The position numbers and the translations under genes are program-made. DNA of 64,000 nucleotides from Gemmatimonadota bacterium. GTDB taxonomy: Bacteria; Gemmatimonadota; Gemmatimonadetes; Palauibacterales; Palauibacteraceae. Of this stretch, positions 1 to 64,000 are shown piece by piece; the stretch's first letter is position 1; each line of letters begins with the position of its first letter. The notes below the pieces were generated by a model. The model had not been told where the DNA came from, made no database searches, and saw only the letters and a list, made by a program, of their open reading frames with translations. The stretch is taken from the NCBI GenBank assembly GCA_039588275.1, contig JBDHAC010000017.1:32001-96000 (forward strand), given 5' to 3'.

Positions 1-1427
1 TTGTCCTCCGCCATGTGCGGAGGTTGCATCGAGGCGATCACCCGCAGGTCCGCGAAGCGCGCGAAGTCGTCGGGGTGCACGATCTGCGCGTGCTCGATGC
101 GCGGACGCAGCGCGTGGAGGCTCGCGGTGTCGGCGAACAGCTCCGCCACGAAGTCGAGCGTCTCGCGGTTTCCCGCATCCCCGATCGCGTGGATGGCGGG
201 CTGGAACCCGGCTCGGGACAGCTCCGCGATTCGCTCGTGGTCGTAGCCGTATCCGTGCGAGCCCGTCCCGCGCTGCCCGGGAAGGTCGCTGTAGTCGTCC
301 AGCAGCAGGGCTCCGCGTGATCCCAGCGCGCCGTCGTAGTGCCCCTTTACGGAACGCGTGATCAGACGTTCACCGGGGCCCTCCCCACCCGGTGCATCCG
401 GCCCTCGCTCATGCCAGGCATCCAGAAGCGCCGAATCGCGGCCGGACAGCATGGCGTACACGCGGATCGGAAGCCTGCCATCGCGCTCGAGCGTCTCGAG
501 CGCCGACATGAGCGCGCCATCCGCGCCGGCCTCGTGCACCATGACGAAGCCGTCCTCCGCCATCGCACCGAGCCCCGAGAGGACCTGCCCCGCGAGTCGC
601 TCGGGCGTGGCCTCGGGCAGAGCGGCATCGAACAGCGCCGTGGCCCGGTTGAGGAAGAGGCCGGTGGGCCGCCCATCACGATCGCGGCGAATCTCGCCGC
701 CCGACGGGGTAGGCGTGGCCGCGTCGATTCCCGCGCGCTCGAGGGCCCGGCGGTTCGCCCATAGCGCGAAGCCGTGCAGACCGCGCAACAGGACCGGGTG
801 ATTCGGAACCGCGGAGCTGAGCAGATCGTGCGTCGGGTATCGATCCGCCCACGCACCCTCGTCCCAGCCCCACCCGAGGACCCACTCGCCCGGGGGAACC
901 TGCGCCGTCCGTTCTGCGACGCGACCGATCGCTTCTTCCTCGGCTTCGACGCCGACGAGGTCGACCTGTTCGAGCCGCGCGCCCAGCGAGGCGATGTGCA
1001 CGTGCGCATCCACCAGCCCGGGAAGGACCGTGGCTCCCTCCACATCGATGACCCTCGCCGCGTTCGCGCGGTAGCCCTCGGCCTCCGAGTCCGAGCCGAC
1101 GAACACCAGGATGCCATCCCGTATCGCGACGGCTTCGGCGTCTGGCCGCCAACCAGCGGCCCGGTAAGGGGCGTCGGGCGCCGGAGTCCCGTCCGGCGCG
1201 GGTGCCGGCCACGTGAGGGTGTACACGCGACCGTTGGTGAGGAGCAGATCGACGGGTCGGCCGTCCGCACCGGGGCGGTCCGCACCGGTGCAGGCGGAGA
1301 GCCCGACGCACGACAGCGCGGCGACGAAGAGCGCCGCGCGAGAGGCAGGCCTGGCCACGTGCGCGGGGGAGCTGCGGCGAAGCGTCGGCGACCTGGGCCG
1401 GAGCCTGCCGGTGTGCCCTACGATCAC
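1..1427 (-). CDS. Amidohydrolase 3 (YtcJ-like) family lipoprotein, 3' end runs off the window
   Basis: Not in the ORF track; my translation gives a lipobox-like LSAC, VDLLLTNGRVYT, LPGLVDAHVH (metal-binding DxHxH), KGHYDGALGSRGALL, AIHAIGD, RIEHAQ and IASMQPPH. Start is uncertain: GTG 1427 overlapping the upstream stop, or GTG 1358. Confidence 0.85.
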   Translation of the reverse strand, partial: MIVGHTGRLRPRSPTLRRSSPAHVARPASRAALFVAALSCVGLSACTGADRPGADGRPVDLLLTNGRVYTLTWPAPAPDGTPAPDAPYRAAGWRPDAEAVAIRDGILVFVGSDSEAEGYRANAARVIDVEGATVLPGLVDAHVHIASLGARLEQVDLVGVEAEEEAIGRVAERTAQVPPGEWVLGWGWDEGAWADRYPTHDLLSSAVPNHPVLLRGLHGFALWANRRALERAGIDAATPTPSGGEIRRDRDGRPTGLFLNRATALFDAALPEATPERLAGQVLSGLGAMAEDGFVMVHEAGADGALMSALETLERDGRLPIRVYAMLSGRDSALLDAWHERGPDAPGGEGPGERLITRSVKGHYDGALGSRGALLLDDYSDLPGQRGTGSHGYGYDHERIAELSRAGFQPAIHAIGDAGNRETLDFVAELFADTASLHALRPRIEHAQIVHPDDFARFADLRVIASMQPPHMAED

Positions 1428-2548
1428 ACCCAACCGCGTGCGCGAAAGCCGCGCAGGGTCTCGGCGAAGCGCTCCATCTCCTCGGGCAAGCCGAACGAGA
1501 GGCGATTGTACTCGAGCATGGGCGGGAACGGCCGCCCTACACGGATCCCTTGCTCTGCCATCCGCCCGATGTAGGTCCTCAACTCACCCTGGATCCGGTG
1601 CATGAGGAAGTTCGTGTGCGTCGGCAGGTACTCGAGCCCCAGGTCGTCCAGACATTCATGCGCGATCGTTTTCGCACGGGTGTTGACGTCCACGCTCCGG
1701 CCCACAAGCTCGGAGTCCGTCAGCGAGGCGGCCGCGGCCACGGCGGCCATGTGGTTCGGGTTGTTCCTCGTCAGGAACGGCCGCATCCGCTGGACCGTCT
1801 TGGGGTGTGCGATCCCGTACCCGACTCGCATCCCCGCCATCGCGTAGATCTTCGAGAACGTCCGCACGACGAGCACGTTCGTCCGCTCCGCGGTCCAGCG
1901 TTGGGCGGACCAATACCCCGGATCGTTCGCGTACTCGAGATAGGCCTCATCGACGAGGAACAGCGTCTGATCCGAAGCTTCGCCGATCCACGCATCCACT
2001 TCCGCGGACGACGTGAGCGTCCCCGTGGGGTTGTTCGGGTTGCAGATGTAGACGATCGCCGGGTTCGAGGACCCATCGACGATCTCGCGCATCCGCCCGA
2101 TGTCGTGCGCGTGGTCCGCCGTCAGCGGGACGGACTCGACCTGGAACGGGAACGGCCGCGCGTAGCCGGGAACGTCCTCGAACGTGGGGCTTGCGAGGAC
2201 CAGCTTCGCGTTCGGCGTGCTCCACGCCTGTACGGCCACGCGGAGAATCTCGGTGGAGCCCGCCCCGAAGAAGAGCCGCTCCGGCGGCACGTCCACGTAC
2301 GGAGCCAGTACCTCGATGAGCGCCCGGCGCGACGCGCCCGGATACCGGTTCGCCTCCTCGCGGCCTTCGAGTACCGCCTCGCGGGCGACGGGGGCGAGGC
2401 CCAGGGGGTTCTCGTTCGAGCTCAGCCGTATGACTCCATCCTGTGCGTGCCGAGGATCGAACAACCACGACATGCCGTGCAGCGAAACGGGGGTGGCGCT
2501 CGCGACGCCGGCGGCCAGGCCGGTCCTGAGGAAAGCTCTTCGTTCCAT
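1424..2548 (-). CDS. HisC-like PLP-dependent aminotransferase (class I/II) with a twin-arginine (Tat) signal
   Basis: RLSSNENPLG, NRYP, YICNPNNPTG, LVDEAY and RTFSKIYAMAGMRVGY (PLP lysine). N-terminus MERRAFLRTGLAAG; AAGGAG RBS before ATG 2548. Confidence 0.85.
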   Translation of the reverse strand: MERRAFLRTGLAAGVASATPVSLHGMSWLFDPRHAQDGVIRLSSNENPLGLAPVAREAVLEGREEANRYPGASRRALIEVLAPYVDVPPERLFFGAGSTEILRVAVQAWSTPNAKLVLASPTFEDVPGYARPFPFQVESVPLTADHAHDIGRMREIVDGSSNPAIVYICNPNNPTGTLTSSAEVDAWIGEASDQTLFLVDEAYLEYANDPGYWSAQRWTAERTNVLVVRTFSKIYAMAGMRVGYGIAHPKTVQRMRPFLTRNNPNHMAAVAAAASLTDSELVGRSVDVNTRAKTIAHECLDDLGLEYLPTHTNFLMHRIQGELRTYIGRMAEQGIRVGRPFPPMLEYNRLSFGLPEEMERFAETLRGFRARGWV

Positions 2549-2667
2549 CACCGTCTCCTTGTGGCGGCGCGGGTTTCGACGGGGTGATGGGCCAACATGG
2601 ATCGCGGCGCCGGCCCGAGACAAGGGCGCGCGCGGCGTGAAGCGGCTGTCTGGCCGCAGGCCTCCAG

Positions 2668-4071
2668 TTAGCTCGGTGGGTCGCGTCGCTCGCGATCGGA
2701 GGGGGGCGGATCGCGCCGACCGTCCGGAGGTATCGGTGGCGGCCGGCCGAATCGGGGCACGACGACTCGCAGCGAGGAGAAGAGGTTCTCGAAGATAGAG
2801 TCCAGATTCACCTCGGGAATCTCACCGGCCCGCTCCACCTGAATCTGAGCGTTCGCCAGCAACGCTTCGAGCTTCTCCAACTGCTCCTCATCCATGTCCC
2901 GCTGTTGGAACGCCGTTCGGAGTTTTGGCAGCTGGCGTTGGACCTCACGCACGGCCATCGCGCGATAGCGGGTCTGGTCGTCGGCCGACGCGTGATCCTC
3001 ATCGGTGCTCAGGGCCATGAGGGCCAGCATGTTGGTCGAGTCCAGTCGGATCGAGTGCTCGAGCTTCACGCGCGCTTCCTCGTGCTGCCCTTCGCGCTGG
3101 AGTCGCAGCCCCTCGTAGAAGGCCCGTGCAGCTTGGGGATCTCGCGTCGCGACACGCGTCAACGGCGAAGGTCTCCTCTGGGAGGGCGGGTCGCCCGCTA
3201 GACGCCGCGCCAGCCGGGTCGAGAGGGTGTCTACGAGCTCGAACACGTCCCCGCCTCGCACCCGCTCCGCAGCCACGACCGTACCGGTCTCCAGGTCGAT
3301 GAGCTGTGCGTCGATCGCCAGCTCATCCGGCGAGCCGACCACGCTACCGCGCACCATGGAATGCGCGCCGGACTGCTCCGCGATGCTGGATGCCAGCCCC
3401 TCGGGGATCTGATCGGTCTCGTCGCGACCCGCCTCGCGCAGCAGGTCGAACAGACGCTGGCGCCCCACAACGCGTAGCTCTGGGATCTGTGCGAGGTTGG
3501 TGGTCAGCATGTCCGCGAGCCCGGAACCGAGCCAACCGAACTCGGGATCCGACACGTTGTTGTCGAACGGGAACACGGCCACTGACGAAGCCCCGAGGTC
3601 GAGCGTTTCCGAGGAGGCCGCGTCGATCAGAGCGGGCGCCGCGATCTGTCCACCCGGAGCGGCCGTGGACTCGGTTCCCACGGCGGCCGGCGGTTCCTCG
3701 GCCGTCGTGATCCGATACGTGCCGATCGCCGCCATCACACCCAGGGTGAGTAGCAACCACACCTCGGCCCGTGCGACCCGTTGGCGGCCCTTGGCGCCGT
3801 GGTTCCAGCCGATGACCAGCACGGCAGGGAACCCCAGCACGGCCAGCAGCACGGCGGTGTCGAGGACTTTGCGTGACAGCTCGTAATTGTCGACCAGGAA
3901 GCCGACGATCTCCACAAAGAACCAGGCCACACCCAGATACACGACGATGATCTGGAACAGGTGTCGCTTTCGCAGCTCGCTGAAGCCGCCGAGGAGTTTG
4001 TTCAATCTGGTCTCTGATATCGGATCGAAGGTTCCGTTCCCGTCGGCCGGCATCGTGCCCCGGCCACCCAT
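2668..4071 (-). CDS. Membrane protein: three N-terminal TM helices, TolB-N/FlgO-like domain and a TPR-like helix
   Basis: Three hydrophobic segments, then SVAVFPFDN...WLGSGLADMLTTNLAQIPELRVV...VRGSV...IDAQLID, typical of TolB-N-like modules. Start may be 4053. Confidence 0.65.
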   Translation of the reverse strand: MGGRGTMPADGNGTFDPISETRLNKLLGGFSELRKRHLFQIIVVYLGVAWFFVEIVGFLVDNYELSRKVLDTAVLLAVLGFPAVLVIGWNHGAKGRQRVARAEVWLLLTLGVMAAIGTYRITTAEEPPAAVGTESTAAPGGQIAAPALIDAASSETLDLGASSVAVFPFDNNVSDPEFGWLGSGLADMLTTNLAQIPELRVVGRQRLFDLLREAGRDETDQIPEGLASSIAEQSGAHSMVRGSVVGSPDELAIDAQLIDLETGTVVAAERVRGGDVFELVDTLSTRLARRLAGDPPSQRRPSPLTRVATRDPQAARAFYEGLRLQREGQHEEARVKLEHSIRLDSTNMLALMALSTDEDHASADDQTRYRAMAVREVQRQLPKLRTAFQQRDMDEEQLEKLEALLANAQIQVERAGEIPEVNLDSIFENLFSSLRVVVPRFGRPPPIPPDGRRDPPPSDRERRDPPS

Positions 4072-4359
4072 CCCTCACCCTGAAAGACACTTCTCCCGGC
4101 CCACGAGTTGGCCGCGTTCACGTACCGGGCGCGTCACGCGCAACCTTACATCGGTCAACCTGGGACGCAGGCGGTCTGAACCGGCGCACCTCGTACCAGC
4201 GAACGAGTCAACGATACTGAACGTCGCCCACTCCGCGGAAGGCTAGCTTGCGAACCGGGCGGAGGATAGGGCCGACGGACCCTGCGGAGAGCGGGGCCCG
4301 CCGACTTGCGGAGCGTGCTTACTCGCCGGGCCGAAGGGGTTGCTCCAGCGGTCTCCGGC

Positions 4360-4926
4360 TCAATTGGGCCGCCTGAGGCGACGGGCGCCGCCGGGCATAC
4401 GTCGACCCGTGCCGCGTCTGACACCCACCCGTCCCGACCGGCCGAACCGCCCTTCGACCCAGCCCTCCATGCGCCCTCGCTGCTCGGCCGACAGCAGCTC
4501 CCTCGCGCGTGCCGTCGCCGTCACTGCGGCCATGGCAGCCTGTTGCTGCGCGTCGAGGATCGCGCGGGTGTGACGCTCTATGGCTCCCACATCCGTCGTC
4601 TCGGCCCGCCACGCCTCGCGCAACGCGTCCGCATGCTCTCGGATGGTCGCCGGGAGCGCCTCGCGGGTGCTTCGGGTCTCCGCCGCCAGCGCTTCGAGCT
4701 GCGTCACCTGCTCGTCCGAAAGATCCAGTGCTTCCCGACGTTGGATGAGTAGCTGCGGGTTGAACGCCATTCCCTGCCGGCCGATCTGAGCGGGGCCGGC
4801 CCGATTACCGATCGCCATACGCGGTCCGAACGCCTGCCCGCGCGGGCCCAGCGGCCTGCGCTGCGCGTCCAACACCGCCGGGACGACGATCGTCAGTCCC
4901 AGTGCTATGAGAATCCCCCTTCGCAT
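4360..4926 (-). CDS. Spy/CpxP-like (heavy-metal-binding/LTXXQ-type) periplasmic protein
   Basis: Signal peptide MRRGILIALGLTIVVPAVLDAQ; LDLSDEQVTQL and LLSAEQRGRM repeats; G/R-rich ends; AGGAG RBS. Confidence 0.7.
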   Translation of the reverse strand: MRRGILIALGLTIVVPAVLDAQRRPLGPRGQAFGPRMAIGNRAGPAQIGRQGMAFNPQLLIQRREALDLSDEQVTQLEALAAETRSTREALPATIREHADALREAWRAETTDVGAIERHTRAILDAQQQAAMAAVTATARARELLSAEQRGRMEGWVEGRFGRSGRVGVRRGTGRRMPGGARRLRRPN

Positions 4927-5042
4927 CGCCGTCGCTCCTGCTAGGTGGTGTTCGCCTCCTCCGATCACCCTAGAGGACAGGTCACGACGCGAACGTGTTA
5001 AAAGGAGCGGCGCCACCCGCCCACGGACGGCCGGCGGGCGAC

Positions 5043-5561
5043 CTAGCGGATCAGCGCGTCGGCGCGGGATGGGTCTAGGTCCACGCTACGGTAGTGCTCC
5101 CGGGTCAATTCCAGGATTGAAAACCCGTCCTCGTACATGAGGAATGCGCCGTCCTCGTCCACGAACACGAGCGCTCCGGCGACGACGAACAGGATGATGG
5201 CCGGCTCGGTGGCATCCTCGGGCACCACGAGCGTATGCGCCTCGCCTGCAGGCTCGTAGATGAAGGACCCGGTGGTGGCGATCCAATCGTGCTCTAGGTA
5301 ACGCCAAGTTCCCTGCAGCGTGTACCCCTGCACCGTGCTGACGTGGTAGTGCTTCGGAACGACGGTTCCCGGGAGTGCTTTGAGGACGGCGGTGAAGCCG
5401 CCGGTCGTGACGTTGAACTGGCACGGCTGAAACCAGGCCGTCTCGCCGTACGGCACCCACAGACGCTCGTCCTCGAAGTCGAGCGTGGTGAGGAAGTGAT
5501 CCCTGCTGCGGCTCTCGGCCGCGAGGCCGTCGTCGAATCCGGGGAAGGATGTGATGGGCAT
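5043..5561 (-). CDS. 2,4'-dihydroxyacetophenone dioxygenase-family (ChrR-like) cupin
   Basis: LWVPY, PKHYHVSTVQGYTLQGTWRYLEHDWIA..GSFIYEPAGEAHTL cupin motifs. Confidence 0.8.
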   Translation of the reverse strand: MPITSFPGFDDGLAAESRSRDHFLTTLDFEDERLWVPYGETAWFQPCQFNVTTGGFTAVLKALPGTVVPKHYHVSTVQGYTLQGTWRYLEHDWIATTGSFIYEPAGEAHTLVVPEDATEPAIILFVVAGALVFVDEDGAFLMYEDGFSILELTREHYRSVDLDPSRADALIR

Positions 5562-5644
5562 GGGGGTCTCCGATTCGTGGAGGAAATGGAAGGCCGCCCT
5601 GAGCGGCAATCGCCCCAGGCGGCCGTTCGCATCGGGATCAGGCG

Positions 5645-8600
5645 TCAGTCCGAGTCGCGTCCGTCCCAGAAGCCGAAGCCGTCTTTTCGGGTGACCTCGA
5701 CCTGGGTCGTGTACGTCTCGTCTCCGATCGTGACCGCTACGGTGTAGGTGCCTGGAGCGGCCAGCGACCCACCTCCGCCGCCGAAACCGCGGAATCCACC
5801 GACGTTCGCGCCCCGGGCCCGCATCCCGGATCGAATCTCCAGAAACGTGTCGCGCATCTCGCCCGGGTCGAAGCCACCGGGACCGCCAGGCCCACCCGCA
5901 CCACCGGGGCGGGCCGCACGACCGCTACCCGTACCGGCCTCCGGATAGCTTTCGCCTGGCCGCTCGCGCCACCCGGTAGCCTCACCGGCCCCTCCCCCGC
6001 GCCCACCCCCACCACCGAACATGCGGCGAAGCGCCTGGGGATCGCCGCCCGTCGCCAGCTGGATCACACGGTCGACGAGCTGACGGTTCGCGCCCTCGTG
6101 CGTCACGAGCGAGTCACCGACCTCCTTGTAGAGCCGGATGTTGCGTAGGCTGTCGGCCCGCTCCGAGGGGGACTGCTCCTCCCGCTCCGCTCGCTTTTGC
6201 AGGTTCCAGTGCGTCCGGTTCAGGCCGGCGTGGGCCGGGCCCGTGAGCGTCTGAACCGTATCACCGGCCGCGTCCAGGATCGCGATCTGCACCTGGGGCC
6301 CCTGCTGCCGGCTTCCCCTCGCGCCTGCCATGCGCGCCCGCATGGCCTCGCGACGGACCTCGGCTTCACCTTCGGCAGCTTCGGCCTCGGGAGCTTGTGC
6401 CTCGCCCTCGGCGCCTTCCTCACCCCCCGCTGCCGCCATGCGCTCGCGTGCCTCCTCGCGCGCCTTCTCCGCCAGCTCTTCGGCGGTGCTCTCCGGCACC
6501 CAGTAGGTGATCTCGGCACCATAGTCGGCGCTCTCGCCCTGGAAGACCCGTTGCGCGATGAACTCGCCACCGACCGGCACATCGCCGAATTGGATCGCCG
6601 TCTTCATCGCGAACACCGTGGGCGAGGACGGGAGCGCACCGTTCGCAAGCTGCTGGAGCGGTGCGATGTCCGCGATCCAGATCGAGCGACCGTGCGTGCC
6701 CGCGATCAGCTCGTGCTCGCGCGGGTGGATCTTGAGGTCGTGTACCGGGACCGTGGGAAGCCCGTTCATGAACTTCGTCCACGATCCACCGCGATCCGTC
6801 GAGACGTACACGCCCACATCCGTCCCGACGAACAGGAGGTTGGGATTGTCGGGATCTTCGCGGACCACGTGTACGAAGTCGGGGCCGCCCCTGGGGAGGT
6901 TGGACGTGATCGAGCGGAAGCTCTCGCCACCGTCGTCCGTGGCGTACACGTACGGCGTGTAGTCGTCCTGCCGGTGACCGTCGAAGCTCACGTAGAAGCG
7001 GCGGGCGTTGTGGCTCGAGGGCTCGATGCGGCTCACGTAGGTGTTGGGCGGGACGCCCTCGAAGCGGTCCGTGAGCTCGATCCATTCGCCGCTGCCGGGG
7101 CCACGCCACACGCGCCCGTCGTCCGTCCCGGCGTACAGCTCGCCCTCGGTGAGGGGCGACTCGGCCAGCGCGACGATCGTCGCGTAGTTCTCGGCGCCGG
7201 TTACATCGCGCGTGATGCCCCCGGTGGTGTTGTAGGCGACTTCGATCTTCTCCGGGTCTGCGTACGTGAGATCTCCGGACAGCGGCTCCATCTCATCGGT
7301 GTCGTAGGTCCATTTGAGGACCTTGTTCGATCCGATGTACAGAGTCTGAGGATCGTGCGGGGAGAGCTGAAGCGGAGTGTTCCAGTTGAAGCGAAGGCCA
7401 TACTGGGCGGAATCGGCCGCCACTCGCAGCTGGAGCGCGTCGATCCGTGCCTGGGCGTCGGCCGACACGTCTTCGGGATCGTCTCCCTGGAGGATGGCGA
7501 TCGAGTCGCGCAGCGCCTTCGTCTCCTCACGCCAGTCGGGCGCCTGGAGCGAATGACGCTCCCCCGTCGCGGTGTTTCTCCAGTAGATCCTACCCTGCTG
7601 GGACTCTCCGAACACGATGTCGGGGTCCGTCGGGTCTTGCGGGGCGTAGAAGCCGTCACCGCCCCCGATCGAGTACCACATGTGGTTGTCGATCTCCCCG
7701 TCGGCTCTCCGGCTCGGGCCGCACCAGGTGTAGTTGTCCTGGAGACCGCCACACACCCGGTACGGAACGTCCATGTTGTAGCTGACGGCGTAGAACTGCC
7801 CCATCGCCATCGTGTTCACGAAGTCGTAGTTCCCGCCCTTGTCCCACGAGACGGCGATCCCACCGTCGTTCCCGACGACTATGTGGTCGGGATCGGCCGT
7901 GTCCCACCACATGGCGTGGTGGTCGACGTGGACGCCGACCGCGGCGTTCCCCACCGTTTTCCCGCCATCCTTCGAGAAGTAGAAGGACGACCAGAACACG
8001 CGGTCCGGATCAGACGGGTCGACGCGTACCTGCGAGTAGTAGAACGGGCGCGTGTTGCTCGAGTTCATGAACGTCCACGTATCGCCCCCGTCCCCGGATC
8101 GATACAGACCCGAGCCGTGCAGATCGGCGCACTCGTCTGCACCGGACTCCTCGGCCTCGGCTTTCTCGGCCCCGGTCTCTTCTGCCTGCCCTTCCTCAGC
8201 TTCCGCCTCGGCCTCACCCATCTCCGAAGCCTCGGCCGTCGGGCACTCCGGGTCTTCGGCCTCGACGATAGCGTACATGATGTCGGGATCGCTCTGGGCG
8301 ATCGCGATCCCGATGCGACCTTTTTCGGTCTCGGGGAAGCCGCCGCCCGTGACCTCGGTCCAGGTGTCGCCCCCGTCGGTCGACTTCCACAGCGCGCTCC
8401 CGGGCCCTCCGCTCTCGAGGTACCAGGGACCTCGAACGCGCTCCCAGCTCGTCGCAAACAGCATGTCCGGGTCGTCCGGGTGCATCGCGAGGTCGACGAA
8501 TCCGGCCTTCTCGCTTACGTAATGGACGCGCTCCCAGGTCTCTCCGCCGTCCTTGGTCCGGTACAGACCGCGCTCCTCGTTATGCCCCCATGGGTGCCCG

Positions 8601-9091
8601 AGGGCCGCGACGTACACGCGGTTGCGGTCGCGCGGGTCGATCACGATCCGGCCGACGGCCTGCGTGTCTTCCAGCCCCATCAGCTCCCACGTCATGCCGC
8701 CGTCGGTGGATTTGTAGACGCCCCCACCGGGCGAGATCGAATTGCGGGAGTCCTCCTCACCGGTGCCGGCCCACACCGTCTCCGGATCGCTGGGCGCGAT
8801 CGCGAGGTCACCCATCGAGATGACGCGCTCGTCATCGAACACGGGGCGGAATGTCGTCCCGTTGTTGATGGTCTTCCAGATGCCGCTCGTCGCGCCAGCG
8901 ACGTAGAACGTCTTGGTGCCTGGGACACCCTCGATGTCGGTAACCCTGCCCGACATGTTCGCCGGTCCGACGGACCGCCACGTCATGCCGGCCATGAACG
9001 CGGAATCTGCGACCGCTGGGGTCTGCGCGAGCACCACCTGAGGGGCCGCGACGAGCACGGCGACGACCCCGAGGATGAGGCGTGTGGACAT
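5645..9091 (-). CDS. Secreted BNR/Asp-box (Vps10/sortilin-like) beta-propeller glycosyl hydrolase-like protein
   Basis: Signal peptide; WRSVGPANMSGRVTD; repeated SxDGGxTW Asp boxes; HVDHHAMW, GGLQDN, RFNWNTP, LFVGTDVG, AGTHGRS. Confidence 0.85.
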   Translation of the reverse strand: MSTRLILGVVAVLVAAPQVVLAQTPAVADSAFMAGMTWRSVGPANMSGRVTDIEGVPGTKTFYVAGATSGIWKTINNGTTFRPVFDDERVISMGDLAIAPSDPETVWAGTGEEDSRNSISPGGGVYKSTDGGMTWELMGLEDTQAVGRIVIDPRDRNRVYVAALGHPWGHNEERGLYRTKDGGETWERVHYVSEKAGFVDLAMHPDDPDMLFATSWERVRGPWYLESGGPGSALWKSTDGGDTWTEVTGGGFPETEKGRIGIAIAQSDPDIMYAIVEAEDPECPTAEASEMGEAEAEAEEGQAEETGAEKAEAEESGADECADLHGSGLYRSGDGGDTWTFMNSSNTRPFYYSQVRVDPSDPDRVFWSSFYFSKDGGKTVGNAAVGVHVDHHAMWWDTADPDHIVVGNDGGIAVSWDKGGNYDFVNTMAMGQFYAVSYNMDVPYRVCGGLQDNYTWCGPSRRADGEIDNHMWYSIGGGDGFYAPQDPTDPDIVFGESQQGRIYWRNTATGERHSLQAPDWREETKALRDSIAILQGDDPEDVSADAQARIDALQLRVAADSAQYGLRFNWNTPLQLSPHDPQTLYIGSNKVLKWTYDTDEMEPLSGDLTYADPEKIEVAYNTTGGITRDVTGAENYATIVALAESPLTEGELYAGTDDGRVWRGPGSGEWIELTDRFEGVPPNTYVSRIEPSSHNARRFYVSFDGHRQDDYTPYVYATDDGGESFRSITSNLPRGGPDFVHVVREDPDNPNLLFVGTDVGVYVSTDRGGSWTKFMNGLPTVPVHDLKIHPREHELIAGTHGRSIWIADIAPLQQLANGALPSSPTVFAMKTAIQFGDVPVGGEFIAQRVFQGESADYGAEITYWVPESTAEELAEKAREEARERMAAAGGEEGAEGEAQAPEAEAAEGEAEVRREAMRARMAGARGSRQQGPQVQIAILDAAGDTVQTLTGPAHAGLNRTHWNLQKRAEREEQSPSERADSLRNIRLYKEVGDSLVTHEGANRQLVDRVIQLATGGDPQALRRMFGGGGGRGGGAGEATGWRERPGESYPEAGTGSGRAARPGGAGGPGGPGGFDPGEMRDTFLEIRSGMRARGANVGGFRGFGGGGGSLAAPGTYTVAVTIGDETYTTQVEVTRKDGFGFWDGRDSD

Positions 9092-9222
9092 CCTCTCAAC
9101 TCCTGTTTCGGAATGACGTATGGCAAGGACTGCGGCGAGGCCTCGTGGCAAGCGCCTCACATCGTGCTTAGAACACTTGAGCGTCCAACCGCGCTGTTCG
9201 CCAGATCCCTCGGTCTCCTTCC

Positions 9223-9681
9223 TCAGGCTCCGAACTGCCGGAGGTGGTGGTCAAAATGTTTGTAACTGAACAAGGCCCAGTCCCGCTGGCTCATCCGGCC
9301 GAAGTGTGGATGCTTCGGCCAATCTCGGTCTGACTCGAGGGCCAGGAACTGATCGACCAACTCGGTGAGAATGCCCAGGTCTTCGGTCCAGCCCGTCGGA
9401 TCGGCATGAAATGCCTCAGGTGGTCCCTTAATGCTGCCCTTCGGCCACGGCAGGACGTAGAGATAGAGCTCGCGAAGAACCGGATAGTTGACGGGGCTTC
9501 GTATGGCCGCGCATGACTCGTCCGCCAGCGTCATCCGCATCTGGTCGCAGAGGTGCGAGAGCATGCGGGGCGCCGTAAGGCTCCCCCACCTTGGTGGCTG
9601 GTCGGGGTTCAGGGCCGAGAGACGCTCGAAGAGCTCGGCGCGGTTCGAAGGGTTGTTGAGCGTCCGGAGCAGGTACGTCAT
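9223..9681 (-). CDS. DUF1569/DinB-like protein
   Basis: PRWGSLTAPRMLSHL ... HPHFGRMSQRDW ... YKHFDHHLRQFG; AGGAG RBS before ATG 9681. Confidence 0.8.
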   Translation of the reverse strand: MTYLLRTLNNPSNRAELFERLSALNPDQPPRWGSLTAPRMLSHLCDQMRMTLADESCAAIRSPVNYPVLRELYLYVLPWPKGSIKGPPEAFHADPTGWTEDLGILTELVDQFLALESDRDWPKHPHFGRMSQRDWALFSYKHFDHHLRQFGA

Positions 9682-9781
9682 CGGGCTCCTCGCGATGATT
9701 TGGCCGGCGATGATCCTGGTGCTGATGGAGAGTGATGGTGCAGGATGCCGGTGGCTCGCGGCAAGGGCTTCGGAGCGTAGA

Positions 9782-9908
9782 TGCCGGAGGTGGACCGGAG
9801 GGATCCCAGAGGCCGGACTCGGGGCGCGAGCGTAGCGAGGGTCGAGCGAGGACGCGGCAGCGGCCGCAGCTCCCACCCTCAAGGGACTATGTCCCACCGG
9901 ATTTTGAG
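9782..9908 (-). pseudogene. Displaced 3' half of tRNA-Leu(CAA) with an 84-nt insertion in the T arm (attR-like)
   Basis: 9875-9908 is identical to 13320-13353 (34 bp, starting at anticodon loop CTCAAAA). 9782-9790 matches the tRNA 3' end CCTCCGGCA. An 84-nt segment replaces TCGAGTCCCT between them. Confidence 0.85.
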
Positions 9909-10004
9909 ACCTGCGGAAGGGGTCACACAGAGCGGAAATCGTGTACCATTTGGGGCTTCCTCGCGCCCGACGTGTCCCTAGATGGCCCTACGTGACCCTC
10001 CGTT

Positions 10005-10026
10005 TTGTCACCGAGTTGTCACCGAG
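10005..10026 (+). repeat. 11-bp tandem direct repeat TTGTCACCGAG x2 (candidate integrase arm-binding sites)
   Basis: Perfect tandem copy about 100 bp from the CTCAAAA core at 9902-9908. The repeat is seen directly; the function is inferred. Confidence 0.6.
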
Positions 10027-10069
10027 ATCGACTGCCCCTGCTCCGCCCTCGCCTCGTCCGGTCCCCGCT

Positions 10070-10213
10070 GGAGCTGGCAGACGCGCCGGACTCAAAAGCG
10101 GCTCGCCACTCCGGCGTATTTCGCTGAAACGCCAGACGCCACGCGGCCTCATGCGCTATTCTAGCGTATCTCCAAAGCTCTGATACGCTCAGCTAGCGAA
10201 TCAGAACCCGCCC
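10070..10213 (+). repeat. Inverted copy of partial tRNA-Leu 5' half plus conserved ~115-bp arm
   Basis: GGAGCTGGCAGACGCGCCGGACTCAAAA (one mismatch to the tRNA), then gcggctcgccactccggcgtatttcgctg...ctagcgaatcagaa, colinear without gaps to the reverse complement of about 17043-17186. Confidence 0.85.
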
Positions 10214-10336
10214 ATAAACCCGCCCAGCGTGGGGTCGAACGAGAACTCGAGACCTTCTCCGAGCCTCGACCTCCTCGAACCGATGGCCTACGTTTACGAG
10301 GGCCTGATCCATACCCCCCGACGGGCCGCGCTGGTC

Positions 10337-13085
10337 ATGGACGCAACTGACTGGGAGCCTCTGAAACGGCTGTTCGAGCGGGCCAGCGCGTTGCCTGCGG
10401 AGGAGCAGGCTGCCTTCCTTGAGAGCGCCTGCGCAGACGACCCCAGTAAGCAAGCCCAACTCGAGTCGTTGTTGGCTGCCGCCCAGGAAGCCAACCCCTT
10501 TTTCGACAGCCTCGCCGATGCCGTCCTCTCGCTCCCGCAATGGACGGACGATTCAACCCCCTCTGCGGCTGCGGAACCCGATCCCTTGATCGGTCGGACG
10601 GTCCACCAGTACCGGATCGACGAGAAGCTCGGAAGTGGCGGCATGGGGGTCGTGTACCGCGCACTCGATACCGGTCTCGACCGAACGGTCGCGCTCAAGT
10701 TCCTCCCGCACCACCTGCGTGCGGACGACGCAGCCACGGAACGCTTCCTGGTCGAGGCCCGGGCCGCGGCGGCCCTGGACCACCCGAACGTGTGCACCGT
10801 GCACGAAATCGGGGAGGACGAGGACGGGCGGCAGTTCATCGCGATGGCCTGTTACGAGGGTGAGACGCTCAAACAGAAACTCGAGCGGGGGCCGCTCCCG
10901 ATCGACGAGGCGATCGATTACGCGCATCAGATGGCGGCTGGGCTCGGGGCTGCACACGCACACGACATTGTTCACCGAGACATCAAGCCGGGGAATGTGA
11001 TCGTCACGCCGGAAGGTGTCGTCAAGGTCCTGGACTTCGGCCTGGCGAAGCTGACCGATGTCACCCTCACTGGCACGGGCACCACGCTGGGCACGGTGGC
11101 CTACATGTCGCCGGAGCAGATCCAAGGCGAAGGAGTGGATCGGCGCACGGACCTGTGGTCACTGGGCGTGGTGCTGTACGAGATGCTGACTGGCGATCGC
11201 CCGTTTAAAGGGGACTCGACGGCGGTCGTGCTTCACGCCATCCAGCACGAGGATCCGCTCCCGCCCTCCGTTCTGCGGTCGGAAGTTCCACCGGAGATCG
11301 ATGCGGTTGTCGGGCAACTGATCACAAAGGACCCCGAGCAGCGGCCCGAGAGGGCCGAAGCTATGGGCCTGGGCAGCGGCGAGACGACCGTGCCCAAAGG
11401 CGTGTTCGGCAGGCCGACCGGGTTGGCGCGGCTCCGCTCGTGGCAGACCGTGGCGGTTCTGCCCCTCCTCGCCGTGGCCATCATCGTGGGCTGGGGGCTC
11501 ACCCGCCCGTCGGGTCCGTCTCTCGCGGTGCCGCGGACGGCGATCGCTGTGCTGCCGTTCGAGGACTTGAGCGTCGAGGCCGAGCATGCCTACTTCGCGG
11601 CCGGACTGCACAGCGAATTACTGACCCAGCTCATGAAGGTGGCGATGCTCACCGTCACGGCGCGCACGTCGGTTCTGGGCTATGCAGATACGTACAAGCC
11701 ACTCTCGGTGATTGCAGACGAGCTGGGCGTGGGAAGCATCGTCGAGGGCAGCGTCCAGGTCCTTGGCGATCGCTTGCGGGTGAATGTGACGCTCTTGGAT
11801 GGCGAGACCGGCGGGGACCTCTGGGCCGACAGCTATGGCGGCACGTTGGAGGACGCCTTCGCGGTCCAGAGCGCCATCGCCCAGCAGGTGGTGGTGGCGA
11901 TTGGAGGGGTCCTCACAGAGACCGAGGCGAGCGCGATTGCCACGCCGCCGACCGCCAATCCCGAGGCGTACCTGCTCTACTTGCAAGGCGAGGAGTACCG
12001 CACGCGGCGGACGAGTTTCGAGCCAGACCTCGAGATCGCACAGCAGTTTTACGAGCGGGCTCTCGCCATCGACTCGACGTTCGCGCTCGCGTATGCCTCG
12101 CTGTCCCAAGTCCACGCATTTCTCTACTGGATGGGACACGACCCGTCCCTCGGGCGGCTCGAGCGCCAGCGTGAGGCGGCGGAGGCGGCGCTCCGACTCG
12201 CCCCCGATCTTCCGCAGGCACGCTGGGCCATGGCGCTGGTGCACTACTATGGTGAGCGGGACTACACCCGGGCCCTCGAGGAGCTAACCGCCGCGGTTGA
12301 GGAGCTCCCGGGATCCGCCGAGCTGTGGATCTTTGTCGGTGCCTTACACCGCCGTTTGGGCCAATGGGATCATGCGGTGGCCGCGTTCGAGAAGGCCACG
12401 GCGCTGGACCCGCGCAACGCGAGTTCCATCGCCGAGGTCGGTAATACGCTCGAGTTCCTGCATCGCTATGAGGAGGCCATCGCGGCGTTTGACCGGGCAT
12501 TGAGATTGGCCCCGGACACTTGGTGGTGGCAGTTGACCAAGGCCACGATTTATCTCCGCTGGCTTGGTGAACTGGATACACTACGGAACACCCTACTGCG
12601 TGGACCCGAGGACTACGGCCCTTATGGCAGCCGGAACCTGTGGAGGGCGCGGTTGGCGCTCTGGGAGCGGGAGCCGGACACGGTGTTGGCGCTGCTCGCT
12701 GCGCCCGAGTCGGTGACGTTTGAGACGCAGGGTTCACGTGAGCCAGGGTTGCTGTACGTCGCGTGGGCCCACCAGCTACGTGGGGATCGTGAGGCCGCAG
12801 CTCGAGCCTTCACGGGTGCGTTGGCGCAGGCGGATTCGTTACTGCGCGAGTTCCCCGACGATTGGCGTCTGCGCGTATCACGGGGTCTGGCATTGGCCGG
12901 CGTGGGGCATGGAATGGAGGCACGGGCGGAAGCGGAGTGGCTTCGTGCGAATGTGCTGGGTCAGCATTACGACCGATCTAGGCGGTCCATCCATCACGGG
13001 CGTGCACGACCTACGGCTCGATCCACGGTGGGATCCGATCCGCGACGATCCACGGTTCCAGGCCCTCCTGGAACGCTACGAGTAG
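10337..13085 (+). pseudogene. Hanks-type Ser/Thr protein kinase + TM + TolB-N-like + TPR, frameshifted near the C-terminus
   Basis: LGSGGMGVVY, VALKFL, HRDIKPGN, KVLDFGLAK, GTVAYMSPEQ, DLWSLG; IAVLPFEDL; TPRs. The family-typical tail LRLDPRWDPIRDDPRFQALL lies in another frame ending at TAG 13085. Confidence 0.8.
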
Positions 13086-13300
13086 CAGCCGAGTCACCGA
13101 GGCACCACCGCCGAGCCGATCGGCTGACCCATCAGATTCCTATGCCGCGTAACAGCCCGACGCACAACGCGAACTCGAGATAGGCGGATTGGGCACTCGA
13201 GCGTTGGGGGGTAACCGCGAGCCGACTTGGCACCGGAACGCTCAGGTGGGACCCCAACGAAGACCACCGAAGGTCGGCTAAGTACAAGCAGGTCTTGAAA

Positions 13301-13385
13301 TGCCGGAGGAGGGACTCGAACCCTCAAGGGACTATGTCCCACCGGATTTTGAGTCCGGCGCGTCTGCCAGTTCCGCCACTCCGGC
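13301..13385 (-). tRNA. tRNA-Leu(CAA), intact, CCA not encoded
   Basis: GCCGGAG/CTCCGGC acceptor stem, D loop GGAACTGGCAGAC, anticodon arm CCGGA-CTCAAAA-TCCGG, long variable arm GGGAC-ATA-GTCCC, T arm GAGGG-TTCGAGT-CCCTC, discriminator A. Confidence 0.97.
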
Positions 13386-13415
13386 GTGTCGTCAGAAACA
13401 GCTTGCACGCTACAA

Positions 13416-13470
13416 CCCAGCAGCGTTCGGCCACTTTCGGTTTCGGCGTGCTGGGCGGCTCTGCTGGGCG
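13416..13470. repeat. TGCTGGGCG direct repeats (13449-13457, 13462-13470) plus a partial inverted copy (13416-13422); candidate arm-type sites
   Basis: Seen directly between the integrase-remnant stop codon and the tRNA 5' end. Confidence 0.55.
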
Positions 13471-13474
13471 AGGT

Positions 13475-13632
13475 TTACTTGACCTCCCGCAGCTCCACCC
13501 CGTGTGTCACGACCTTGAGCATCGTCGCATCGTCGGGCTGTTGATACGCCTGCTTGAGCGCCTCCAAGCTACTCCAGTCTACCGCCTGTGCAACGTCCAA
13601 ACCGGGCAGGCCCTTCCGCAACTTGCCCACAG
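13475..13632 (-). pseudogene. C-terminal remnant of a tyrosine recombinase/integrase
   Basis: My translation: LWAS-(frameshift)-RKGLPGLDVAQAVDWSSLEALKQAYQQPDDATMLKVVTHGVELREVK*. This resembles box II with Trp at the His/Trp position and a downstream Tyr. GTA GAC TGG is two substitutions from a GGW-coding GGA GGC TGG. Confidence 0.65.
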
Positions 13633-14003
13633 CGGAGTCTCTGGGAGCTCTCCTGCCCTCCTAGCCCCGAACGCCCGTTCTCCGCCCGAACCCGCCCAGA
13701 GAACCCGTCCATTCGAGACCGATCGCGTCAGCGGTCGCGCTATTACGCGGCAGAGGAATCGTCTGGGTCAGCAGAAACGGGTGTAGGCGCGTCAGATCGG
13801 AAACGTATCGGACCACCTGTTGGACCCACATCCACAGGCGGTCGCATCGTGAACGTCACGGCGGGACCTCATTTGACCCCAACCGCTCACGCCCCGCTCC
13901 GCCACGACCTGCTGCAGTCTGCGCTGTGCCGCGACGCCATGCGCGGCGCCCGAATCTGGCCCGCGCCTCTGGGGCAAGCCCCTTGTCGTGGTGATCTGAG
14001 CCG

Positions 14004-14501
14004 TCAGCGGCGCGTTGCCGCGAACACGCCAGCCCGGGGGAAGTACAGACGGTCTGAGAACGTGCCGGTCGCCGTCTCGTTCGAGATCACCCCGGCTAGG
14101 CTCAGGACCTCGGTACCGGAGGGGGAGCCTCCCTCCTCGAACAGGACGATCAGGAGCTCGCTCCCGCCGGAGCCGAGCCGGAACTCCGCGGCGCCTTGAC
14201 GTGGCTCCCGGTCGGGGTCTCCGTTTTCGGCCGTCCAAACGCCCGACACCGCCTCTCCCGGCCGGAGCTCCGCTGACGCGACCGAGAACCTCGTCGGCAA
14301 GCCCGTCGGGGTCGGGTTCTGGCTGGTCTGTGTCAGCTCGATGCCGAACGTGATGGACGGGCTCGCGCCCGGGGTCCCGCTCGAGAAGTCATCGCCCGAG
14401 GCCACGTCGCCGAGCGGTTCGGGCGTCCCTGGCCCACACCCGATCATGAGGCTGATCAGGCCGAAAGCCACAAATGAGCGCCCCACATATCCCATGGCCA
14501 T
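14004..14501 (-). CDS. Hypothetical lipoprotein (island cargo)
   Basis: AGGAGGAG RBS; hydrophobic N-terminus ending LMIGC (lipobox-like); beta-rich body. Confidence 0.65.
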   Translation of the reverse strand: MAMGYVGRSFVAFGLISLMIGCGPGTPEPLGDVASGDDFSSGTPGASPSITFGIELTQTSQNPTPTGLPTRFSVASAELRPGEAVSGVWTAENGDPDREPRQGAAEFRLGSGGSELLIVLFEEGGSPSGTEVLSLAGVISNETATGTFSDRLYFPRAGVFAATRR

Positions 14502-14649
14502 CTCCTCCTTCCTCGGTCTCCGGTACCCCCGGGCTCGGTCAATGATTCGACCCCGGGAATGTGTTCCGGGGGGGTCACCTGCCGCACAAACGGCGGCAGG
14601 TGACCGACCCGCGAGGCGCCCCGTTTCGATGGGAACGGGACCACCCAGC

Positions 14650-16212
14650 TCATTTCTTCTTGCCCTGGAATCTCACTTCACTGAAGAAAACGTCGGGATC
14701 ACCGAGGCGGCCATCCCCCCAAACCGCGAAGGTCCGATTGCCGCTCGTGGAAATGTCGTTGTAGTCGCCGAAGTTGGGAATGATGTCGGTGGCCGTAGCC
14801 GCCCAGTCTGTCCCGACATCGCTGACTCGCACATTGGGGCCGAAGGTGACCCCGCCATCCGTCGACTGCGCCATGAACGTGTTCGTGATCGACGTCCCGG
14901 CGTTGAGCCGCCGATCATACCACATCACATCTACGTTGCCCCCGGGCTCGACATGGACCATCGGCCAGAATTGGAGGGCCCCAGGGCCGTCGTCGTTCAC
15001 CAGCACGGGCGTGCTCCAGGACGCACCGCCGTCGTCCGAGTAGCTGAGGAAGACGTCGGCGTCCCCCAACACGGCGTCGTGATACGTAACGTACACCCGT
15101 CCCCGGTGTACCCCGGTCTGCGCGACGGCAATGCGTGGGAAATCGTTGATCGTGGGCCGGTTGTATCCCGAGGGCGGACTGAAGGCGATGGAGCTGATGG
15201 TAGACACGAGGCTGGGCGGGCCGAAGCTCGCCCCGCCGTCCGTCGACGTGGCGACCACGATGTCCGGGGTTGGGGACGTCAACCAGCCTCGTTCCCATAC
15301 CACGTAGACATCACCGTTCGGCGCAACGGCCGGCTCCGACCCCTGGTTGACCGTTCCGGCGATGATCGGACCCGCTACCACGGGCGCCCCGAAGGAGGCG
15401 CCGCCGTCGTGGGAGGCGACTACATCGATCTGAGAATTGGCAAACCCTACGAACCGTGTGTAGGTCACGTACACGTCGGTTCCCGTGTGGTCCACGTCGA
15501 TGAACTCTTTGTCAAGGAAGTCCACCGTCGAACTGGCAGCGTAGATGGGCGTGGCCCAGTTCACGGTGACCGCATCCGCCAGCCCGGTCGTGACGCAGAT
15601 GCCGCTGATCGCCCCGTCGAAGCAGAGGTCCGCAAACAGGAAGTCCTTGTCGTTGTTGACGGCCAGGGCTGGATCACCGCCGTGGATGAACCCCGCTGTG
15701 GCCATCCGAGGGAATCCGCCCCCATCTGTCCACGTCTGTCCCCGGTCGGTGGAGACCCCCCACCCAGAGAGGCCGTCAGCGGGGACGTAGAAGCCTGCCG
15801 CATCGTTCCAGGCCGCCACGAGCGTGCCCCCGGACGAGGCTATGCTGACTTCGCTCTGGCCCAGCCCCGGTTGGGCGCGGTTGTTCACGAGGACATCGGC
15901 CATGTCCGTCGGGCCGCTGGCCGCGGCGACGCGGGAGAACGAGGGCATGCCGATCGAGATACCGGAGCTCCGCCCGCGGCTGGTCCGAGCGTCCGCCGCG
16001 TCCGGCCTGCCGAACAGGAGCCGATACGACGCGGCCCCCAGGTAGTCCTTGTACGGTTCAGCACGTTCGGCCATCTGGTCCAACAGATCACTCTCTACGA
16101 CGCTGAGCGCGGGAGCGGCGCCCGGCTGCAGCGGCCCCCCCGAATCCTCGCAGGCCGCCATGGCGAACAGGGCCAGGCCCGCTGCGAAAGCGGGGATACG
16201 TTTCCTAAACAT
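14650..16212 (-). CDS. Sialidase-like BNR/Asp-box lipoprotein (island cargo)
   Basis: AAGGAGG RBS; MFRKRIPAFAAGLALFAMAAC lipobox; Asp boxes STDRGQTW, SHDGGASF, STDGGASF, SDDGGASW, STDGGVTF; QFWP, WYDRR, FGDY. Confidence 0.8.
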   Translation of the reverse strand: MFRKRIPAFAAGLALFAMAACEDSGGPLQPGAAPALSVVESDLLDQMAERAEPYKDYLGAASYRLLFGRPDAADARTSRGRSSGISIGMPSFSRVAAASGPTDMADVLVNNRAQPGLGQSEVSIASSGGTLVAAWNDAAGFYVPADGLSGWGVSTDRGQTWTDGGGFPRMATAGFIHGGDPALAVNNDKDFLFADLCFDGAISGICVTTGLADAVTVNWATPIYAASSTVDFLDKEFIDVDHTGTDVYVTYTRFVGFANSQIDVVASHDGGASFGAPVVAGPIIAGTVNQGSEPAVAPNGDVYVVWERGWLTSPTPDIVVATSTDGGASFGPPSLVSTISSIAFSPPSGYNRPTINDFPRIAVAQTGVHRGRVYVTYHDAVLGDADVFLSYSDDGGASWSTPVLVNDDGPGALQFWPMVHVEPGGNVDVMWYDRRLNAGTSITNTFMAQSTDGGVTFGPNVRVSDVGTDWAATATDIIPNFGDYNDISTSGNRTFAVWGDGRLGDPDVFFSEVRFQGKKK

Positions 16213-17042
16213 CCCATCCTCCTTCCTTCTTAGGTAGGCCGGCGGAGCTTGGGCGCTCCGCCCGACGGGGCTGACGACCGGGAAGTCGGTTCTCCCGGTC
16301 TGCGCTTTGATCCTGCTGCCAGACAGGATCGTGGGCGCGATCGCCCGCGGTGAACGGTGGGGACGCACGAGAACCCTCCCGGCTTTCCCTCCCTCGCGCC
16401 GTCGTCGCGGCGCTCGGGAGGAGTGGCTAGGAGACAGATTTCGTGGGCTCCAAGGAACGATCGGTCGAATATGCGAGGAACATCCGGACTCGTTCCCTGT
16501 AAGTTGGACTTGCCAAACACGTGCGCCCCCTGTGGGTGTCGTGTTGCGGTAGCTGTCAGCTGGTGAGTTCCGTCACAGAGCCGCCAGCTGGCAGCTTTCT
16601 TGTTCTATGGTCGCCCGTCCCGCTCATCCCCGCTGGGAACTAGGCAGTCGCCTCCTTATATCCGCCAAGAACGAGAAACGGGACGCAACCCACAGGCTAC
16701 GCCCCGCTATTACTTTTCGTGGCTGTTCGAATTGGTCGGGTTAGAGAGTCCGCGAGACGTGAGCCGAGTTCGGTGCGAAGGGAGAGCTACGGGAGCGGCA
16801 AACCACTCAGGAGGTAGGCACCGTAGGATCCTGATGCTCATGCCCAAGACCCGCGCAAAAGACCACTTCCGCCCCGAGCCACAACCCACCAACTCTTGCA
16901 GTCTACCAGACCCGCACACGCACCGGCAAGAGGCGTTCGGCAAGAGGGGGACTAGACACCGCACCACCGACCTCGGGCGAAGGGGCGTCAGCTAACGAAT
17001 TGCGCGTCAGGGGAGTTGGTTGTCCGGAAGAAGAGCAGCATA

Positions 17043-17198
17043 GGGGGCCTTCTGCTTCGCTAGGTCAGCCCATCCGAGCTCGAGCTATACGCTGGGATAG
17101 CGAAGAAAGGCTCGTGGCGTATGGCGTTCCAGCGAAATACGCCGGAGTGGCGGGCCGCTTTTGAGTCCGGCGCGTCTGCCAGTTCCGCCACTCCGGCG
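17043..17198 (-). repeat. Displaced 5' half of tRNA-Leu(CAA) (17197-17159) fused at the anticodon loop to the conserved arm
   Basis: 39 nt identical to the tRNA 5' half ending at CTCAAAA, followed by gcggcccgccactccggcgtatttcgctgg..., homologous to 10098-10213. Confidence 0.9.
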
Positions 17199-17340
17199 AG
17201 TGGAGTGATTAGTAAGGCCGAGCGAGCGCGTTCGCTACTGTCGGTTGTCTCGGGTTCTGCCCCCTCAACTCTCTGAATCGCGCACTGCAATCCACGCGTA
17301 CGCATGGGTGAACCTGACACGGTTACCTGGAGGCCCCCGC

Positions 17341-17676
17341 ATGGACATGGACCTGGCGCTGATTCTGGCATTCGTCGTGACATCGCTCTTCATCGTCGTC
17401 GGGGGAATCGTGCTCTTCCCGATCGCCCGACGGCTCGGCGCGTACCTGGAGACGTTGGCCCTCGAGCGCCGCAAGCCACAGGCGCCAGCCCTCCAGGATC
17501 CCACTGGCTTGCAGGAGTATCTCACGGGCGTGTCCGCCTCGCTCGAATCCATCGAGGGCCGTCTCGACCTGATCGACGAGCGGCAGACCTTCCTGGAGCA
17601 CCTCGTCGAGAATCGCTCGCCCGAGCGGTTGGCCCAGGGCGTGGCGCCGAAGGATGCCCGGACGCCCACCGCCTGA
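17341..17676 (+). CDS. Small single-TM membrane protein with a coiled-coil tail
   Basis: GGAGG RBS; hydrophobic N-terminus, PIARRLG..., then RLDLIDERQTFLEHL. Confidence 0.7.
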   Translation: MDMDLALILAFVVTSLFIVVGGIVLFPIARRLGAYLETLALERRKPQAPALQDPTGLQEYLTGVSASLESIEGRLDLIDERQTFLEHLVENRSPERLAQGVAPKDARTPTA

Positions 17677-17723
17677 AGGGGTTTGCTCGTGAGCGGCCGC
17701 CCGACCTAGGTTGGGGATAAGAG

Positions 17724-17809
17724 AATGCCGGTGCGCGCGGTATTTGAGCGGCGTGATTGCCGTCATGTCCTTGCCACAGGAGGGTGCCGCGACGCACCGG
17801 CATTTTTTT
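17724..17809 (+). terminator. Long hairpin followed by a U-tract (terminator or structured sRNA)
   Basis: AATGCCGGTGCG (17724-17735) pairs with CGCACCGGCATT (17793-17804), followed by a run of Ts. Confidence 0.5.
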
Positions 17810-18028
17810 CGCCTCGGGACTTCGCCCGGGCATCTATCTGTAATACGGAACTCGGGACCAAATTTGTTTCCCAGCCCGTCCGAGTTCTAAGACACCCGCC
17901 ACCGTCGTTTGGTTGCTTTTCGGCGTCCCTCACCAGAACGAGGCCAACGGTGAATGGGTGCCGCGGACGCGAGGAACCGAGCGCGCCCTCGACACGCGCC
18001 GGGGCGCGACGGTCAACCGAGGCGAGGG

Positions 18029-19135
18029 TTAGACGGGCAAGTAGAAGAACACCAGCCCGAGAATCAGGTAGATGGCGAGCAACAGGACCCCTTCCATCCA
18101 GTGCGTGATTCCATCGTCCGCAATGCTGGAGATCGCGAGCACGGATAGCCCTACCGCCACCACCTCGAGCGACGTGAAGCGCAGATCCATGGGCGCTGGC
18201 CCGATCGCGTAGCTGAGGAAGACGAGCAGCGGCGCCACGAAGAGTGCGATCTGTACAGAAGAGCCGACCGCGATCTGGACGGAGAGATCCATCTTGTTCT
18301 TGAGGGCCATCAGCACCGCGGTCGAATGCTCGGCCGCGTTCCCGACGAGCGCGACCACGATCACGCCGATGAACACCTCGTTCATGCCCAACGTGTGCGC
18401 AGCGTCCTCGGCGGCGCCAACGAGGATCTCGCTCATGAGCCCGACGACCGCTGCCGCAGCGAGGAGCACGCCCAGCGCCTTTCTCGCGGACCACGTCGGG
18501 GTGTCTTCGCCCGCATGGTCTCCGCCGTCTCCGGCCTCATGGTGGTGACGCTCGCCCACGTACAGGTGTTGGTGTGTGCGAAGCGTGAACACGAGCGCCA
18601 GGACGTAGCTGGCCATCAGGACGACCGCGATCGTCAGGCTGAGAGGCTGCTCGTTGGCTAGGCTGGTGGGCGCGATCTGGTGGTACACGGCGGGGACGAC
18701 GAGGCCGATGGCGCTCAACAGCAACATGGTGGACCCGAGGCTCGCCGCGGTGCGGTTGAACTCTTGCCGCCTGTAGCGCAGGCCGCCAAGCAAGGCGCTC
18801 AGACCGAACACGAGCAGGATGTTCCCGATGATGGACCCGGTGAGCGAGGCCTTGACCAGATCGGTCAGCCCCGCGCGGAGCGCGAAGATCGCGATGATCA
18901 GCTCGGCGGCGTTGCCGAACGTGGCGTTCAGCAGGCCGCCCAGCCCCGTGCCGACCCGCACCGCCAACATCTCGGTCGATCTTCCCATCAAGCCTGCGAG
19001 CGGGATGATCGCGAGCGCCGAGCACGCGAAGATGGCGACGGCGGACGCATGCCAAACGTATTCGATGGCCAGCGTGACGGGGATAAAGACCAGCAGGATG
19101 GAGAGTGCGTTTTCTGCGCTGAGCCGCCGTGTCAC
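18029..19135 (-). CDS. cax: Ca2+/H+ antiporter (CaCA family)
   Basis: [58 protein letters not shown] start chosen downstream of tRNA-Cys. Confidence 0.92.
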
Positions 19136-19178
19136 CGCCGCGTCTCCCGGTCCACGCACCAGAGTCCGATGGGTAAGA

Positions 19179-19249
19179 AGGCGCCGTCCGGATTCGAACC
19201 GGAGTAGGGGGCTTTGCAGGCCCCTGCCTAGCCGCTCGGCCACGGCGCC
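19179..19249 (-). tRNA. tRNA-Cys(GCA)
   Basis: GGCGCCG acceptor stem, GGGGC-CTGCAAA-GCCCC anticodon arm, TCCGG-TTCGAAT-CCGGA T arm, U discriminator typical of Cys. Confidence 0.97.
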
Positions 19250-19377
19250 ACGACGGACGAAAGCCTAATCGGTTTTCGGTCACCGGTAAAGACCGCGATC
19301 GGCCTCGCGCGGGCACATTCTACCCCCGAAGGTGACCCGGGGTCGCCGGGGCGACCCCGCCGGTCTATACTCGCCGC

Positions 19378-21327
19378 ATGCTGACCCGAATCTCTGGCCC
19401 GGACACCGGGTTACGCGGCCTCATGCCGCCGGCGCGACCGCCTGTGATGCACCCCGCATCGCGCGCTCCAGGGGCGCCGGGGGCATGGCTGGCGATCGTC
19501 GGGATGCTCGCCGTGCTCGCCTTGCCTGCCGGAGCCGCCGCCCAGTTCCGGGACGCGAGGCTGCCACCCAAAGGCGAGCTCTGGTTCGACCTTACCGGGT
19601 CGTTGCTCAACTGGGATTCGCAGTTCGCCCTGGACAGCCCGGACTCGGAGCTCGGGGACGGGGCGCGCGAGCCGCTGTTCAGGGACTTCGACGGCCCGAT
19701 CGCGGACCGCTTGTTCCCCGGTGCGACCTCACTGATCGACGGGCTCAACGCGGATGCCGATGCCCTCGGCTTCGACCCGGTCGCGCCGGAGGGCTTCTCC
19801 ATGGGCAACCTCGAGTTCGGGACGATCAACGCCCAGCGGCGGCGGCTCGAGTTCGGCTTCGAGCTCGGCTTCTTGGACCGGATAAGCCTCGAAGCTCGGG
19901 TTCCGCTGGCGTCCGCCGAAGTCGAGCCCTGGTTCGCGTTCGATTCAGCCTCCGCTACGATGCTGCCGGCGGCGAACGCGATCCCCACCGGCTTCTTCAC
20001 GGGGTTCCGAACGGCCGTGGCGGACCTGGATGGACTGATCGCGGCAGGTACGCTGTCGCCCGGCGATATGGCGATCGCCGTCGGGCTACGTGACGGAGCG
20101 ACGGTGTTCGTCGATGCGCTCGAGCGCCGGGTCATGGAGCTGCTGCTCATCCCGACGGGCCTCAGCCCCGCGGGGATGCAAATGATCTCGCACGTGGACT
20201 CGCTCGTTGCAGGGTTCGGGCTCTTCGATGTCACCCTGCCGGCGCTGCCACTTCCCGAAGTGGCAGCCGCCGCGGACATGACACGCCTGTTCACCGACCC
20301 GCCCCTGTCGGGAATGGTGCCGGGGCCCAGCGATCGAGCCTGGGCGTTGGGAGAGATCGAGCTCGGGGCTCGTTTCGGCATCCTGGACCAGATCACGCAC
20401 ACGCTCACCCTGGAGGCTCCGAGCCCGGCGGCAGAACCGCCCGTAGAGACACCCACCGAACCGCCCCTAGAGACACCCACCGAACCGCCCGCTCAGGACC
20501 CAGCCGCCGAGGCCGGCGAGCCGGAGCAGCCGGGGGAGGAGCCGGCGCCGGAGCCGGCGCAGGAACCGGTCATCGATACATCGCCCGCGAGCGATGTCAG
20601 CTTCCTCCGACTTCGCACGACCGTCGGGGCAAAGGTCCGCCTGCCGGCCGGATCTCCGAACGCGCTCCCGTACGAGAACCCGTCCGACTTCATCGGGATT
20701 CCGATCGGCGACGGTCAGATGGATGTCGAGGTCGCCCTCTACCAGGACATCGCCTTCGGCAAGCGGCTCCTGTTCAGCGTCGCCGCACAGTACGGTCTGC
20801 AGCTCGCGGATGAGCTCACGCTGCGGATCCGCCCGCCGGATCGTCCGTTCACGTTCGAGGGCACCCAAGCGTTGGTTCAGCGGGACCTGGGCGATTACGT
20901 GCAGGTGCGTCTGGCGCCGCGGTTCCAGCTCTCGGGTGGGATGTGGCTCGGGTTCGAGTACGGGGTGTGGCACAAAGGGGTCGACCGGTACGAGTTCGGG
21001 CCGACGCTCCCGGGGATCGAGGACGCCACTTCCCTCGAGATCGAATCCGAGCAGCGGCGCAACCGGTGGGGGATCACGTTCCTGTTCGAGCCGGGCCAGG
21101 GCGCCCGGCGCCCTGAGACGCCCCCTCGCCGCGAGTCCGCGGGCGATGCAGTCGCCGAAGGCGGTCCGGAGACGGCGGGACGGGAGGCAGTCCAGCGCCC
21201 TCAGCGCCGAACCAGTGGTTGGCGGTTCGCGATCACCCTGCAGCGCGCGGCATCGGGGTCGGGGGGACAGACTCCGGCCTCCTCGCTCGTGGCGGTGACC
21301 GTGCGAGCGCCGATCCGGATCTTCTAG
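19378..21327 (+). CDS. Hypothetical secreted/outer-membrane protein with a P/E-rich linker
   Basis: Signal-like segment ending AGAAAQ; alternating beta-strand patterns; terminal Phe; start uncertain (19423 or 19447 possible). Confidence 0.65.
   Translation: MLTRISGPDTGLRGLMPPARPPVMHPASRAPGAPGAWLAIVGMLAVLALPAGAAAQFRDARLPPKGELWFDLTGSLLNWDSQFALDSPDSELGDGAREPLFRDFDGPIADRLFPGATSLIDGLNADADALGFDPVAPEGFSMGNLEFGTINAQRRRLEFGFELGFLDRISLEARVPLASAEVEPWFAFDSASATMLPAANAIPTGFFTGFRTAVADLDGLIAAGTLSPGDMAIAVGLRDGATVFVDALERRVMELLLIPTGLSPAGMQMISHVDSLVAGFGLFDVTLPALPLPEVAAAADMTRLFTDPPLSGMVPGPSDRAWALGEIELGARFGILDQITHTLTLEAPSPAAEPPVETPTEPPLETPTEPPAQDPAAEAGEPEQPGEEPAPEPAQEPVIDTSPASDVSFLRLRTTVGAKVRLPAGSPNALPYENPSDFIGIPIGDGQMDVEVALYQDIAFGKRLLFSVAAQYGLQLADELTLRIRPPDRPFTFEGTQALVQRDLGDYVQVRLAPRFQLSGGMWLGFEYGVWHKGVDRYEFGPTLPGIEDATSLEIESEQRRNRWGITFLFEPGQGARRPETPPRRESAGDAVAEGGPETAGREAVQRPQRRTSGWRFAITLQRAASGSGGQTPASSLVAVTVRAPIRIF
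20434..20490 (+). repeat. In-frame 24-bp tandem repeat (EPPVETPT-EPPLETPT-EPP)
   Basis: gaaccgccc(g/c)tagagacacccacc, two full copies plus a partial third. Confidence 0.85.
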
Positions 21328-21399
21328 ACGGTACTCCTTCGCGCGGCGCCCACCTCCCGGTGCAAGGTACGCTCGCCCTCACATCGACCGGCGAGCGGC

Positions 21400-23067
21400 T
21401 CAGGCGCTCGCTACCCCCAGGAGCTCCTCCGCGTGCGTGCGTGAAGCCTCGCTCTCGGGATCCCCACCCAACATGCGAGCCAGCTCCCGCACCCGGTCGC
21501 CGCCCTCGAGGGCCTGGACCCGAGTCCGCGGGCGCTCCCCCTCCGTGAGCTTGTCGACGGAGAGGTGAGCCGTGGCGCGCGCCGCGATCTGCGCCAGATG
21601 CGTCACGACGAGGACCTGGTGGGAGCCCGCGACCCCTGCCAACCGTTCCGCGACCCGATGGGCGACTTCGCCCCCGATGCCCACATCCACCTCATCGAAG
21701 ATGAGGATCGGCACCTCGTCCACCTCCACCAGCGCCGTCTTCAGCGCGAGCATGAGGCGGCTCATCTCTCCCCCGGACGCGACCCGGGCGAGAGGAGCCG
21801 GCTCGAACCCCGGATTCAGGGAAACCCGGAACTCGACCCGTTCCCTGCCCCCGGGCGTCACCTCATCCTGAGGCTCCAGGCAGACGACGAATCGACCTCC
21901 CGCCAGCCCGAGCTCGGGGAGCGACCGGCCGACCATGTCCTCGAGCCGTCGTGCGGCGCTTGCCCGCGCTTCGCTCAGGCTTCGCGACCTGGCATCCAGT
22001 CGGATCGCGCACGCCGAGCGCTCCGCTTCGAGCCGCTCGATCTCATCGTCGGACCCTTCGATCGAGGCGAGCTCGGCACGCGCTGCGGCGCCCGCCGCGA
22101 TGACCTCCGCCAGAGTGTCGCCGTACTTACGCTTCAGCCGATACAACGCATCGATGCGCTCGCGTACCTGGCTGAGCCGGGTCGGATCGTGCTCGACGCC
22201 CGTTCGGTATTCGCCAACCCGGCGACCGAGCTCCTCGAGGGCCCTGAGCGCCGTCTCGTGCAACTCCTCGAACGCTGCTCCCTCGGAATCGATGCGAGTC
22301 ACCTCGGTGAGACTGCCCGCGAGCTCCCCGAGGCGATCCACCACGGACCCCTCTCCTTCGTAGATCCCCTCGTACAGCTTCCCCGTCAGGGCGAGCAATT
22401 CCTCGGAGTGCGTGAGGCGTCTCGCCTCTCGCTCGAGCTGGTCTTCCTCGTCAGGATCGAGGGCGGCTGTCTCGATTTCCTCCGCCTTGAAACGCAGGTA
22501 GTCGACCCGCTCTCGACCTTCCGACGCCCTCTTTCGCGCTTCGGCGATGCGCTCATCGAGAGCTCGTAGCTCACCGTGCGCCCTAACCACGTCGGCCGCG
22601 AGCTCGGTGACACCTCCGAAGGCGTCGAGGATCTTCCGCTGCTCGGGTCGGTGCAGCAGATGTTGGTGTTCGTGCTGCCCGTGCAGGTCGAGGAGGCGGT
22701 CACCCAACTCCCGCACGAGCGACATCGTGGCGGGCGAGGAGTTGATCCACGCGCGGTGGCGACCCTCCCGCCGGAGCTCACGCTTCAGGACGAGCCAGCC
22801 ATCTTCCGCCTCCAGACCGGCCCTCTCGCAGCGCTCGACGATATCGGAGCGCGCTTCGATCTCGAACCGGCCCTCGATGCGTGCTCGCTCGGCTCCGGCG
22901 CGGATGTAATCGGCGGACGCACGTTCCCCCACGAGGAGCGATAGCGCCTCCACGAGTATCGACTTTCCAGTCCCGGTTTCTCCGCTTAGTACCGTGAGGC
23001 CCGGTCCGAACTCGACGGAGAGCTCGTCGATGACGGCAAAATCGCGGATACGGAGCTCGCGCAGCAT
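21400..23067 (-). CDS. recN: DNA repair protein RecN
   Basis: GETGTGKS Walker A, LHGQHEHQ, ASGGEMSRLMLALK, LIFDEVDVG, VTHLAQIAA. Confidence 0.96.
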   Translation of the reverse strand: MLRELRIRDFAVIDELSVEFGPGLTVLSGETGTGKSILVEALSLLVGERASADYIRAGAERARIEGRFEIEARSDIVERCERAGLEAEDGWLVLKRELRREGRHRAWINSSPATMSLVRELGDRLLDLHGQHEHQHLLHRPEQRKILDAFGGVTELAADVVRAHGELRALDERIAEARKRASEGRERVDYLRFKAEEIETAALDPDEEDQLEREARRLTHSEELLALTGKLYEGIYEGEGSVVDRLGELAGSLTEVTRIDSEGAAFEELHETALRALEELGRRVGEYRTGVEHDPTRLSQVRERIDALYRLKRKYGDTLAEVIAAGAAARAELASIEGSDDEIERLEAERSACAIRLDARSRSLSEARASAARRLEDMVGRSLPELGLAGGRFVVCLEPQDEVTPGGRERVEFRVSLNPGFEPAPLARVASGGEMSRLMLALKTALVEVDEVPILIFDEVDVGIGGEVAHRVAERLAGVAGSHQVLVVTHLAQIAARATAHLSVDKLTEGERPRTRVQALEGGDRVRELARMLGGDPESEASRTHAEELLGVASA

Positions 23068-23094
23068 CAGGTCGAGGATGTCCGGGCCGGCGTG

Positions 23095-23970
23095 CTAGAC
23101 GTCGCTGGGGCGCACGTCACCCCACCGCAGCTTGCGACGCAGCACCGAGAAGAAGCTGTACCCCGGGAGCCGAAAGAGTCGGACGGGGTGCTCGGAGCGG
23201 ACGACCTCCACGCGGTCTCGGGCGCTCAGCTCGGTTCCGGGCTGCCCGTCGACGGTCAGGGCCAGGTCGTCGTGGCCCCCGAGGATTTCGACTGTGACCT
23301 TCGTCGTAGCCGGTAGCACCACGGGTCGAACAGCGAGCGTGTGGGGCGAGATGGGAGTGGCGATGAGCCCGTCCATCGTGGGGACCAGGATCGGCCCGCC
23401 TGCCGAGAGACTGTAGGCGGTGGAGCCTGTGGCGGTCGCCACGATGATGCCGTCCGCGCTGTACTGACCGATCGGCTCATCATCGGCCCACAGGCGTAGC
23501 GTGATGAGGCGCGCCGTCCCACTCTTGTGTACCACGGCATCGTTGACCGAATAGAAGGCGCGCATCGGATCCGGCGGACCGTCGTCGTCCTTCTGCCGGA
23601 CAGTCACCTGTAGCGCGAGGCGCTGTTCCTCGTCGCAGTCGCCGGATGCGATCACGCGGAGCGCTTCCTCCAACTCGTCCCGCGCCACCACGGTCAGAAA
23701 CCCGAGCCGACCCAGGTTGCACCCGAGGACCCGGAGGTTGCGAGGTCCGGCGATCCGCGCACCGCGCAGAAAGGTCCCATCGCCCCCGAGTGTCAGGATC
23801 CAATCGAGCTCGTCGAGTGACTCCTCGAGCGAGCCTCGGCCCGGAAGCGAATCAGCTCGGTCTTGCTCCAGGTGGAACTCCATACCGAGCGGCCGGGCCA
23901 CTTCGACGAGCCGCTCGAGGAGCGACTCCATCCCCTGGTAGTGCGGGTTTGTGACGACGCCTACATGCAT
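23095..23970 (-). CDS. nadK: NAD kinase
   Basis: LGGDGTFL, NLGRLGFL, ND, ADGIIVATATGSTAYSLSAGGP. Confidence 0.95.
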   Translation of the reverse strand: MHVGVVTNPHYQGMESLLERLVEVARPLGMEFHLEQDRADSLPGRGSLEESLDELDWILTLGGDGTFLRGARIAGPRNLRVLGCNLGRLGFLTVVARDELEEALRVIASGDCDEEQRLALQVTVRQKDDDGPPDPMRAFYSVNDAVVHKSGTARLITLRLWADDEPIGQYSADGIIVATATGSTAYSLSAGGPILVPTMDGLIATPISPHTLAVRPVVLPATTKVTVEILGGHDDLALTVDGQPGTELSARDRVEVVRSEHPVRLFRLPGYSFFSVLRRKLRWGDVRPSDV

Positions 23971-23975
23971 GCGGC

Positions 23976-24914
23976 TCAGCTCTTTCGCTCGACGACGAGG
24001 TGCACCATAGCACGCAGTTGGCCTGCTCCCTCGAGCCCCACCAGCTCGGTGCGGGCCCGGGCTGCCAGCTCTCGCCCCAGGCGCGTCGCCTCCCGAACGC
24101 CCACAATCGATGGCACGGTGGCCTTCCCGAGGGCCGCGTCTCTCCCTCCGGCCTTCCCCATCTCTCGGGACGAGCCGGTGACGTCCAGGATGTCATCTAC
24201 GACCTGGAACGCCAAGCCCAGGTTCCGGCCGAAACGCTCGAGTCGCTGCTCCGTCTCGGTCGGGGCGTTCGCTGCAACCGCCCCCATCACACAGGCGGCA
24301 GCGATCAGCCGGGCGGTCTTTCCCAGGTGAATCTTCTCCAGCTCCTCCGGGGTCACGGCCCGTCCCTCGGCGTCCAGATCCCGGAGCTGGCCTCCGACCA
24401 TCCCGGACCCGCCCGCGGCGACGGTCAAGGCGCGAATCAGGCGGGCTACTCGATCCGGTTCCAGTCGCAGCCGAGCGCCCGCGACCGCGATCGCCCGAAT
24501 GGCGAGCGGCATGAGCGCGGCCCCGGCCAGCGTCGCCGTCTCAACCCCGAATTCCACATGTAGGGTAGGCCGGCCGCGGCGAAGCAGGTCATCATCCATG
24601 CACGGCAGGTCATCGTGGATAAGGGAGTAGGCGTGGACCAACTCGACACTGCACGCCAGCAATTCGACGCCCGACCGCGGCACCCCCGCCGTGCGCGCCT
24701 CACCCCCGGCCGCGCGATAAGACGCTACGAGGAGCAGCGGCCGGATACGCTTGCCCGGCGCGAGTACGGCGTGGCGTAAGGCCGCGGATACGGGCGGTGC
24801 GGCCTCCCGCAGCTCTCCATCGAGGAAGGCGGCCAGCTCGGTGTCGACCGCCTCCCGTACGCTCGCGAGATCCGCGTCGTGGAGCCGGGTCTCAGGACCG
24901 GTCCCCGTCGCCAT
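23976..24914 (-). CDS. ispA: Farnesyl/geranylgeranyl diphosphate synthase
   Basis: GKRIRP, HAYSLIHDDLPCMDDDLLRRGRPT, GQLRD, GKTA, FQVVDDILD. Confidence 0.92.
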   Translation of the reverse strand: MATGTGPETRLHDADLASVREAVDTELAAFLDGELREAAPPVSAALRHAVLAPGKRIRPLLLVASYRAAGGEARTAGVPRSGVELLACSVELVHAYSLIHDDLPCMDDDLLRRGRPTLHVEFGVETATLAGAALMPLAIRAIAVAGARLRLEPDRVARLIRALTVAAGGSGMVGGQLRDLDAEGRAVTPEELEKIHLGKTARLIAAACVMGAVAANAPTETEQRLERFGRNLGLAFQVVDDILDVTGSSREMGKAGGRDAALGKATVPSIVGVREATRLGRELAARARTELVGLEGAGQLRAMVHLVVERKS

Positions 24915-25164
24915 CGGATTCGTCCTCGGGTTCGGGTGGACTGAACTCGACCTCGCTCAGCTCGCCCGTCGATTGGGTGATCAGCTCTTCGACCTTGCCG
25001 CGCGTTTCCTCCAACAAAAGGTTCGCCGCCCGAACATGCAGGATCCCCTCCTCGAAGAGCGCCATGGCCTCGTCCAGTCCGAGCTCATCCGAGTCGAGTG
25101 CCGCCACGATGCGCTCGAGCTCTGCCAGCGCCTTCTCGAAGTCGTCCATAGGCTCGGGCATCAT
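24892..25164 (-). CDS. xseB: Exodeoxyribonuclease VII small subunit
   Basis: FEKALAELERIVAALDSDELGLDEAMALFEEG; lies between xseA and ispA. Confidence 0.93.
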   Translation of the reverse strand: MMPEPMDDFEKALAELERIVAALDSDELGLDEAMALFEEGILHVRAANLLLEETRGKVEELITQSTGELSEVEFSPPEPEDESDGDGDRS

Positions 25165-26429
25165 TCACTCCCGTGTGGCTCGACTCGATCGGAGCGGCAA
25201 TGGACCGTTCCATCGCTCACGCGGAGCCGAAACTCTCCTCCCTCCTCGAACATGCCGGTGGTGCGCAGCACGCGCCCATCGGGTGCGAGCGGTACCGCGT
25301 ATCCACGACGAAGCGTGTGCAACGGGCTGAGCGCATCGAGACGCTCCGCGAGCCGCAGCCACCGCGCGCCGTCACGCTCCAGTCGATACCGCATGTAGGC
25401 GCGAAGTCGTTCCTCGAGCCGCGCGGCGCGCCTGGCACCATCACGTCCGCGGCGGCGTAGCCCCGTCACCATTCCGGCGGAAAAGCGCCGGACTCGGGTC
25501 CGCAGGGCCTCCCGATCTGGCACCGCCATCTCCGCCGCAGCGGAGGGAGTGGGGGCGCGGACATCGGCGACGAGATCGACGATCGTCACATCCACCTCGT
25601 GCCCGACCGCTGCGATGACCGGAACCGGACACGCCGCCACCGCGCGCGCCACGGTCTCTTCGTTGAAACACCAGAGGTCTTCGACCGACCCACCACCCCG
25701 CGTGAGGATGATCAGGTCGAGGCCCGGGTACCTCCCGAGCGTTTCCAGAGCGCTTCGGATCTCGACGCCCGCGCCCTCTCCCTGTACCCGACAGTCTCGC
25801 ACCAGCACGCCGGTCCACGGAGCGCGACGCCGTACGACGGTGAGGATGTCCCGCAGCGCCGCGCCGCCACGCGACGTGACGACCCCGATCCGACGTGGGA
25901 CCATGGGCAGCGGTCGCTTTCTGGCGGGGTCGAGCAGGCCCTCGTCCTGGAGCAGGCGCCGAAGACGCTCGAACGCCAGGCGCCATAAGCCTTCCCCTCT
26001 CGCCTGGAGGTTCCGCACGATGAGCTGGTAGCGGCCTCGCTGTGGGTACAACGAAACCTGCCCGAACGCGCAGATCTCCATTCCCTCCTCGGGATCGGTG
26101 GGAAGGCGCCACGCATCACCCTGGAACAGCACGCATTGAATCTGCGCCCGGTCGTCTCGCAGGCTGAAGTACCGGTGCCCGGACGCCGCGACACGCCAGT
26201 TCGTGACCTCCCCGAGGATCCAAAGCGGTTGGAAGGTACCCTCCAGGACGTCCCGTGCCGCATCGTTGAGCGCGGAGACCGGGAGTGGTCGTTCCGGGGA
26301 GCTTCCGAGCGGCAGTCGCTCGAGGTCATCCGCCACGCGGCCGTCGCCCTGCTCGACGGACTCGAGGGTCGCGTCGGCGCGCTCGGGGGCGCGCCCGTCG
26401 AACAGCGAGAACTGTCGTCTTTGGCTCAT
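25161..26429 (-). CDS. xseA: Exodeoxyribonuclease VII large subunit
   Basis: SGHRYFSLRD, RGGGSVEDLWCFNEE, AVGHEVD, RAPTPSAAAE, LSPLHTLRRGYA; ATG 26429 overlaps the folD stop. Confidence 0.95.
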   Translation of the reverse strand: MSQRRQFSLFDGRAPERADATLESVEQGDGRVADDLERLPLGSSPERPLPVSALNDAARDVLEGTFQPLWILGEVTNWRVAASGHRYFSLRDDRAQIQCVLFQGDAWRLPTDPEEGMEICAFGQVSLYPQRGRYQLIVRNLQARGEGLWRLAFERLRRLLQDEGLLDPARKRPLPMVPRRIGVVTSRGGAALRDILTVVRRRAPWTGVLVRDCRVQGEGAGVEIRSALETLGRYPGLDLIILTRGGGSVEDLWCFNEETVARAVAACPVPVIAAVGHEVDVTIVDLVADVRAPTPSAAAEMAVPDREALRTRVRRFSAGMVTGLRRRGRDGARRAARLEERLRAYMRYRLERDGARWLRLAERLDALSPLHTLRRGYAVPLAPDGRVLRTTGMFEEGGEFRLRVSDGTVHCRSDRVEPHGSE

Positions 26430-27340
26430 CCGGTCGCCACCGGCCCGCCCGCGTGAATCTCGAGCTGGCGGGCGGCGGCCGCGACCGTGTTGCGCAGGAG
26501 CATGGCGATCGTCATCGGACCCACACCTCCCGGGACCGGAGTAATCCACGCGGCGCGCTCGGCCGCTTCCTCGAAGGCGACATCGCCGACGAGGCGGTAA
26601 CCCTTCTCCTTCGAGTCGTCCGGAACGCGGTTGACGCCCACGTCGATCACGACCGCACCTTCGCGCACCATGTCACCCGTCACCATCTCGGGGCGGCCTA
26701 CCGCGACGATGAGGATCTCCCCTTGCCGCGTAACCTCCCCCAGGTCATGCGTACGGCTGTGCGCCACGGTGACGGTGGCGTTGGCCCACGGTTCTTTCTG
26801 CAACAGGATCGCGGCCATCGGCATGCCGACAATGTTGGACCGCCCGACGATGACCGCGTGGCGGCCGGTCGGGTCGACGCCGGTGTGCTTGATGAGCTGT
26901 TGGATCCCCGCAGGTGTCGCCGGCCTGAAGGCGAGGGGATCGCCGCTCGCGACTCGCCCCACGTTCGTTGGATGGAAGCCGTCGACGTCCTTCGAGGGGA
27001 GCACTCGCTCCATCACCTCGGTCTCGTCCAGGTGATCCGGTAGCGGGAGCTGGACCAGAATCCCGTGTATCCCCGGGTCCTCGTTCAGCCCGTCGACGAT
27101 GGCGAGCAGCTCTTCGCGCGAGATGTCAGCCGGGGGCTTGATATCCCGAGCCATGATGCCGGCCTCCTCACAGGCGCGGGTCTTCATCCGAACGTACACC
27201 TGCGACGCCGGGTCCTCGCCGACGAGGACGACGCCCAAGCCCGGCTGCACCCCCTGCTCCGCGAGCCCCGCGGCACGTTCCGCGACCTCGGCTCGAATGT
27301 CGGCCGCGATCGCCCGACCATCGATCAGCTTCGCTCCCAT
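26426..27340 (-). CDS. folD: Methylenetetrahydrofolate dehydrogenase/cyclohydrolase
   Basis: YVRMK, GILVQLPLP, KDVDGFHP, GRSNIVG, ITPVPGGVGPMT. Confidence 0.97.
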   Translation of the reverse strand: MGAKLIDGRAIAADIRAEVAERAAGLAEQGVQPGLGVVLVGEDPASQVYVRMKTRACEEAGIMARDIKPPADISREELLAIVDGLNEDPGIHGILVQLPLPDHLDETEVMERVLPSKDVDGFHPTNVGRVASGDPLAFRPATPAGIQQLIKHTGVDPTGRHAVIVGRSNIVGMPMAAILLQKEPWANATVTVAHSRTHDLGEVTRQGEILIVAVGRPEMVTGDMVREGAVVIDVGVNRVPDDSKEKGYRLVGDVAFEEAAERAAWITPVPGGVGPMTIAMLLRNTVAAAARQLEIHAGGPVATG

Positions 27341-27371
27341 GATATGTCCTCCAAGAGGCGGCTCCGCTCGG

Positions 27372-28922
27372 TCAGCGAGCGAAGTCGACCGTGCGTGTTT
27401 CGCGAACGACGACGACCTTGATCTGCCCCGGATATTGGAGCTCGTTCTCGATCCTTCGTGCGGTCTTCTCGCTCAGCTGCTCCATCTCTTCATCGGTAAT
27501 CTTGTCCGGCGTGACCATGATGCGGATCTCTCGCCCAGCCTGAATCGCGTACACCTTCTCCACGCCCTCATATGAGCTGGCGATCTCCTCGAGCTTTTGC
27601 AGCCGCTTCACGTAGTGCTCGAACGACTCGCGGCGTGCACCGGGGCGTGCGCCGGAGATGGCATCGGCCGCGGTCACGAGGAACGTCTCGGGGAAGCGCG
27701 CAGGCTCGTCTCCGTGGTGCGCTCGGATCGCGTTCAGCACCGCTTCGCTTTCCTCGCAGCGCTTGCAGAGCTCGTATCCGATCTCGACGTGGCTGCCTTC
27801 CTGTTCGTGGGTGAGCCCCTTCCCGATGTCGTGCAGCAAGCCCATCCGCTTCACGAGCGCCGTGTCCAACCCGAGCTCGGTTGCCATGTTCGCGGCGATC
27901 AGCGCTACCTCTCGCGCGTGCATGAGCTGATTCTGTCCGTAGCTGGTGCGGAACCTCAGATGGCCGAGCACCTCGACCAGGTTCCGGTGCAGGTCATGGA
28001 TCCCCAGCTCGTACAGGACCTCCTCGGCCGCCTCCTGCATCGATTTCTTGACGTCTTCCTGGGCTTTTTCGACCACCTCCTCGATGCGGCCCGGGTGAAT
28101 CCGACCGTCGGCGACCAGACGCTCCATCCCGATCCGCGCGACCTCGCGCCGGACGGGATCGAAGCTCGACAGGATCACGGCTTCCGGGGTGTCATCGACC
28201 ACGACGTCGACGCCGGTGGCCGCTTCGAAGGATCGGATGTTCCGGCCTTCGCGCCCGATGATCCGACCTTTCATGTCATCGCTCGGCAGGGCGACGACGG
28301 ACACGGTGGCCTCGGAGGAGTGATCCACGGCCAGCTTCTGGATCGCCATGGAGATGACTTTTTTTGCCTCGCGCTCGGCCTCGCGCCGCGCTCGCTCACG
28401 CATCTCGCGTACGTGCTGGGCGGCCTCGGCGCGGGCTTCGTCCTCGATCTGACTGATCAGTTGCCGGCGGGCTTCTTCGCGGCTCAATCCCGACAGGGCT
28501 TCCAGCTTTTGCCGCAGCTCTCGAGCTCGATCCGCGAGCGCCGCGGCCTGCTTCTCCGCTTCCTCTTTCTCACGCTCCAGCCCGTCCCGACGCTCATCGA
28601 GTCGGACCTGGCGGCTATCCAGCATCTCGAGCTTCCGATCGAGCAGTTCCTCGCGCTCGACTGCGCGCTTCTCCAGGCGCTCTGCCTCGGCCCGACGGCG
28701 CTCGGCCTCACGAGTCCACTCCTCACGGAGCTTCTGTGCCTCCTCACGTCCGGCGAGCTCGGCCGAGCGTCGAATTCCGTCAGCGTCCCGCTGCGCGGCG
28801 TCCAGGATCGCCTGGGCATCCTGCTCGACCTTCCCGCGATGCCGTCGAATCGCGACCCGCGCGGCGAACGCACCGACAACAGCGGCTGCGATCGCGACGA
28901 GCGCGACGGTCTCAACGTTCAT
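27372..28922 (-). CDS. rny: Ribonuclease Y
   Basis: N-terminal TM and coiled coil, KGRIIGREGRNIR KH domain, RTSYGQN, LLHDIGK HD motif, ADAISGARPGAR. Confidence 0.97.
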   Translation of the reverse strand: MNVETVALVAIAAAVVGAFAARVAIRRHRGKVEQDAQAILDAAQRDADGIRRSAELAGREEAQKLREEWTREAERRRAEAERLEKRAVEREELLDRKLEMLDSRQVRLDERRDGLEREKEEAEKQAAALADRARELRQKLEALSGLSREEARRQLISQIEDEARAEAAQHVREMRERARREAEREAKKVISMAIQKLAVDHSSEATVSVVALPSDDMKGRIIGREGRNIRSFEAATGVDVVVDDTPEAVILSSFDPVRREVARIGMERLVADGRIHPGRIEEVVEKAQEDVKKSMQEAAEEVLYELGIHDLHRNLVEVLGHLRFRTSYGQNQLMHAREVALIAANMATELGLDTALVKRMGLLHDIGKGLTHEQEGSHVEIGYELCKRCEESEAVLNAIRAHHGDEPARFPETFLVTAADAISGARPGARRESFEHYVKRLQKLEEIASSYEGVEKVYAIQAGREIRIMVTPDKITDEEMEQLSEKTARRIENELQYPGQIKVVVVRETRTVDFAR

Positions 28923-28985
28923 CTCGGCACCTCAACGATCTATCAAGCGATGGGTGATCCGAACCTCGTCACACCCCAAAACAAG

Positions 28986-29170
28986 AAAAACCGGTGGTTA
29001 CATCGTCCACCGGCACGCTTCGATCGAGGCACGGCCTCGGAGCGAAGGTCCGTCGGCATTCCGATCGAGCCCTCGCCATCTATCTTTCACGCCAGTATAG
29101 GTTTGCGGCACACCGCAGACGACGTTGCTGCGATCAAGTTGCCGGGGCCTATCGCGCACCGCAAGCGAGC
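28986..29170 (-). ncRNA. ssrS: Probable 6S RNA with terminator
   Basis: Position directly downstream of zapA is a common 6S locus. The ends pair into a rod (cgctt.cggt/atcg.aagcg; ggccccgg/ccgaggcc), followed by hairpin ccggtgg..ccaccgg and a U-tract. Confidence 0.55.
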
Positions 29171-29185
29171 CCTCCGTGCGATGTC

Positions 29186-29482
29186 CTACGACTCGAGCGC
29201 CCCCTCGAGTCGGGCCGTGACCTCCGCCAGTCGCTCGCGCACCTTCTGATCCAGCCCGGCCGCCTCCGCTCTGGCCCGGAACAGCTCATCGGTGATCTTC
29301 ATCGCGGCGAGGATCGCGGCTTTGTGAGGCTCGGTGATGTGCCCGCCGATGTGCGCAGCCTGTATCGCATCGTCCACGTAACGGGCACACTCTCGGGTGT
29401 ACTCCTCGCCGAGGTCGGTGCGAATCTGGTAATCCTCGCCGAAGATCGTGACGCGAACCGCCTTGCGATCCTGGGCGCTCAT
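29186..29482 (-). CDS. zapA: Cell division protein ZapA
   Basis: VRVTIFGEDYQIR, ARYVD, AILAAMKITDELF. Confidence 0.9.
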   Translation of the reverse strand: MSAQDRKAVRVTIFGEDYQIRTDLGEEYTRECARYVDDAIQAAHIGGHITEPHKAAILAAMKITDELFRARAEAAGLDQKVRERLAEVTARLEGALES

Positions 29483-29799
29483 AGCTCGTCCTCCACGACC
29501 TCGAGTCGAGTTCGAATCCGGTTCGCGCGCTCACGGGCTTTCTCGAGCACGTCCCGAAGCCGCTGGTTCTCTTCGTTCAATTGGGCGAGCCGCTCTTCGA
29601 CGTTGGCCGGCACGGGCGCGCCTTCCGCGCCCTTTACGGCCTTGCGGAGCTTCTCGTATGCGCCCTCGCAACTGGCGGCGCGCTCCGTGACGGACTCCAG
29701 CTCCGAAGCCACGCGGCCCACGGCTTCGCTCAGCCGATCCAGTATCGCGTCGACTTCGCTCACCCTGTCAGGCACTTCAAGATGTTCGGATTCGGGCAT
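29479..29799 (-). CDS. Coiled-coil protein (ZapB-like)
   Basis: Heptad-rich, LNEENQRLR; located between pheT and zapA. Confidence 0.6.
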   Translation of the reverse strand: MPESEHLEVPDRVSEVDAILDRLSEAVGRVASELESVTERAASCEGAYEKLRKAVKGAEGAPVPANVEERLAQLNEENQRLRDVLEKARERANRIRTRLEVVEDEL

Positions 29800-32227
29800 C
29801 GAACTGCTCCTCGAGTGCCGATGTGATCGCCGTCATCTCGGCGTCCACTTCCTGATCCGTGAGCGTACGGTCCCCGGCCCGGAAGCGAAACGCCCAGGCC
29901 AGGCTCCGTCGCCCCGCGTCGATCTCCTCGCCGGCGTAGACGTCGAACAATTGTACGCTCTCCAGCAGCTCTGACGCGCGCTCCCGGATGGCGTTCTCGA
30001 TCGCACGGGCCTCGGCATCCAGTCTCACCGTTACGGCCAAGTCGCGCCGCACCGCGGGGAAGGGTGAGAGCGGTCGGTGCGACGCCGCCCGCCCGAGGGC
30101 CACGCTCGCGAGGTCGAACTCCATGGCCCAAACGCTACCGCCCCACGGAGGCGCATCCACGGCGCCGTCGCGGACCCGACCCGCCACACCCACGGTCTCG
30201 CCGTCCCGAACCAGGCGAAAGCGCTCCGCACCCAACCATGCGCCATCCCACGGCGCGGCGATCGGCTCACCGTCGGGTAGGGGCTCCAGCATCGCGCCAC
30301 ACAACCGGGCGGCCGTCTCAGCCGCCAGACCCTTCAGGTCCCACAGCCCGACATCTTCCGACTCCGTCGACCAGTGTGCCGGATCCCGCTCGCCCGTGAT
30401 CAGAACGCCCACGCGGAGCTGTTCGTGGAAACGGTCGATCCCATCGGCGGCGGCATCCGACTCGCCTGCCCCTCGCCGCGCATCCGAATACCGGAAGACC
30501 GTCCCGATCTCGAACAGGCGGATGTCGCGGCGACCCCGGGCGTAGTTGTGCTCCGCCCGGCGCAGTAACACGGGAACGAGGGCGGCGCGCAGATAGCTCT
30601 CTTCGGCCGACAACGGATTCGGGACCGCCACCTCCGCTCGATTCCCTCGGTGTTCCTCGGGCATGAAGCTGAGGCTACGGGCCTCGAGGAGCCCCCGCGC
30701 CACGAAGAACTCTCGGACGCGGTCGGCCTGCGTCCAGGCCTCGTCGTTCGGCACCACGCTTGGCCGGAAACGCCGATCTTCGTGCGGAAAGTTCTCGAAC
30801 CCGAAACGGCGCGCGACTTCCTCCACGAGGTCGATCTCACGGGTCACGTCGCGGCGCCAGCCGGGGACCCGGAAGCCGGATTCCTGGCGAGTGAACCCGA
30901 TCGGCGCGAGCAAGCGCTCGAGGTCTTCGGGTCCGGGGTCGATCCCCAGCACCTGTTTCACCCGGGCCGGTCGGAGCGGGATCACGGCGAGATCCGGAGC
31001 CCCGACTCCTACGCGAATCCCGTCCGGGTCCGCGGTACCGCCCGCGATCGCGAGGATCAGCTCGACACACCGCGTCAGGGCGGCCTCGAGTCCATGCTCG
31101 TCGATGCCGCGCTCGAAGCGGTATGACGCATCGGTGTCGAGGGAGAGCGAGCGGCTCGTCGCCCGTACAGCCGCGGGCGCGAAGGCGGCGCACTCGATGA
31201 ACAGATCGGTCGTCTGCTCCGTGACCTCGGTCTCCTCTCCACCCATCACGCCCGCCAGCGCCACCGCCCGGTCGCGATCGGCGATCACCGTGACCGACGG
31301 ATCGAGCGTCCGAGCCTCGCCATCCAATGTGACGAGTCGCTCTCCCGCGGCACCCGCTCGGACGCGGATCTCCGACCCACTCAGCGTCCGCAGGTCGAAC
31401 GCGTGGATCGGTTGGTTGAGCTCGAACAACACGTAGTTGGTGGCATCCACCACGTTGTTGATCGGACGTGCGCCGATGGCGAGGAGTCGACCCGCGAGCC
31501 AGGACGGAGAGGGACCGACCGTCACGCCGCGAATCATGGCACCCAGGTATCGACTGCAGCGGTCAGGCGCCTCGATCGCGACCTTCACACCCGCTGCGGA
31601 GGCCTCGCGCTCGCCCTCCAGCCACTCGGCCGTCCAGCCGGGGCCGCCCACGTCGCGGAGTACGATCTCGGCCGGGTCTTCGCGCACCAGCTCGCGCGCG
31701 ACCCCGACATGACTCGCCAGATCGACCCGATTCGGATTCAGATCGAGGGACAGCCGCACGTCCGGCAGCCCGAGCGCCTCGACCAGCGGTCGTCCGGCCT
31801 CGAGCCCGTCGGGGAGCCGCATGATCCCACTCTTGTCGCGCCCCAGGTCGAGCTCCGCCTCCGAGCACAACATCCCGTGGCTCATCTCTCCGCGGATCTT
31901 CCGGCTCTCGATCCGGAAGCCGCCGGGGAGCGTGGCGCCGGCGGGTACGTAGGGATACAAGGCACCCTTCTCCACGACCGGGGCGCCGCACACCACGTCG
32001 ATCGGCTCCCCCTGCCCTACGTCGACCTGGCACAGCGTGAGCCGGTCGGCGTTGGGGTGCGGGTCCGCTTCGAGTACCCGCCCCACGACGATCTCTTCGA
32101 GCCCGGTTCCGACGGGTTCGGCCGACTCGACGGCGGCGGCCGTCATGCTGAAGCGGTGCGCGAGTTCTTCGACCCCTTCCGAGAACTCGGGCAGGAGTTC
32201 CCGCAGCCAGTTCACCGAGACGTTCAC
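29777..32227 (-). CDS. pheT: Phenylalanine-tRNA ligase beta subunit
   Basis: HPNADRL, VCGAP, SHGMLCS, NNVVDATNY, LAGVMGG, ASYRFERG, DLVEEVAR, FP.VRRDL, RTLTDQEV. Confidence 0.97.
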   Translation of the reverse strand: MNVSVNWLRELLPEFSEGVEELAHRFSMTAAAVESAEPVGTGLEEIVVGRVLEADPHPNADRLTLCQVDVGQGEPIDVVCGAPVVEKGALYPYVPAGATLPGGFRIESRKIRGEMSHGMLCSEAELDLGRDKSGIMRLPDGLEAGRPLVEALGLPDVRLSLDLNPNRVDLASHVGVARELVREDPAEIVLRDVGGPGWTAEWLEGEREASAAGVKVAIEAPDRCSRYLGAMIRGVTVGPSPSWLAGRLLAIGARPINNVVDATNYVLFELNQPIHAFDLRTLSGSEIRVRAGAAGERLVTLDGEARTLDPSVTVIADRDRAVALAGVMGGEETEVTEQTTDLFIECAAFAPAAVRATSRSLSLDTDASYRFERGIDEHGLEAALTRCVELILAIAGGTADPDGIRVGVGAPDLAVIPLRPARVKQVLGIDPGPEDLERLLAPIGFTRQESGFRVPGWRRDVTREIDLVEEVARRFGFENFPHEDRRFRPSVVPNDEAWTQADRVREFFVARGLLEARSLSFMPEEHRGNRAEVAVPNPLSAEESYLRAALVPVLLRRAEHNYARGRRDIRLFEIGTVFRYSDARRGAGESDAAADGIDRFHEQLRVGVLITGERDPAHWSTESEDVGLWDLKGLAAETAARLCGAMLEPLPDGEPIAAPWDGAWLGAERFRLVRDGETVGVAGRVRDGAVDAPPWGGSVWAMEFDLASVALGRAASHRPLSPFPAVRRDLAVTVRLDAEARAIENAIRERASELLESVQLFDVYAGEEIDAGRRSLAWAFRFRAGDRTLTDQEVDAEMTAITSALEEQFDARIRTS

Positions 32228-33261
32228 GAGAACTGCTCCAGAAAGCCGACATCCCCCTCGTAGAGCAGCCGCATGTCAGGGATCCCGTGTCTCACCATGG
32301 CGATCCTGGCCGGCCCCATTCCGAACGCGTATCCGGTGAACCGCTCTGGGTCGTAGCCCACGTTCTCGTACACGGCCGGGTCCACCATGCCGCTGCCCAT
32401 GATCGTGATCCAGCCGGTCCGCTTGCAGGTGGAGCAGCCGCTCCCCCCACACACCGTGCACGAGACGTCAACCTCGGCGGACGGTTCGGTGAACGGGTAG
32501 AACGACGGACGGAAACGACTTCGCGTCTCGGAGCCGAAGAAGCGTCGAACGAAGTGCTCGATCGTGGAGCGGAACTCGATGAAATCGATCCCCTCGTCCA
32601 CGGCGAGCCCCTCGATCTGCTCGAAGGCCGGCGCGTGCGAGGGGTCGAACGAGTCGCGACGGTAGGAGAGCCCGGGCACGACGACGCGCACCGGGGGCTC
32701 GAACTCCTCCATCACGCGTGCCTGAACGGGCGACGTGTGCGTGCGCAGCACCACGCCCTCGTCCAGATAGAACGTGTCCATCATGTCCGCGGCGGGGTGA
32801 TCGAGCGGGATGTTCAGCGCGGTGAAGTTGTACCAGGTCGACTCGATCTCGGGGCCTCGGATCTTCGTGAACCCGAGCTCCGCGAAGATGTCGCAGATCT
32901 CGTCGATCACGCGCGTGATGGGGTGCACGGCCCCGGCCCATCGGCGTCGACCGGGCAGAGTCAGATCGTGATCGGCCTCCTTCCCCGAGGACGCCGTACG
33001 CTCTATCTCGGTCGCGCGCTGGGTGTGGGCGGCGGTGAGCGCCTGTTTCACCGCGTTGGCCCGCTGGCCGACCCGCGGTCGCAGGTCGGGCTCGACCGCG
33101 CCGATCCCGCTGAACGCATCCGCGAGTCGGCCGCTGCGACCCAAGAACTCGATGCGAACCGTCTCCAGCGCGCCGGCGCTGTCCGCTCCCCCGATCGCGG
33201 CCAGTCCCTGCTCCTCGATCTCGGTCAGGAGATCGAGCAGAGACGTGCCGACGGGGCTCAT
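32224..33261 (-). CDS. pheS: Phenylalanine-tRNA ligase alpha subunit
   Basis: [48 protein letters not shown]. Confidence 0.97.
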
Positions 33262-33614
33262 GGCGCGTGCTCTTTGGCGACCTCGGCGAGCTCGGTAAAG
33301 GCGGCTGGATCACGGACCGCGAGGTCCGCGAGCATCTTCCTGTTTAGCTCGACCCCCGCGTTCTTGAGGCCGCTCACGAAACGCGAATAGGACAGCCCGT
33401 TCGACCGCGCCGCCGCGTTGATCCGCGCGATCCACAGGCGTCGGAAGTCGCGCTTACGCCGGCGACGGTCCCGGTAGGCGTACGCCCAGCCACGCTCGAC
33501 CGAGTTCTTTGCGGTTCGATACAGCTTCGAGCGCCCGCCGAACTGGCCGCGCGCCTCTTTGAGCGTCTTCTTCTTGCGACGGTTTCTGGCTACGCTGCTC
33601 GTTACGCGTGGCAT
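33258..33614 (-). CDS. rplT: 50S ribosomal protein L20
   Basis: [39 protein letters not shown]. Confidence 0.98.
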
Positions 33615-33652
33615 GGCCGTTCCTCCTCGCTCCTACTTTTCATCACCGACCA

Positions 33653-33847
33653 TCACCGGCCGAGCAACCGTCTCACGCGCTGCTGATCGGCCTTCGCCAC
33701 CAACGTTCGCTGGCGAAGGCGCCGCTTTCTCTTGGCGCTCTTCTTGGTGAGGATGTGGCTGTGATACGCCCGCTGTCTGCGGAGCTTTCCGGTCCCGGTC
33801 TTCCGGAACCGCTTGGCCGCGGATCGATTCGTCTTCTGCTTCGGCAT
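33653..33847 (-). CDS. rpmI: 50S ribosomal protein L35
   Basis: [21 protein letters not shown] ... HILTKK. Confidence 0.98.
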
Positions 33848-33864
33848 GTTCTCTCTCTTCGCTC

Positions 33865-34377
33865 TCAGCGCCGCGGGGCGAGCAGCATCGTCATCGTCCG
33901 ACCTTCGTGCGAGATGTTGGACTCGACGCCCGCGATGTCTTCGAGCTCGGTCAACACTCGCTCGAGGACGCGGGCCCCCAGCTCCGGATGGGTCACTTCC
34001 CTCCCCCGGAACATCAGCGTGAACTTCACTTTGTGCCCTTCCTCGAGGAACTTGCGGGCGTGGCGCAGCTTGAAGTCGATGTCGTGCTCCTCGATCTTCG
34101 GGCGCAGCTTCACTTCCTTGACGTGGATGATGTGCTGCTTCTTCTTCGCTTCGCGCGCCTTCCGCGCCTGCTCGTACTTGAACTTCCCGTAGTCCATGAG
34201 ACGGCAGACCGGGGGCCGTGCGCCCGGCGCGACCTCGACCAGGTCCAATCCGCGCTCCGAGGCGAGCGATCTCGCCTCGTCCGTCGCTACAATTCCAAGC
34301 TGTTCGCCGTCCTCATCTATGAGTCGAACCGGGCTGATGCGGATGCGATCGTTGATTCTCAGTTCTTCCGAACTCAC
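33865..34377 (-). CDS. infC: Translation initiation factor IF-3
   Basis: [39 protein letters not shown]; start codon uncertain. Confidence 0.97.
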
Positions 34378-34394
34378 TTCACCTCTCTTCCAAC

Positions 34395-34556
34395 AGAAAA
34401 ACCCGGTACGGCACAGCCGCCCGGGTACGCGCTCCGCTCCCCGTTGGGGATGTCCAGCGCGCTTGGTATTGACCCGGCAGCAACGTCTCGCGCCCCCCCG
34501 GGGGCGACGGCGAGAAGCGCCGTGAGGTGGGAGCCCTGGGCTCCGCTTTGGACTCT
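34395..34556 (-). ncRNA. L20 leader-like cis-regulatory RNA
   Basis: AAGCGGAGC-CCAGG-GCTCCCACCT resembles the L20 leader 5' motif; ends in hairpin ACCCGG..CCGGGT plus U-tract just before infC. Confidence 0.7.
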
Positions 34557-34567
34557 ATTTGGGCGCG

Positions 34568-34596
34568 AAATTAGACCTCATGCGCTGCGGTGTCAA
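34568..34596 (-). promoter_or_regulatory. Sigma70-type promoter for infC-rpmI-rplT
   Basis: TTGACA (34596-34591), 17-bp spacer, TAATTT (34573-34568). Confidence 0.75.
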
Positions 34597-34603
34597 CGAG
34601 CGT

Positions 34604-36556
34604 TCATGGCGCAAGCGCCTTCTCGGCAACCTCGGCGCTCACGCGCTCCACAAACGCGTTCAGAGACATGCCGACCTGCTTCTCCTCGGCTCCGCGCGCC
34701 CGTACGGCCACGGTTCCCGACTCGACCTCCCGCGCGCCAATGACGAGCAGGTACGGGACCTTGTGCAGCTCTCCATCCCGGATGCGGTATCCGAGCGTGT
34801 CCGATCGCGCGTCGAGGCCCGCCTGCAAGCCTGCCGCGCGAAGCCGCTCGACGATCTCGGCGGCTGGCGCGGTCTGGGCGTCGGTGATCGGGAGCACACG
34901 CGCCTGCTCGGGCGCGAGCCAGACGGGGAACGCACCGGCGAAGTGCTCGATCAGCACACCGGTGAACCGTTCCAGCGTGCCGAAGATGGCCCGGTGGATC
35001 ATGACCGGTCGGTGCGGCTGGTTGTCCGCCCCGATGTACTCGAGCTCGAACCGCTCGGGAAGATTGAAGTCGAGCTGGATCGTCGCCCCCTGCCATTCAC
35101 GGCCGATCGCGTCATCGAACTTGATGTCGATCTTCGGACCGTAGAACGCACCACCACCGTCATCGACGCCGTACTCCACGCCGACACGTTCGAGCGCCTG
35201 CCGGAGCGCGGCTTCGGCCCGGTCCCATACCTCATCAGATCCGATGCGCTTCTCGGGATCATCCGGTCGCGTGGCTAGATCGAACCGGTAGGTGAGCCCG
35301 AGCGTGGTCATCACCTCCTCCACGAGATCGAGACAGGTGAAGATCTCGTCCTCGACCTGTTCGGGCGTGCAGAAGATGTGCCCGTCGTCCATCGTCAGCA
35401 TGCGGACGCGTAAGAGCCCGTGCAGCGTTCCGGATCGCTCGTACCGATACACGTTGCCGATCTCCGACAGCCGCAGCGGTAGGTCCCGATAGCTCCGCTG
35501 ACGGGCCGCGTAGATGACGGTGTGGCCCGGGCAGTTCATGGGCTTCACACGGTACGCTTCCTTGTCTCCGTCCCCGTGCATGCCCGGATACATGTTCTCG
35601 GCGTAGGCCCCGAGGTGGCCCGAGCGCTCGAACAGCGCCTCGCTGCTCACGTGCGGCGTATACACGAACTCGTAGCCGCGCTCATCGAGCAGGTCCTCGA
35701 TCCACCGCCGTAGCGTGAGCTGGACCCGCGCTCCCTTCGGATGCCAGCAGACCAGCCCCGGGCCGATGTCGTCCTGGATGCTGAACAGGTCGAGCTCCTG
35801 GCCCAGCTTGCGGTGATCGCGCTTCTTCGCCTCCTCGAGGCGGTGCAGGTGCTCGTCGAGCGCGTCCTTCGTGTAGAAGGCCGTCCCGTAGATCCGCTGG
35901 AGCATCTGGCGGGACTCGTCACCCCGCCAGTACGCCCCGGCCGCGTGCAGCAACTTGAAGTGCTTCACCTCCGCCGTGCTCGGGGCATGTGGTCCACGGC
36001 ACAGATCCAGGAAAGGACCATCACGGTAGATGGAGATGGTCTCGCCCTCGGGGATCTCGGCGAGTCGCTCGAGCTTCAACGGGTCGTCCGAGAACAGCTC
36101 CTCGGCCTCGGCGCGCGACACTTCTCGGCGCTCGAAGGCGTGCCCGGCCTTCACGACCTCGCCCATCAGGCGCTCGATCTCCTCCAGGTCCTCGGGCGTG
36201 AAGGGCTCCGGCACCGCGAAGTCGTAGTAGAAGCCATCCTCGATGGGAGGACCGAATCCGATTCCCGCATTCGGTTGCAGCTCGCGCACGGCGGTGGCCA
36301 GCGTGTGGGCGGCGGAGTGCCGCAGCACGTACAACGCGTCCGGGTCCTCGTCGCTCCTGGTGACGATCGAGACCTGTGCCCCGTCCGGGAGAGGCCGGCC
36401 GAGGTCGAGCAGCTCATCGTTTACCCGTGCGGCCACCGCGGCGCGGGCGAGGCCGGTCCCGATGGAAGTGGCCAGATCGGCACCCGTCGCCCCTTCCGAG
36501 AGTGTGGTCGGAGTGCCGTCCGGTAGTCGAATCGAGATCTCGGAATGGTCGTTCAC
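34604..36556 (-). CDS. thrS: Threonine-tRNA ligase
   Basis: TGS domain, RHSAAH, GFYYDF, DLCRGPH, AYWRGD, RDHRKLG, KPMNCPGH, YRYERSG, FYGPKID, HRAIFG. Confidence 0.98.
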   Translation of the reverse strand: MNDHSEISIRLPDGTPTTLSEGATGADLATSIGTGLARAAVAARVNDELLDLGRPLPDGAQVSIVTRSDEDPDALYVLRHSAAHTLATAVRELQPNAGIGFGPPIEDGFYYDFAVPEPFTPEDLEEIERLMGEVVKAGHAFERREVSRAEAEELFSDDPLKLERLAEIPEGETISIYRDGPFLDLCRGPHAPSTAEVKHFKLLHAAGAYWRGDESRQMLQRIYGTAFYTKDALDEHLHRLEEAKKRDHRKLGQELDLFSIQDDIGPGLVCWHPKGARVQLTLRRWIEDLLDERGYEFVYTPHVSSEALFERSGHLGAYAENMYPGMHGDGDKEAYRVKPMNCPGHTVIYAARQRSYRDLPLRLSEIGNVYRYERSGTLHGLLRVRMLTMDDGHIFCTPEQVEDEIFTCLDLVEEVMTTLGLTYRFDLATRPDDPEKRIGSDEVWDRAEAALRQALERVGVEYGVDDGGGAFYGPKIDIKFDDAIGREWQGATIQLDFNLPERFELEYIGADNQPHRPVMIHRAIFGTLERFTGVLIEHFAGAFPVWLAPEQARVLPITDAQTAPAAEIVERLRAAGLQAGLDARSDTLGYRIRDGELHKVPYLLVIGAREVESGTVAVRARGAEEKQVGMSLNAFVERVSAEVAEKALAP

Positions 36557-36663
36557 CGGCCTACCCGTCGATGATCGATGGAAGAATGTCGCAGTGGAAG
36601 GAGCAAGCTAGCCGGTCGGTGCAGGTCTGCCTAGGCAGGCCTCCGAACGACTCCAGCGGCCCG

Positions 36664-37206
36664 CTACAAGGGATCGCGGAGAACTCCGTAGCGCGCGACG
36701 CCACCGTTCGCGTCGAGGATTACCCAGATGAGGCCGCCGGTACTCCCGGCCAGCGCTTCTGAGACGGACCCCAGTCGCGCGATCTCCCGGCCCCGCATCT
36801 CCAGGTAGAACCCGTCCTCGTCGCGCCCCAGCATCCCGAGGGACGGACGCTCCCCGTCCACCGAAGTGATCTCGTAGGATGTCGCTTCGAGCGTCGGGCC
36901 CGGGAACTCGCGCTCGGTCACCAGCCGGCCCGTGATGCGCACCTCCGCGCCCGCCAGACGTCGCAACTCTGGCTCGTACGGGCCGTCGATTACGACGCCG
37001 TCACCTCCATCGACGATCGTGCGCGTGAACGGTGCGTTTCCCACGCGCCGCACGACCCCCTCGATCGCATCCGGTCCGATCACTCCGATACGGCCGATGT
37101 CGTCTCCGATTCGAGCTTCGCTCGTACAGCCCCCGGCCCCCGACAGGAGCTCCAGCACGAGAACGAACGGGGCGACGGCTCCGGCGCGACGTCTATGCGG
37201 GCTCAC
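36664..37206 (-). CDS. Hypothetical lipoprotein with two OB-fold-like repeats
   Basis: Hydrophobic leader ending AGGC; IEGVVRRVG..., AEVRITG; coupled to the upstream protease genes. Confidence 0.6.
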   Translation of the reverse strand: MSPHRRRAGAVAPFVLVLELLSGAGGCTSEARIGDDIGRIGVIGPDAIEGVVRRVGNAPFTRTIVDGGDGVVIDGPYEPELRRLAGAEVRITGRLVTEREFPGPTLEATSYEITSVDGERPSLGMLGRDEDGFYLEMRGREIARLGSVSEALAGSTGGLIWVILDANGGVARYGVLRDPL

Positions 37207-37235
37207 TACCTCACCGAACGGGATGGCTCGGTCCG

Positions 37236-39149
37236 CTAACGGACCCGGATCACCGTAACCTGCAAGCGCACCGACCCCGGCACCTCGGCTCCCGACTGGG
37301 TCGTGACCTGCAGCACCACGTCAGGGGTGGTCGACTCGCCCGTCATGGTGAAGTACCGGCCCGTCGACGAGCGCAGGGTGAAGTTGGACGAGGTATTGGT
37401 GCTCGAGGTCAGGCTGATCGCGGTTGGCGTCAGCGGGTAAGGCTTATCGAACGGCGGACTCGTGCCCAGGTTGCTTTCGTTGAGCCCGAGATACATGCCT
37501 CGCATGTTCCAGGTCTCGAACTGGGAGACGGGATCGAGCCCGCTGCCGTGGTCGTCCGCAACCACCGCAGAGAGGTATTCGGCGATCAATTGTTGCCATG
37601 TACGCGATTGCCCCGACGCCACCTGAACCGCGCGGGTCACGTTCGCGGTGCCCCGCAGGTGGTTGGGGCCGCCGCTCGACAGCTCCCGAAACATGACGTG
37701 CTCCCCGCTACCGGGGAGAATCCCGACCGGTGTAGCCGGACCGTATTGATCGGCCAACCAGCGGAAGAAGCCCCACGCGAAGCCACGCATCTCCAGCGAT
37801 TGCGCACCACCGGGATCGTCTCCCCCCGTTTCCCCCAGCGCGAGCGTCCCGTTCGGGTTGTTCAGGAAGTCCCCGAAGCGTGAGAAGTTGAACAGGTGGT
37901 ACGCGTTGAAGGCGTCCAAGGCGGTCTGGTTGGGCACCGTCTCCTCGAACCCGAGGTTCGTTCGGAGCCCGATCCCGGCGAGCGCGAGCCCGCTGATCTC
38001 CTCTGCGATGTGCGCGAGGCCCTCGTCCGACCAGGAATCGTCCAGGTCGGAGAAATCGCCGTTACCGATGACCGTGCGCTGCACCGTGTTCAGGAGGTGG
38101 AGGAACTCGTGCGAAACCGTCCCCTTGGCGACGCGCTTCGCGAAGTCGACCTCCACCGGATCACCGAACTCGCCTGACGGATCGGGAGCCTGCAGGTAAA
38201 GGAGCTCGGCCTGGTTGCCGGCCGGGCACGTGGCCTCATCCGCTACATCACCGGAAAAGAAGAACCCCGCGATGAACGATCCGCTTCCCGGCTCGGTCAT
38301 CTCGTTCACCGACGCGGTGAACAGGACCAGCACATGCTCGTTTCCATCGATGTCCGAAGGACTGCCGAAGTATTCGACGTCCAGTGGGAAGACCACCGCG
38401 TCCAGAGCCTGGTTGAGCTCCTGGTAGTCCGCCGCCGAGTAGTTCCCGGCGACTCGGACGTCTTCGAGCAGCGCGAAGTTGTCACCGACGAGCTTGACCT
38501 CGGCCGTGATCGTCTCGTCGCTGCTGCAATCCACGGTCAGGTTCTGCTGCACCGCCATCGACAACGTGAGCCTCTCCCCGACGCTCGGCGGCGCTGCTCC
38601 CGCCACCGAGAGACGAGGAGCCGCCCCACCGGATGGCCCGCGGTACGGCCGGGCACCCACGCGCCGCAGCTCGCTGCGCATGTTCTCTCTCAGACGGGTC
38701 TCGGTGAGCAGCGCCTGCTCCTGGCGCTCGAGCGCACGATACGCCGCACTCCGCCGGATCGGTGGAGCGCCGATCCCCACCACGTTCCCCGATGCACCGT
38801 CGGCTTGCACGCTCAGCGAGATCGGACTGGAAGCCCCCGAGGTCGTGCTCGCGCTGTGTACGATGACCTCATACTCGCGGGACTCGGAAGCGCCCGCCAG
38901 CTTGAACGCGCGTACCTCCGCCGCGTCGCTCAGGGTCACGAGCTCACCCAGCGCCAGGTTCAGCGTGGTCGCGGGTGGCGGAGGAGGCGGTGGCGGGGGT
39001 GGTGGGGGCGGCGGCTCGGTCGATCCGTCACCACCGCACGCGGTGGCACCCGCGAACAACAGGACCGGCAGCCAGGCCACCTTCGACCGTCGCCGTCGGA
39101 TCGAATTACATGTCGATTTGATCAATGCGTCGCCGTTTCGCTGTGTCAT
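37236..39149 (-). CDS. Zinc metalloprotease-like lipoprotein (M30-like), paralog 1
   Basis: ATAC lipobox plus poly-Pro; YFGSPSDIDGNEHVLVLFT, AGFF, SHEFLHL, WSDEGLAHIAEE. Start taken at ATG 39149. Confidence 0.7.
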   Translation of the reverse strand: MTQRNGDALIKSTCNSIRRRRSKVAWLPVLLFAGATACGGDGSTEPPPPPPPPPPPPPPATTLNLALGELVTLSDAAEVRAFKLAGASESREYEVIVHSASTTSGASSPISLSVQADGASGNVVGIGAPPIRRSAAYRALERQEQALLTETRLRENMRSELRRVGARPYRGPSGGAAPRLSVAGAAPPSVGERLTLSMAVQQNLTVDCSSDETITAEVKLVGDNFALLEDVRVAGNYSAADYQELNQALDAVVFPLDVEYFGSPSDIDGNEHVLVLFTASVNEMTEPGSGSFIAGFFFSGDVADEATCPAGNQAELLYLQAPDPSGEFGDPVEVDFAKRVAKGTVSHEFLHLLNTVQRTVIGNGDFSDLDDSWSDEGLAHIAEEISGLALAGIGLRTNLGFEETVPNQTALDAFNAYHLFNFSRFGDFLNNPNGTLALGETGGDDPGGAQSLEMRGFAWGFFRWLADQYGPATPVGILPGSGEHVMFRELSSGGPNHLRGTANVTRAVQVASGQSRTWQQLIAEYLSAVVADDHGSGLDPVSQFETWNMRGMYLGLNESNLGTSPPFDKPYPLTPTAISLTSSTNTSSNFTLRSSTGRYFTMTGESTTPDVVLQVTTQSGAEVPGSVRLQVTVIRVR

Positions 39150-39267
39150 CCCCACCGTTCCTTCGCTCGATCCCGTATTCGGACCACTCATATAACGCGG
39201 ACCGCCCTCCTCTGTTCCTACTCGGCGCACGAGCCTCATGGGCATGACGTACTCCGCCACCCTCAGG

Positions 39268-41235
39268 TCACCTCGTCCGTACGAGGGTAAGCTGTGGGCG
39301 GGCCGACAGCGGCACTTCGGCCCCTGTGGGCGTGGTGAGCTGGATAGACACTGCGGGATGCGGGCCATCACTGCGCAGGATGAAGTAGCTGGCCGTGGAG
39401 GCTCCGAGGTCGAAGTCAAAGGCCCGATTGATCGAGCGCACAAGCGTTTCCGTGGTCGTCGCAAGTGGGTACTCGACGCGGAAGGGCGACAGGCTTGGGA
39501 AAGTCTCGTGCAACCCGCCAAAGATCTCTGGCAAATCGAAGCTCGGCACCTGCAGTCTCTGAGGTACCTGGCTCGGGACAGCGTCGTCTGTGACCGGCGA
39601 CACGGCGTACTCGCCGAACAGGTCTCCCCATTGGATCGGACCCGCCAGCACCTGTACCGCACGCTCCACATTCGCGGTTCCGGTCAGCAGCTCCGGTCCG
39701 CCTTCGGTAAGCTCGCGGAAGAGCGCCGCTTCCCCGCTGCCGGGGAGGACCCCGACGGGGGATTCGGGACCGAAGTGATCTGCCAGCCAGCGCAGGAACA
39801 GCCACCCGAATCCCCGCATCCTGAGAGATGGGAGCCCCCCGGGATCGTCCCCTGTCGCGTCCCCCAGCGCCAGCGTACGGGTCGGATCGGCAAAGTATTC
39901 GCCCAAGCGCCGGAAGTTCGCGAGGTGGTAGGCGTTGAAGGCCGACGTCGCTCCCATGAGTGCGCCGAACGACAGGTTGGCCCGTGTGGACAGACCCTGG
40001 AATTGGAGGCCGGCTATGGTCTCCGCGGTGTGCGCCAGACCCTCGCTCAACCAGGGCTCCTCCAGATTCGCGAACAACGTCCCGTCCCCGAACACCGTTC
40101 GTTGCTCCGCAGCGAGCAGGTGCTGGAACTCGTGCGCGGTCGTACCGCGTGCGTTGCTCATCGCGAACGCGGGGGGTACGGCATTCGAGAACGCTCCGCC
40201 CGGGTCGGCGGCGAGCAGATACAGCACCTCTCCCTGGTTGCTGGCCCTGCAGCCCGTCCGGTCAGCGAGGTCGCTGGGGTTGAAGAACCCCGCCACAAAC
40301 GTGCTGGACCCGCGAGGCGTGACCCGGTTCACGATCTTGGTGAACAGCACCCATACGCGTTCGTTGCCATCCAGATCCGCCGGCGGGCCGAAGTACGCAC
40401 GATCCACGGGGAAGACGATGTCGTCGAGCTCCTGGAGCAACGAACCGTAGGCGGCATCGCTCACGACTCCACCTCCCTCGAGGTCTTCGGCGATGGCGAA
40501 CCTCTGTCCGACGGCCCGCACCGTGGCCGCGATCGGTTCGTCGCGGTCACACTCCACGTCGAGTTCCGGGGAAACGCTGTTGCTGAACGTGACCACCTCG
40601 CCGACGGTGGGCGGCACCGAGAGGGCACGCGCCAGGGCGGGGTCCGGCGGACCGGCCGGCTCCCCTTCCCCCGCCGCGGGCCGGTGCACGCGCGCGCCGA
40701 CTCGGCGGAGCTCTCGCCGCGCGTTCTCCCGGAACTTGAGCTCGAGGCGAGAAGCCGCCTCGGCGCTCATCTGACCGACGCCGGGAGAGCGCAGTGGAGA
40801 TAATGGGGGTCCGACGGTCGCCGACGCGTCTGTGGCGTCTGGACCCAGAATCGTGAGTCGCATGGACGAAACGGCCCCCGGGACTTCGCTGGCGCTCTGT
40901 ACGGCCAGGCGGTACTCCCGCGCTTCGTTCGCGGAGGCGAGGTCGAGGGATCCCGCGTCGGAACCGCGTAGCACACACACCTCGCCCAGATCCAGGGATG
41001 CTCGACCCGGGAAGCGGGCGCCCAGTCGGATCGCGACCGTCGGATCGAGCGAGCGATTCGCGCACGATGAAGAGTCGAGTCCGGTACCATCGCCGCACCC
41101 CAATGCGAGGAAAGCCGCGAAGCCCAGGTAGCGGGCGGTACCGCGCCCTCGGCGCCCGGAACGCGCGGCCTGGGGCCGTGCGGGCCATGGCACCTGGGCC
41201 CCGGGGGCATCGATCGTGGTAACCTGTTCCGGCAT
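39268..41235 (-). CDS. Zinc metalloprotease-like lipoprotein (M30-like), paralog 2
   Basis: ALGC lipobox; YFGPPADLDGNERVWVLFT, AGFF, AHEFQHL, WLSEGLAHTAE. Start taken at ATG 41235. Confidence 0.7.
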   Translation of the reverse strand: MPEQVTTIDAPGAQVPWPARPQAARSGRRGRGTARYLGFAAFLALGCGDGTGLDSSSCANRSLDPTVAIRLGARFPGRASLDLGEVCVLRGSDAGSLDLASANEAREYRLAVQSASEVPGAVSSMRLTILGPDATDASATVGPPLSPLRSPGVGQMSAEAASRLELKFRENARRELRRVGARVHRPAAGEGEPAGPPDPALARALSVPPTVGEVVTFSNSVSPELDVECDRDEPIAATVRAVGQRFAIAEDLEGGGVVSDAAYGSLLQELDDIVFPVDRAYFGPPADLDGNERVWVLFTKIVNRVTPRGSSTFVAGFFNPSDLADRTGCRASNQGEVLYLLAADPGGAFSNAVPPAFAMSNARGTTAHEFQHLLAAEQRTVFGDGTLFANLEEPWLSEGLAHTAETIAGLQFQGLSTRANLSFGALMGATSAFNAYHLANFRRLGEYFADPTRTLALGDATGDDPGGLPSLRMRGFGWLFLRWLADHFGPESPVGVLPGSGEAALFRELTEGGPELLTGTANVERAVQVLAGPIQWGDLFGEYAVSPVTDDAVPSQVPQRLQVPSFDLPEIFGGLHETFPSLSPFRVEYPLATTTETLVRSINRAFDFDLGASTASYFILRSDGPHPAVSIQLTTPTGAEVPLSARPQLTLVRTR

Positions 41236-41426
41236 TGGCCGCTCCCTGCCGTCAAAGAACGCCTGGACTATTCCAGGCGTGACGGTCGCAACGCTCCGAC
41301 GCGAGCGCCGGGGAATCTCGCGGACCCGAGGCAGATGTGCCAAGGCCCGGCGCATGGCCGGGCCCTGGCGTCCGGCGGCAGAAGGCTCTCACCCTGCCCG
41401 ACCGGCTTCGAGAGGGAGATGGGGAC

Positions 41427-43058
41427 CTAGTACATGCCACCCATACCGCCGCCGCCCGGCATCGGCATGTTCTTCTCCTCCTCGGGCTTGTCGACGACCA
41501 CCGCCTCGGTCGTGAGGAGCAGCCCCGCGATCGAGGCCGCGTTCTGGAGCGCCGTGCGCGTGACCTTGGTCGGGTCGATCACGCCGGCCTTGACCAGGTT
41601 TTCGTACTTATCGGTCGCGGCGTTGTAGCCGAAATTCAGATCCCCGTTCACACGGACCTTTTCGACGACGATCGATCCCTCGGCACCCGCGTTCTGCGCG
41701 ATCTGCCGGATCGGCTCCTCGAGCGCGCGCCGCACGATCTGGATCCCGATCAGCTCGTCCGGGTCCTTACTCTTGAGGTCCGCCAGCGCGGTTTGGCACC
41801 ACAGGAGGGCAACGCCGCCGCCGGGCACGATCCCTTCCTCGACCGCCGCCCGCGTCGCGTGCAGCGCGTCCTCGACGCGCGCCTTCTTCTCTTTCATCTC
41901 GGTCTCGGTGGCCGCGCCCACATTGATCACGGCGACACCGCCGGCAAGCTTCGCCAGCCGCTCCTGGAGCTTCTCGCTATCGTAGTCGGACGTCGACTTG
42001 TCGATCGCGACCTTGATCTCGCTGATCCGCCCCCTGATGGCATCCTCTTCGCCGGCGCCGTCGACGATCGTCGTGTTGTCCTTGTCGATCACGACACGCT
42101 TGGCCTGTCCCAGATCGCTCACGACCGCGTTCTCGAGCTTGAACCCCAGCTCCTCGGAGATCATTTGGCCGCCGGTCAGGATCGCGACGTCCTGGAGCAT
42201 CTGCTTGCGGCGATCGCCGAAGCCGGGCGCCTTCACCGCGCACACCTTGATGGTGCCCCGGAGCTTGTTCACGACCAGCGTCGCGAGCGCCTCGCCCTCG
42301 ACATCCTCGGAGATGATCAGGAGGGGCTTGCCCATCTGGGCCACCTTCTCCAGAGCGGGCAGGAGGTCCTTCATGGCCGAGATCTTCTTGTCGTGGATCA
42401 GGATGAGCGGCTCGTCCAGGACCGCCTCCATCTTGTCCGGATCCGTAACGAAGTACGGAGAGAGATAGCCGCGGTCGAACTGCATCCCGTCGACCGTCTC
42501 GAGCTCGGTCTCCAGACCCTTGGCCTCCTCGACCGTAATCACGCCGTCCTTCCCGACCTTCCCCATCGCGTCGGCGATCAGGTCGCCGATCTCCATGTCG
42601 TTGTTCGCGGAGATGGCCGCCACCTGGGCGATCTCCTTCTTGCCCGTGGTTTCGACCGAGATGTCCGCCAGTTGGCCGACCACCGACTCGACCGCCTGCT
42701 CGATGCCACGCTTGAGCGCCATCGGGTTCACGCCCGCCGTCACGCTCTTGAGCCCCTCCTGAAAGATCGACTGCGCGAGCACGGTCGCGGTGGTGGTGCC
42801 GTCGCCGGCGGCATCCGACGTCTTGGTGGCAACTTCCTTGACCATCTTGGCGCCGAGGTCCTCCACCGGATCCTCGAGCTCGACCTCCTTCGCGACCGTC
42901 ACGCCGTCCTTCGTGATCGTGGGGCTCCCGAACTTCTTCTCGAGCACTACGTTCCGACCCTTCGGACCGAGCGTCACCTTGACCGCCCTCGTCAGCTTGT
43001 CGACCCCCGCCTTGAGGCGCTGCCGCGCCGCGGTATCGAATTCCAGATCCTTTGCCAT
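41427..43058 (-). CDS. groL: Chaperonin GroEL
   Basis: [28 protein letters not shown]-type tail. Confidence 0.99.
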
Positions 43059-43159
43059 CGTCTTCTCCCTTTGATACGCGGGATTCGCGTCTCTCTAGCT
43101 ATTCTATTCGACTCGTGTATAACGAGTTATGTGGCGTTACATTAATGTGCTCGTGAAGC

Positions 43160-43474
43160 TTATGACTCGAGGATCGCGAGAACGTCGCTCTCCTTGATGA
43201 TCAGGAGCTCCTGGCCGTCCACGGTCACCTCGGTCCCCGCGTACTTCCCATACAGGACGCGGTCTCCTTCCTTCACTTCCATCGGGATCCGCTCGCCGTC
43301 GTCGTTCAGCCTTCCGGGCCCGACCGCCACGATCTTGCCCTGCTGCGGCTTCTCCTTCGCGGTATCGGGGATATAAAGACCACCCCGCATCTCCTCGGTC
43401 TCCTCCAGAGCCTCTATGACGACCCGGTCCGCCATGGGCTGAACGTTCACCTTCTTCTTCGAAGCGGTAGCCAT
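43160..43474 (-). CDS. groS: Co-chaperonin GroES
   Basis: PMADRVV, GGLYIPDTAKEKPQQG, VGPG, KYAGTEV, ESDVLA. Confidence 0.98.
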   Translation of the reverse strand: MATASKKKVNVQPMADRVVIEALEETEEMRGGLYIPDTAKEKPQQGKIVAVGPGRLNDDGERIPMEVKEGDRVLYGKYAGTEVTVDGQELLIIKESDVLAILES

Positions 43475-43549
43475 CTCCGCGTCCCTCCTTGTGTTGTGTC
43501 AGGATCTCCCCTGCCGGCCGGCAGGCGGGATGCTCTCTCTCCCTCTCCG

Positions 43550-43576
43550 TTAGCACTCAAGAAAGGCGAGTGCTAA
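43550..43576. promoter_or_regulatory. CIRCE element (HrcA operator)
   Basis: Perfect TTAGCACTC-N9-GAGTGCTAA upstream of groS. Confidence 0.97.
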
Positions 43577-43585
43577 CAGGACAGG

Positions 43586-43614
43586 AATATGATGTCCCCG
43601 GCCGCTTTAATCAA
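43586..43614 (-). promoter_or_regulatory. Putative groESL promoter
   Basis: TTGATT, 17-bp spacer, CATATT just upstream of CIRCE. Confidence 0.55.
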
Positions 43615-43780
43615 GTGCACCGGTCGGTCTCGTAAGAGGCGGTCGGCGCGAGGCGTTATGGGGTGCCGGGGGCGCACCGTGAAACCCCGACCCTGGGAGT
43701 CGCGTATTCAAGCATGACGGCGGGTGGACCGGACCCCGATGTGGCTCCGGACGCGGCTTTCGAGTCTCAGGGAGGCTTAG

Positions 43781-43990
43781 ATGTTCAGATCGCTTCTGGT
43801 CCTACTGACGGTAGGCTTCGTGGGCATGGCGGTGAGCGGAATCGTATTCGGGCTTCTATTCCCGCTCATCATGGTCGCGCTCAAGATCCTGTTCTTCGTG
43901 CTGATCGGATACCTGATCCTGCGGCTCGTGAAGCCGGATCTGGCGGACAATCTCAAGAACTGCTGCACGGGAAAGAACTCCGGGGACTAG
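43781..43990 (+). CDS. Small two-TM membrane protein
   Basis: GGAGG RBS; two hydrophobic segments; LKILFFVLIGYLILRLVKP. Confidence 0.7.
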   Translation: MFRSLLVLLTVGFVGMAVSGIVFGLLFPLIMVALKILFFVLIGYLILRLVKPDLADNLKNCCTGKNSGD

Positions 43991-44000
43991 GGAGCGCCAG

Positions 44001-44038
44001 CCCTCAGTCGCGACCCTCAGTCGCGACCCTCAGTCGCG
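44001..44038 (+). repeat. 13-bp tandem repeat CCCTCAGTCGCGA x3
   Basis: 44001-44013, 44014-44026, 44027-44038; the last copy contains the M28 gene stop codon. Confidence 0.9.
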
Positions 44039-46189
44039 GGCGAGTAGGTCCGCCGCCGAGGCCAGTTCAGCGGCCGCCGCGTCGATTCGCTCGGTCAACT
44101 CCCCCAACCTCCCTCGAACCTCGCCGACATCCATCTCCCGGATGGCCAACCGTACCGTGGGGAGCCCCAGCGTCGCATATCCGTTCGCCGGATCCGACAC
44201 GAACAGCAGCTGTCGTGTCCACGGATCTCCGGGCAAACCCCGCGAAGTGAGAAACGCCAGGTTCGCACGGCGGAGGCGGCGGTTCACCTCTTCCACTCGC
44301 TGATCCACGCGCCCCGCTCCCAGCCACGAGTCGGCGGCGGCGTGGAGGCGACGCGCCTGGAGCTGAAACTCTCGCGCGGAAGCTTCCAGCGCGTCGAGCG
44401 ATGCCTCGAGCGATCCGTCCTCGTCGCGCGTGTCCCACGAGACCGCCCGGACTTCTTCCCGCAAGTCGACCACCATGCGCCCGAGCTGGTTGCCGGCTCC
44501 CGCGAAGTCGTAGGGGTGGATATCCGCGTTCGCGAGACGCGCGGCGGCGATCGCCGCGATGCGAGCGGACGTCGCGTGGTACCGGTACCCGGGATCGCCG
44601 AAGCGCTCCAACCAGGTCGAGGTGTCGTACGCAGAGTGATATACTCCGCCCTGACCGCCGAAGCCGAAGCTCGCCGCCGGAACCCCCGCGTGCTGATAGA
44701 AGGGCTTGTGATCGGATCCTCCACCCAGGTCGCCGACCGGCGCCGGGCGCCCGGAGTCATCTCCCGAAAGGCTGCGGGAGCGCCACTCGTCCAGCACCGA
44801 TCCAGACCCTCGCGGATCCGGCACCGCCCCGGCGGCTTCCCTGATCAGCGCTTTGAGGGGCGGTGAAGCCGCGGCGCCGAAGTTCGAGCCGCCCGCAGAC
44901 ACGTCCTGATTGATGTAGGCGACGCCACCCGCGCGCAGCGCCTCCGCGTGTCGCTCGACCCACTCCGTCGAGCCGATCAGGCCCCACTCCTCGGCATCCC
45001 ACGTCGCGAACACCACGCTTCGCCGCGGCCGGGTGCCGCGGGCTGCGAGCGCGGCGAATGCGCGGGCGGCCGCCACCACGCTCACGGTTCCGCTGACGTT
45101 GTCCACGGCCCCGGGGCCCCATGCGTCCCGGTGCCCGCCGACTACGATCCACTCGTCTGGCCATTCGCTGCCGCGCACGACGGCGATCGTGTTGAAGATG
45201 CGGTGATAGGCGTCCTCGCCTCGCTCGAGCGCGACCTGCAATCGCGCGCGCGCGGGTCCAGGACCCAGGTGGTAGAAGATCGGGAGCGCCCCCTGGAAGG
45301 CGCCCGGTGCGGCCTGTCCCTGCAACCCGCGCAACAGATGCGAGGCGGCGCCGTATCCGAGCGGCACGACCGGGATGCGGGCGACGCCCGCCATCGCCGA
45401 CTCGGGGATCCGGACCGCGCCCGGAACGGACGGTCGCCCCGGTGTCGATGGATCTCCGGTCGCGTTGAGTATGCTTCCACGCTGTACGCCCGCCGGCGGA
45501 CGCATGGGGCCTTCCGGATATACGTCGCCCCTGCGGAACCCGTCCTCGGCGGGGTCCGAATAGATGATCAGCCCGATGGCACCCCTGGCCTCCGCCTCAC
45601 GCGCCTTGATGCCCCGGTAGGACCGTCCGTAGCGGGCGAGCACGATCTTCCCGCGAACATCCACTCCGAGCGAATCCAGGATCCGGTAGTCGGCGGGGAG
45701 CCCGTAGTTCGCGAATACGACCGGCCCCTCGACGGTTCCTCCGGCGCCGTACGCGTTGAATGCGGGCACCCGCTCCGTCCGCGTGACGGGGTCACTCGTC
45801 AGCTCCGGCTCGACCTCGTACAGAGAGCGCGTGGTCGGAGCGGTCTGCTCGACGGATATCGATAGCGGCTGCGGCAGGTAGACGAGGAAGGTGTCGTACG
45901 AGGTTTCGATGCCGGCACCGCTCAGCCAGGCGAGAACCGAATCGCGCGTCGCGGCCTGCCCGGGGGTTCCCGCCACGTGGGGCACCGCGCCCAGCGCGCG
46001 CGCCCAGCGCGCAATCGAATCCTCCACGATCCCGGTCAACAGCCGGCGCTCGAATGTTTCCTGCTCGGCGATCCGGGTTCGCTCGAAACCGGGGAACTGG
46101 CCTCCACCCGGTTCCTGTGCGAAAGCGCCCGTGCACGGTGCGGCGCAAATGCCGAGCGCGACCGACAGGCTGACGTGGACCCGGGTCAG
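44030..46189 (-). CDS. M28 peptidase, glutamate carboxypeptidase II/transferrin-receptor-like
   Basis: PHVAGT, PA domain (FANYG, RGIK, YSDPAEDG, VQRGS), GGHRDAW, GAVDNVSG, WDAEEWGLIGSTEW, GSDH, YHSAYD. Start codon unclear. Confidence 0.88.
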   Translation of the reverse strand: MTRVHVSLSVALGICAAPCTGAFAQEPGGGQFPGFERTRIAEQETFERRLLTGIVEDSIARWARALGAVPHVAGTPGQAATRDSVLAWLSGAGIETSYDTFLVYLPQPLSISVEQTAPTTRSLYEVEPELTSDPVTRTERVPAFNAYGAGGTVEGPVVFANYGLPADYRILDSLGVDVRGKIVLARYGRSYRGIKAREAEARGAIGLIIYSDPAEDGFRRGDVYPEGPMRPPAGVQRGSILNATGDPSTPGRPSVPGAVRIPESAMAGVARIPVVPLGYGAASHLLRGLQGQAAPGAFQGALPIFYHLGPGPARARLQVALERGEDAYHRIFNTIAVVRGSEWPDEWIVVGGHRDAWGPGAVDNVSGTVSVVAAARAFAALAARGTRPRRSVVFATWDAEEWGLIGSTEWVERHAEALRAGGVAYINQDVSAGGSNFGAAASPPLKALIREAAGAVPDPRGSGSVLDEWRSRSLSGDDSGRPAPVGDLGGGSDHKPFYQHAGVPAASFGFGGQGGVYHSAYDTSTWLERFGDPGYRYHATSARIAAIAAARLANADIHPYDFAGAGNQLGRMVVDLREEVRAVSWDTRDEDGSLEASLDALEASAREFQLQARRLHAAADSWLGAGRVDQRVEEVNRRLRRANLAFLTSRGLPGDPWTRQLLFVSDPANGYATLGLPTVRLAIREMDVGEVRGRLGELTERIDAAAAELASAADLLARD

Positions 46190-46998
46190 GGCCCGCCTCC
46201 CAGGTATCGGTCCGCGACCGCCAGGCCTTTGATCGTCAGGAACGGCTCGACCTGGTCGACCCTCCGGCAATAGGGGGCGATGACCTCCGCTAGCCCACCC
46301 GTAGCGACGACGAGCGGATCCGATGGGGCCCACTCCGCCAAGATCCGGTCCACGATTCCGTCGATCGCGTCCACCGTGGAATAAAAGACGCCCGAGTCCA
46401 CGCAGTCGACGGTACGTCGACCTATGACGCGGGCGGGGGGGTGGATCTCGACTTGCGGCAGTTGCGTCGCCACGGTGGTGAGTCGTTCGATGCCGGCTCT
46501 CGGTCCGGGAGCGATCACTCCGCCCAGAAAGGCGCCGTCGGCCCCGATGCAGTCGAATGTCGTGGCCGTCCCGAGATCCACGACGATGGTATCACGCCCG
46601 AACAGCTCGGAGGCCGCGAGCGTGTTGGCGATCCGGTCCGCTCCTACCTCGAGCGGGGCATCCACCTCCAATCGAATCGGGAGCTCGCTGCTGCCGTTTA
46701 CGAAACGGGGCTCGAGCCCGATGGCGTGACAGGCCTGGGCCCACGCCCGGTCGAGGACGGGAACGACCGAGGCCAGGACTGCCCGCTCCGCCGACCCGGC
46801 TCGCGACGGCTCCGCCCCTCCGGCAGCGGTCGGACCCGGTTCGGCGTCCAATCCGGAGAGGAAACCCGACACCTGGAGTGCCAGCTCGTCCCCCGTCCGG
46901 CGGCGATTTGTGGCGACGCGCCAGCAGCGCACCGCCTCCAAATCGCTGAGCAGACCGATTACCGTCTCGGTGTTTCCGACGTCAACCGCCAGGATCAT
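46186..46998 (-). CDS. coaX: Type III pantothenate kinase
   Basis: MILAVDVGNT, VGADR, VVDLGTATTFD, GGVIAPG, ATGG. Confidence 0.95.
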   Translation of the reverse strand: MILAVDVGNTETVIGLLSDLEAVRCWRVATNRRRTGDELALQVSGFLSGLDAEPGPTAAGGAEPSRAGSAERAVLASVVPVLDRAWAQACHAIGLEPRFVNGSSELPIRLEVDAPLEVGADRIANTLAASELFGRDTIVVDLGTATTFDCIGADGAFLGGVIAPGPRAGIERLTTVATQLPQVEIHPPARVIGRRTVDCVDSGVFYSTVDAIDGIVDRILAEWAPSDPLVVATGGLAEVIAPYCRRVDQVEPFLTIKGLAVADRYLGGGP

Positions 46999-47825
46999 CG
47001 CTTGGCCAGGTTCCCTTCCGCGGCCACGAGCTCTACCGAGGCCGTCGTGATTCGGCGAAGCGCGCCACGGTCGGGCCGGAAGAGCAGCGCGCCGTCCGGC
47101 GCGACCCCGGCAGCGACGCCACTGAGGGCGGCCTCCTCCTCGGAAAGGGTCGCGCGCACCCTGCGGTTCTTCAGCCAGTCGTATTCGTCCAGGAGGTCGA
47201 GGGCGGCAGGATCGAGGGCGGCCGGCGGGTCGTGGAGCCAGCGCTCCAGGCCCTCTATCACGGCGTCGGCGACCTCGGGCAGCTCGGTGTCCGGTCGTCG
47301 CTCCTCGATCCAGGTGGCCTCCTTGCGAAGCCGCGGGGACATCGTTTTGGCCATGGACTTCACGTTCACACCGACCCCTACGATGAAGAAACGCGGACCC
47401 GAAGTGGCCCAGCTCGCCTCCGCCAGCAGGCCACCCAGCTTCCGGTCGCCCGCCATCAGATCGTTCGGCCACTTCAAGCCCGGTTCGAGACCCGGGAACC
47501 GCCGATCGAGCGCGGACACGACGCCCAGCCCCGCGAGCACCGAAGCGAGTGGCGGCAACACCGATGCTTCGGGACGGAAGATCATGGTCAGATACAGACC
47601 GGCGTCGGGGGGCGAGTGCCAGCGACGGTCCTGTTGCCCGCGTCCCGATGTCTGCTCGCGACACACGACGATGCTTCCGGCTTCGGCCCCCGCTTCCGCG
47701 AGGTCCTTCGCCGCCGCGTTGGTCGAGTCGATCTTTCCGTACGCCGTAACGTTCTCGCGACCCCAACGACGCTGGAGACCCTCGAGCGGCAAGCCCGCCC
47801 ACGTTCGCGCTCGCCGCCTGCTCAT
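46995..47825 (-). CDS. birA: Biotin-protein ligase without N-terminal HTH
   Basis: DSTN, QTSGRGQQDRRWHSP, LKWPNDL, KLGGLL, GVGVNV. Confidence 0.93.
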   Translation of the reverse strand: MSRRRARTWAGLPLEGLQRRWGRENVTAYGKIDSTNAAAKDLAEAGAEAGSIVVCREQTSGRGQQDRRWHSPPDAGLYLTMIFRPEASVLPPLASVLAGLGVVSALDRRFPGLEPGLKWPNDLMAGDRKLGGLLAEASWATSGPRFFIVGVGVNVKSMAKTMSPRLRKEATWIEERRPDTELPEVADAVIEGLERWLHDPPAALDPAALDLLDEYDWLKNRRVRATLSEEEAALSGVAAGVAPDGALLFRPDRGALRRITTASVELVAAEGNLAKR

Positions 47826-48715
47826 TCGAGCACCAGCAGCGAAACGTCGAACCACGGGGCCGAATGCGTAATCGCCCCTACGGAGACCAGATCGACGCCC
47901 GTCTCGGCGATGTCGCGCACATTGGCGAGCGTGACGCCTCCCGATGCCTCCAGGAGAGGCCATGGCGGAGGCGCCGCACGCACGAGCTCGACGGCGGCGC
48001 GCAACTGCGGGACCGTCATGTTGTCCAGCAATATCCGGTCGGCTCCTCCGGCCAACGCTTCGTCCAGCTCTGATTCGTTCGTGACCTCCACTTCGACCTC
48101 GATGCCCTCCCGGCCGGCTTCCCGGCGGGCGGCCCGGAGCGCCGCCCCGATCCCACCGCTGGCGGTGGCGTGATTCTCCTTGATCAACACCATGTCGTAA
48201 AGGCCGAGCCGGTGATTCAGGGCTCCACCGGAGGCGGCCGCGGCCTTCTCCAGCCCCCGCCACCCCGGCGTCGTCTTTCGCGTATCCGTCACCTTGCAGC
48301 CCGTCCCCTCCACGGTGGCCGCGTACGCGGCGGCGAGCGTCGCGATCCCGGACAGGTGACCCAGGAAGTTGAGTGCCGCCCGCTCACCCTCGAGGATGGC
48401 GGCCAGCGAGCCTTCGATCCGGGCGAGCTCGTCACCCGGCCCCACCCGCTCTCCATCGGCCACGCGCCACTCCACCGTAAGGCTCGGATCCAGCCGACGG
48501 AACACACGGGATGCCGGGTCGGCCCCCGCCAGAACACCGGCCGCCTTCGCCACGATGTGCGCCTCGCCCGTCGCACCGGCCGGTACGGTCCACAGGGTCG
48601 TCCGATCCCCGTCGCCGAGATCTTCGGCGAGGGCCCGGTCGACCAGCTCATCGATGGTCGGCAGCGCGGGATTCGGCGCGGCCGCGGGTCCCGGCGAGCC
48701 TGCCGTGCTTCGCAC
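47822..48715 (-). CDS. nadC: Nicotinate-nucleotide diphosphorylase (QPRTase)
   Basis: ERAALNFL, DTRKTTPG, NHRLGLYD, IKENH, ILLDNM, EASGG. Confidence 0.96.
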   Translation of the reverse strand: MRSTAGSPGPAAAPNPALPTIDELVDRALAEDLGDGDRTTLWTVPAGATGEAHIVAKAAGVLAGADPASRVFRRLDPSLTVEWRVADGERVGPGDELARIEGSLAAILEGERAALNFLGHLSGIATLAAAYAATVEGTGCKVTDTRKTTPGWRGLEKAAAASGGALNHRLGLYDMVLIKENHATASGGIGAALRAARREAGREGIEVEVEVTNESELDEALAGGADRILLDNMTVPQLRAAVELVRAAPPPWPLLEASGGVTLANVRDIAETGVDLVSVGAITHSAPWFDVSLLVLE

Positions 48716-48721
48716 CGTGAC

Positions 48722-49519
48722 CTACCGAAGCCCGGGCACGAGCAGCGCGGCCCCCAGGTACGCGAGCCCCACGCCCCAGCAATAGTACGAGAACCGATGG
48801 AACGTCCCTCTGCTCAGCATCGAGAGGAAGATACGGATGGCGAGGATGCCCGACAGGCAGGCGGTCACGAATCCGACCACGAGCGGTACCGTTCCGATCG
48901 CGCTCAGCCCCGAGTCTGCACCTCCGAGTCGAAGAAGACCGGCCCCCAGGATGGCGGGTAGCGAGAGCAGGAAAGAGAACTCCGCCATCCGATCGACCTT
49001 GACCCCGAGCCATGCCCCCGTCGCAACGGTCGATCCGGAACGCGAAATGCCGGGGAGGATCGCGAGCGCCTGAGCGACGCCGATCGCGAGCGCCGCGCGG
49101 ACTCCCGGACGGGTGTCGCGAGCGCGGGCGCTGGACCGGCGAATCGTCCAGATCCAGAGTCCGGTGACGAGCAACAGGGCGGCGGCGACGGTCGGGCGTT
49201 CATACGCGCCCTCGAAGGCACCCGCCGCGAGGGTACCCGCGAGCGCCGCGGGCACCGAGGCGACAGCCAGAAGACCCGCGTACACCAGGCTCTCCCGATC
49301 ACCTCGGATCACACCTCTGATCAGGCGGGACACGGCCGCCCGGTATACCCACAGGATCGCGCACACCGTCGCGATGTGGAGCACGATCTCGAAGGCCACG
49401 CCGGGGAGCTCCAGCCCGAGCAATGCCTGCCCGAGGACAAGGTGACCGCTGCTCGACACGGGAAGGAACTCGGTGAGGCCCTGCACGAGGCCGAGCAGCA
49501 CCGCCTCGAAGACCGTCAC
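48722..49519 (-). CDS. uppP: Undecaprenyl-diphosphate phosphatase
   Basis: QGLTEFLPVSSSGHL, PGISRSGST, FSFLLSLP. Confidence 0.95.
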   Translation of the reverse strand: MTVFEAVLLGLVQGLTEFLPVSSSGHLVLGQALLGLELPGVAFEIVLHIATVCAILWVYRAAVSRLIRGVIRGDRESLVYAGLLAVASVPAALAGTLAAGAFEGAYERPTVAAALLLVTGLWIWTIRRSSARARDTRPGVRAALAIGVAQALAILPGISRSGSTVATGAWLGVKVDRMAEFSFLLSLPAILGAGLLRLGGADSGLSAIGTVPLVVGFVTACLSGILAIRIFLSMLSRGTFHRFSYYCWGVGLAYLGAALLVPGLR

Positions 49520-50688
49520 GAAACGGGCTGCGCCTCTTGCGACTCCAGACTCGCGAGCGCGCCGCTCGCGACCTCTTCGTAGAACTGCTCGTACTCGGGC
49601 ACGATGCGGTCCGCGGAATACAGGGAGATCGCGCGTTCACGCGAAGCGAGCGAGGCGGCCTTCCAGCGGGCCTCATCCCGCAGTAGTGCCACGGCCCCCT
49701 CCGCCATCCCATCGATGTCGCCGACGGGGTGGAGCGAGCCCGTCACGCCATGCTCCACGACCTCGGGCAGTCCCGAGTCGCTCGAGCCGACGACGGGCAC
49801 CCCCGACGCCTGGGCCTCAAGCGCCACCAGACCGAACGACTCCTGTTCACTCGGAAGGACGAAGAGGTCGGCGCACGCGAGAAGCTCCGCCACCGATTCC
49901 AGCTTCCCCAGGAACACCACGTAATCGGAGATCCCGAGCTCGTCCGCCAGATCGGCCGCCCGCGGGCGCTCGGGTCCGTCGCCCACCAGCACCAGCCGGG
50001 AGGGTACCGAGCGCCGAACGCGCGCGAACATGCGCAGGAGGTCCCCAATGCGCTTCACGGGGCGGAAGTTCGAGATGTGCATCAGGATCTTCTCGTCGGG
50101 CTCCGCCAGGGCCGCGCGGTGACAATCGTGCACCTCGCGGTGGTAGAGCGTCGGGTCGATGAAGTTCGGGATCACTCGGATCGCGCAGTCGTCGCAGGCG
50201 AAGTCCTCCAGGGTGCGCGCGCGGAGCCACTCGGACACCGCGGTCAGACCATCTGATCGCTCGATGGAGAACTTCGTGATCGACCAGTAGGAGGGATCCT
50301 GTCCCACCAGGGTGATATCGGTCCCGTGGAGCGTGGTCACCACCTTCACGTCCCTACCCGACCCGCGCAGCATGTCGCGTGCGATCCACGCAGCCGTCGC
50401 GTGGGGGACCGCGTAATGCACGTGCAGGATGTCCAACTCCGCCTTGGTGGCCACCTCGTGCATCGTCACAGCCAGGGCGAGTGAATACGGGGGGTACTCG
50501 AACAGTGGATATCGCGCCACCTCCACCTCGTGGAGGAAGACGCCTTCGATGAAGTGGGTCAGGCGGAACGGCTGCGCGTAGGAAATGAAGTGGATCTCGT
50601 GTCCGCGTTGCGCGAGCTCCAGACCCAACTCGGTCGCGACCGCGCCCGAGCCTCCGTAGGTCGGATAGCAGGTGATGCCGATCTTCAT
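49516..50688 (-). CDS. bshA: N-acetyl-alpha-D-glucosaminyl L-malate synthase
   Basis: MKIGITCYPTYGGSGAVATELG, YPLFEYPPY, HVHYAVPHA, TTLHGTDITLVG, HISNFRPVKR, ESFGLVALEA. Confidence 0.95.
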   Translation of the reverse strand: MKIGITCYPTYGGSGAVATELGLELAQRGHEIHFISYAQPFRLTHFIEGVFLHEVEVARYPLFEYPPYSLALAVTMHEVATKAELDILHVHYAVPHATAAWIARDMLRGSGRDVKVVTTLHGTDITLVGQDPSYWSITKFSIERSDGLTAVSEWLRARTLEDFACDDCAIRVIPNFIDPTLYHREVHDCHRAALAEPDEKILMHISNFRPVKRIGDLLRMFARVRRSVPSRLVLVGDGPERPRAADLADELGISDYVVFLGKLESVAELLACADLFVLPSEQESFGLVALEAQASGVPVVGSSDSGLPEVVEHGVTGSLHPVGDIDGMAEGAVALLRDEARWKAASLASRERAISLYSADRIVPEYEQFYEEVASGALASLESQEAQPVS

Positions 50689-51686
50689 GCCTTCTCCGCG
50701 CCCGCTCGGCCCGATCTTCCGCCCGTCGGATGTTTCCCCATGACCCGCCAGTCTTTTACGATGGCCCCGGCAAGTTGTGCCGTGGGTAGGAGCGCGTCCA
50801 GCCTGATCGTGTCGGCAGGCAACCGGTGCCGGAACCAGGTCCGCTGCCGGCGCGCGTATGACCACGTCGCGGCCACGATCCGGGTCACCGCCTCCTCGTC
50901 CGAGATCTCTCCCTCCGTGAGTGCCAGGACGTCACGATATCCTACCGCGTCGAAGGCCGGGGCGACGTGGGACCCTCGGGCCTTGAGCTCTCGCACCTCA
51001 TCGGCCCACCCCTCGCCCAGCTGCGCACGTGCCCGCCGCTCGATGCGCTCGCGGTGTTCGGCCGCGGCTAACTCCAGGGCGAAGCAGCGCACCGCCAGCG
51101 GCTCGTGCTCGGGCTCACCCTTTGAGAACCATTCGCTCAAAGGCCGGCCGGTCAGGATGGCGAGCTCCAGCGTCCGCATCGCACGTTGACGGTCGACCGA
51201 CTCCAGGCGTTCGGAGAGTCCCGGGTCCAGCCTTTCGACCCACTCCCGGAGGTCATCCGTCGGCCGTTTCTCGAGCCAACGGCGCAGGGCCTGGCGGCGG
51301 TCGGCATCCATGGGTGGCTCACGAAAGATCGGGCGCAGGAGCGCACCCAGGAAGAACCCCGTTCCGCCCGCGAGTATCGGTACCCTCCGACGGGCGCGGA
51401 TCGAGTCCATCCAGTCGTGCGCCAGGCGGACGAACCGTCCTGCTCCGTACCTTTCCGCCGGATCCAGGAAACCGACGCCGTGGTGTGTGGCGGCTGCGAG
51501 CTCGTCGGCCCGGGGCGAGGCGGTGCCGATCGCGAAGCCCCGGTACGCCTGTCGACTGTCGAGCGAGATCACCTCGCCACCCAGCTCGCGGGCAACGGCG
51601 ATCGCGAGGCCGGTCTTCCCCGTCGCGGTCGGCCCGACGATCGCGATCGCGCGCGGACGATCCGCGGACGCCTCGGCGGCAGTCAC
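50685..51686 (-). CDS. miaA: tRNA dimethylallyltransferase
   Basis: GPTATGKT, DSRQAY..IGTA, GGTGFF, YARRQRTWFR. Confidence 0.95.
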   Translation of the reverse strand: MTAAEASADRPRAIAIVGPTATGKTGLAIAVARELGGEVISLDSRQAYRGFAIGTASPRADELAAATHHGVGFLDPAERYGAGRFVRLAHDWMDSIRARRRVPILAGGTGFFLGALLRPIFREPPMDADRRQALRRWLEKRPTDDLREWVERLDPGLSERLESVDRQRAMRTLELAILTGRPLSEWFSKGEPEHEPLAVRCFALELAAAEHRERIERRARAQLGEGWADEVRELKARGSHVAPAFDAVGYRDVLALTEGEISDEEAVTRIVAATWSYARRQRTWFRHRLPADTIRLDALLPTAQLAGAIVKDWRVMGKHPTGGRSGRAGAEKA

Positions 51687-51693
51687 GGCCGGC

Positions 51694-53502
51694 TCATGCC
51701 CGGCGGAAACGCCGGTCCAGCTCGTCGATCGAAAGGCGTATGATCGTGGGGCGGCCGTGCACGTCGTGACCGGGGAGCTCCGTCGCGAAGAGTCGATCGA
51801 AGAGCTCGTTCATCTCGTGCGAGGAGAGCGGCTGACCGGCCTTGATCGCGCCCTTGCACGCCATGCTCTTCGCGATTCGTTCGTGCTGGTTGCGCGCGGA
51901 ATTGACCAGCGGAGAACCTTCGGTCAATTCCTCGATCATCGCCCGGAGACACAACTCGGCGTCGAAGCGAGGATGCGGTTGGGGGCTGGCGTGCAGGATA
52001 AACGTCCGGTCGCCGAACGCCTCGATCTCGAACCCGATCCGACGCAGCAGGCCGGCAAGCTCGTCGACCGCCGCCGCCTCGGCAGGGGACAGGCGCAGCG
52101 TGACGGGGAACAGGAGACGCTGGGCATCACCGCCTTCGGCGAAGCGATGCATCACTTCCTCGAACAGGACTCGCTCGTGTGCGGAGTGCTGATCGATGAT
52201 CAGAAGCCCGTCTCGGGTCGACGCCAGGATGTAGCGATTGTGCAGCTGCCAAAGCTGGAGTCTCGCGGTGTCCGTGCTCCCCAGCGAGTCGAGGGCGTCG
52301 TCTTCGGGCCTCGCTTCACGCGCCGCATCGCTCACGGCACTCGCGCCCGACCCCTCCGCGCTGGAAGGTCGGTCCGGGACGAACAGGGCAAGCTGTGGCA
52401 TCGTCTGTCGGTGTCCGGCCGCAGCGGGCCGTCCCAGCCGTCGGCCGACTTCCGGCGACCCGACGGACAGACCTGGTCTGCCCGGATCCAGCGGGCGGGC
52501 GCTATCTAGCCGGCCCAGCGCTTCGCGCACGGCCTCCCGCACTGCCTCTTCCACCACCGCTCGATCGCGAAACCGGACCTCGATCTTCGCGGGGTGCACG
52601 TTCACATCCACTCGGTCCGACGGCATATCGAGGAAGAGGAAAAAGGAGGGGTGCATGCCCTCCTGAACCGTCGTCCGGTAGGCATCGTCGACGAGGCGCG
52701 TGAGGCCCGGATCCCGGAACGGCCGGCCGTTGATGAACGAGTACCGTTTCCCGCCGCGCGGGCGGGCGGCGTCAGGCCGCTGGATGAGCCCGCTCACCCT
52801 CAGCCCACCATCAGGGGCGTCCAGCGGGATCAGTGTGTCGGCGAGGTCGGGCCAGATGGCGGCGACCCGCTCATCGAGCCGGGCCGTCGGCGCCAGGTGG
52901 AGCAACTCGCGACCGTTGGACTCCATCCGAAACGCGACGGTCGGGTGCGCCAGCGCCAGATGGAGCAGCGCCTCGCTGGCGGCCCGGGTCTCCGCTGCCG
53001 CGGCACGCAGGAACTTGGCTCGGGCGGGTACGTCGTGGAACAGTGACCGTACGGTGACGGTCGTCCCGCGGCGTCGCGGGGACTCGTCCACACCTCGGAT
53101 GCGGCCCGACTCCACGCGAATCCGCGTCCCTTCCCCCTCGGTGGTCGATGTATGGAGCTCGAATCGGCTGACGGCGGCTATGGCGGGCAACGCCTCGCCC
53201 CGGAACCCGAACGAGGACACCGCGTGCAGATCCTCGGCGACTCGGATCTTGCTCGTCGCGTGGCGGTCGAGCGCGAGGACGGCGTCCTGCGGATCCATGC
53301 CGTGCCCGTCATCGATGACCCGCACCTCGCTCTTCCCGCCGCTGCGCAGAACTACGTCGACGCGGGTGGCACCGGCGTCGAGCGCGTTCTCCACGAGCTC
53401 CTTGACCGCCGAGGCCGGACGCTCGACGACCTCACCCGCCGCGATCTGGTTCGCGACGTGGTCCGGCAGGATCTCGACCCGTCTGCTCTCGTCAGACGCC
53501 AT
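51694..53502 (-). CDS. mutL: DNA mismatch repair protein MutL
   Basis: QIAAGEVVERPAS, HATSK, GFRGEAL, DVNVHPAK, DQHSAHER endonuclease motif, ACK, HGRP. Confidence 0.97.
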   Translation of the reverse strand: MASDESRRVEILPDHVANQIAAGEVVERPASAVKELVENALDAGATRVDVVLRSGGKSEVRVIDDGHGMDPQDAVLALDRHATSKIRVAEDLHAVSSFGFRGEALPAIAAVSRFELHTSTTEGEGTRIRVESGRIRGVDESPRRRGTTVTVRSLFHDVPARAKFLRAAAAETRAASEALLHLALAHPTVAFRMESNGRELLHLAPTARLDERVAAIWPDLADTLIPLDAPDGGLRVSGLIQRPDAARPRGGKRYSFINGRPFRDPGLTRLVDDAYRTTVQEGMHPSFFLFLDMPSDRVDVNVHPAKIEVRFRDRAVVEEAVREAVREALGRLDSARPLDPGRPGLSVGSPEVGRRLGRPAAAGHRQTMPQLALFVPDRPSSAEGSGASAVSDAAREARPEDDALDSLGSTDTARLQLWQLHNRYILASTRDGLLIIDQHSAHERVLFEEVMHRFAEGGDAQRLLFPVTLRLSPAEAAAVDELAGLLRRIGFEIEAFGDRTFILHASPQPHPRFDAELCLRAMIEELTEGSPLVNSARNQHERIAKSMACKGAIKAGQPLSSHEMNELFDRLFATELPGHDVHGRPTIIRLSIDELDRRFRRA

Positions 53503-54259
53503 AGAATCGTCGTGCGTTCGCCCGCGTCAGGTTCGCGATCTCAACGGACTCCCTACCCCGTAGCCGTGCCACCGCCTCGCAGGTGAACGGGAGGAAGGCG
53601 GGCTCGTTGCGGCGGCCCCGCTTGGGGACGGGCGCCAGATAGGGGCTGTCCGTCTCGATCAGCAGACGGTCGTCCGGGACGAGGGTCGCGAGGCGTCCGA
53701 GCTCCTCGGCGAAGCTGACGATCCCCGAGAACGAGACGAACCAGTCGAGGCCGAGCCCTGCGCGCAACAGGGTCTCCTCCGCGGTGAAGCAGTGCAGCAC
53801 CCCCGTCACCCGTCCGGCGAACTCCGACAACAGCTCGATGGTGTCTTCGTCGGCCGATCGCGAGTGCACGACGACCGGCAGCCCGATCTCACACGCGGCC
53901 TCGAGGTGCACGCGGAAACTGGCCATCTGCGCGTCGCGGGACGCGTGCTCGTAATGGTAGTCCAACCCGGTCTCCCCCAATGCCACGACCGTCTCGCTCC
54001 CGGCGAGCTCCAGGATCTCGCGCACCAGGTCGTCGGAGAACCGGTCGGCGTCGTGCGGGTGCAATCCCGCCGTCGCCCACACGCCGGGCTCGGACTCGGC
54101 CAGACGGATCGCGCGACGCGCGTCTTCGGGATCGGTGGCGATGGTGACCATCTCGGTCACCCCGGCCGCCCGAGCTCGATCCAGCGCCTCGCTCCGATCC
54201 TCGTCGAAGCGCTCGCTGGTGAGGTGCAGGTGTGAATCGAAGAGTGGCGGGGTCTCCAC
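53492..54259 (-). CDS. tatD: TatD family nuclease
   Basis: FDSHLH, GLHPH, GETGLDY, VHSR, GVLHCF, ETDSPYL. Confidence 0.92.
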   Translation of the reverse strand: METPPLFDSHLHLTSERFDEDRSEALDRARAAGVTEMVTIATDPEDARRAIRLAESEPGVWATAGLHPHDADRFSDDLVREILELAGSETVVALGETGLDYHYEHASRDAQMASFRVHLEAACEIGLPVVVHSRSADEDTIELLSEFAGRVTGVLHCFTAEETLLRAGLGLDWFVSFSGIVSFAEELGRLATLVPDDRLLIETDSPYLAPVPKRGRRNEPAFLPFTCEAVARLRGRESVEIANLTRANARRFYGV

Positions 54260-54277
54260 GACGGACCGCGCCGGGGG

Positions 54278-55228
54278 CTAACCGGCGGCGTGGGCCGCCC
54301 GCGCGGACCGGCGGCGTTCCGCGTCGTGGATCTCCAACAGGGCGGGAGACGCGACGAAGATGGACGAGTAGGTCCCGATGAACACACCCAGGATCAGGAC
54401 GAGCGCGAACGGGCGGATCACAGCCCCACCCAGCAGGAAGAGCGACCCGAGAGCGACGAGCGTCGTTCCGCTCGTCAACACGGTCCGCGGGAGCGTCTCG
54501 TTGATGCTGCGGTTCAGCGTCCGGTCGTAAGGCTCCTTCCTCTTCTTCCGAATGTTCTCACGTACGCGGTCGAATACGACGATCGTGTCGTTCAGCGAAT
54601 ACCCGACAATCGTGAGGAGCGCTGCGACCGTGGCGAGCGTGATCTCCAGGTTGAGGAGCGAGATGAATCCGAACGTGATCAGGATGTCGTGCACGGTTGC
54701 GATCACCGCCGCGACACCGAACCTCCACTCGAACCGAAAGGCCAGATAGATCAAGGTGAGGAGGAACGAGAGCAGGATCGCCCACGTGGCTTTGACCTGG
54801 AGCTCGCCTCCGACTCTCGGCCCCACGGCTTCGACCCGCACGATCTCGTATCCGTCGGCGCCATAGCGCGACTCCAGCGCTCCGCCCAGACGCGCACCCA
54901 CACCCGTGTCGCCCGCGCCCTCGAACGTCTGTACCCGGAACAGGAACTCGGTCCCCTCCTCCGTGCCGCCGATGCCGGCACCGCGCAGCTGCTGGATCTG
55001 GCCGCCGCTGAAGCCCACTTCGGTCAGCGCGCCGCGCAGGTCACCGGTCTCCACCTGTTCGGTGAACCGAATCTGGAGCAGCGTACCCCCCGTGAACTCC
55101 ACCCCCGCGTTCAGCCCGCGGTGCAGGACGATCGAGATCAGACCGATGACGATCAGCGTCGCGGACACGACGTACGCTCGCCTCCGACCGCCGAGAAAGT
55201 TGTACTTCGCGTCGTGAAAGAGCCTCAT
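54278..55228 (-). CDS. secF: Protein translocase subunit SecF
   Basis: GVEFTGG, VGPRVG, HD, GYSLNDTIVVFDRVRE, GTYSSIFVA. Confidence 0.96.
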   Translation of the reverse strand: MRLFHDAKYNFLGGRRRAYVVSATLIVIGLISIVLHRGLNAGVEFTGGTLLQIRFTEQVETGDLRGALTEVGFSGGQIQQLRGAGIGGTEEGTEFLFRVQTFEGAGDTGVGARLGGALESRYGADGYEIVRVEAVGPRVGGELQVKATWAILLSFLLTLIYLAFRFEWRFGVAAVIATVHDILITFGFISLLNLEITLATVAALLTIVGYSLNDTIVVFDRVRENIRKKRKEPYDRTLNRSINETLPRTVLTSGTTLVALGSLFLLGGAVIRPFALVLILGVFIGTYSSIFVASPALLEIHDAERRRSARAAHAAG

Positions 55229-55305
55229 GCCGCCTCTATACAGATCGCTGGAGGAACCAGCGGTTCGCGTCGTCAGGCAGACCGCAGAACAACTTCAGCG
55301 GCCTG

Positions 55306-57021
55306 CTAAATGCTCACCGATTCGCTCGTGCCGCGTCTGTTCAGATAGAGCATGAACAGCGTGCGCGTCACGTAGACTGCCGAGAAGAACGAGGCCAGGA
55401 TCCCGATGCACAGCGTCACGGCGAACCCTCGGACCGGCCCCGTGCCGAACTGGAACAGGATGATGCCCGTGATCAGCGTCGTCAGATTCGCGTCCACGAT
55501 CGCCGAGAGCGCGTTCGCGAACCCGGCGTCGACCGCCGTGCGTGGGGTCTTCCCCGCGTCCAGCTCCTCCCGGATGCGCTCGAAGATGAGGACGTTCGCG
55601 TCCACCGCCATCCCGACGGAGAGAATCAGCCCCGCGATCCCCGGGAGGGTCAGATTAGCGTTCAGCCCGGCCAGCCCGCCCAAGACGAAGACGACGTAGC
55701 CGGCCATCGCGGTGACGGCGAGAGCTCCTGCCAGGTGGTAGTACCCGATCATCAAGATCACGACCGCGATCACGCCGATGGTGAAGGCGGTGCGGCCCTG
55801 GCGGATCGAGTCGGCACCCAGCGACGGACCGACGCTGCGCTCCTCCACGATCCGGATCGGCATCGGAAGCGCACCGGCTCGCAGGACGAGCGCCAGGTCC
55901 TGGGCCTCCTGGAACGACGCCCCCGGCGCGAGCTCGATCTGGGCGCGACGTCCCAGGGTGCTGCGGATCACCGCGTAGCTCTGGACACGCTCGTCGAGCA
56001 CGATCGCCATGTTGTCGCCCACGTGCCGGCTGGTGCCCCGCTCGAAGAGGCGAGATCCCCGGCGCGTCGTCTCGAACGGCACGATCGGGCGGTTGAACGT
56101 CGGGTCGCGGTTGGCCGGGCCGGCGTCCTGGAGGAACTCACCCGTCAGGAGCGGCTCGGAATCAAGCGCATACAGGGGCCGGTACGATGTCCCACCGGCG
56201 GCGAACTGCTCCACGCCCCAGTGGAGCGAGATCTCGCGCGGCACGAGAGCCTGTACCGATTCGAGGGCGAGGTAGCGCTCCACGGTTGGCACATCCTGCT
56301 CGGCCACGAAGAACTCGCCGGCGATCTGCCCCTGGCTCAGGAGCGCCGCGAGCGGGCGGAGCTCGGCGCCCGTGACGGGGCTGTCGACCGAGTCGGCTGC
56401 CTGAGCGCTATCGGCCGGGACGGCGGCGGCGCCCGCGTCGGCAGAGTCCGGAACGCTCGCATCGGGAGCCCCGGTCGTGTCGTCCGGCTGCGCCTGCTGC
56501 GAGTCGACCGCCGCGGCACCCTCTAGAATCTGCGTGAGGTCGACATCCGTAGTGATAGGCGTACGCTGGAGATTCTCCTCCCCTATCTCGTTCACGACTG
56601 CCCGATCCATGCGGGGCAGCGCGTCCACGAACGCCGATCCATCCGTGACGATTTTGAACTCCATGAACGCGGTGCGCTCGACGATCGCCTTCGCCCGATC
56701 CCGATCCTGGATCCCGGCCAGCTCAACGATGATCCGATTGCCCGCCCGCTGAATCGTGGGCTCTCTGACACCGAATTCGTCGATCCGGTTGCGGATCGTC
56801 GTCAACGTCCGCTCGAGGGCGTCATCGCCCGCGTCGGCGGCGATCGTCTCATCCGGATCGTCGATCTCGATGGCGAGGTGCATCCCGCCCTGGAGATCGA
56901 GACCTAGATTGAGCGGCGAGATTCGCTCGCCGTCGGGGCCCTCCTTGGGGAGAAGCGCGAAGCCACAGAGCGCGAGGAGCCCAATGATCACCCCCACGCG
57001 CCACTTCAGGGTGCTGAACAT
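55306..57021 (-). CDS. secD: Protein translocase subunit SecD
   Basis: LGLDLQGG, RIDEFGVREP, LRAGALP, VGPSLG, GMAVDANVLIFERIREE. Confidence 0.97.
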   Translation of the reverse strand: MFSTLKWRVGVIIGLLALCGFALLPKEGPDGERISPLNLGLDLQGGMHLAIEIDDPDETIAADAGDDALERTLTTIRNRIDEFGVREPTIQRAGNRIIVELAGIQDRDRAKAIVERTAFMEFKIVTDGSAFVDALPRMDRAVVNEIGEENLQRTPITTDVDLTQILEGAAAVDSQQAQPDDTTGAPDASVPDSADAGAAAVPADSAQAADSVDSPVTGAELRPLAALLSQGQIAGEFFVAEQDVPTVERYLALESVQALVPREISLHWGVEQFAAGGTSYRPLYALDSEPLLTGEFLQDAGPANRDPTFNRPIVPFETTRRGSRLFERGTSRHVGDNMAIVLDERVQSYAVIRSTLGRRAQIELAPGASFQEAQDLALVLRAGALPMPIRIVEERSVGPSLGADSIRQGRTAFTIGVIAVVILMIGYYHLAGALAVTAMAGYVVFVLGGLAGLNANLTLPGIAGLILSVGMAVDANVLIFERIREELDAGKTPRTAVDAGFANALSAIVDANLTTLITGIILFQFGTGPVRGFAVTLCIGILASFFSAVYVTRTLFMLYLNRRGTSESVSI

Positions 57022-57264
57022 CTAAGAGCACACCACCGGTTGATTACGTTCGTTCGATTCCGTCCTGGCGGTTCGGCCTGCAGATACCCGCCAGAGTGCG
57101 AAGTCGTTCACATCAAAGCGCCCAAAGGTACCCTCCGCGCGTTATGGGGGAAAGCTGGCCAACGGGGGCTCACCTGTCCACGGACAGCGCCGCCGGTGGG
57201 CAGCCCAGCCCATCGGCGAGCGCTCGAGGTCGACGACGTGCGCTCGAGCCCCCGGGCGATCTGC

Positions 57265-58728
57265 CTACCGCGCGAGGTCGCCGAACACCAACGGCATGAG
57301 CGCCATCGCGAAGACAGTGATGAGCAGGGTCATGAGGGCGTTGAGCCAGGCACCGGCACGCGCCATCTGAGGCACCGTCACCTCGCCGCTGCCGTATACG
57401 ATAGCGTTCGGCGGGGTCGCGATCGGAAGCATGAACGCGCAGCTGGCGGCCAGTGCCGCGGGGACGGCGAGAAACCGCGGATCCCACCCGATCTCGATCG
57501 CGGCGGCTCCGAGGATGGGCAAGAACGCAGCGGCGGTGGCCGTGTTGCTCGTGAGCTCCGTGAGCAGGATGACCACACCCGTGACAACGAGCACGAACAG
57601 GAACGGCGGCCAATCGGCGAACGTGGCCGCGCCTTGCCCCAGCCATGCATTCAGTCCCGTTCGGTCGATCGCGGCCGCCAAGCTGAGCCCTCCCCCGAAC
57701 AGGATGAGCACGCCCCACGGGAGTCGTTCGGCCCATTCCCAGTCCAGCACGCGTCCGCGCCCCTTCCCCGCCGGCAGGATGAACAACAGAAGCCCGCACG
57801 CGATCGCGATCCCGGGATCCGAGAGACCTGGCAACCAGCGGCTGAACAGCGGACGCGTGATCCACAGGATTCCGGCCGCGGCGAAGACGGCGCTCACGAG
57901 CTTCTCGGGCCTCCGCATCGGACCCAACGACTCCACTTCGCGTCGGATCAGATCACCCGCACCACGCAGCTCCACGTGCCGGAGTCGAAACGTGAGCCGG
58001 GTGAGGATCAGGTACACGAGCGGGAGCGCGACGACGACGAGCGGGAGCCCGAGGAGCATCCACTGCCCGAATCCGACCTCGAGACCGTGCGATTCAGACA
58101 GATAACCCGCGAGCAAGGCGTTCGGGGGTGTCCCCACCAACGTGGCTATGCCCCCGATGTTGGCCGCGTACGCGATCCCCAGCATCAGGGCCACGCCGAA
58201 CACTCCTTCCCGACCGGTCGCCGCCGCCTCCAAATCGGCCGAGGCGCCGTCGGCCTCCCCCGCCTTGTTGAACTGGATCACCGACAAGCCGATCGGCAGC
58301 ATGAGGAGCGCCACCGCCGAGTTGCTCACCCACATGCTCAGAAACGCCGTGGCCCCCATGAACCCCCCGATCAGCGCGTGCGGACGGGAGCCCACCCGTG
58401 AGAGGATGTTGAGCGCGATGCGCCGGTGCAGTCCCCAGCGCTCCATGGCGAGCGCAATCAGGAATCCGCCCAGGAACAGGTAGATGATCGGGTTGGCGAA
58501 CGGCTCCGCCGCCTCCCTGATCGTGCCCGCGCCGACGAGCGGGAACAAGACGAGCGGGACGAGGGCGGTGGCGGGAATCGGGATGGCTTCGGTGAGCCAC
58601 CACACCGCCATCAGCACGCCTACGGCGGCCGTGCGCCACGCGGGTGCCTCCAGCCCCTCCGGCACGGGCAGGACCAGCATGACCGCGAGCAAGACGGGCC
58701 CCGCCAGCAGCCCGATTCGTCTCTTCAT
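57265..58728 (-). CDS. DASS/SLC13 sodium:dicarboxylate or sulfate symporter
   Basis: WWLTEAIP, LSMWVSNSA, TLVGTPPN, TELTSNTA, AFMLPIATPPNA. Confidence 0.92.
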   Translation of the reverse strand: MKRRIGLLAGPVLLAVMLVLPVPEGLEAPAWRTAAVGVLMAVWWLTEAIPIPATALVPLVLFPLVGAGTIREAAEPFANPIIYLFLGGFLIALAMERWGLHRRIALNILSRVGSRPHALIGGFMGATAFLSMWVSNSAVALLMLPIGLSVIQFNKAGEADGASADLEAAATGREGVFGVALMLGIAYAANIGGIATLVGTPPNALLAGYLSESHGLEVGFGQWMLLGLPLVVVALPLVYLILTRLTFRLRHVELRGAGDLIRREVESLGPMRRPEKLVSAVFAAAGILWITRPLFSRWLPGLSDPGIAIACGLLLFILPAGKGRGRVLDWEWAERLPWGVLILFGGGLSLAAAIDRTGLNAWLGQGAATFADWPPFLFVLVVTGVVILLTELTSNTATAAAFLPILGAAAIEIGWDPRFLAVPAALAASCAFMLPIATPPNAIVYGSGEVTVPQMARAGAWLNALMTLLITVFAMALMPLVFGDLAR

Positions 58729-58909
58729 GGAAGGGAATGGAGCCGCCGCACGGTGCTTCTCGCAAGCACCCCGGGCGCCGCATCGAAGTCCGATGAGCCA
58801 CGCGGCCGCCGCGGGCTTCCTTCACCAGCCCGGCAGCGACCGCGTCGAATCGCTTTCCGCTCTTCTACTCCACGGGGCGCCCGGCCTCGAGCGGGACGAA
58901 TCCCGGCTC

Positions 58910-59842
58910 TCACATGGCAGGCATCGGCACCGCGTTAGTGAGTCCCCAATGGAGCTTCCACGACCCGTCATCCATCTCGCGACACAGGACCAGGTACGTC
59001 CCCGTCCGGGTCACGCTCTGGCCCTCGACGGTTGCCTCGACCGACCAATGACCGCGGTCCACGGCCCAGCCCTCACCGAGCACCAGGGTCTCGGCATCCA
59101 TGATCGCGAGCTGGGGGGACCCTTCCGCCAGCTCTGCCGCAACCGCCGCCTCGATCGCCGTACGTCCGCTCGACGCCGGCACCTCGGCAAACATGGCGAC
59201 GCCGTCCTCGGTCCACAGGTCGGCCACCATCGGCGCGTGGCCCGCGCTGTAATGCTCGGCGTACGAAGCGATCAGATCCGCGAGCGGCCCACCGCTCACC
59301 GCCTCGGTCTCCACGGTCTCCGGCCCCGGCATCGGGATCGGGGGCGGCGCATCGCCGTTCACGGCCAGCCGGTGCAGCCGCAGGCCGTCTGCGGTCAGGC
59401 GAGAGAGGCTCATGTAGTAGCCGCTCAACGTGACGGCCTCACCGCCCTCCGGAGTAACCTCTTGCGAGTAACTGCCCCGGTCCACCACCCAGTCCCCCAC
59501 CATCACCTGCTCGGCCGGGTTGATCGTGAGCGTCGGCGAAAGCGCGGCGATCGACGCTTCCGTGGATGCGATGATCGCCTCGCGGCCCTTGCTCACGGCC
59601 GAGTTCGCACCGAGGACGATCGCGTCGTCGGCGTACAGGTCCGCGACCATGGTCGCGTGACCGAGGTTGTAATGCTCTTCATAGTTGGCCGCGAGGGTGG
59701 CGATCAGCGCACCCGCGTTTGCGTACTCCTGCGTGGTGGCCTCCGCCGTTTCGGCTGCTCCTTCGGCCGCCTGCTCGGTGTCGGGAGCGCACGCTCCGAC
59801 CAGGAGACCGAATACGACAGGAATGGCTGAACGAAACTTCAC
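58910..59842 (-). CDS. Lipoprotein with two tandem SnoaL/NTF2-like (DUF4440) domains
   Basis: VGAC lipobox; duplicated YxEHYxxGHAxMVADL..DD/ED..GR.AI..WxVDRG motif; AAGGAGG RBS. Confidence 0.8.
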   Translation of the reverse strand: MKFRSAIPVVFGLLVGACAPDTEQAAEGAAETAEATTQEYANAGALIATLAANYEEHYNLGHATMVADLYADDAIVLGANSAVSKGREAIIASTEASIAALSPTLTINPAEQVMVGDWVVDRGSYSQEVTPEGGEAVTLSGYYMSLSRLTADGLRLHRLAVNGDAPPPIPMPGPETVETEAVSGGPLADLIASYAEHYSAGHAPMVADLWTEDGVAMFAEVPASSGRTAIEAAVAAELAEGSPQLAIMDAETLVLGEGWAVDRGHWSVEATVEGQSVTRTGTYLVLCREMDDGSWKLHWGLTNAVPMPAM

Positions 59843-60093
59843 GGTACACCTCCTTGTGGGGACACGACGGAACCAGCCAGGGGGGATCCGGATGGGCGAA
59901 CGCTAGCCGGCTCCGTGGGCGGCGTCAATCTGGCGCGCCCCCGCGTGCCCGCGTGAGCGAGGGTCGGCCGGCATTTCTGGCACGGCCCACCACCGCCATC
60001 TACTTTCCGGCCCGTCCGCGGCAGGTCGCTGAAGGCACCCCGGCCGGCGCGGTGATGACCGCTGAAAAACTCAACCGGATCTCGAGGAACGGC

Positions 60094-62631
60094 ATGAGCG
60101 AAGGACGTAAGATCATCCGAGCGGCGCGGCGCGGAGTCGCGGTCGCCATCTGGCTACCGGTGGTCACCCTGGCCTCGGCCTGCGTCGCGCCACGGCAGGG
60201 GCCCGCCCTAACGGGTCCGCAGGCGGCGCGCCAGGGGGCTGCAGGACCCGGCGCACGTGGCAACCAGGAGCAGGAGAAGAAGCCCTACAGCGAAATGGTG
60301 ACCGAGGAGGCGGTCACGGACTCGGGCCTGTTCATCCTGCACCGGGTCGATGACAAGCTGCTGTTCGAGATCCCCCGACCGATCCTCGGGCGTGAGATCC
60401 TGCTCGTCTCCCGAGCTGCGCGCACCACGGCCGGCCTGGGATACGGCGGGATGAAGACCAACACGCAGACGCTCCGCTGGGAGGAAAACCACGACGACCA
60501 GATCCTGCTGCGGATCGCTTCGCACGTGAACGTGGCCAACGACTCGCTACCCATCTACGAGGCGGTGAGGAACTCCAACTTCGAGCCTATCGTTCGCTCC
60601 TTCGCCATCCGGGCGGAGAACGAGGACAGCACCAACGTGGTGATCGACGCCACCGACCTGTTCACGAAGGACGTCCCCATGATCGGACTGAGCAGTAGCA
60701 GTCGCGAGACGTTTCGCGTCCGCTCGCTCGACGAGAGCCGATCGTTCATCGAGTGGAGCAAGAGCTTCCCACGGAATGTCGAGGTCCGTCACGTTCTGAC
60801 GTACAACGCGCAGCGCCCGCCTACGAATCCGACCACGGGTGCCATGTCGATCGAGATGAACCAATCAATGATCCTGCTCCCCGATGAGCCCATGCAGCCG
60901 CGGATCTGGGACGAGCGCGTGGGATTCTTCCGGGTTCAGCAGGTGGACTACGGCCGCAGCGATCAGAAGGTCATAACTCGCAGGTACGTGACGCGCTGGC
61001 GCCTGGAGCCGAGCGACACGGCGGCGTTCCGGCGCGGCGAGCTGGTCGATCCCGTCAAGCCCATCGTGTACTACATCGACCCCGCCACCCCGGAGAAATG
61101 GCGCCCCTATCTGAAAGCCGGCATCGAAGACTGGCAGGCGGCGTTCGAGGCGGCCGGGTTCAGGGACGCGATCATCGCGCGCGACCCGCCCTCGCTCGAG
61201 GAAGATCCGGAGTTCAGCCCCGAGGACGTGCGATACTCGGTGATCCGGTGGTTCCCATCACAGGTCCAGAACGCCTTCGGGCCGCACGTGCACGACCCGC
61301 GCACCGGCGAGATCCTGGAGAGCGACATCGGGTGGTTCCACAACGTCGCGAACCTGTTGCGCAACTGGTACTTCATCCAGACCGCGGCCGCCAACCCCAC
61401 GGCGCGGCGAGTGTTGTTCGACGACGAGGTGATGGGGAGGCTGATCCGGTTCGTGTCGGCGCACGAGGTCGGACACACCCTGGGGCTGCCCCACAACATG
61501 AAGGCGAGTGCCGCCTTCCCCGTGGATTCGCTCCGCGCGCCCGGGTTCGTGTGCCGGGAAGGCGTCGCGCCGTCCATCATGGACTACGCGCGCTTCAATT
61601 ACGTCGCGCAGCCCGAGGACGAGGGCGCCTGCTTCGACCCGAGAATCGGGACGTACGACAAGTACGCCGTCATGTGGGGCTACCGGCCGATCCTCGACGC
61701 GGGGTCTGCGGATCAGGAGCGTGAGACGCTCGACGAATGGATCCGCGAGCACGAGGGAGATCCGGTCTACTACTTCGGCGACCCGAGCGGGATCGACCCT
61801 ACTTCGCTGACCGAGGCGATCGGGTCGGATGCGATGGAGGCGTCGGCGCTCGGGATCGAGAACCTCAAGCGGATCCTCCCGAACCTGATCGAGTGGACAC
61901 GAGACGAGCAGGAGTTGGAGGACTACGCGGAGATCCAGGAGCTGTACAACGCCGTCATCGGTCAGTGGAATCGGTACATGGGGCATGTCGCGGCCAACAT
62001 CGGCGGCGTGACCCGCACGCGAAGAGCGGTCGGACAGGACGGACCCGTGTACGAGTTCGTGGATGAGGCCACCCAGCGTCGCGCCATGCAGTTCTTCGCG
62101 GATCAAGCCTTCCAGCCACCGACCTGGATGATCGACGAAACGATCCTGTCGCGCATCGAGAACCCCTCCACGGTCGAGCGCATGCGTGGGCTCCAGGTCG
62201 GCGTCGTGAACCGCATCCTCGACCCCGGCCGTATGCAGCGGCTGATCGAGGCGGGCGCTCGAAACGGCCCCGACTCGTACGAGCTGGTCGAGATGCTGGA
62301 CGACCTGAGGGGAGCCATCTGGAGCGAGCTGCAAAGCGGAGAGTCGGTGGGCGTGTACCGCCGGAACCTCCAGCGCGGCTACCTGGAGCGCCTAGAGTTC
62401 CTCATGGATAACGACCTCCCGCCCGTCGTGTTCGCGTTCGGAGGTATCGGCAACTTCCTCACGCGGGTGGATGTCTCGCAGTCGGATATCCGGGCGTTCG
62501 TGCGCGGCGAGCTCGAGACGCTCAAGCGAGAGATCCAGCGCGCGCTGAGCCGTGGGCCGGATCGAGTGACTCGCCTGCACCTGCAAGACGCCATCGTCCG
62601 CATCGACGATACCCTGGATCCGAGCGACTGA
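60094..62631 (+). CDS. Zinc-dependent metalloprotease lipoprotein (DUF5117/DUF4953, EcxA-like)
   Basis: ASAC lipobox, KPIVYYID, DPRTGEILESD, AHEVGHTLGLPHN (HExxHxxGxxH), SIMDY Met-turn. Start 60094 or 60055. Confidence 0.9.
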   Translation: MSEGRKIIRAARRGVAVAIWLPVVTLASACVAPRQGPALTGPQAARQGAAGPGARGNQEQEKKPYSEMVTEEAVTDSGLFILHRVDDKLLFEIPRPILGREILLVSRAARTTAGLGYGGMKTNTQTLRWEENHDDQILLRIASHVNVANDSLPIYEAVRNSNFEPIVRSFAIRAENEDSTNVVIDATDLFTKDVPMIGLSSSSRETFRVRSLDESRSFIEWSKSFPRNVEVRHVLTYNAQRPPTNPTTGAMSIEMNQSMILLPDEPMQPRIWDERVGFFRVQQVDYGRSDQKVITRRYVTRWRLEPSDTAAFRRGELVDPVKPIVYYIDPATPEKWRPYLKAGIEDWQAAFEAAGFRDAIIARDPPSLEEDPEFSPEDVRYSVIRWFPSQVQNAFGPHVHDPRTGEILESDIGWFHNVANLLRNWYFIQTAAANPTARRVLFDDEVMGRLIRFVSAHEVGHTLGLPHNMKASAAFPVDSLRAPGFVCREGVAPSIMDYARFNYVAQPEDEGACFDPRIGTYDKYAVMWGYRPILDAGSADQERETLDEWIREHEGDPVYYFGDPSGIDPTSLTEAIGSDAMEASALGIENLKRILPNLIEWTRDEQELEDYAEIQELYNAVIGQWNRYMGHVAANIGGVTRTRRAVGQDGPVYEFVDEATQRRAMQFFADQAFQPPTWMIDETILSRIENPSTVERMRGLQVGVVNRILDPGRMQRLIEAGARNGPDSYELVEMLDDLRGAIWSELQSGESVGVYRRNLQRGYLERLEFLMDNDLPPVVFAFGGIGNFLTRVDVSQSDIRAFVRGELETLKREIQRALSRGPDRVTRLHLQDAIVRIDDTLDPSD

Positions 62632-62714
62632 GCTGCTCGGGTCCAAACAGACAGCCTCGGCTGCACTGGCGCGCTCCGGCTGCGCTGGCGAGCGGTCCGG
62701 CTGCAGGACGAGAG

Positions 62715-62740
62715 AGGGCCGGGACCTTCCCGGCCCTTTC
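62715..62740 (+). terminator. Putative hairpin terminator
   Basis: AGGGCCGGGA-CCT-TCCCGGCCCT followed by TTC; weak U-tract. Confidence 0.45.
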
Positions 62741-62881
62741 GACATGTGACAAAGCGCGCGGAGGGCTTGTCCAAATGGGCGAGCTCGGGCCGGACGCGTC
62801 GAATCAAAGCGGCGCCGTGGCAGGGCCCGATCGGGGCGCGTACGTTGAGATTCCGCCCACAACAGAACCCGGAGGACTTGC

Positions 62882-63481
62882 ATGTCTTCGACACTTTCTT
62901 CGCTACTCGAGCAACTCACAGGCGACTCGCTCGGCCCGTTGTCCCGGCAGTTGGGTGCCGACCGCTCCTCTACCAAGGCCGCCCTCGGGGCCGCCCTGCC
63001 ACTTCTCTTTCAAGGCCTGGCTCGCAACGCTACGCAACCCGAGGGGGCCGCGTCTCTACACCGCGCGCTGGAGCGCGATCACGACGGGAGCGTGCTGGAC
63101 GACCTCGACGGTTTCCTGAGTCAGCCGGACACGGATGACGGGAACGGAATCCTGGGGCACATCCTCGGTGACCGACGCTCGGCGGTCGAGGGCGGCGTCT
63201 CGAAGTCCAGCGGTCTCGACCTCTCCAAGGTCACGCAGCTCATGGCGATGGTCGCCCCGCTCGTGATGGGTGCGCTGGGTCGTCAACAGCGGCACGGACA
63301 ACTGGACCAGGGCGGACTCACCGACTGGCTGGGATCCGAGCAACGGCAGGCGGCGGCAGCGGCACCCGAGCTGGGCGGGCTCGCCCGCTTGCTCGATGCC
63401 GACAACGACGGGAGCATCGCCGACGATATCGCGGGGCTCGGCAAGGGTCTGCTCGGCAGCCTGCTCGGCGGACGCCGGTAA
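62882..63481 (+). CDS. DUF937 family protein
   Basis: GGAGG RBS; ALERDHDGSVLDDL, DGNGILGHILG, LLDADNDGSIADD. Confidence 0.85.
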   Translation: MSSTLSSLLEQLTGDSLGPLSRQLGADRSSTKAALGAALPLLFQGLARNATQPEGAASLHRALERDHDGSVLDDLDGFLSQPDTDDGNGILGHILGDRRSAVEGGVSKSSGLDLSKVTQLMAMVAPLVMGALGRQQRHGQLDQGGLTDWLGSEQRQAAAAAPELGGLARLLDADNDGSIADDIAGLGKGLLGSLLGGRR

Positions 63482-63571
63482 TCCACGAACGACCGCGAGA
63501 GGCGTCTACTGACCGCCAGGCCTGCGTGGCCGTCGGTTCGGGACACAGACTAGAAACCAACGGAGGAATCA

Positions 63572-64000
63572 ATGGGTCTATTCGATTTCGTGCGCGACGC
63601 CGGCGAGAAGCTCGGCATCGTGAAGGACAAAGAGAAGGAAGCGGTCGAGGAGTACATCGAGGAGCAGCAGAAGGCGAACGCGCTGTGGCACATGGTGACG
63701 AATCTCGGGCTGGAGGTGGAGGATCTCCAGGTTCTGTACGATGATGGCGTCGCGACTCTGCACGGGAAGGCACCGAGCCAGACCGAGAAGGAGAAGGTGA
63801 TCCTCGCGATCGGGAACACCCAGGGCGTCGGTCAGGTCGACGACCGCATCCAGGTGGTGGAACCCGAGCCCGAGGCGGTCTTCTACACGGTCGAATCCGG
63901 AGACACGCTGTCGAAGATCTCGCTCCAACAGTACGGAGACGCGATGAAGTATCCGCTGATCTTCGAGGCGAACAAGCCGATGTTGAAGGACCCGGACCTC
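63572..64000 (+). CDS. kbp: BON-LysM potassium-binding protein Kbp/YgaU-like, partial
   Basis: Not in the ORF track; my translation MGLFDFVRDAGEKL...LAIGNTQGV..VDD...YTVESGDTLSKI...YG...IFEANKPMLKDPD; GGAGG RBS. Confidence 0.9.
   Translation, partial: MGLFDFVRDAGEKLGIVKDKEKEAVEEYIEEQQKANALWHMVTNLGLEVEDLQVLYDDGVATLHGKAPSQTEKEKVILAIGNTQGVGQVDDRIQVVEPEPEAVFYTVESGDTLSKISLQQYGDAMKYPLIFEANKPMLKDPDL

Follow-up and report, generated by a model that had tools for sequence, protein, structure and literature searches.

The question raised by this locus is whether the 5' half of an intact tRNA gene was supplied by the host or by an inserted element. Within the window (the whole 64,000-nucleotide stretch of Gemmatimonadota DNA that was analysed), tRNA-Leu(CAA) was called on the minus strand at 13301–13385 by both ARAGORN and Rfam, the Rfam search giving nothing above threshold except two tRNAs. 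An exact 40-bp direct repeat, with divergence immediate on either side, is formed by 13347–13386 and 17159–17198; it spans tRNA nucleotides −1 to 39, the final 7 nt being the anticodon loop CTCAAAA (nt 33–39). The sequence-only reading, which described a repeat of the tRNA 5' half instead of its 3' end, and an integrase-like remnant upstream of the intact tRNA on the same strand, was accurate on both points: the copies are exact, and the remnant peptide stops 90 bp before the tRNA. By genome-wide blastn the exact 39-nt match (E 7e-14) had no other genomic location, and a check for further tRNA-Leu(CAA) genes found no second one among the 56 tRNA calls of this assembly (86% complete).

The direction of insertion was assessed by synteny with two genomes of the same genus, G001 and G002, which belong to different species (DNA identity of about 81%) and are not isogenic empty sites. 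In both relatives the host leader is joined to a whole tRNA-Leu(CAA) gene, i.e., the site is empty; this intact gene occupies the position of the 17159–17198 copy, has a matching leader, and adjoins the ortholog of ORF 17341–17676. It follows that 13386–17158 is an insertion, and from the same synteny we infer that the 5' half of the intact gene (13347–13385) derives from the element side, in agreement with the earlier claim; the ancestral leader is placed at 17199 and beyond, and not in the flank from 13386 onward. The gene at 13301–13385 is then a restored att junction. The host leader and displaced host 5' half (17159–17198, minus strand) remain together at 17159–17217, and the host 3' half (13301–13346, minus strand) remains with its flank at 13215–13346, where 13215–13300 is 87% identical to the downstream flank in G002. 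We conclude that 13386–17158 is very probably a decayed island of reversed polarity in tRNA-Leu(CAA), likely brought in by a Gemmatimonadota tyrosine integrase acting at the anticodon loop, with the 5' half coming from the element side and the old leader lost.

The element lying between the two repeat copies is 3.8 kb in size and decayed, and all of its features are on the minus strand. Its integrase-side attP arm (13386–13474), with tandem arm-type repeats directly after the integrase stop as in the family layout, stands in place of the host leader. Next is a C-terminal tyrosine integrase stub (13475–13632, about 48–52 codons; peptide at 13478–13632), the only tyrosine integrase sequence in the interval, which aligns to the end of 374–419-aa family members; DNA similarity to these begins at about 13632, and the catalytic Tyr region is kept, but neither the H-x-x-R box nor any domain upstream of it remains. 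The stub by itself gave no Pfam match. A family locus made up of an integrase end, arm and tRNA-Leu(TAA) (L217) matches the window element at 72% over 298 bp. The cargo comprises the 3' stub of a kinase-TPR gene (13849–13933, sequence VAAQRRLQQVVAERG; 78% to the end of the kinase-TPR gene on contig C21), an ORF of 165 aa with a lipoprotein-like signal by eye and no family over cut-off (14004–14501), an ORF of 520 aa resembling a secreted BNR/Asp-box-repeat protein by Pfam matches below cut-off (14650–16212), and a non-coding leader (16480–16975), a candidate cargo promoter region with four further genomic copies and no Rfam match. The far attP arm, P' (17043–17158), was delimited by alignment with six sister arms and by its fold; at its start the tRNA 5' end recurs as a 14-bp inverted copy (17140–17153), a hairpin follows, and in that alignment the arm is without the terminal arm-type repeats that the sister copies have. 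No head or packaging genes were found in the element. That the integrase is a stub, and that one set of arm repeats is lost, suggests from the sequence that the element is dead. The ancestral host leader (17199–17217, minus strand) holds an AT-rich motif that both G001 and G002 conserve; the motif is promoter-like by position and is not a canonical hexamer, a TAnnnT scan of 17199–17217 having found none.

Full-length members of the family are tyrosine integrases of about 417 aa, found almost only in Gemmatimonadota and at a single locus of the viral collection; two were above the PF00589 cut-off, and NCBIfam gave no family for two full-length integrases. It had been anticipated that full-length homologs would end about 90 bp upstream of a tRNA-Leu with a 5'-half repeat at the far end. 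The placement was upheld, as most family integrases end some 100 bp before a tRNA on the same strand and not downstream of one, the genes being whole in integrated elements. The targets are not confined to tRNA-Leu. When 10 reversed loci were traced through whole genomes, the upstream 5' half was on the same contig in four, on another contig in one, and not found in five (L148, L151, L177, L191 and L199). Reversed elements 0.6–71 kb long, inserted at Met, Gly, Pro, Ala and Val genes, are bounded by a 5' half at the far end. Because the junctions at six loci (L160, L181, L182, L188, L190 and L204) read integrase end, arm, 5' half, P' arm, the 5' half is carried by the element itself; L204 lies at Leu(CAA) and has a full integrase. 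With polarity labels resting on adjacency of the tRNA to the integrase, and among family loci that have a tRNA beside the integrase stop, the reversed layout was seen at 38 of 57 genome loci and 37 of 44 metagenome loci, spanning 19 anticodons, and about one third of the labelled genome loci were conventional. Reversed insertion appears to be the commoner direction in this family, with the normal direction used too: nine anticodons are targeted in both polarities, and the trees require 4–6 polarity changes, two of them forced by strong branches. Among intact relatives, those closest at Leu(CAA), L108 and L214, carry genes for TerL and a prohead protease, and by analogy with them the window element likely descends from a phage or a phage satellite.

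Two more tRNA-Leu(CAA) pieces lie just beyond the span covered by the sequence-only reading and were missed there. One is a displaced 3'-half fragment (9875–9915, minus strand); it forms the far end of another island, which is conventional and lies downstream of the same tRNA-Leu(CAA), and the flank of the fragment (9800–9908) is conserved in G001 and G002. The other, recognised by sister-arm alignment, is an orphan inverted junction inside that downstream island (10070–10230, plus strand) with tRNA nt 12–39 and a complete P' arm with arm repeats, and it precedes a kinase-TPR gene. As the 5'-half repeat stops at nt 39 and the downstream 3' fragment (here 9875–9908) starts at nt 33, the loop (13347–13353, minus strand) would likely be the 7-bp crossover core common to the upstream and downstream islands.

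Stray partial 5' halves with arms also exist away from tRNA genes in the genus, and this, with the lack of an intact integrase in the element, speaks for a reading in which the flank from 13386 onward is the ancestral leader, 17159–17198 a stray partial duplication, and the integrase stub part of an unrelated neighbour. We regard this as highly improbable: the position, leader and neighbouring ortholog of the tRNA in G001 and G002 have already largely refuted it, and the spacing from stub through arm to tRNA is the norm for the family. The window element could otherwise be a cassette lacking an integrase, one of several P'-arm cargo cassettes that a family integrase encoded elsewhere in the cell shuffles in trans at tRNA-Leu genes. 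The P' arm has four genomic copies, and orphan junctions like that at 10070–10230 occur in G001, G002 and G015, often ahead of kinase-TPR genes (among the top candidates scored, the arm was found in 3 of 301 genomes of the class, its own included); C21, which has a sister insertion at tRNA-Leu(TAA), carries two P'-arm cargo units in tandem, and C70 has an intact family integrase. That integrase, however, faces tRNA-Lys(CTT), another target, the window element has an integrase stub of its own and has lost its P' arm repeats, and the contigs of two DNA runs (patchy, low cover) bridged neither junction and contained no excision joint. Movement in trans is in our judgement unlikely, and we retain the decayed, reversed-polarity island.

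In the mechanism proposed for such islands, the circular element would run from integrase end through arm repeats, tRNA 5' half and loop to P' arm, and the integrase would likely recombine at the anticodon loop, inserting the element in reversed polarity. Within intact relatives, transcription of the restored tRNA would most likely come as read-through out of the integrase gene, which has the same orientation, as has been reported for archaeal pTN3, and transcription from the stranded host promoter would end in the P' arm, which is rich in hairpins. With both the integrase gene and its promoter deleted and no arm repeats left in P', the window copy is likely locked in; transcription of its tRNA would then start at a weak promoter in what is left of the end, or come from the co-oriented cargo genes. 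Read-through from the latter may be the source of transcription; no terminator-like site was found on the minus strand from cargo start to tRNA, and a sigma-70 scan of 9000–19500 gave no promoter-like site.

It had also been proposed that the element provides the transcription of tRNA-Leu(CAA), and that this may be why the end is retained. In its strongest form, the integrase end would bear a dedicated tRNA promoter and be kept by selection for that promoter. Consistent with this, a single TAGCGT hexamer lies 21 nt upstream of tRNA-Leu(CAA), the leader of the C21 insertion has host-like −35/−10 boxes, and the Leu(TAG), Pro(TGG) and Val(TAC) genes of this genome likewise stand behind family integrase ends. 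Across reversed arms, however, −10 hexamers were not enriched (TAnnnT in 18 of 48 vs a shuffle mean of 13.8, with 32 of 300 shuffles as high), the corresponding values being 4 of 17 vs 4.8 for conventional arms and 14 of 56 vs 6.8 for native tRNA leaders; several of the arm matches resemble IHF-type sites. Remnants were commoner at reversed loci (20 of 35 vs 5 of 17 conventional), but at p=0.08, and in a search anchored on this same integrase-side end, the excess does not sustain the claim of retention. UUG makes up 7.9% of Leu codons and is also readable through wobble by tRNA-Leu(UAA), which the genome has. Reversed insertion is kept as our reading, and a dedicated, selected promoter is considered possible but doubtful.

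The reversed arrangement is not new, being a rare but catalogued minority class. Zhao and Williams in 2002 reportedly described tDNA islands in which the target orientation is reversed and the 5' fragment is the displaced one. In Table 1 of Islander, islands with a 5' fragment number 159 of 3919 (PMC4383910, available in part). As far as that partial text goes, the locus is like the Islander reversed class in its anticodon-centred site and its same-strand 5' fragment, which lies upstream of the intact gene and ends at the crossover subsite; the tyrosine integrase of that class is represented here by a stub, and Islander's integrase filter might reject the locus. The family further differs from that class in its reversed majority and in the use of both polarities on the same isoacceptor by close relatives; the Islander/TIGER tables may already include members of it. 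Archaeal pTN3-like integrases have the 5' half of a tRNA gene as attB, the target of the reversed members here, and expression of the restored gene is driven by the integrase promoter, which is seldom seen in bacteria (PMC8371274, available in part). By the same partial account they are split by integration (suicidal), whereas in the present family, which is bacterial, separate and equipped with arm-type repeats, attP lies about 100 bp past the stop codon and integration leaves the gene intact; a pTN3-like suicidal integrase was rejected on this layout. Conventional anticodon-loop (lambda-type) islands use the same 7-nt loop as crossover, but duplicate the 3' half and retain the host promoter, the opposite of the window element. 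Literature searches on reversed or two-way polarity turned up nothing, and the available portions of PMC9897764, PMC8138268 and PMC1635311 held nothing further on polarity.

As an example of a rare, catalogued class the locus is unremarkable; polarity switching by the family matters more. The data suggest that several Gemmatimonadota tRNA genes are severed from their ancestral promoters. G146 (reversed, 47 kb) and G148 (conventional, 24 kb), with both ends seen and integrases 62% identical, form a natural pair of closely related integrases on the same isoacceptor, tRNA-Val(UAC), in opposite polarity; with such pairs, flipping of target orientation by an integrase–attP pair is directly testable. 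We tentatively raise a joint reading, that the clade changes the polarity of its target as easily as it changes tRNA, and that single-copy tRNAs in the reversed state depend on element transcription, which would turn the integrase-side end into an undeletable, domesticated tRNA promoter. If so, the dependent single-copy housekeeping tRNAs would be Val UAC, Pro UGG, Leu UAG and Ala UGC, this genome would have four or five tRNAs in such a state, and with each switch the terminator hairpin would change arms. A hairpin (z<−2) was present in the integrase-side arm at 11 of 21 conventional vs 7 of 50 reversed loci, a contrast based on mononucleotide shuffles and on related sequences, with many of the strong hairpins coming from one all-conventional clade. 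All six far-end junctions that were folded had hairpins, with z from −2.4 to −6.1.

A 40-bp identity between 13347-13386 and 17159-17198 spans nt -1 to 39 of tRNA-Leu(CAA) (13301-13385, minus strand; called by ARAGORN and Rfam) and is closed by the anticodon loop CTCAAAA; the stop of the integrase-like remnant (~13475-13632) lies 90 bp upstream on the tRNA strand, all as the sequence-only reading had described. In G001 and G002, genomes of the same genus, the backbone runs RecN, 650-aa ORF, tRNA-Cys, Ca/H antiporter and small ORF (window 17341-17676), directly followed by an intact tRNA-Leu(CAA), which likewise lies downstream of the small-ORF ortholog in the relatives G015 and G017. In G001 and G002 the tRNA leader, with its AT-rich motif, matches window 17199-17217 rather than 13386+; window 13215-13300 matches the G002 flank downstream of the tRNA at 87%. 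This synteny and the downstream flank place the host 5' half at 17159-17198 and the host 3' half at 13301-13346, and mark 13386-17158 as an insertion that would have restored the gene with its own 5' half. The ancestral leader at 17199-17217, not at 13386+, bears out the proposal that the element supplies the tRNA 5' half. The locus is a real feature and a further case of an already known kind of island: Islander gives a 5' fragment in 159 of 3919 islands (PMC4383910), and according to PMC6563490, which cites Zhao and Williams 2002, 5'-distal integration is by far the rarer kind.

The stub gave no Pfam hit on its own. Of 145 genomes from the order, 36 had a match to it. It aligns with the final ~48 residues of proteins of 374-419 aa (two pass the PF00589 cut-off) and has the catalytic-Tyr region but not the H-x-x-R box. 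Scanning the collection gave 75 family loci, with titles nearly all Gemmatimonadota, and the viral collection gave one. Among the matches listed, L217 comes nearest in DNA sequence to the integrase end in the window (72% over 298 bp); its layout is integrase end, arm (the stretch before the tRNA), tRNA-Leu(TAA). L108 and L214, two intact relatives that sit upstream of Leu(CAA), carry terminase large subunit and prohead protease genes, so the window element likely descends from a phage or satellite; it now holds cargo only (a secreted protein of BNR-like type, a short lipoprotein-like ORF, the stub of a kinase-TPR gene and a leader that recurs in the genome). This non-coding leader (16480-16975, minus strand) has five copies in the genome (others on contigs C38, C73, C9 and C47), mostly preceding signal-peptide ORFs. 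The C38 copy has between its two blocks a 60-aa ORF, absent in the window copy, which gave no Pfam hit and which we take to resemble Flp pilin.

We checked the layout of the homologous integrases, and most were reversed, that is, on the same strand as the tRNA. A tRNA or tRNA fragment lay <=400 bp from the integrase end in 57 of the 76 genome-set loci, 38 reversed and 19 facing (conventional); from 197 metagenome loci the best 80 were taken, 15 of them with <150 bp downstream, and 44 could be labelled, 37 reversed and 7 conventional, some near-identical records being common to both sets. Reversed loci span at least 19 anticodons, and nine are hit both ways (Val UAC, Pro UGG, Pro CGG, Ile GAU, Ala UGC, Arg CCG, Asn GUU, Thr UGU, Gly CCC). 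Far-end 5' halves confirmed reversed elements at L115/L178, L119, L125, L163 and L175, and in genomes G145 (71 kb), G146 (47 kb), G147 (17.7 kb) and G157 (tandem); far-end 3' fragments confirmed conventional ones at L176, G148 and G149. When 10 reversed loci were traced through whole genomes, the 5' half was on the same contig in 4, on another in 1 and not found in 5. Junctions ordered integrase end, arm, 5' half and P' arm (the far attP arm) at L160, L181, L182, L188 and L190, and at Leu(CAA) in L204, show that the 5' half is carried by the element itself. The 17.7-kb reversed Val(UAC) element of G147 (L284, C3:1554500-1574000) encodes a SMODS nucleotidyltransferase along with a second integrase, which suggests defence cargo.

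A careful tree of 30 proteins, leaving out 27 rows <200 aa, required 4 polarity changes (3-4 in bootstraps), 2 of them forced by starred branches, and a single reversed clade was rejected by AU test (p=1.3e-6). A quick tree of 64 proteins, after dropping 10 near-identical records, gave 6 changes, 2 forced, with long-branch warnings; both trees are unrooted and give no direction of change. The clearest opposite-polarity pair on one isoacceptor combines the reversed G146 with the conventional G148: both sit at tRNA-Val(UAC), and the integrases share 62% identity over 413 aa. What is distinctive here is that polarity has switched repeatedly between close relatives that use one isoacceptor; our literature search for two-way polarity or a Gemmatimonadota integrase clade found no description in the texts consulted.

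The host leader is now 3.8 kb from tRNA-Leu(CAA), with a terminator-like site (16708-16677) as well as the P' arm in between. TAnnnT hexamers were not enriched in reversed arms (18/48 vs shuffle mean 13.8); the same test does detect them in native leaders (14/56 vs mean 6.8). Hairpins occurred in the arm between integrase and tRNA of 11/21 conventional vs 7/50 reversed loci (Fisher p=0.002, relatives not being independent), and far-end junctions folded more stably than shuffles in 6/6 cases. These results are consistent with transcription of the restored tRNA in intact reversed elements by read-through from the integrase gene, as a review states for archaeal pTN3 (PMC8371274). The window element has lost its integrase promoter; candidate promoters are TAGCGT at 13412 and TAGCTT at 13571 within the stub, and co-oriented cargo genes are a candidate alternative source, no minus-strand terminator being called between them and the tRNA.

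The suggestion that the integrase end is kept because the tRNA needs it was not upheld: remnants made up 20/35 reversed vs 5/17 conventional loci (p=0.08), a count that omits five contig-edge cases and whose search motif itself sits in the integrase end. No other tRNA-Leu(CAA) gene was found among 56 tRNA calls of the assembly (86% complete). Across long ORFs, UUG accounts for 7.9% of the Leu codons (n=68,516); it is readable by tRNA-Leu(UAA) through wobble, so tRNA-Leu(CAA) may be dispensable.

The window P' arm (17043-17158) has lost the terminal arm repeats of sister copies, and with the integrase only a stub the element is likely fixed in place. At the start of the arm lies an inverted 14-bp copy of the tRNA 5' end (17140-17153; compare C21:49147-49165), absent from the Leu(CAA) junction of L204; opposite tRNA position 7, CAA-type arms have T and TAA-type arms have C, in agreement with the target. 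Orphan junctions, consisting of part of a tRNA-Leu 5' half (from nt ~8-22 up to nt 39) and a complete P' arm with no tRNA gene nearby, occur at 10070-10230 (plus strand), at C21:45392 and in L054, L055, L056, L293 and L296; the loop-adjacent part is preserved and the remainder decayed, and by eye several precede kinase-TPR or mercury-resistance-like regulator genes.

Elsewhere in this genome, reversed family ends precede Leu(TAG) (C41:551-1031; arrangement common to G001), Pro(TGG) (C83:5-442) and Val(TAC) (C87:~8560-8780, a stub recognised by eye), and an intact conventional integrase faces tRNA-Lys(CTT) (C70:17813-19218). At C21:45392-52150 (L001) two tandem units with the same P' arm lie upstream of tRNA-Leu(TAA), which a conventional integrase of a different family faces from downstream; the newer unit is without an integrase end, and the leader in which it finishes has host-like -35/-10 boxes. 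A conventional island (9875-13300) also lies downstream of tRNA-Leu(CAA) and ends in a 3'-half fragment (9875-9915) starting at the same anticodon loop as the 5'-half repeat, so the gene lies between a reversed and a conventional island that have the 7-nt loop in common. Tandem arm repeats at 10005-10028 belong to a different integrase family. The kinase-TPR gene there (10337-13183, plus strand) seems frameshifted close to its end, with a typical-looking C-terminus in another frame and a stop at 13085.
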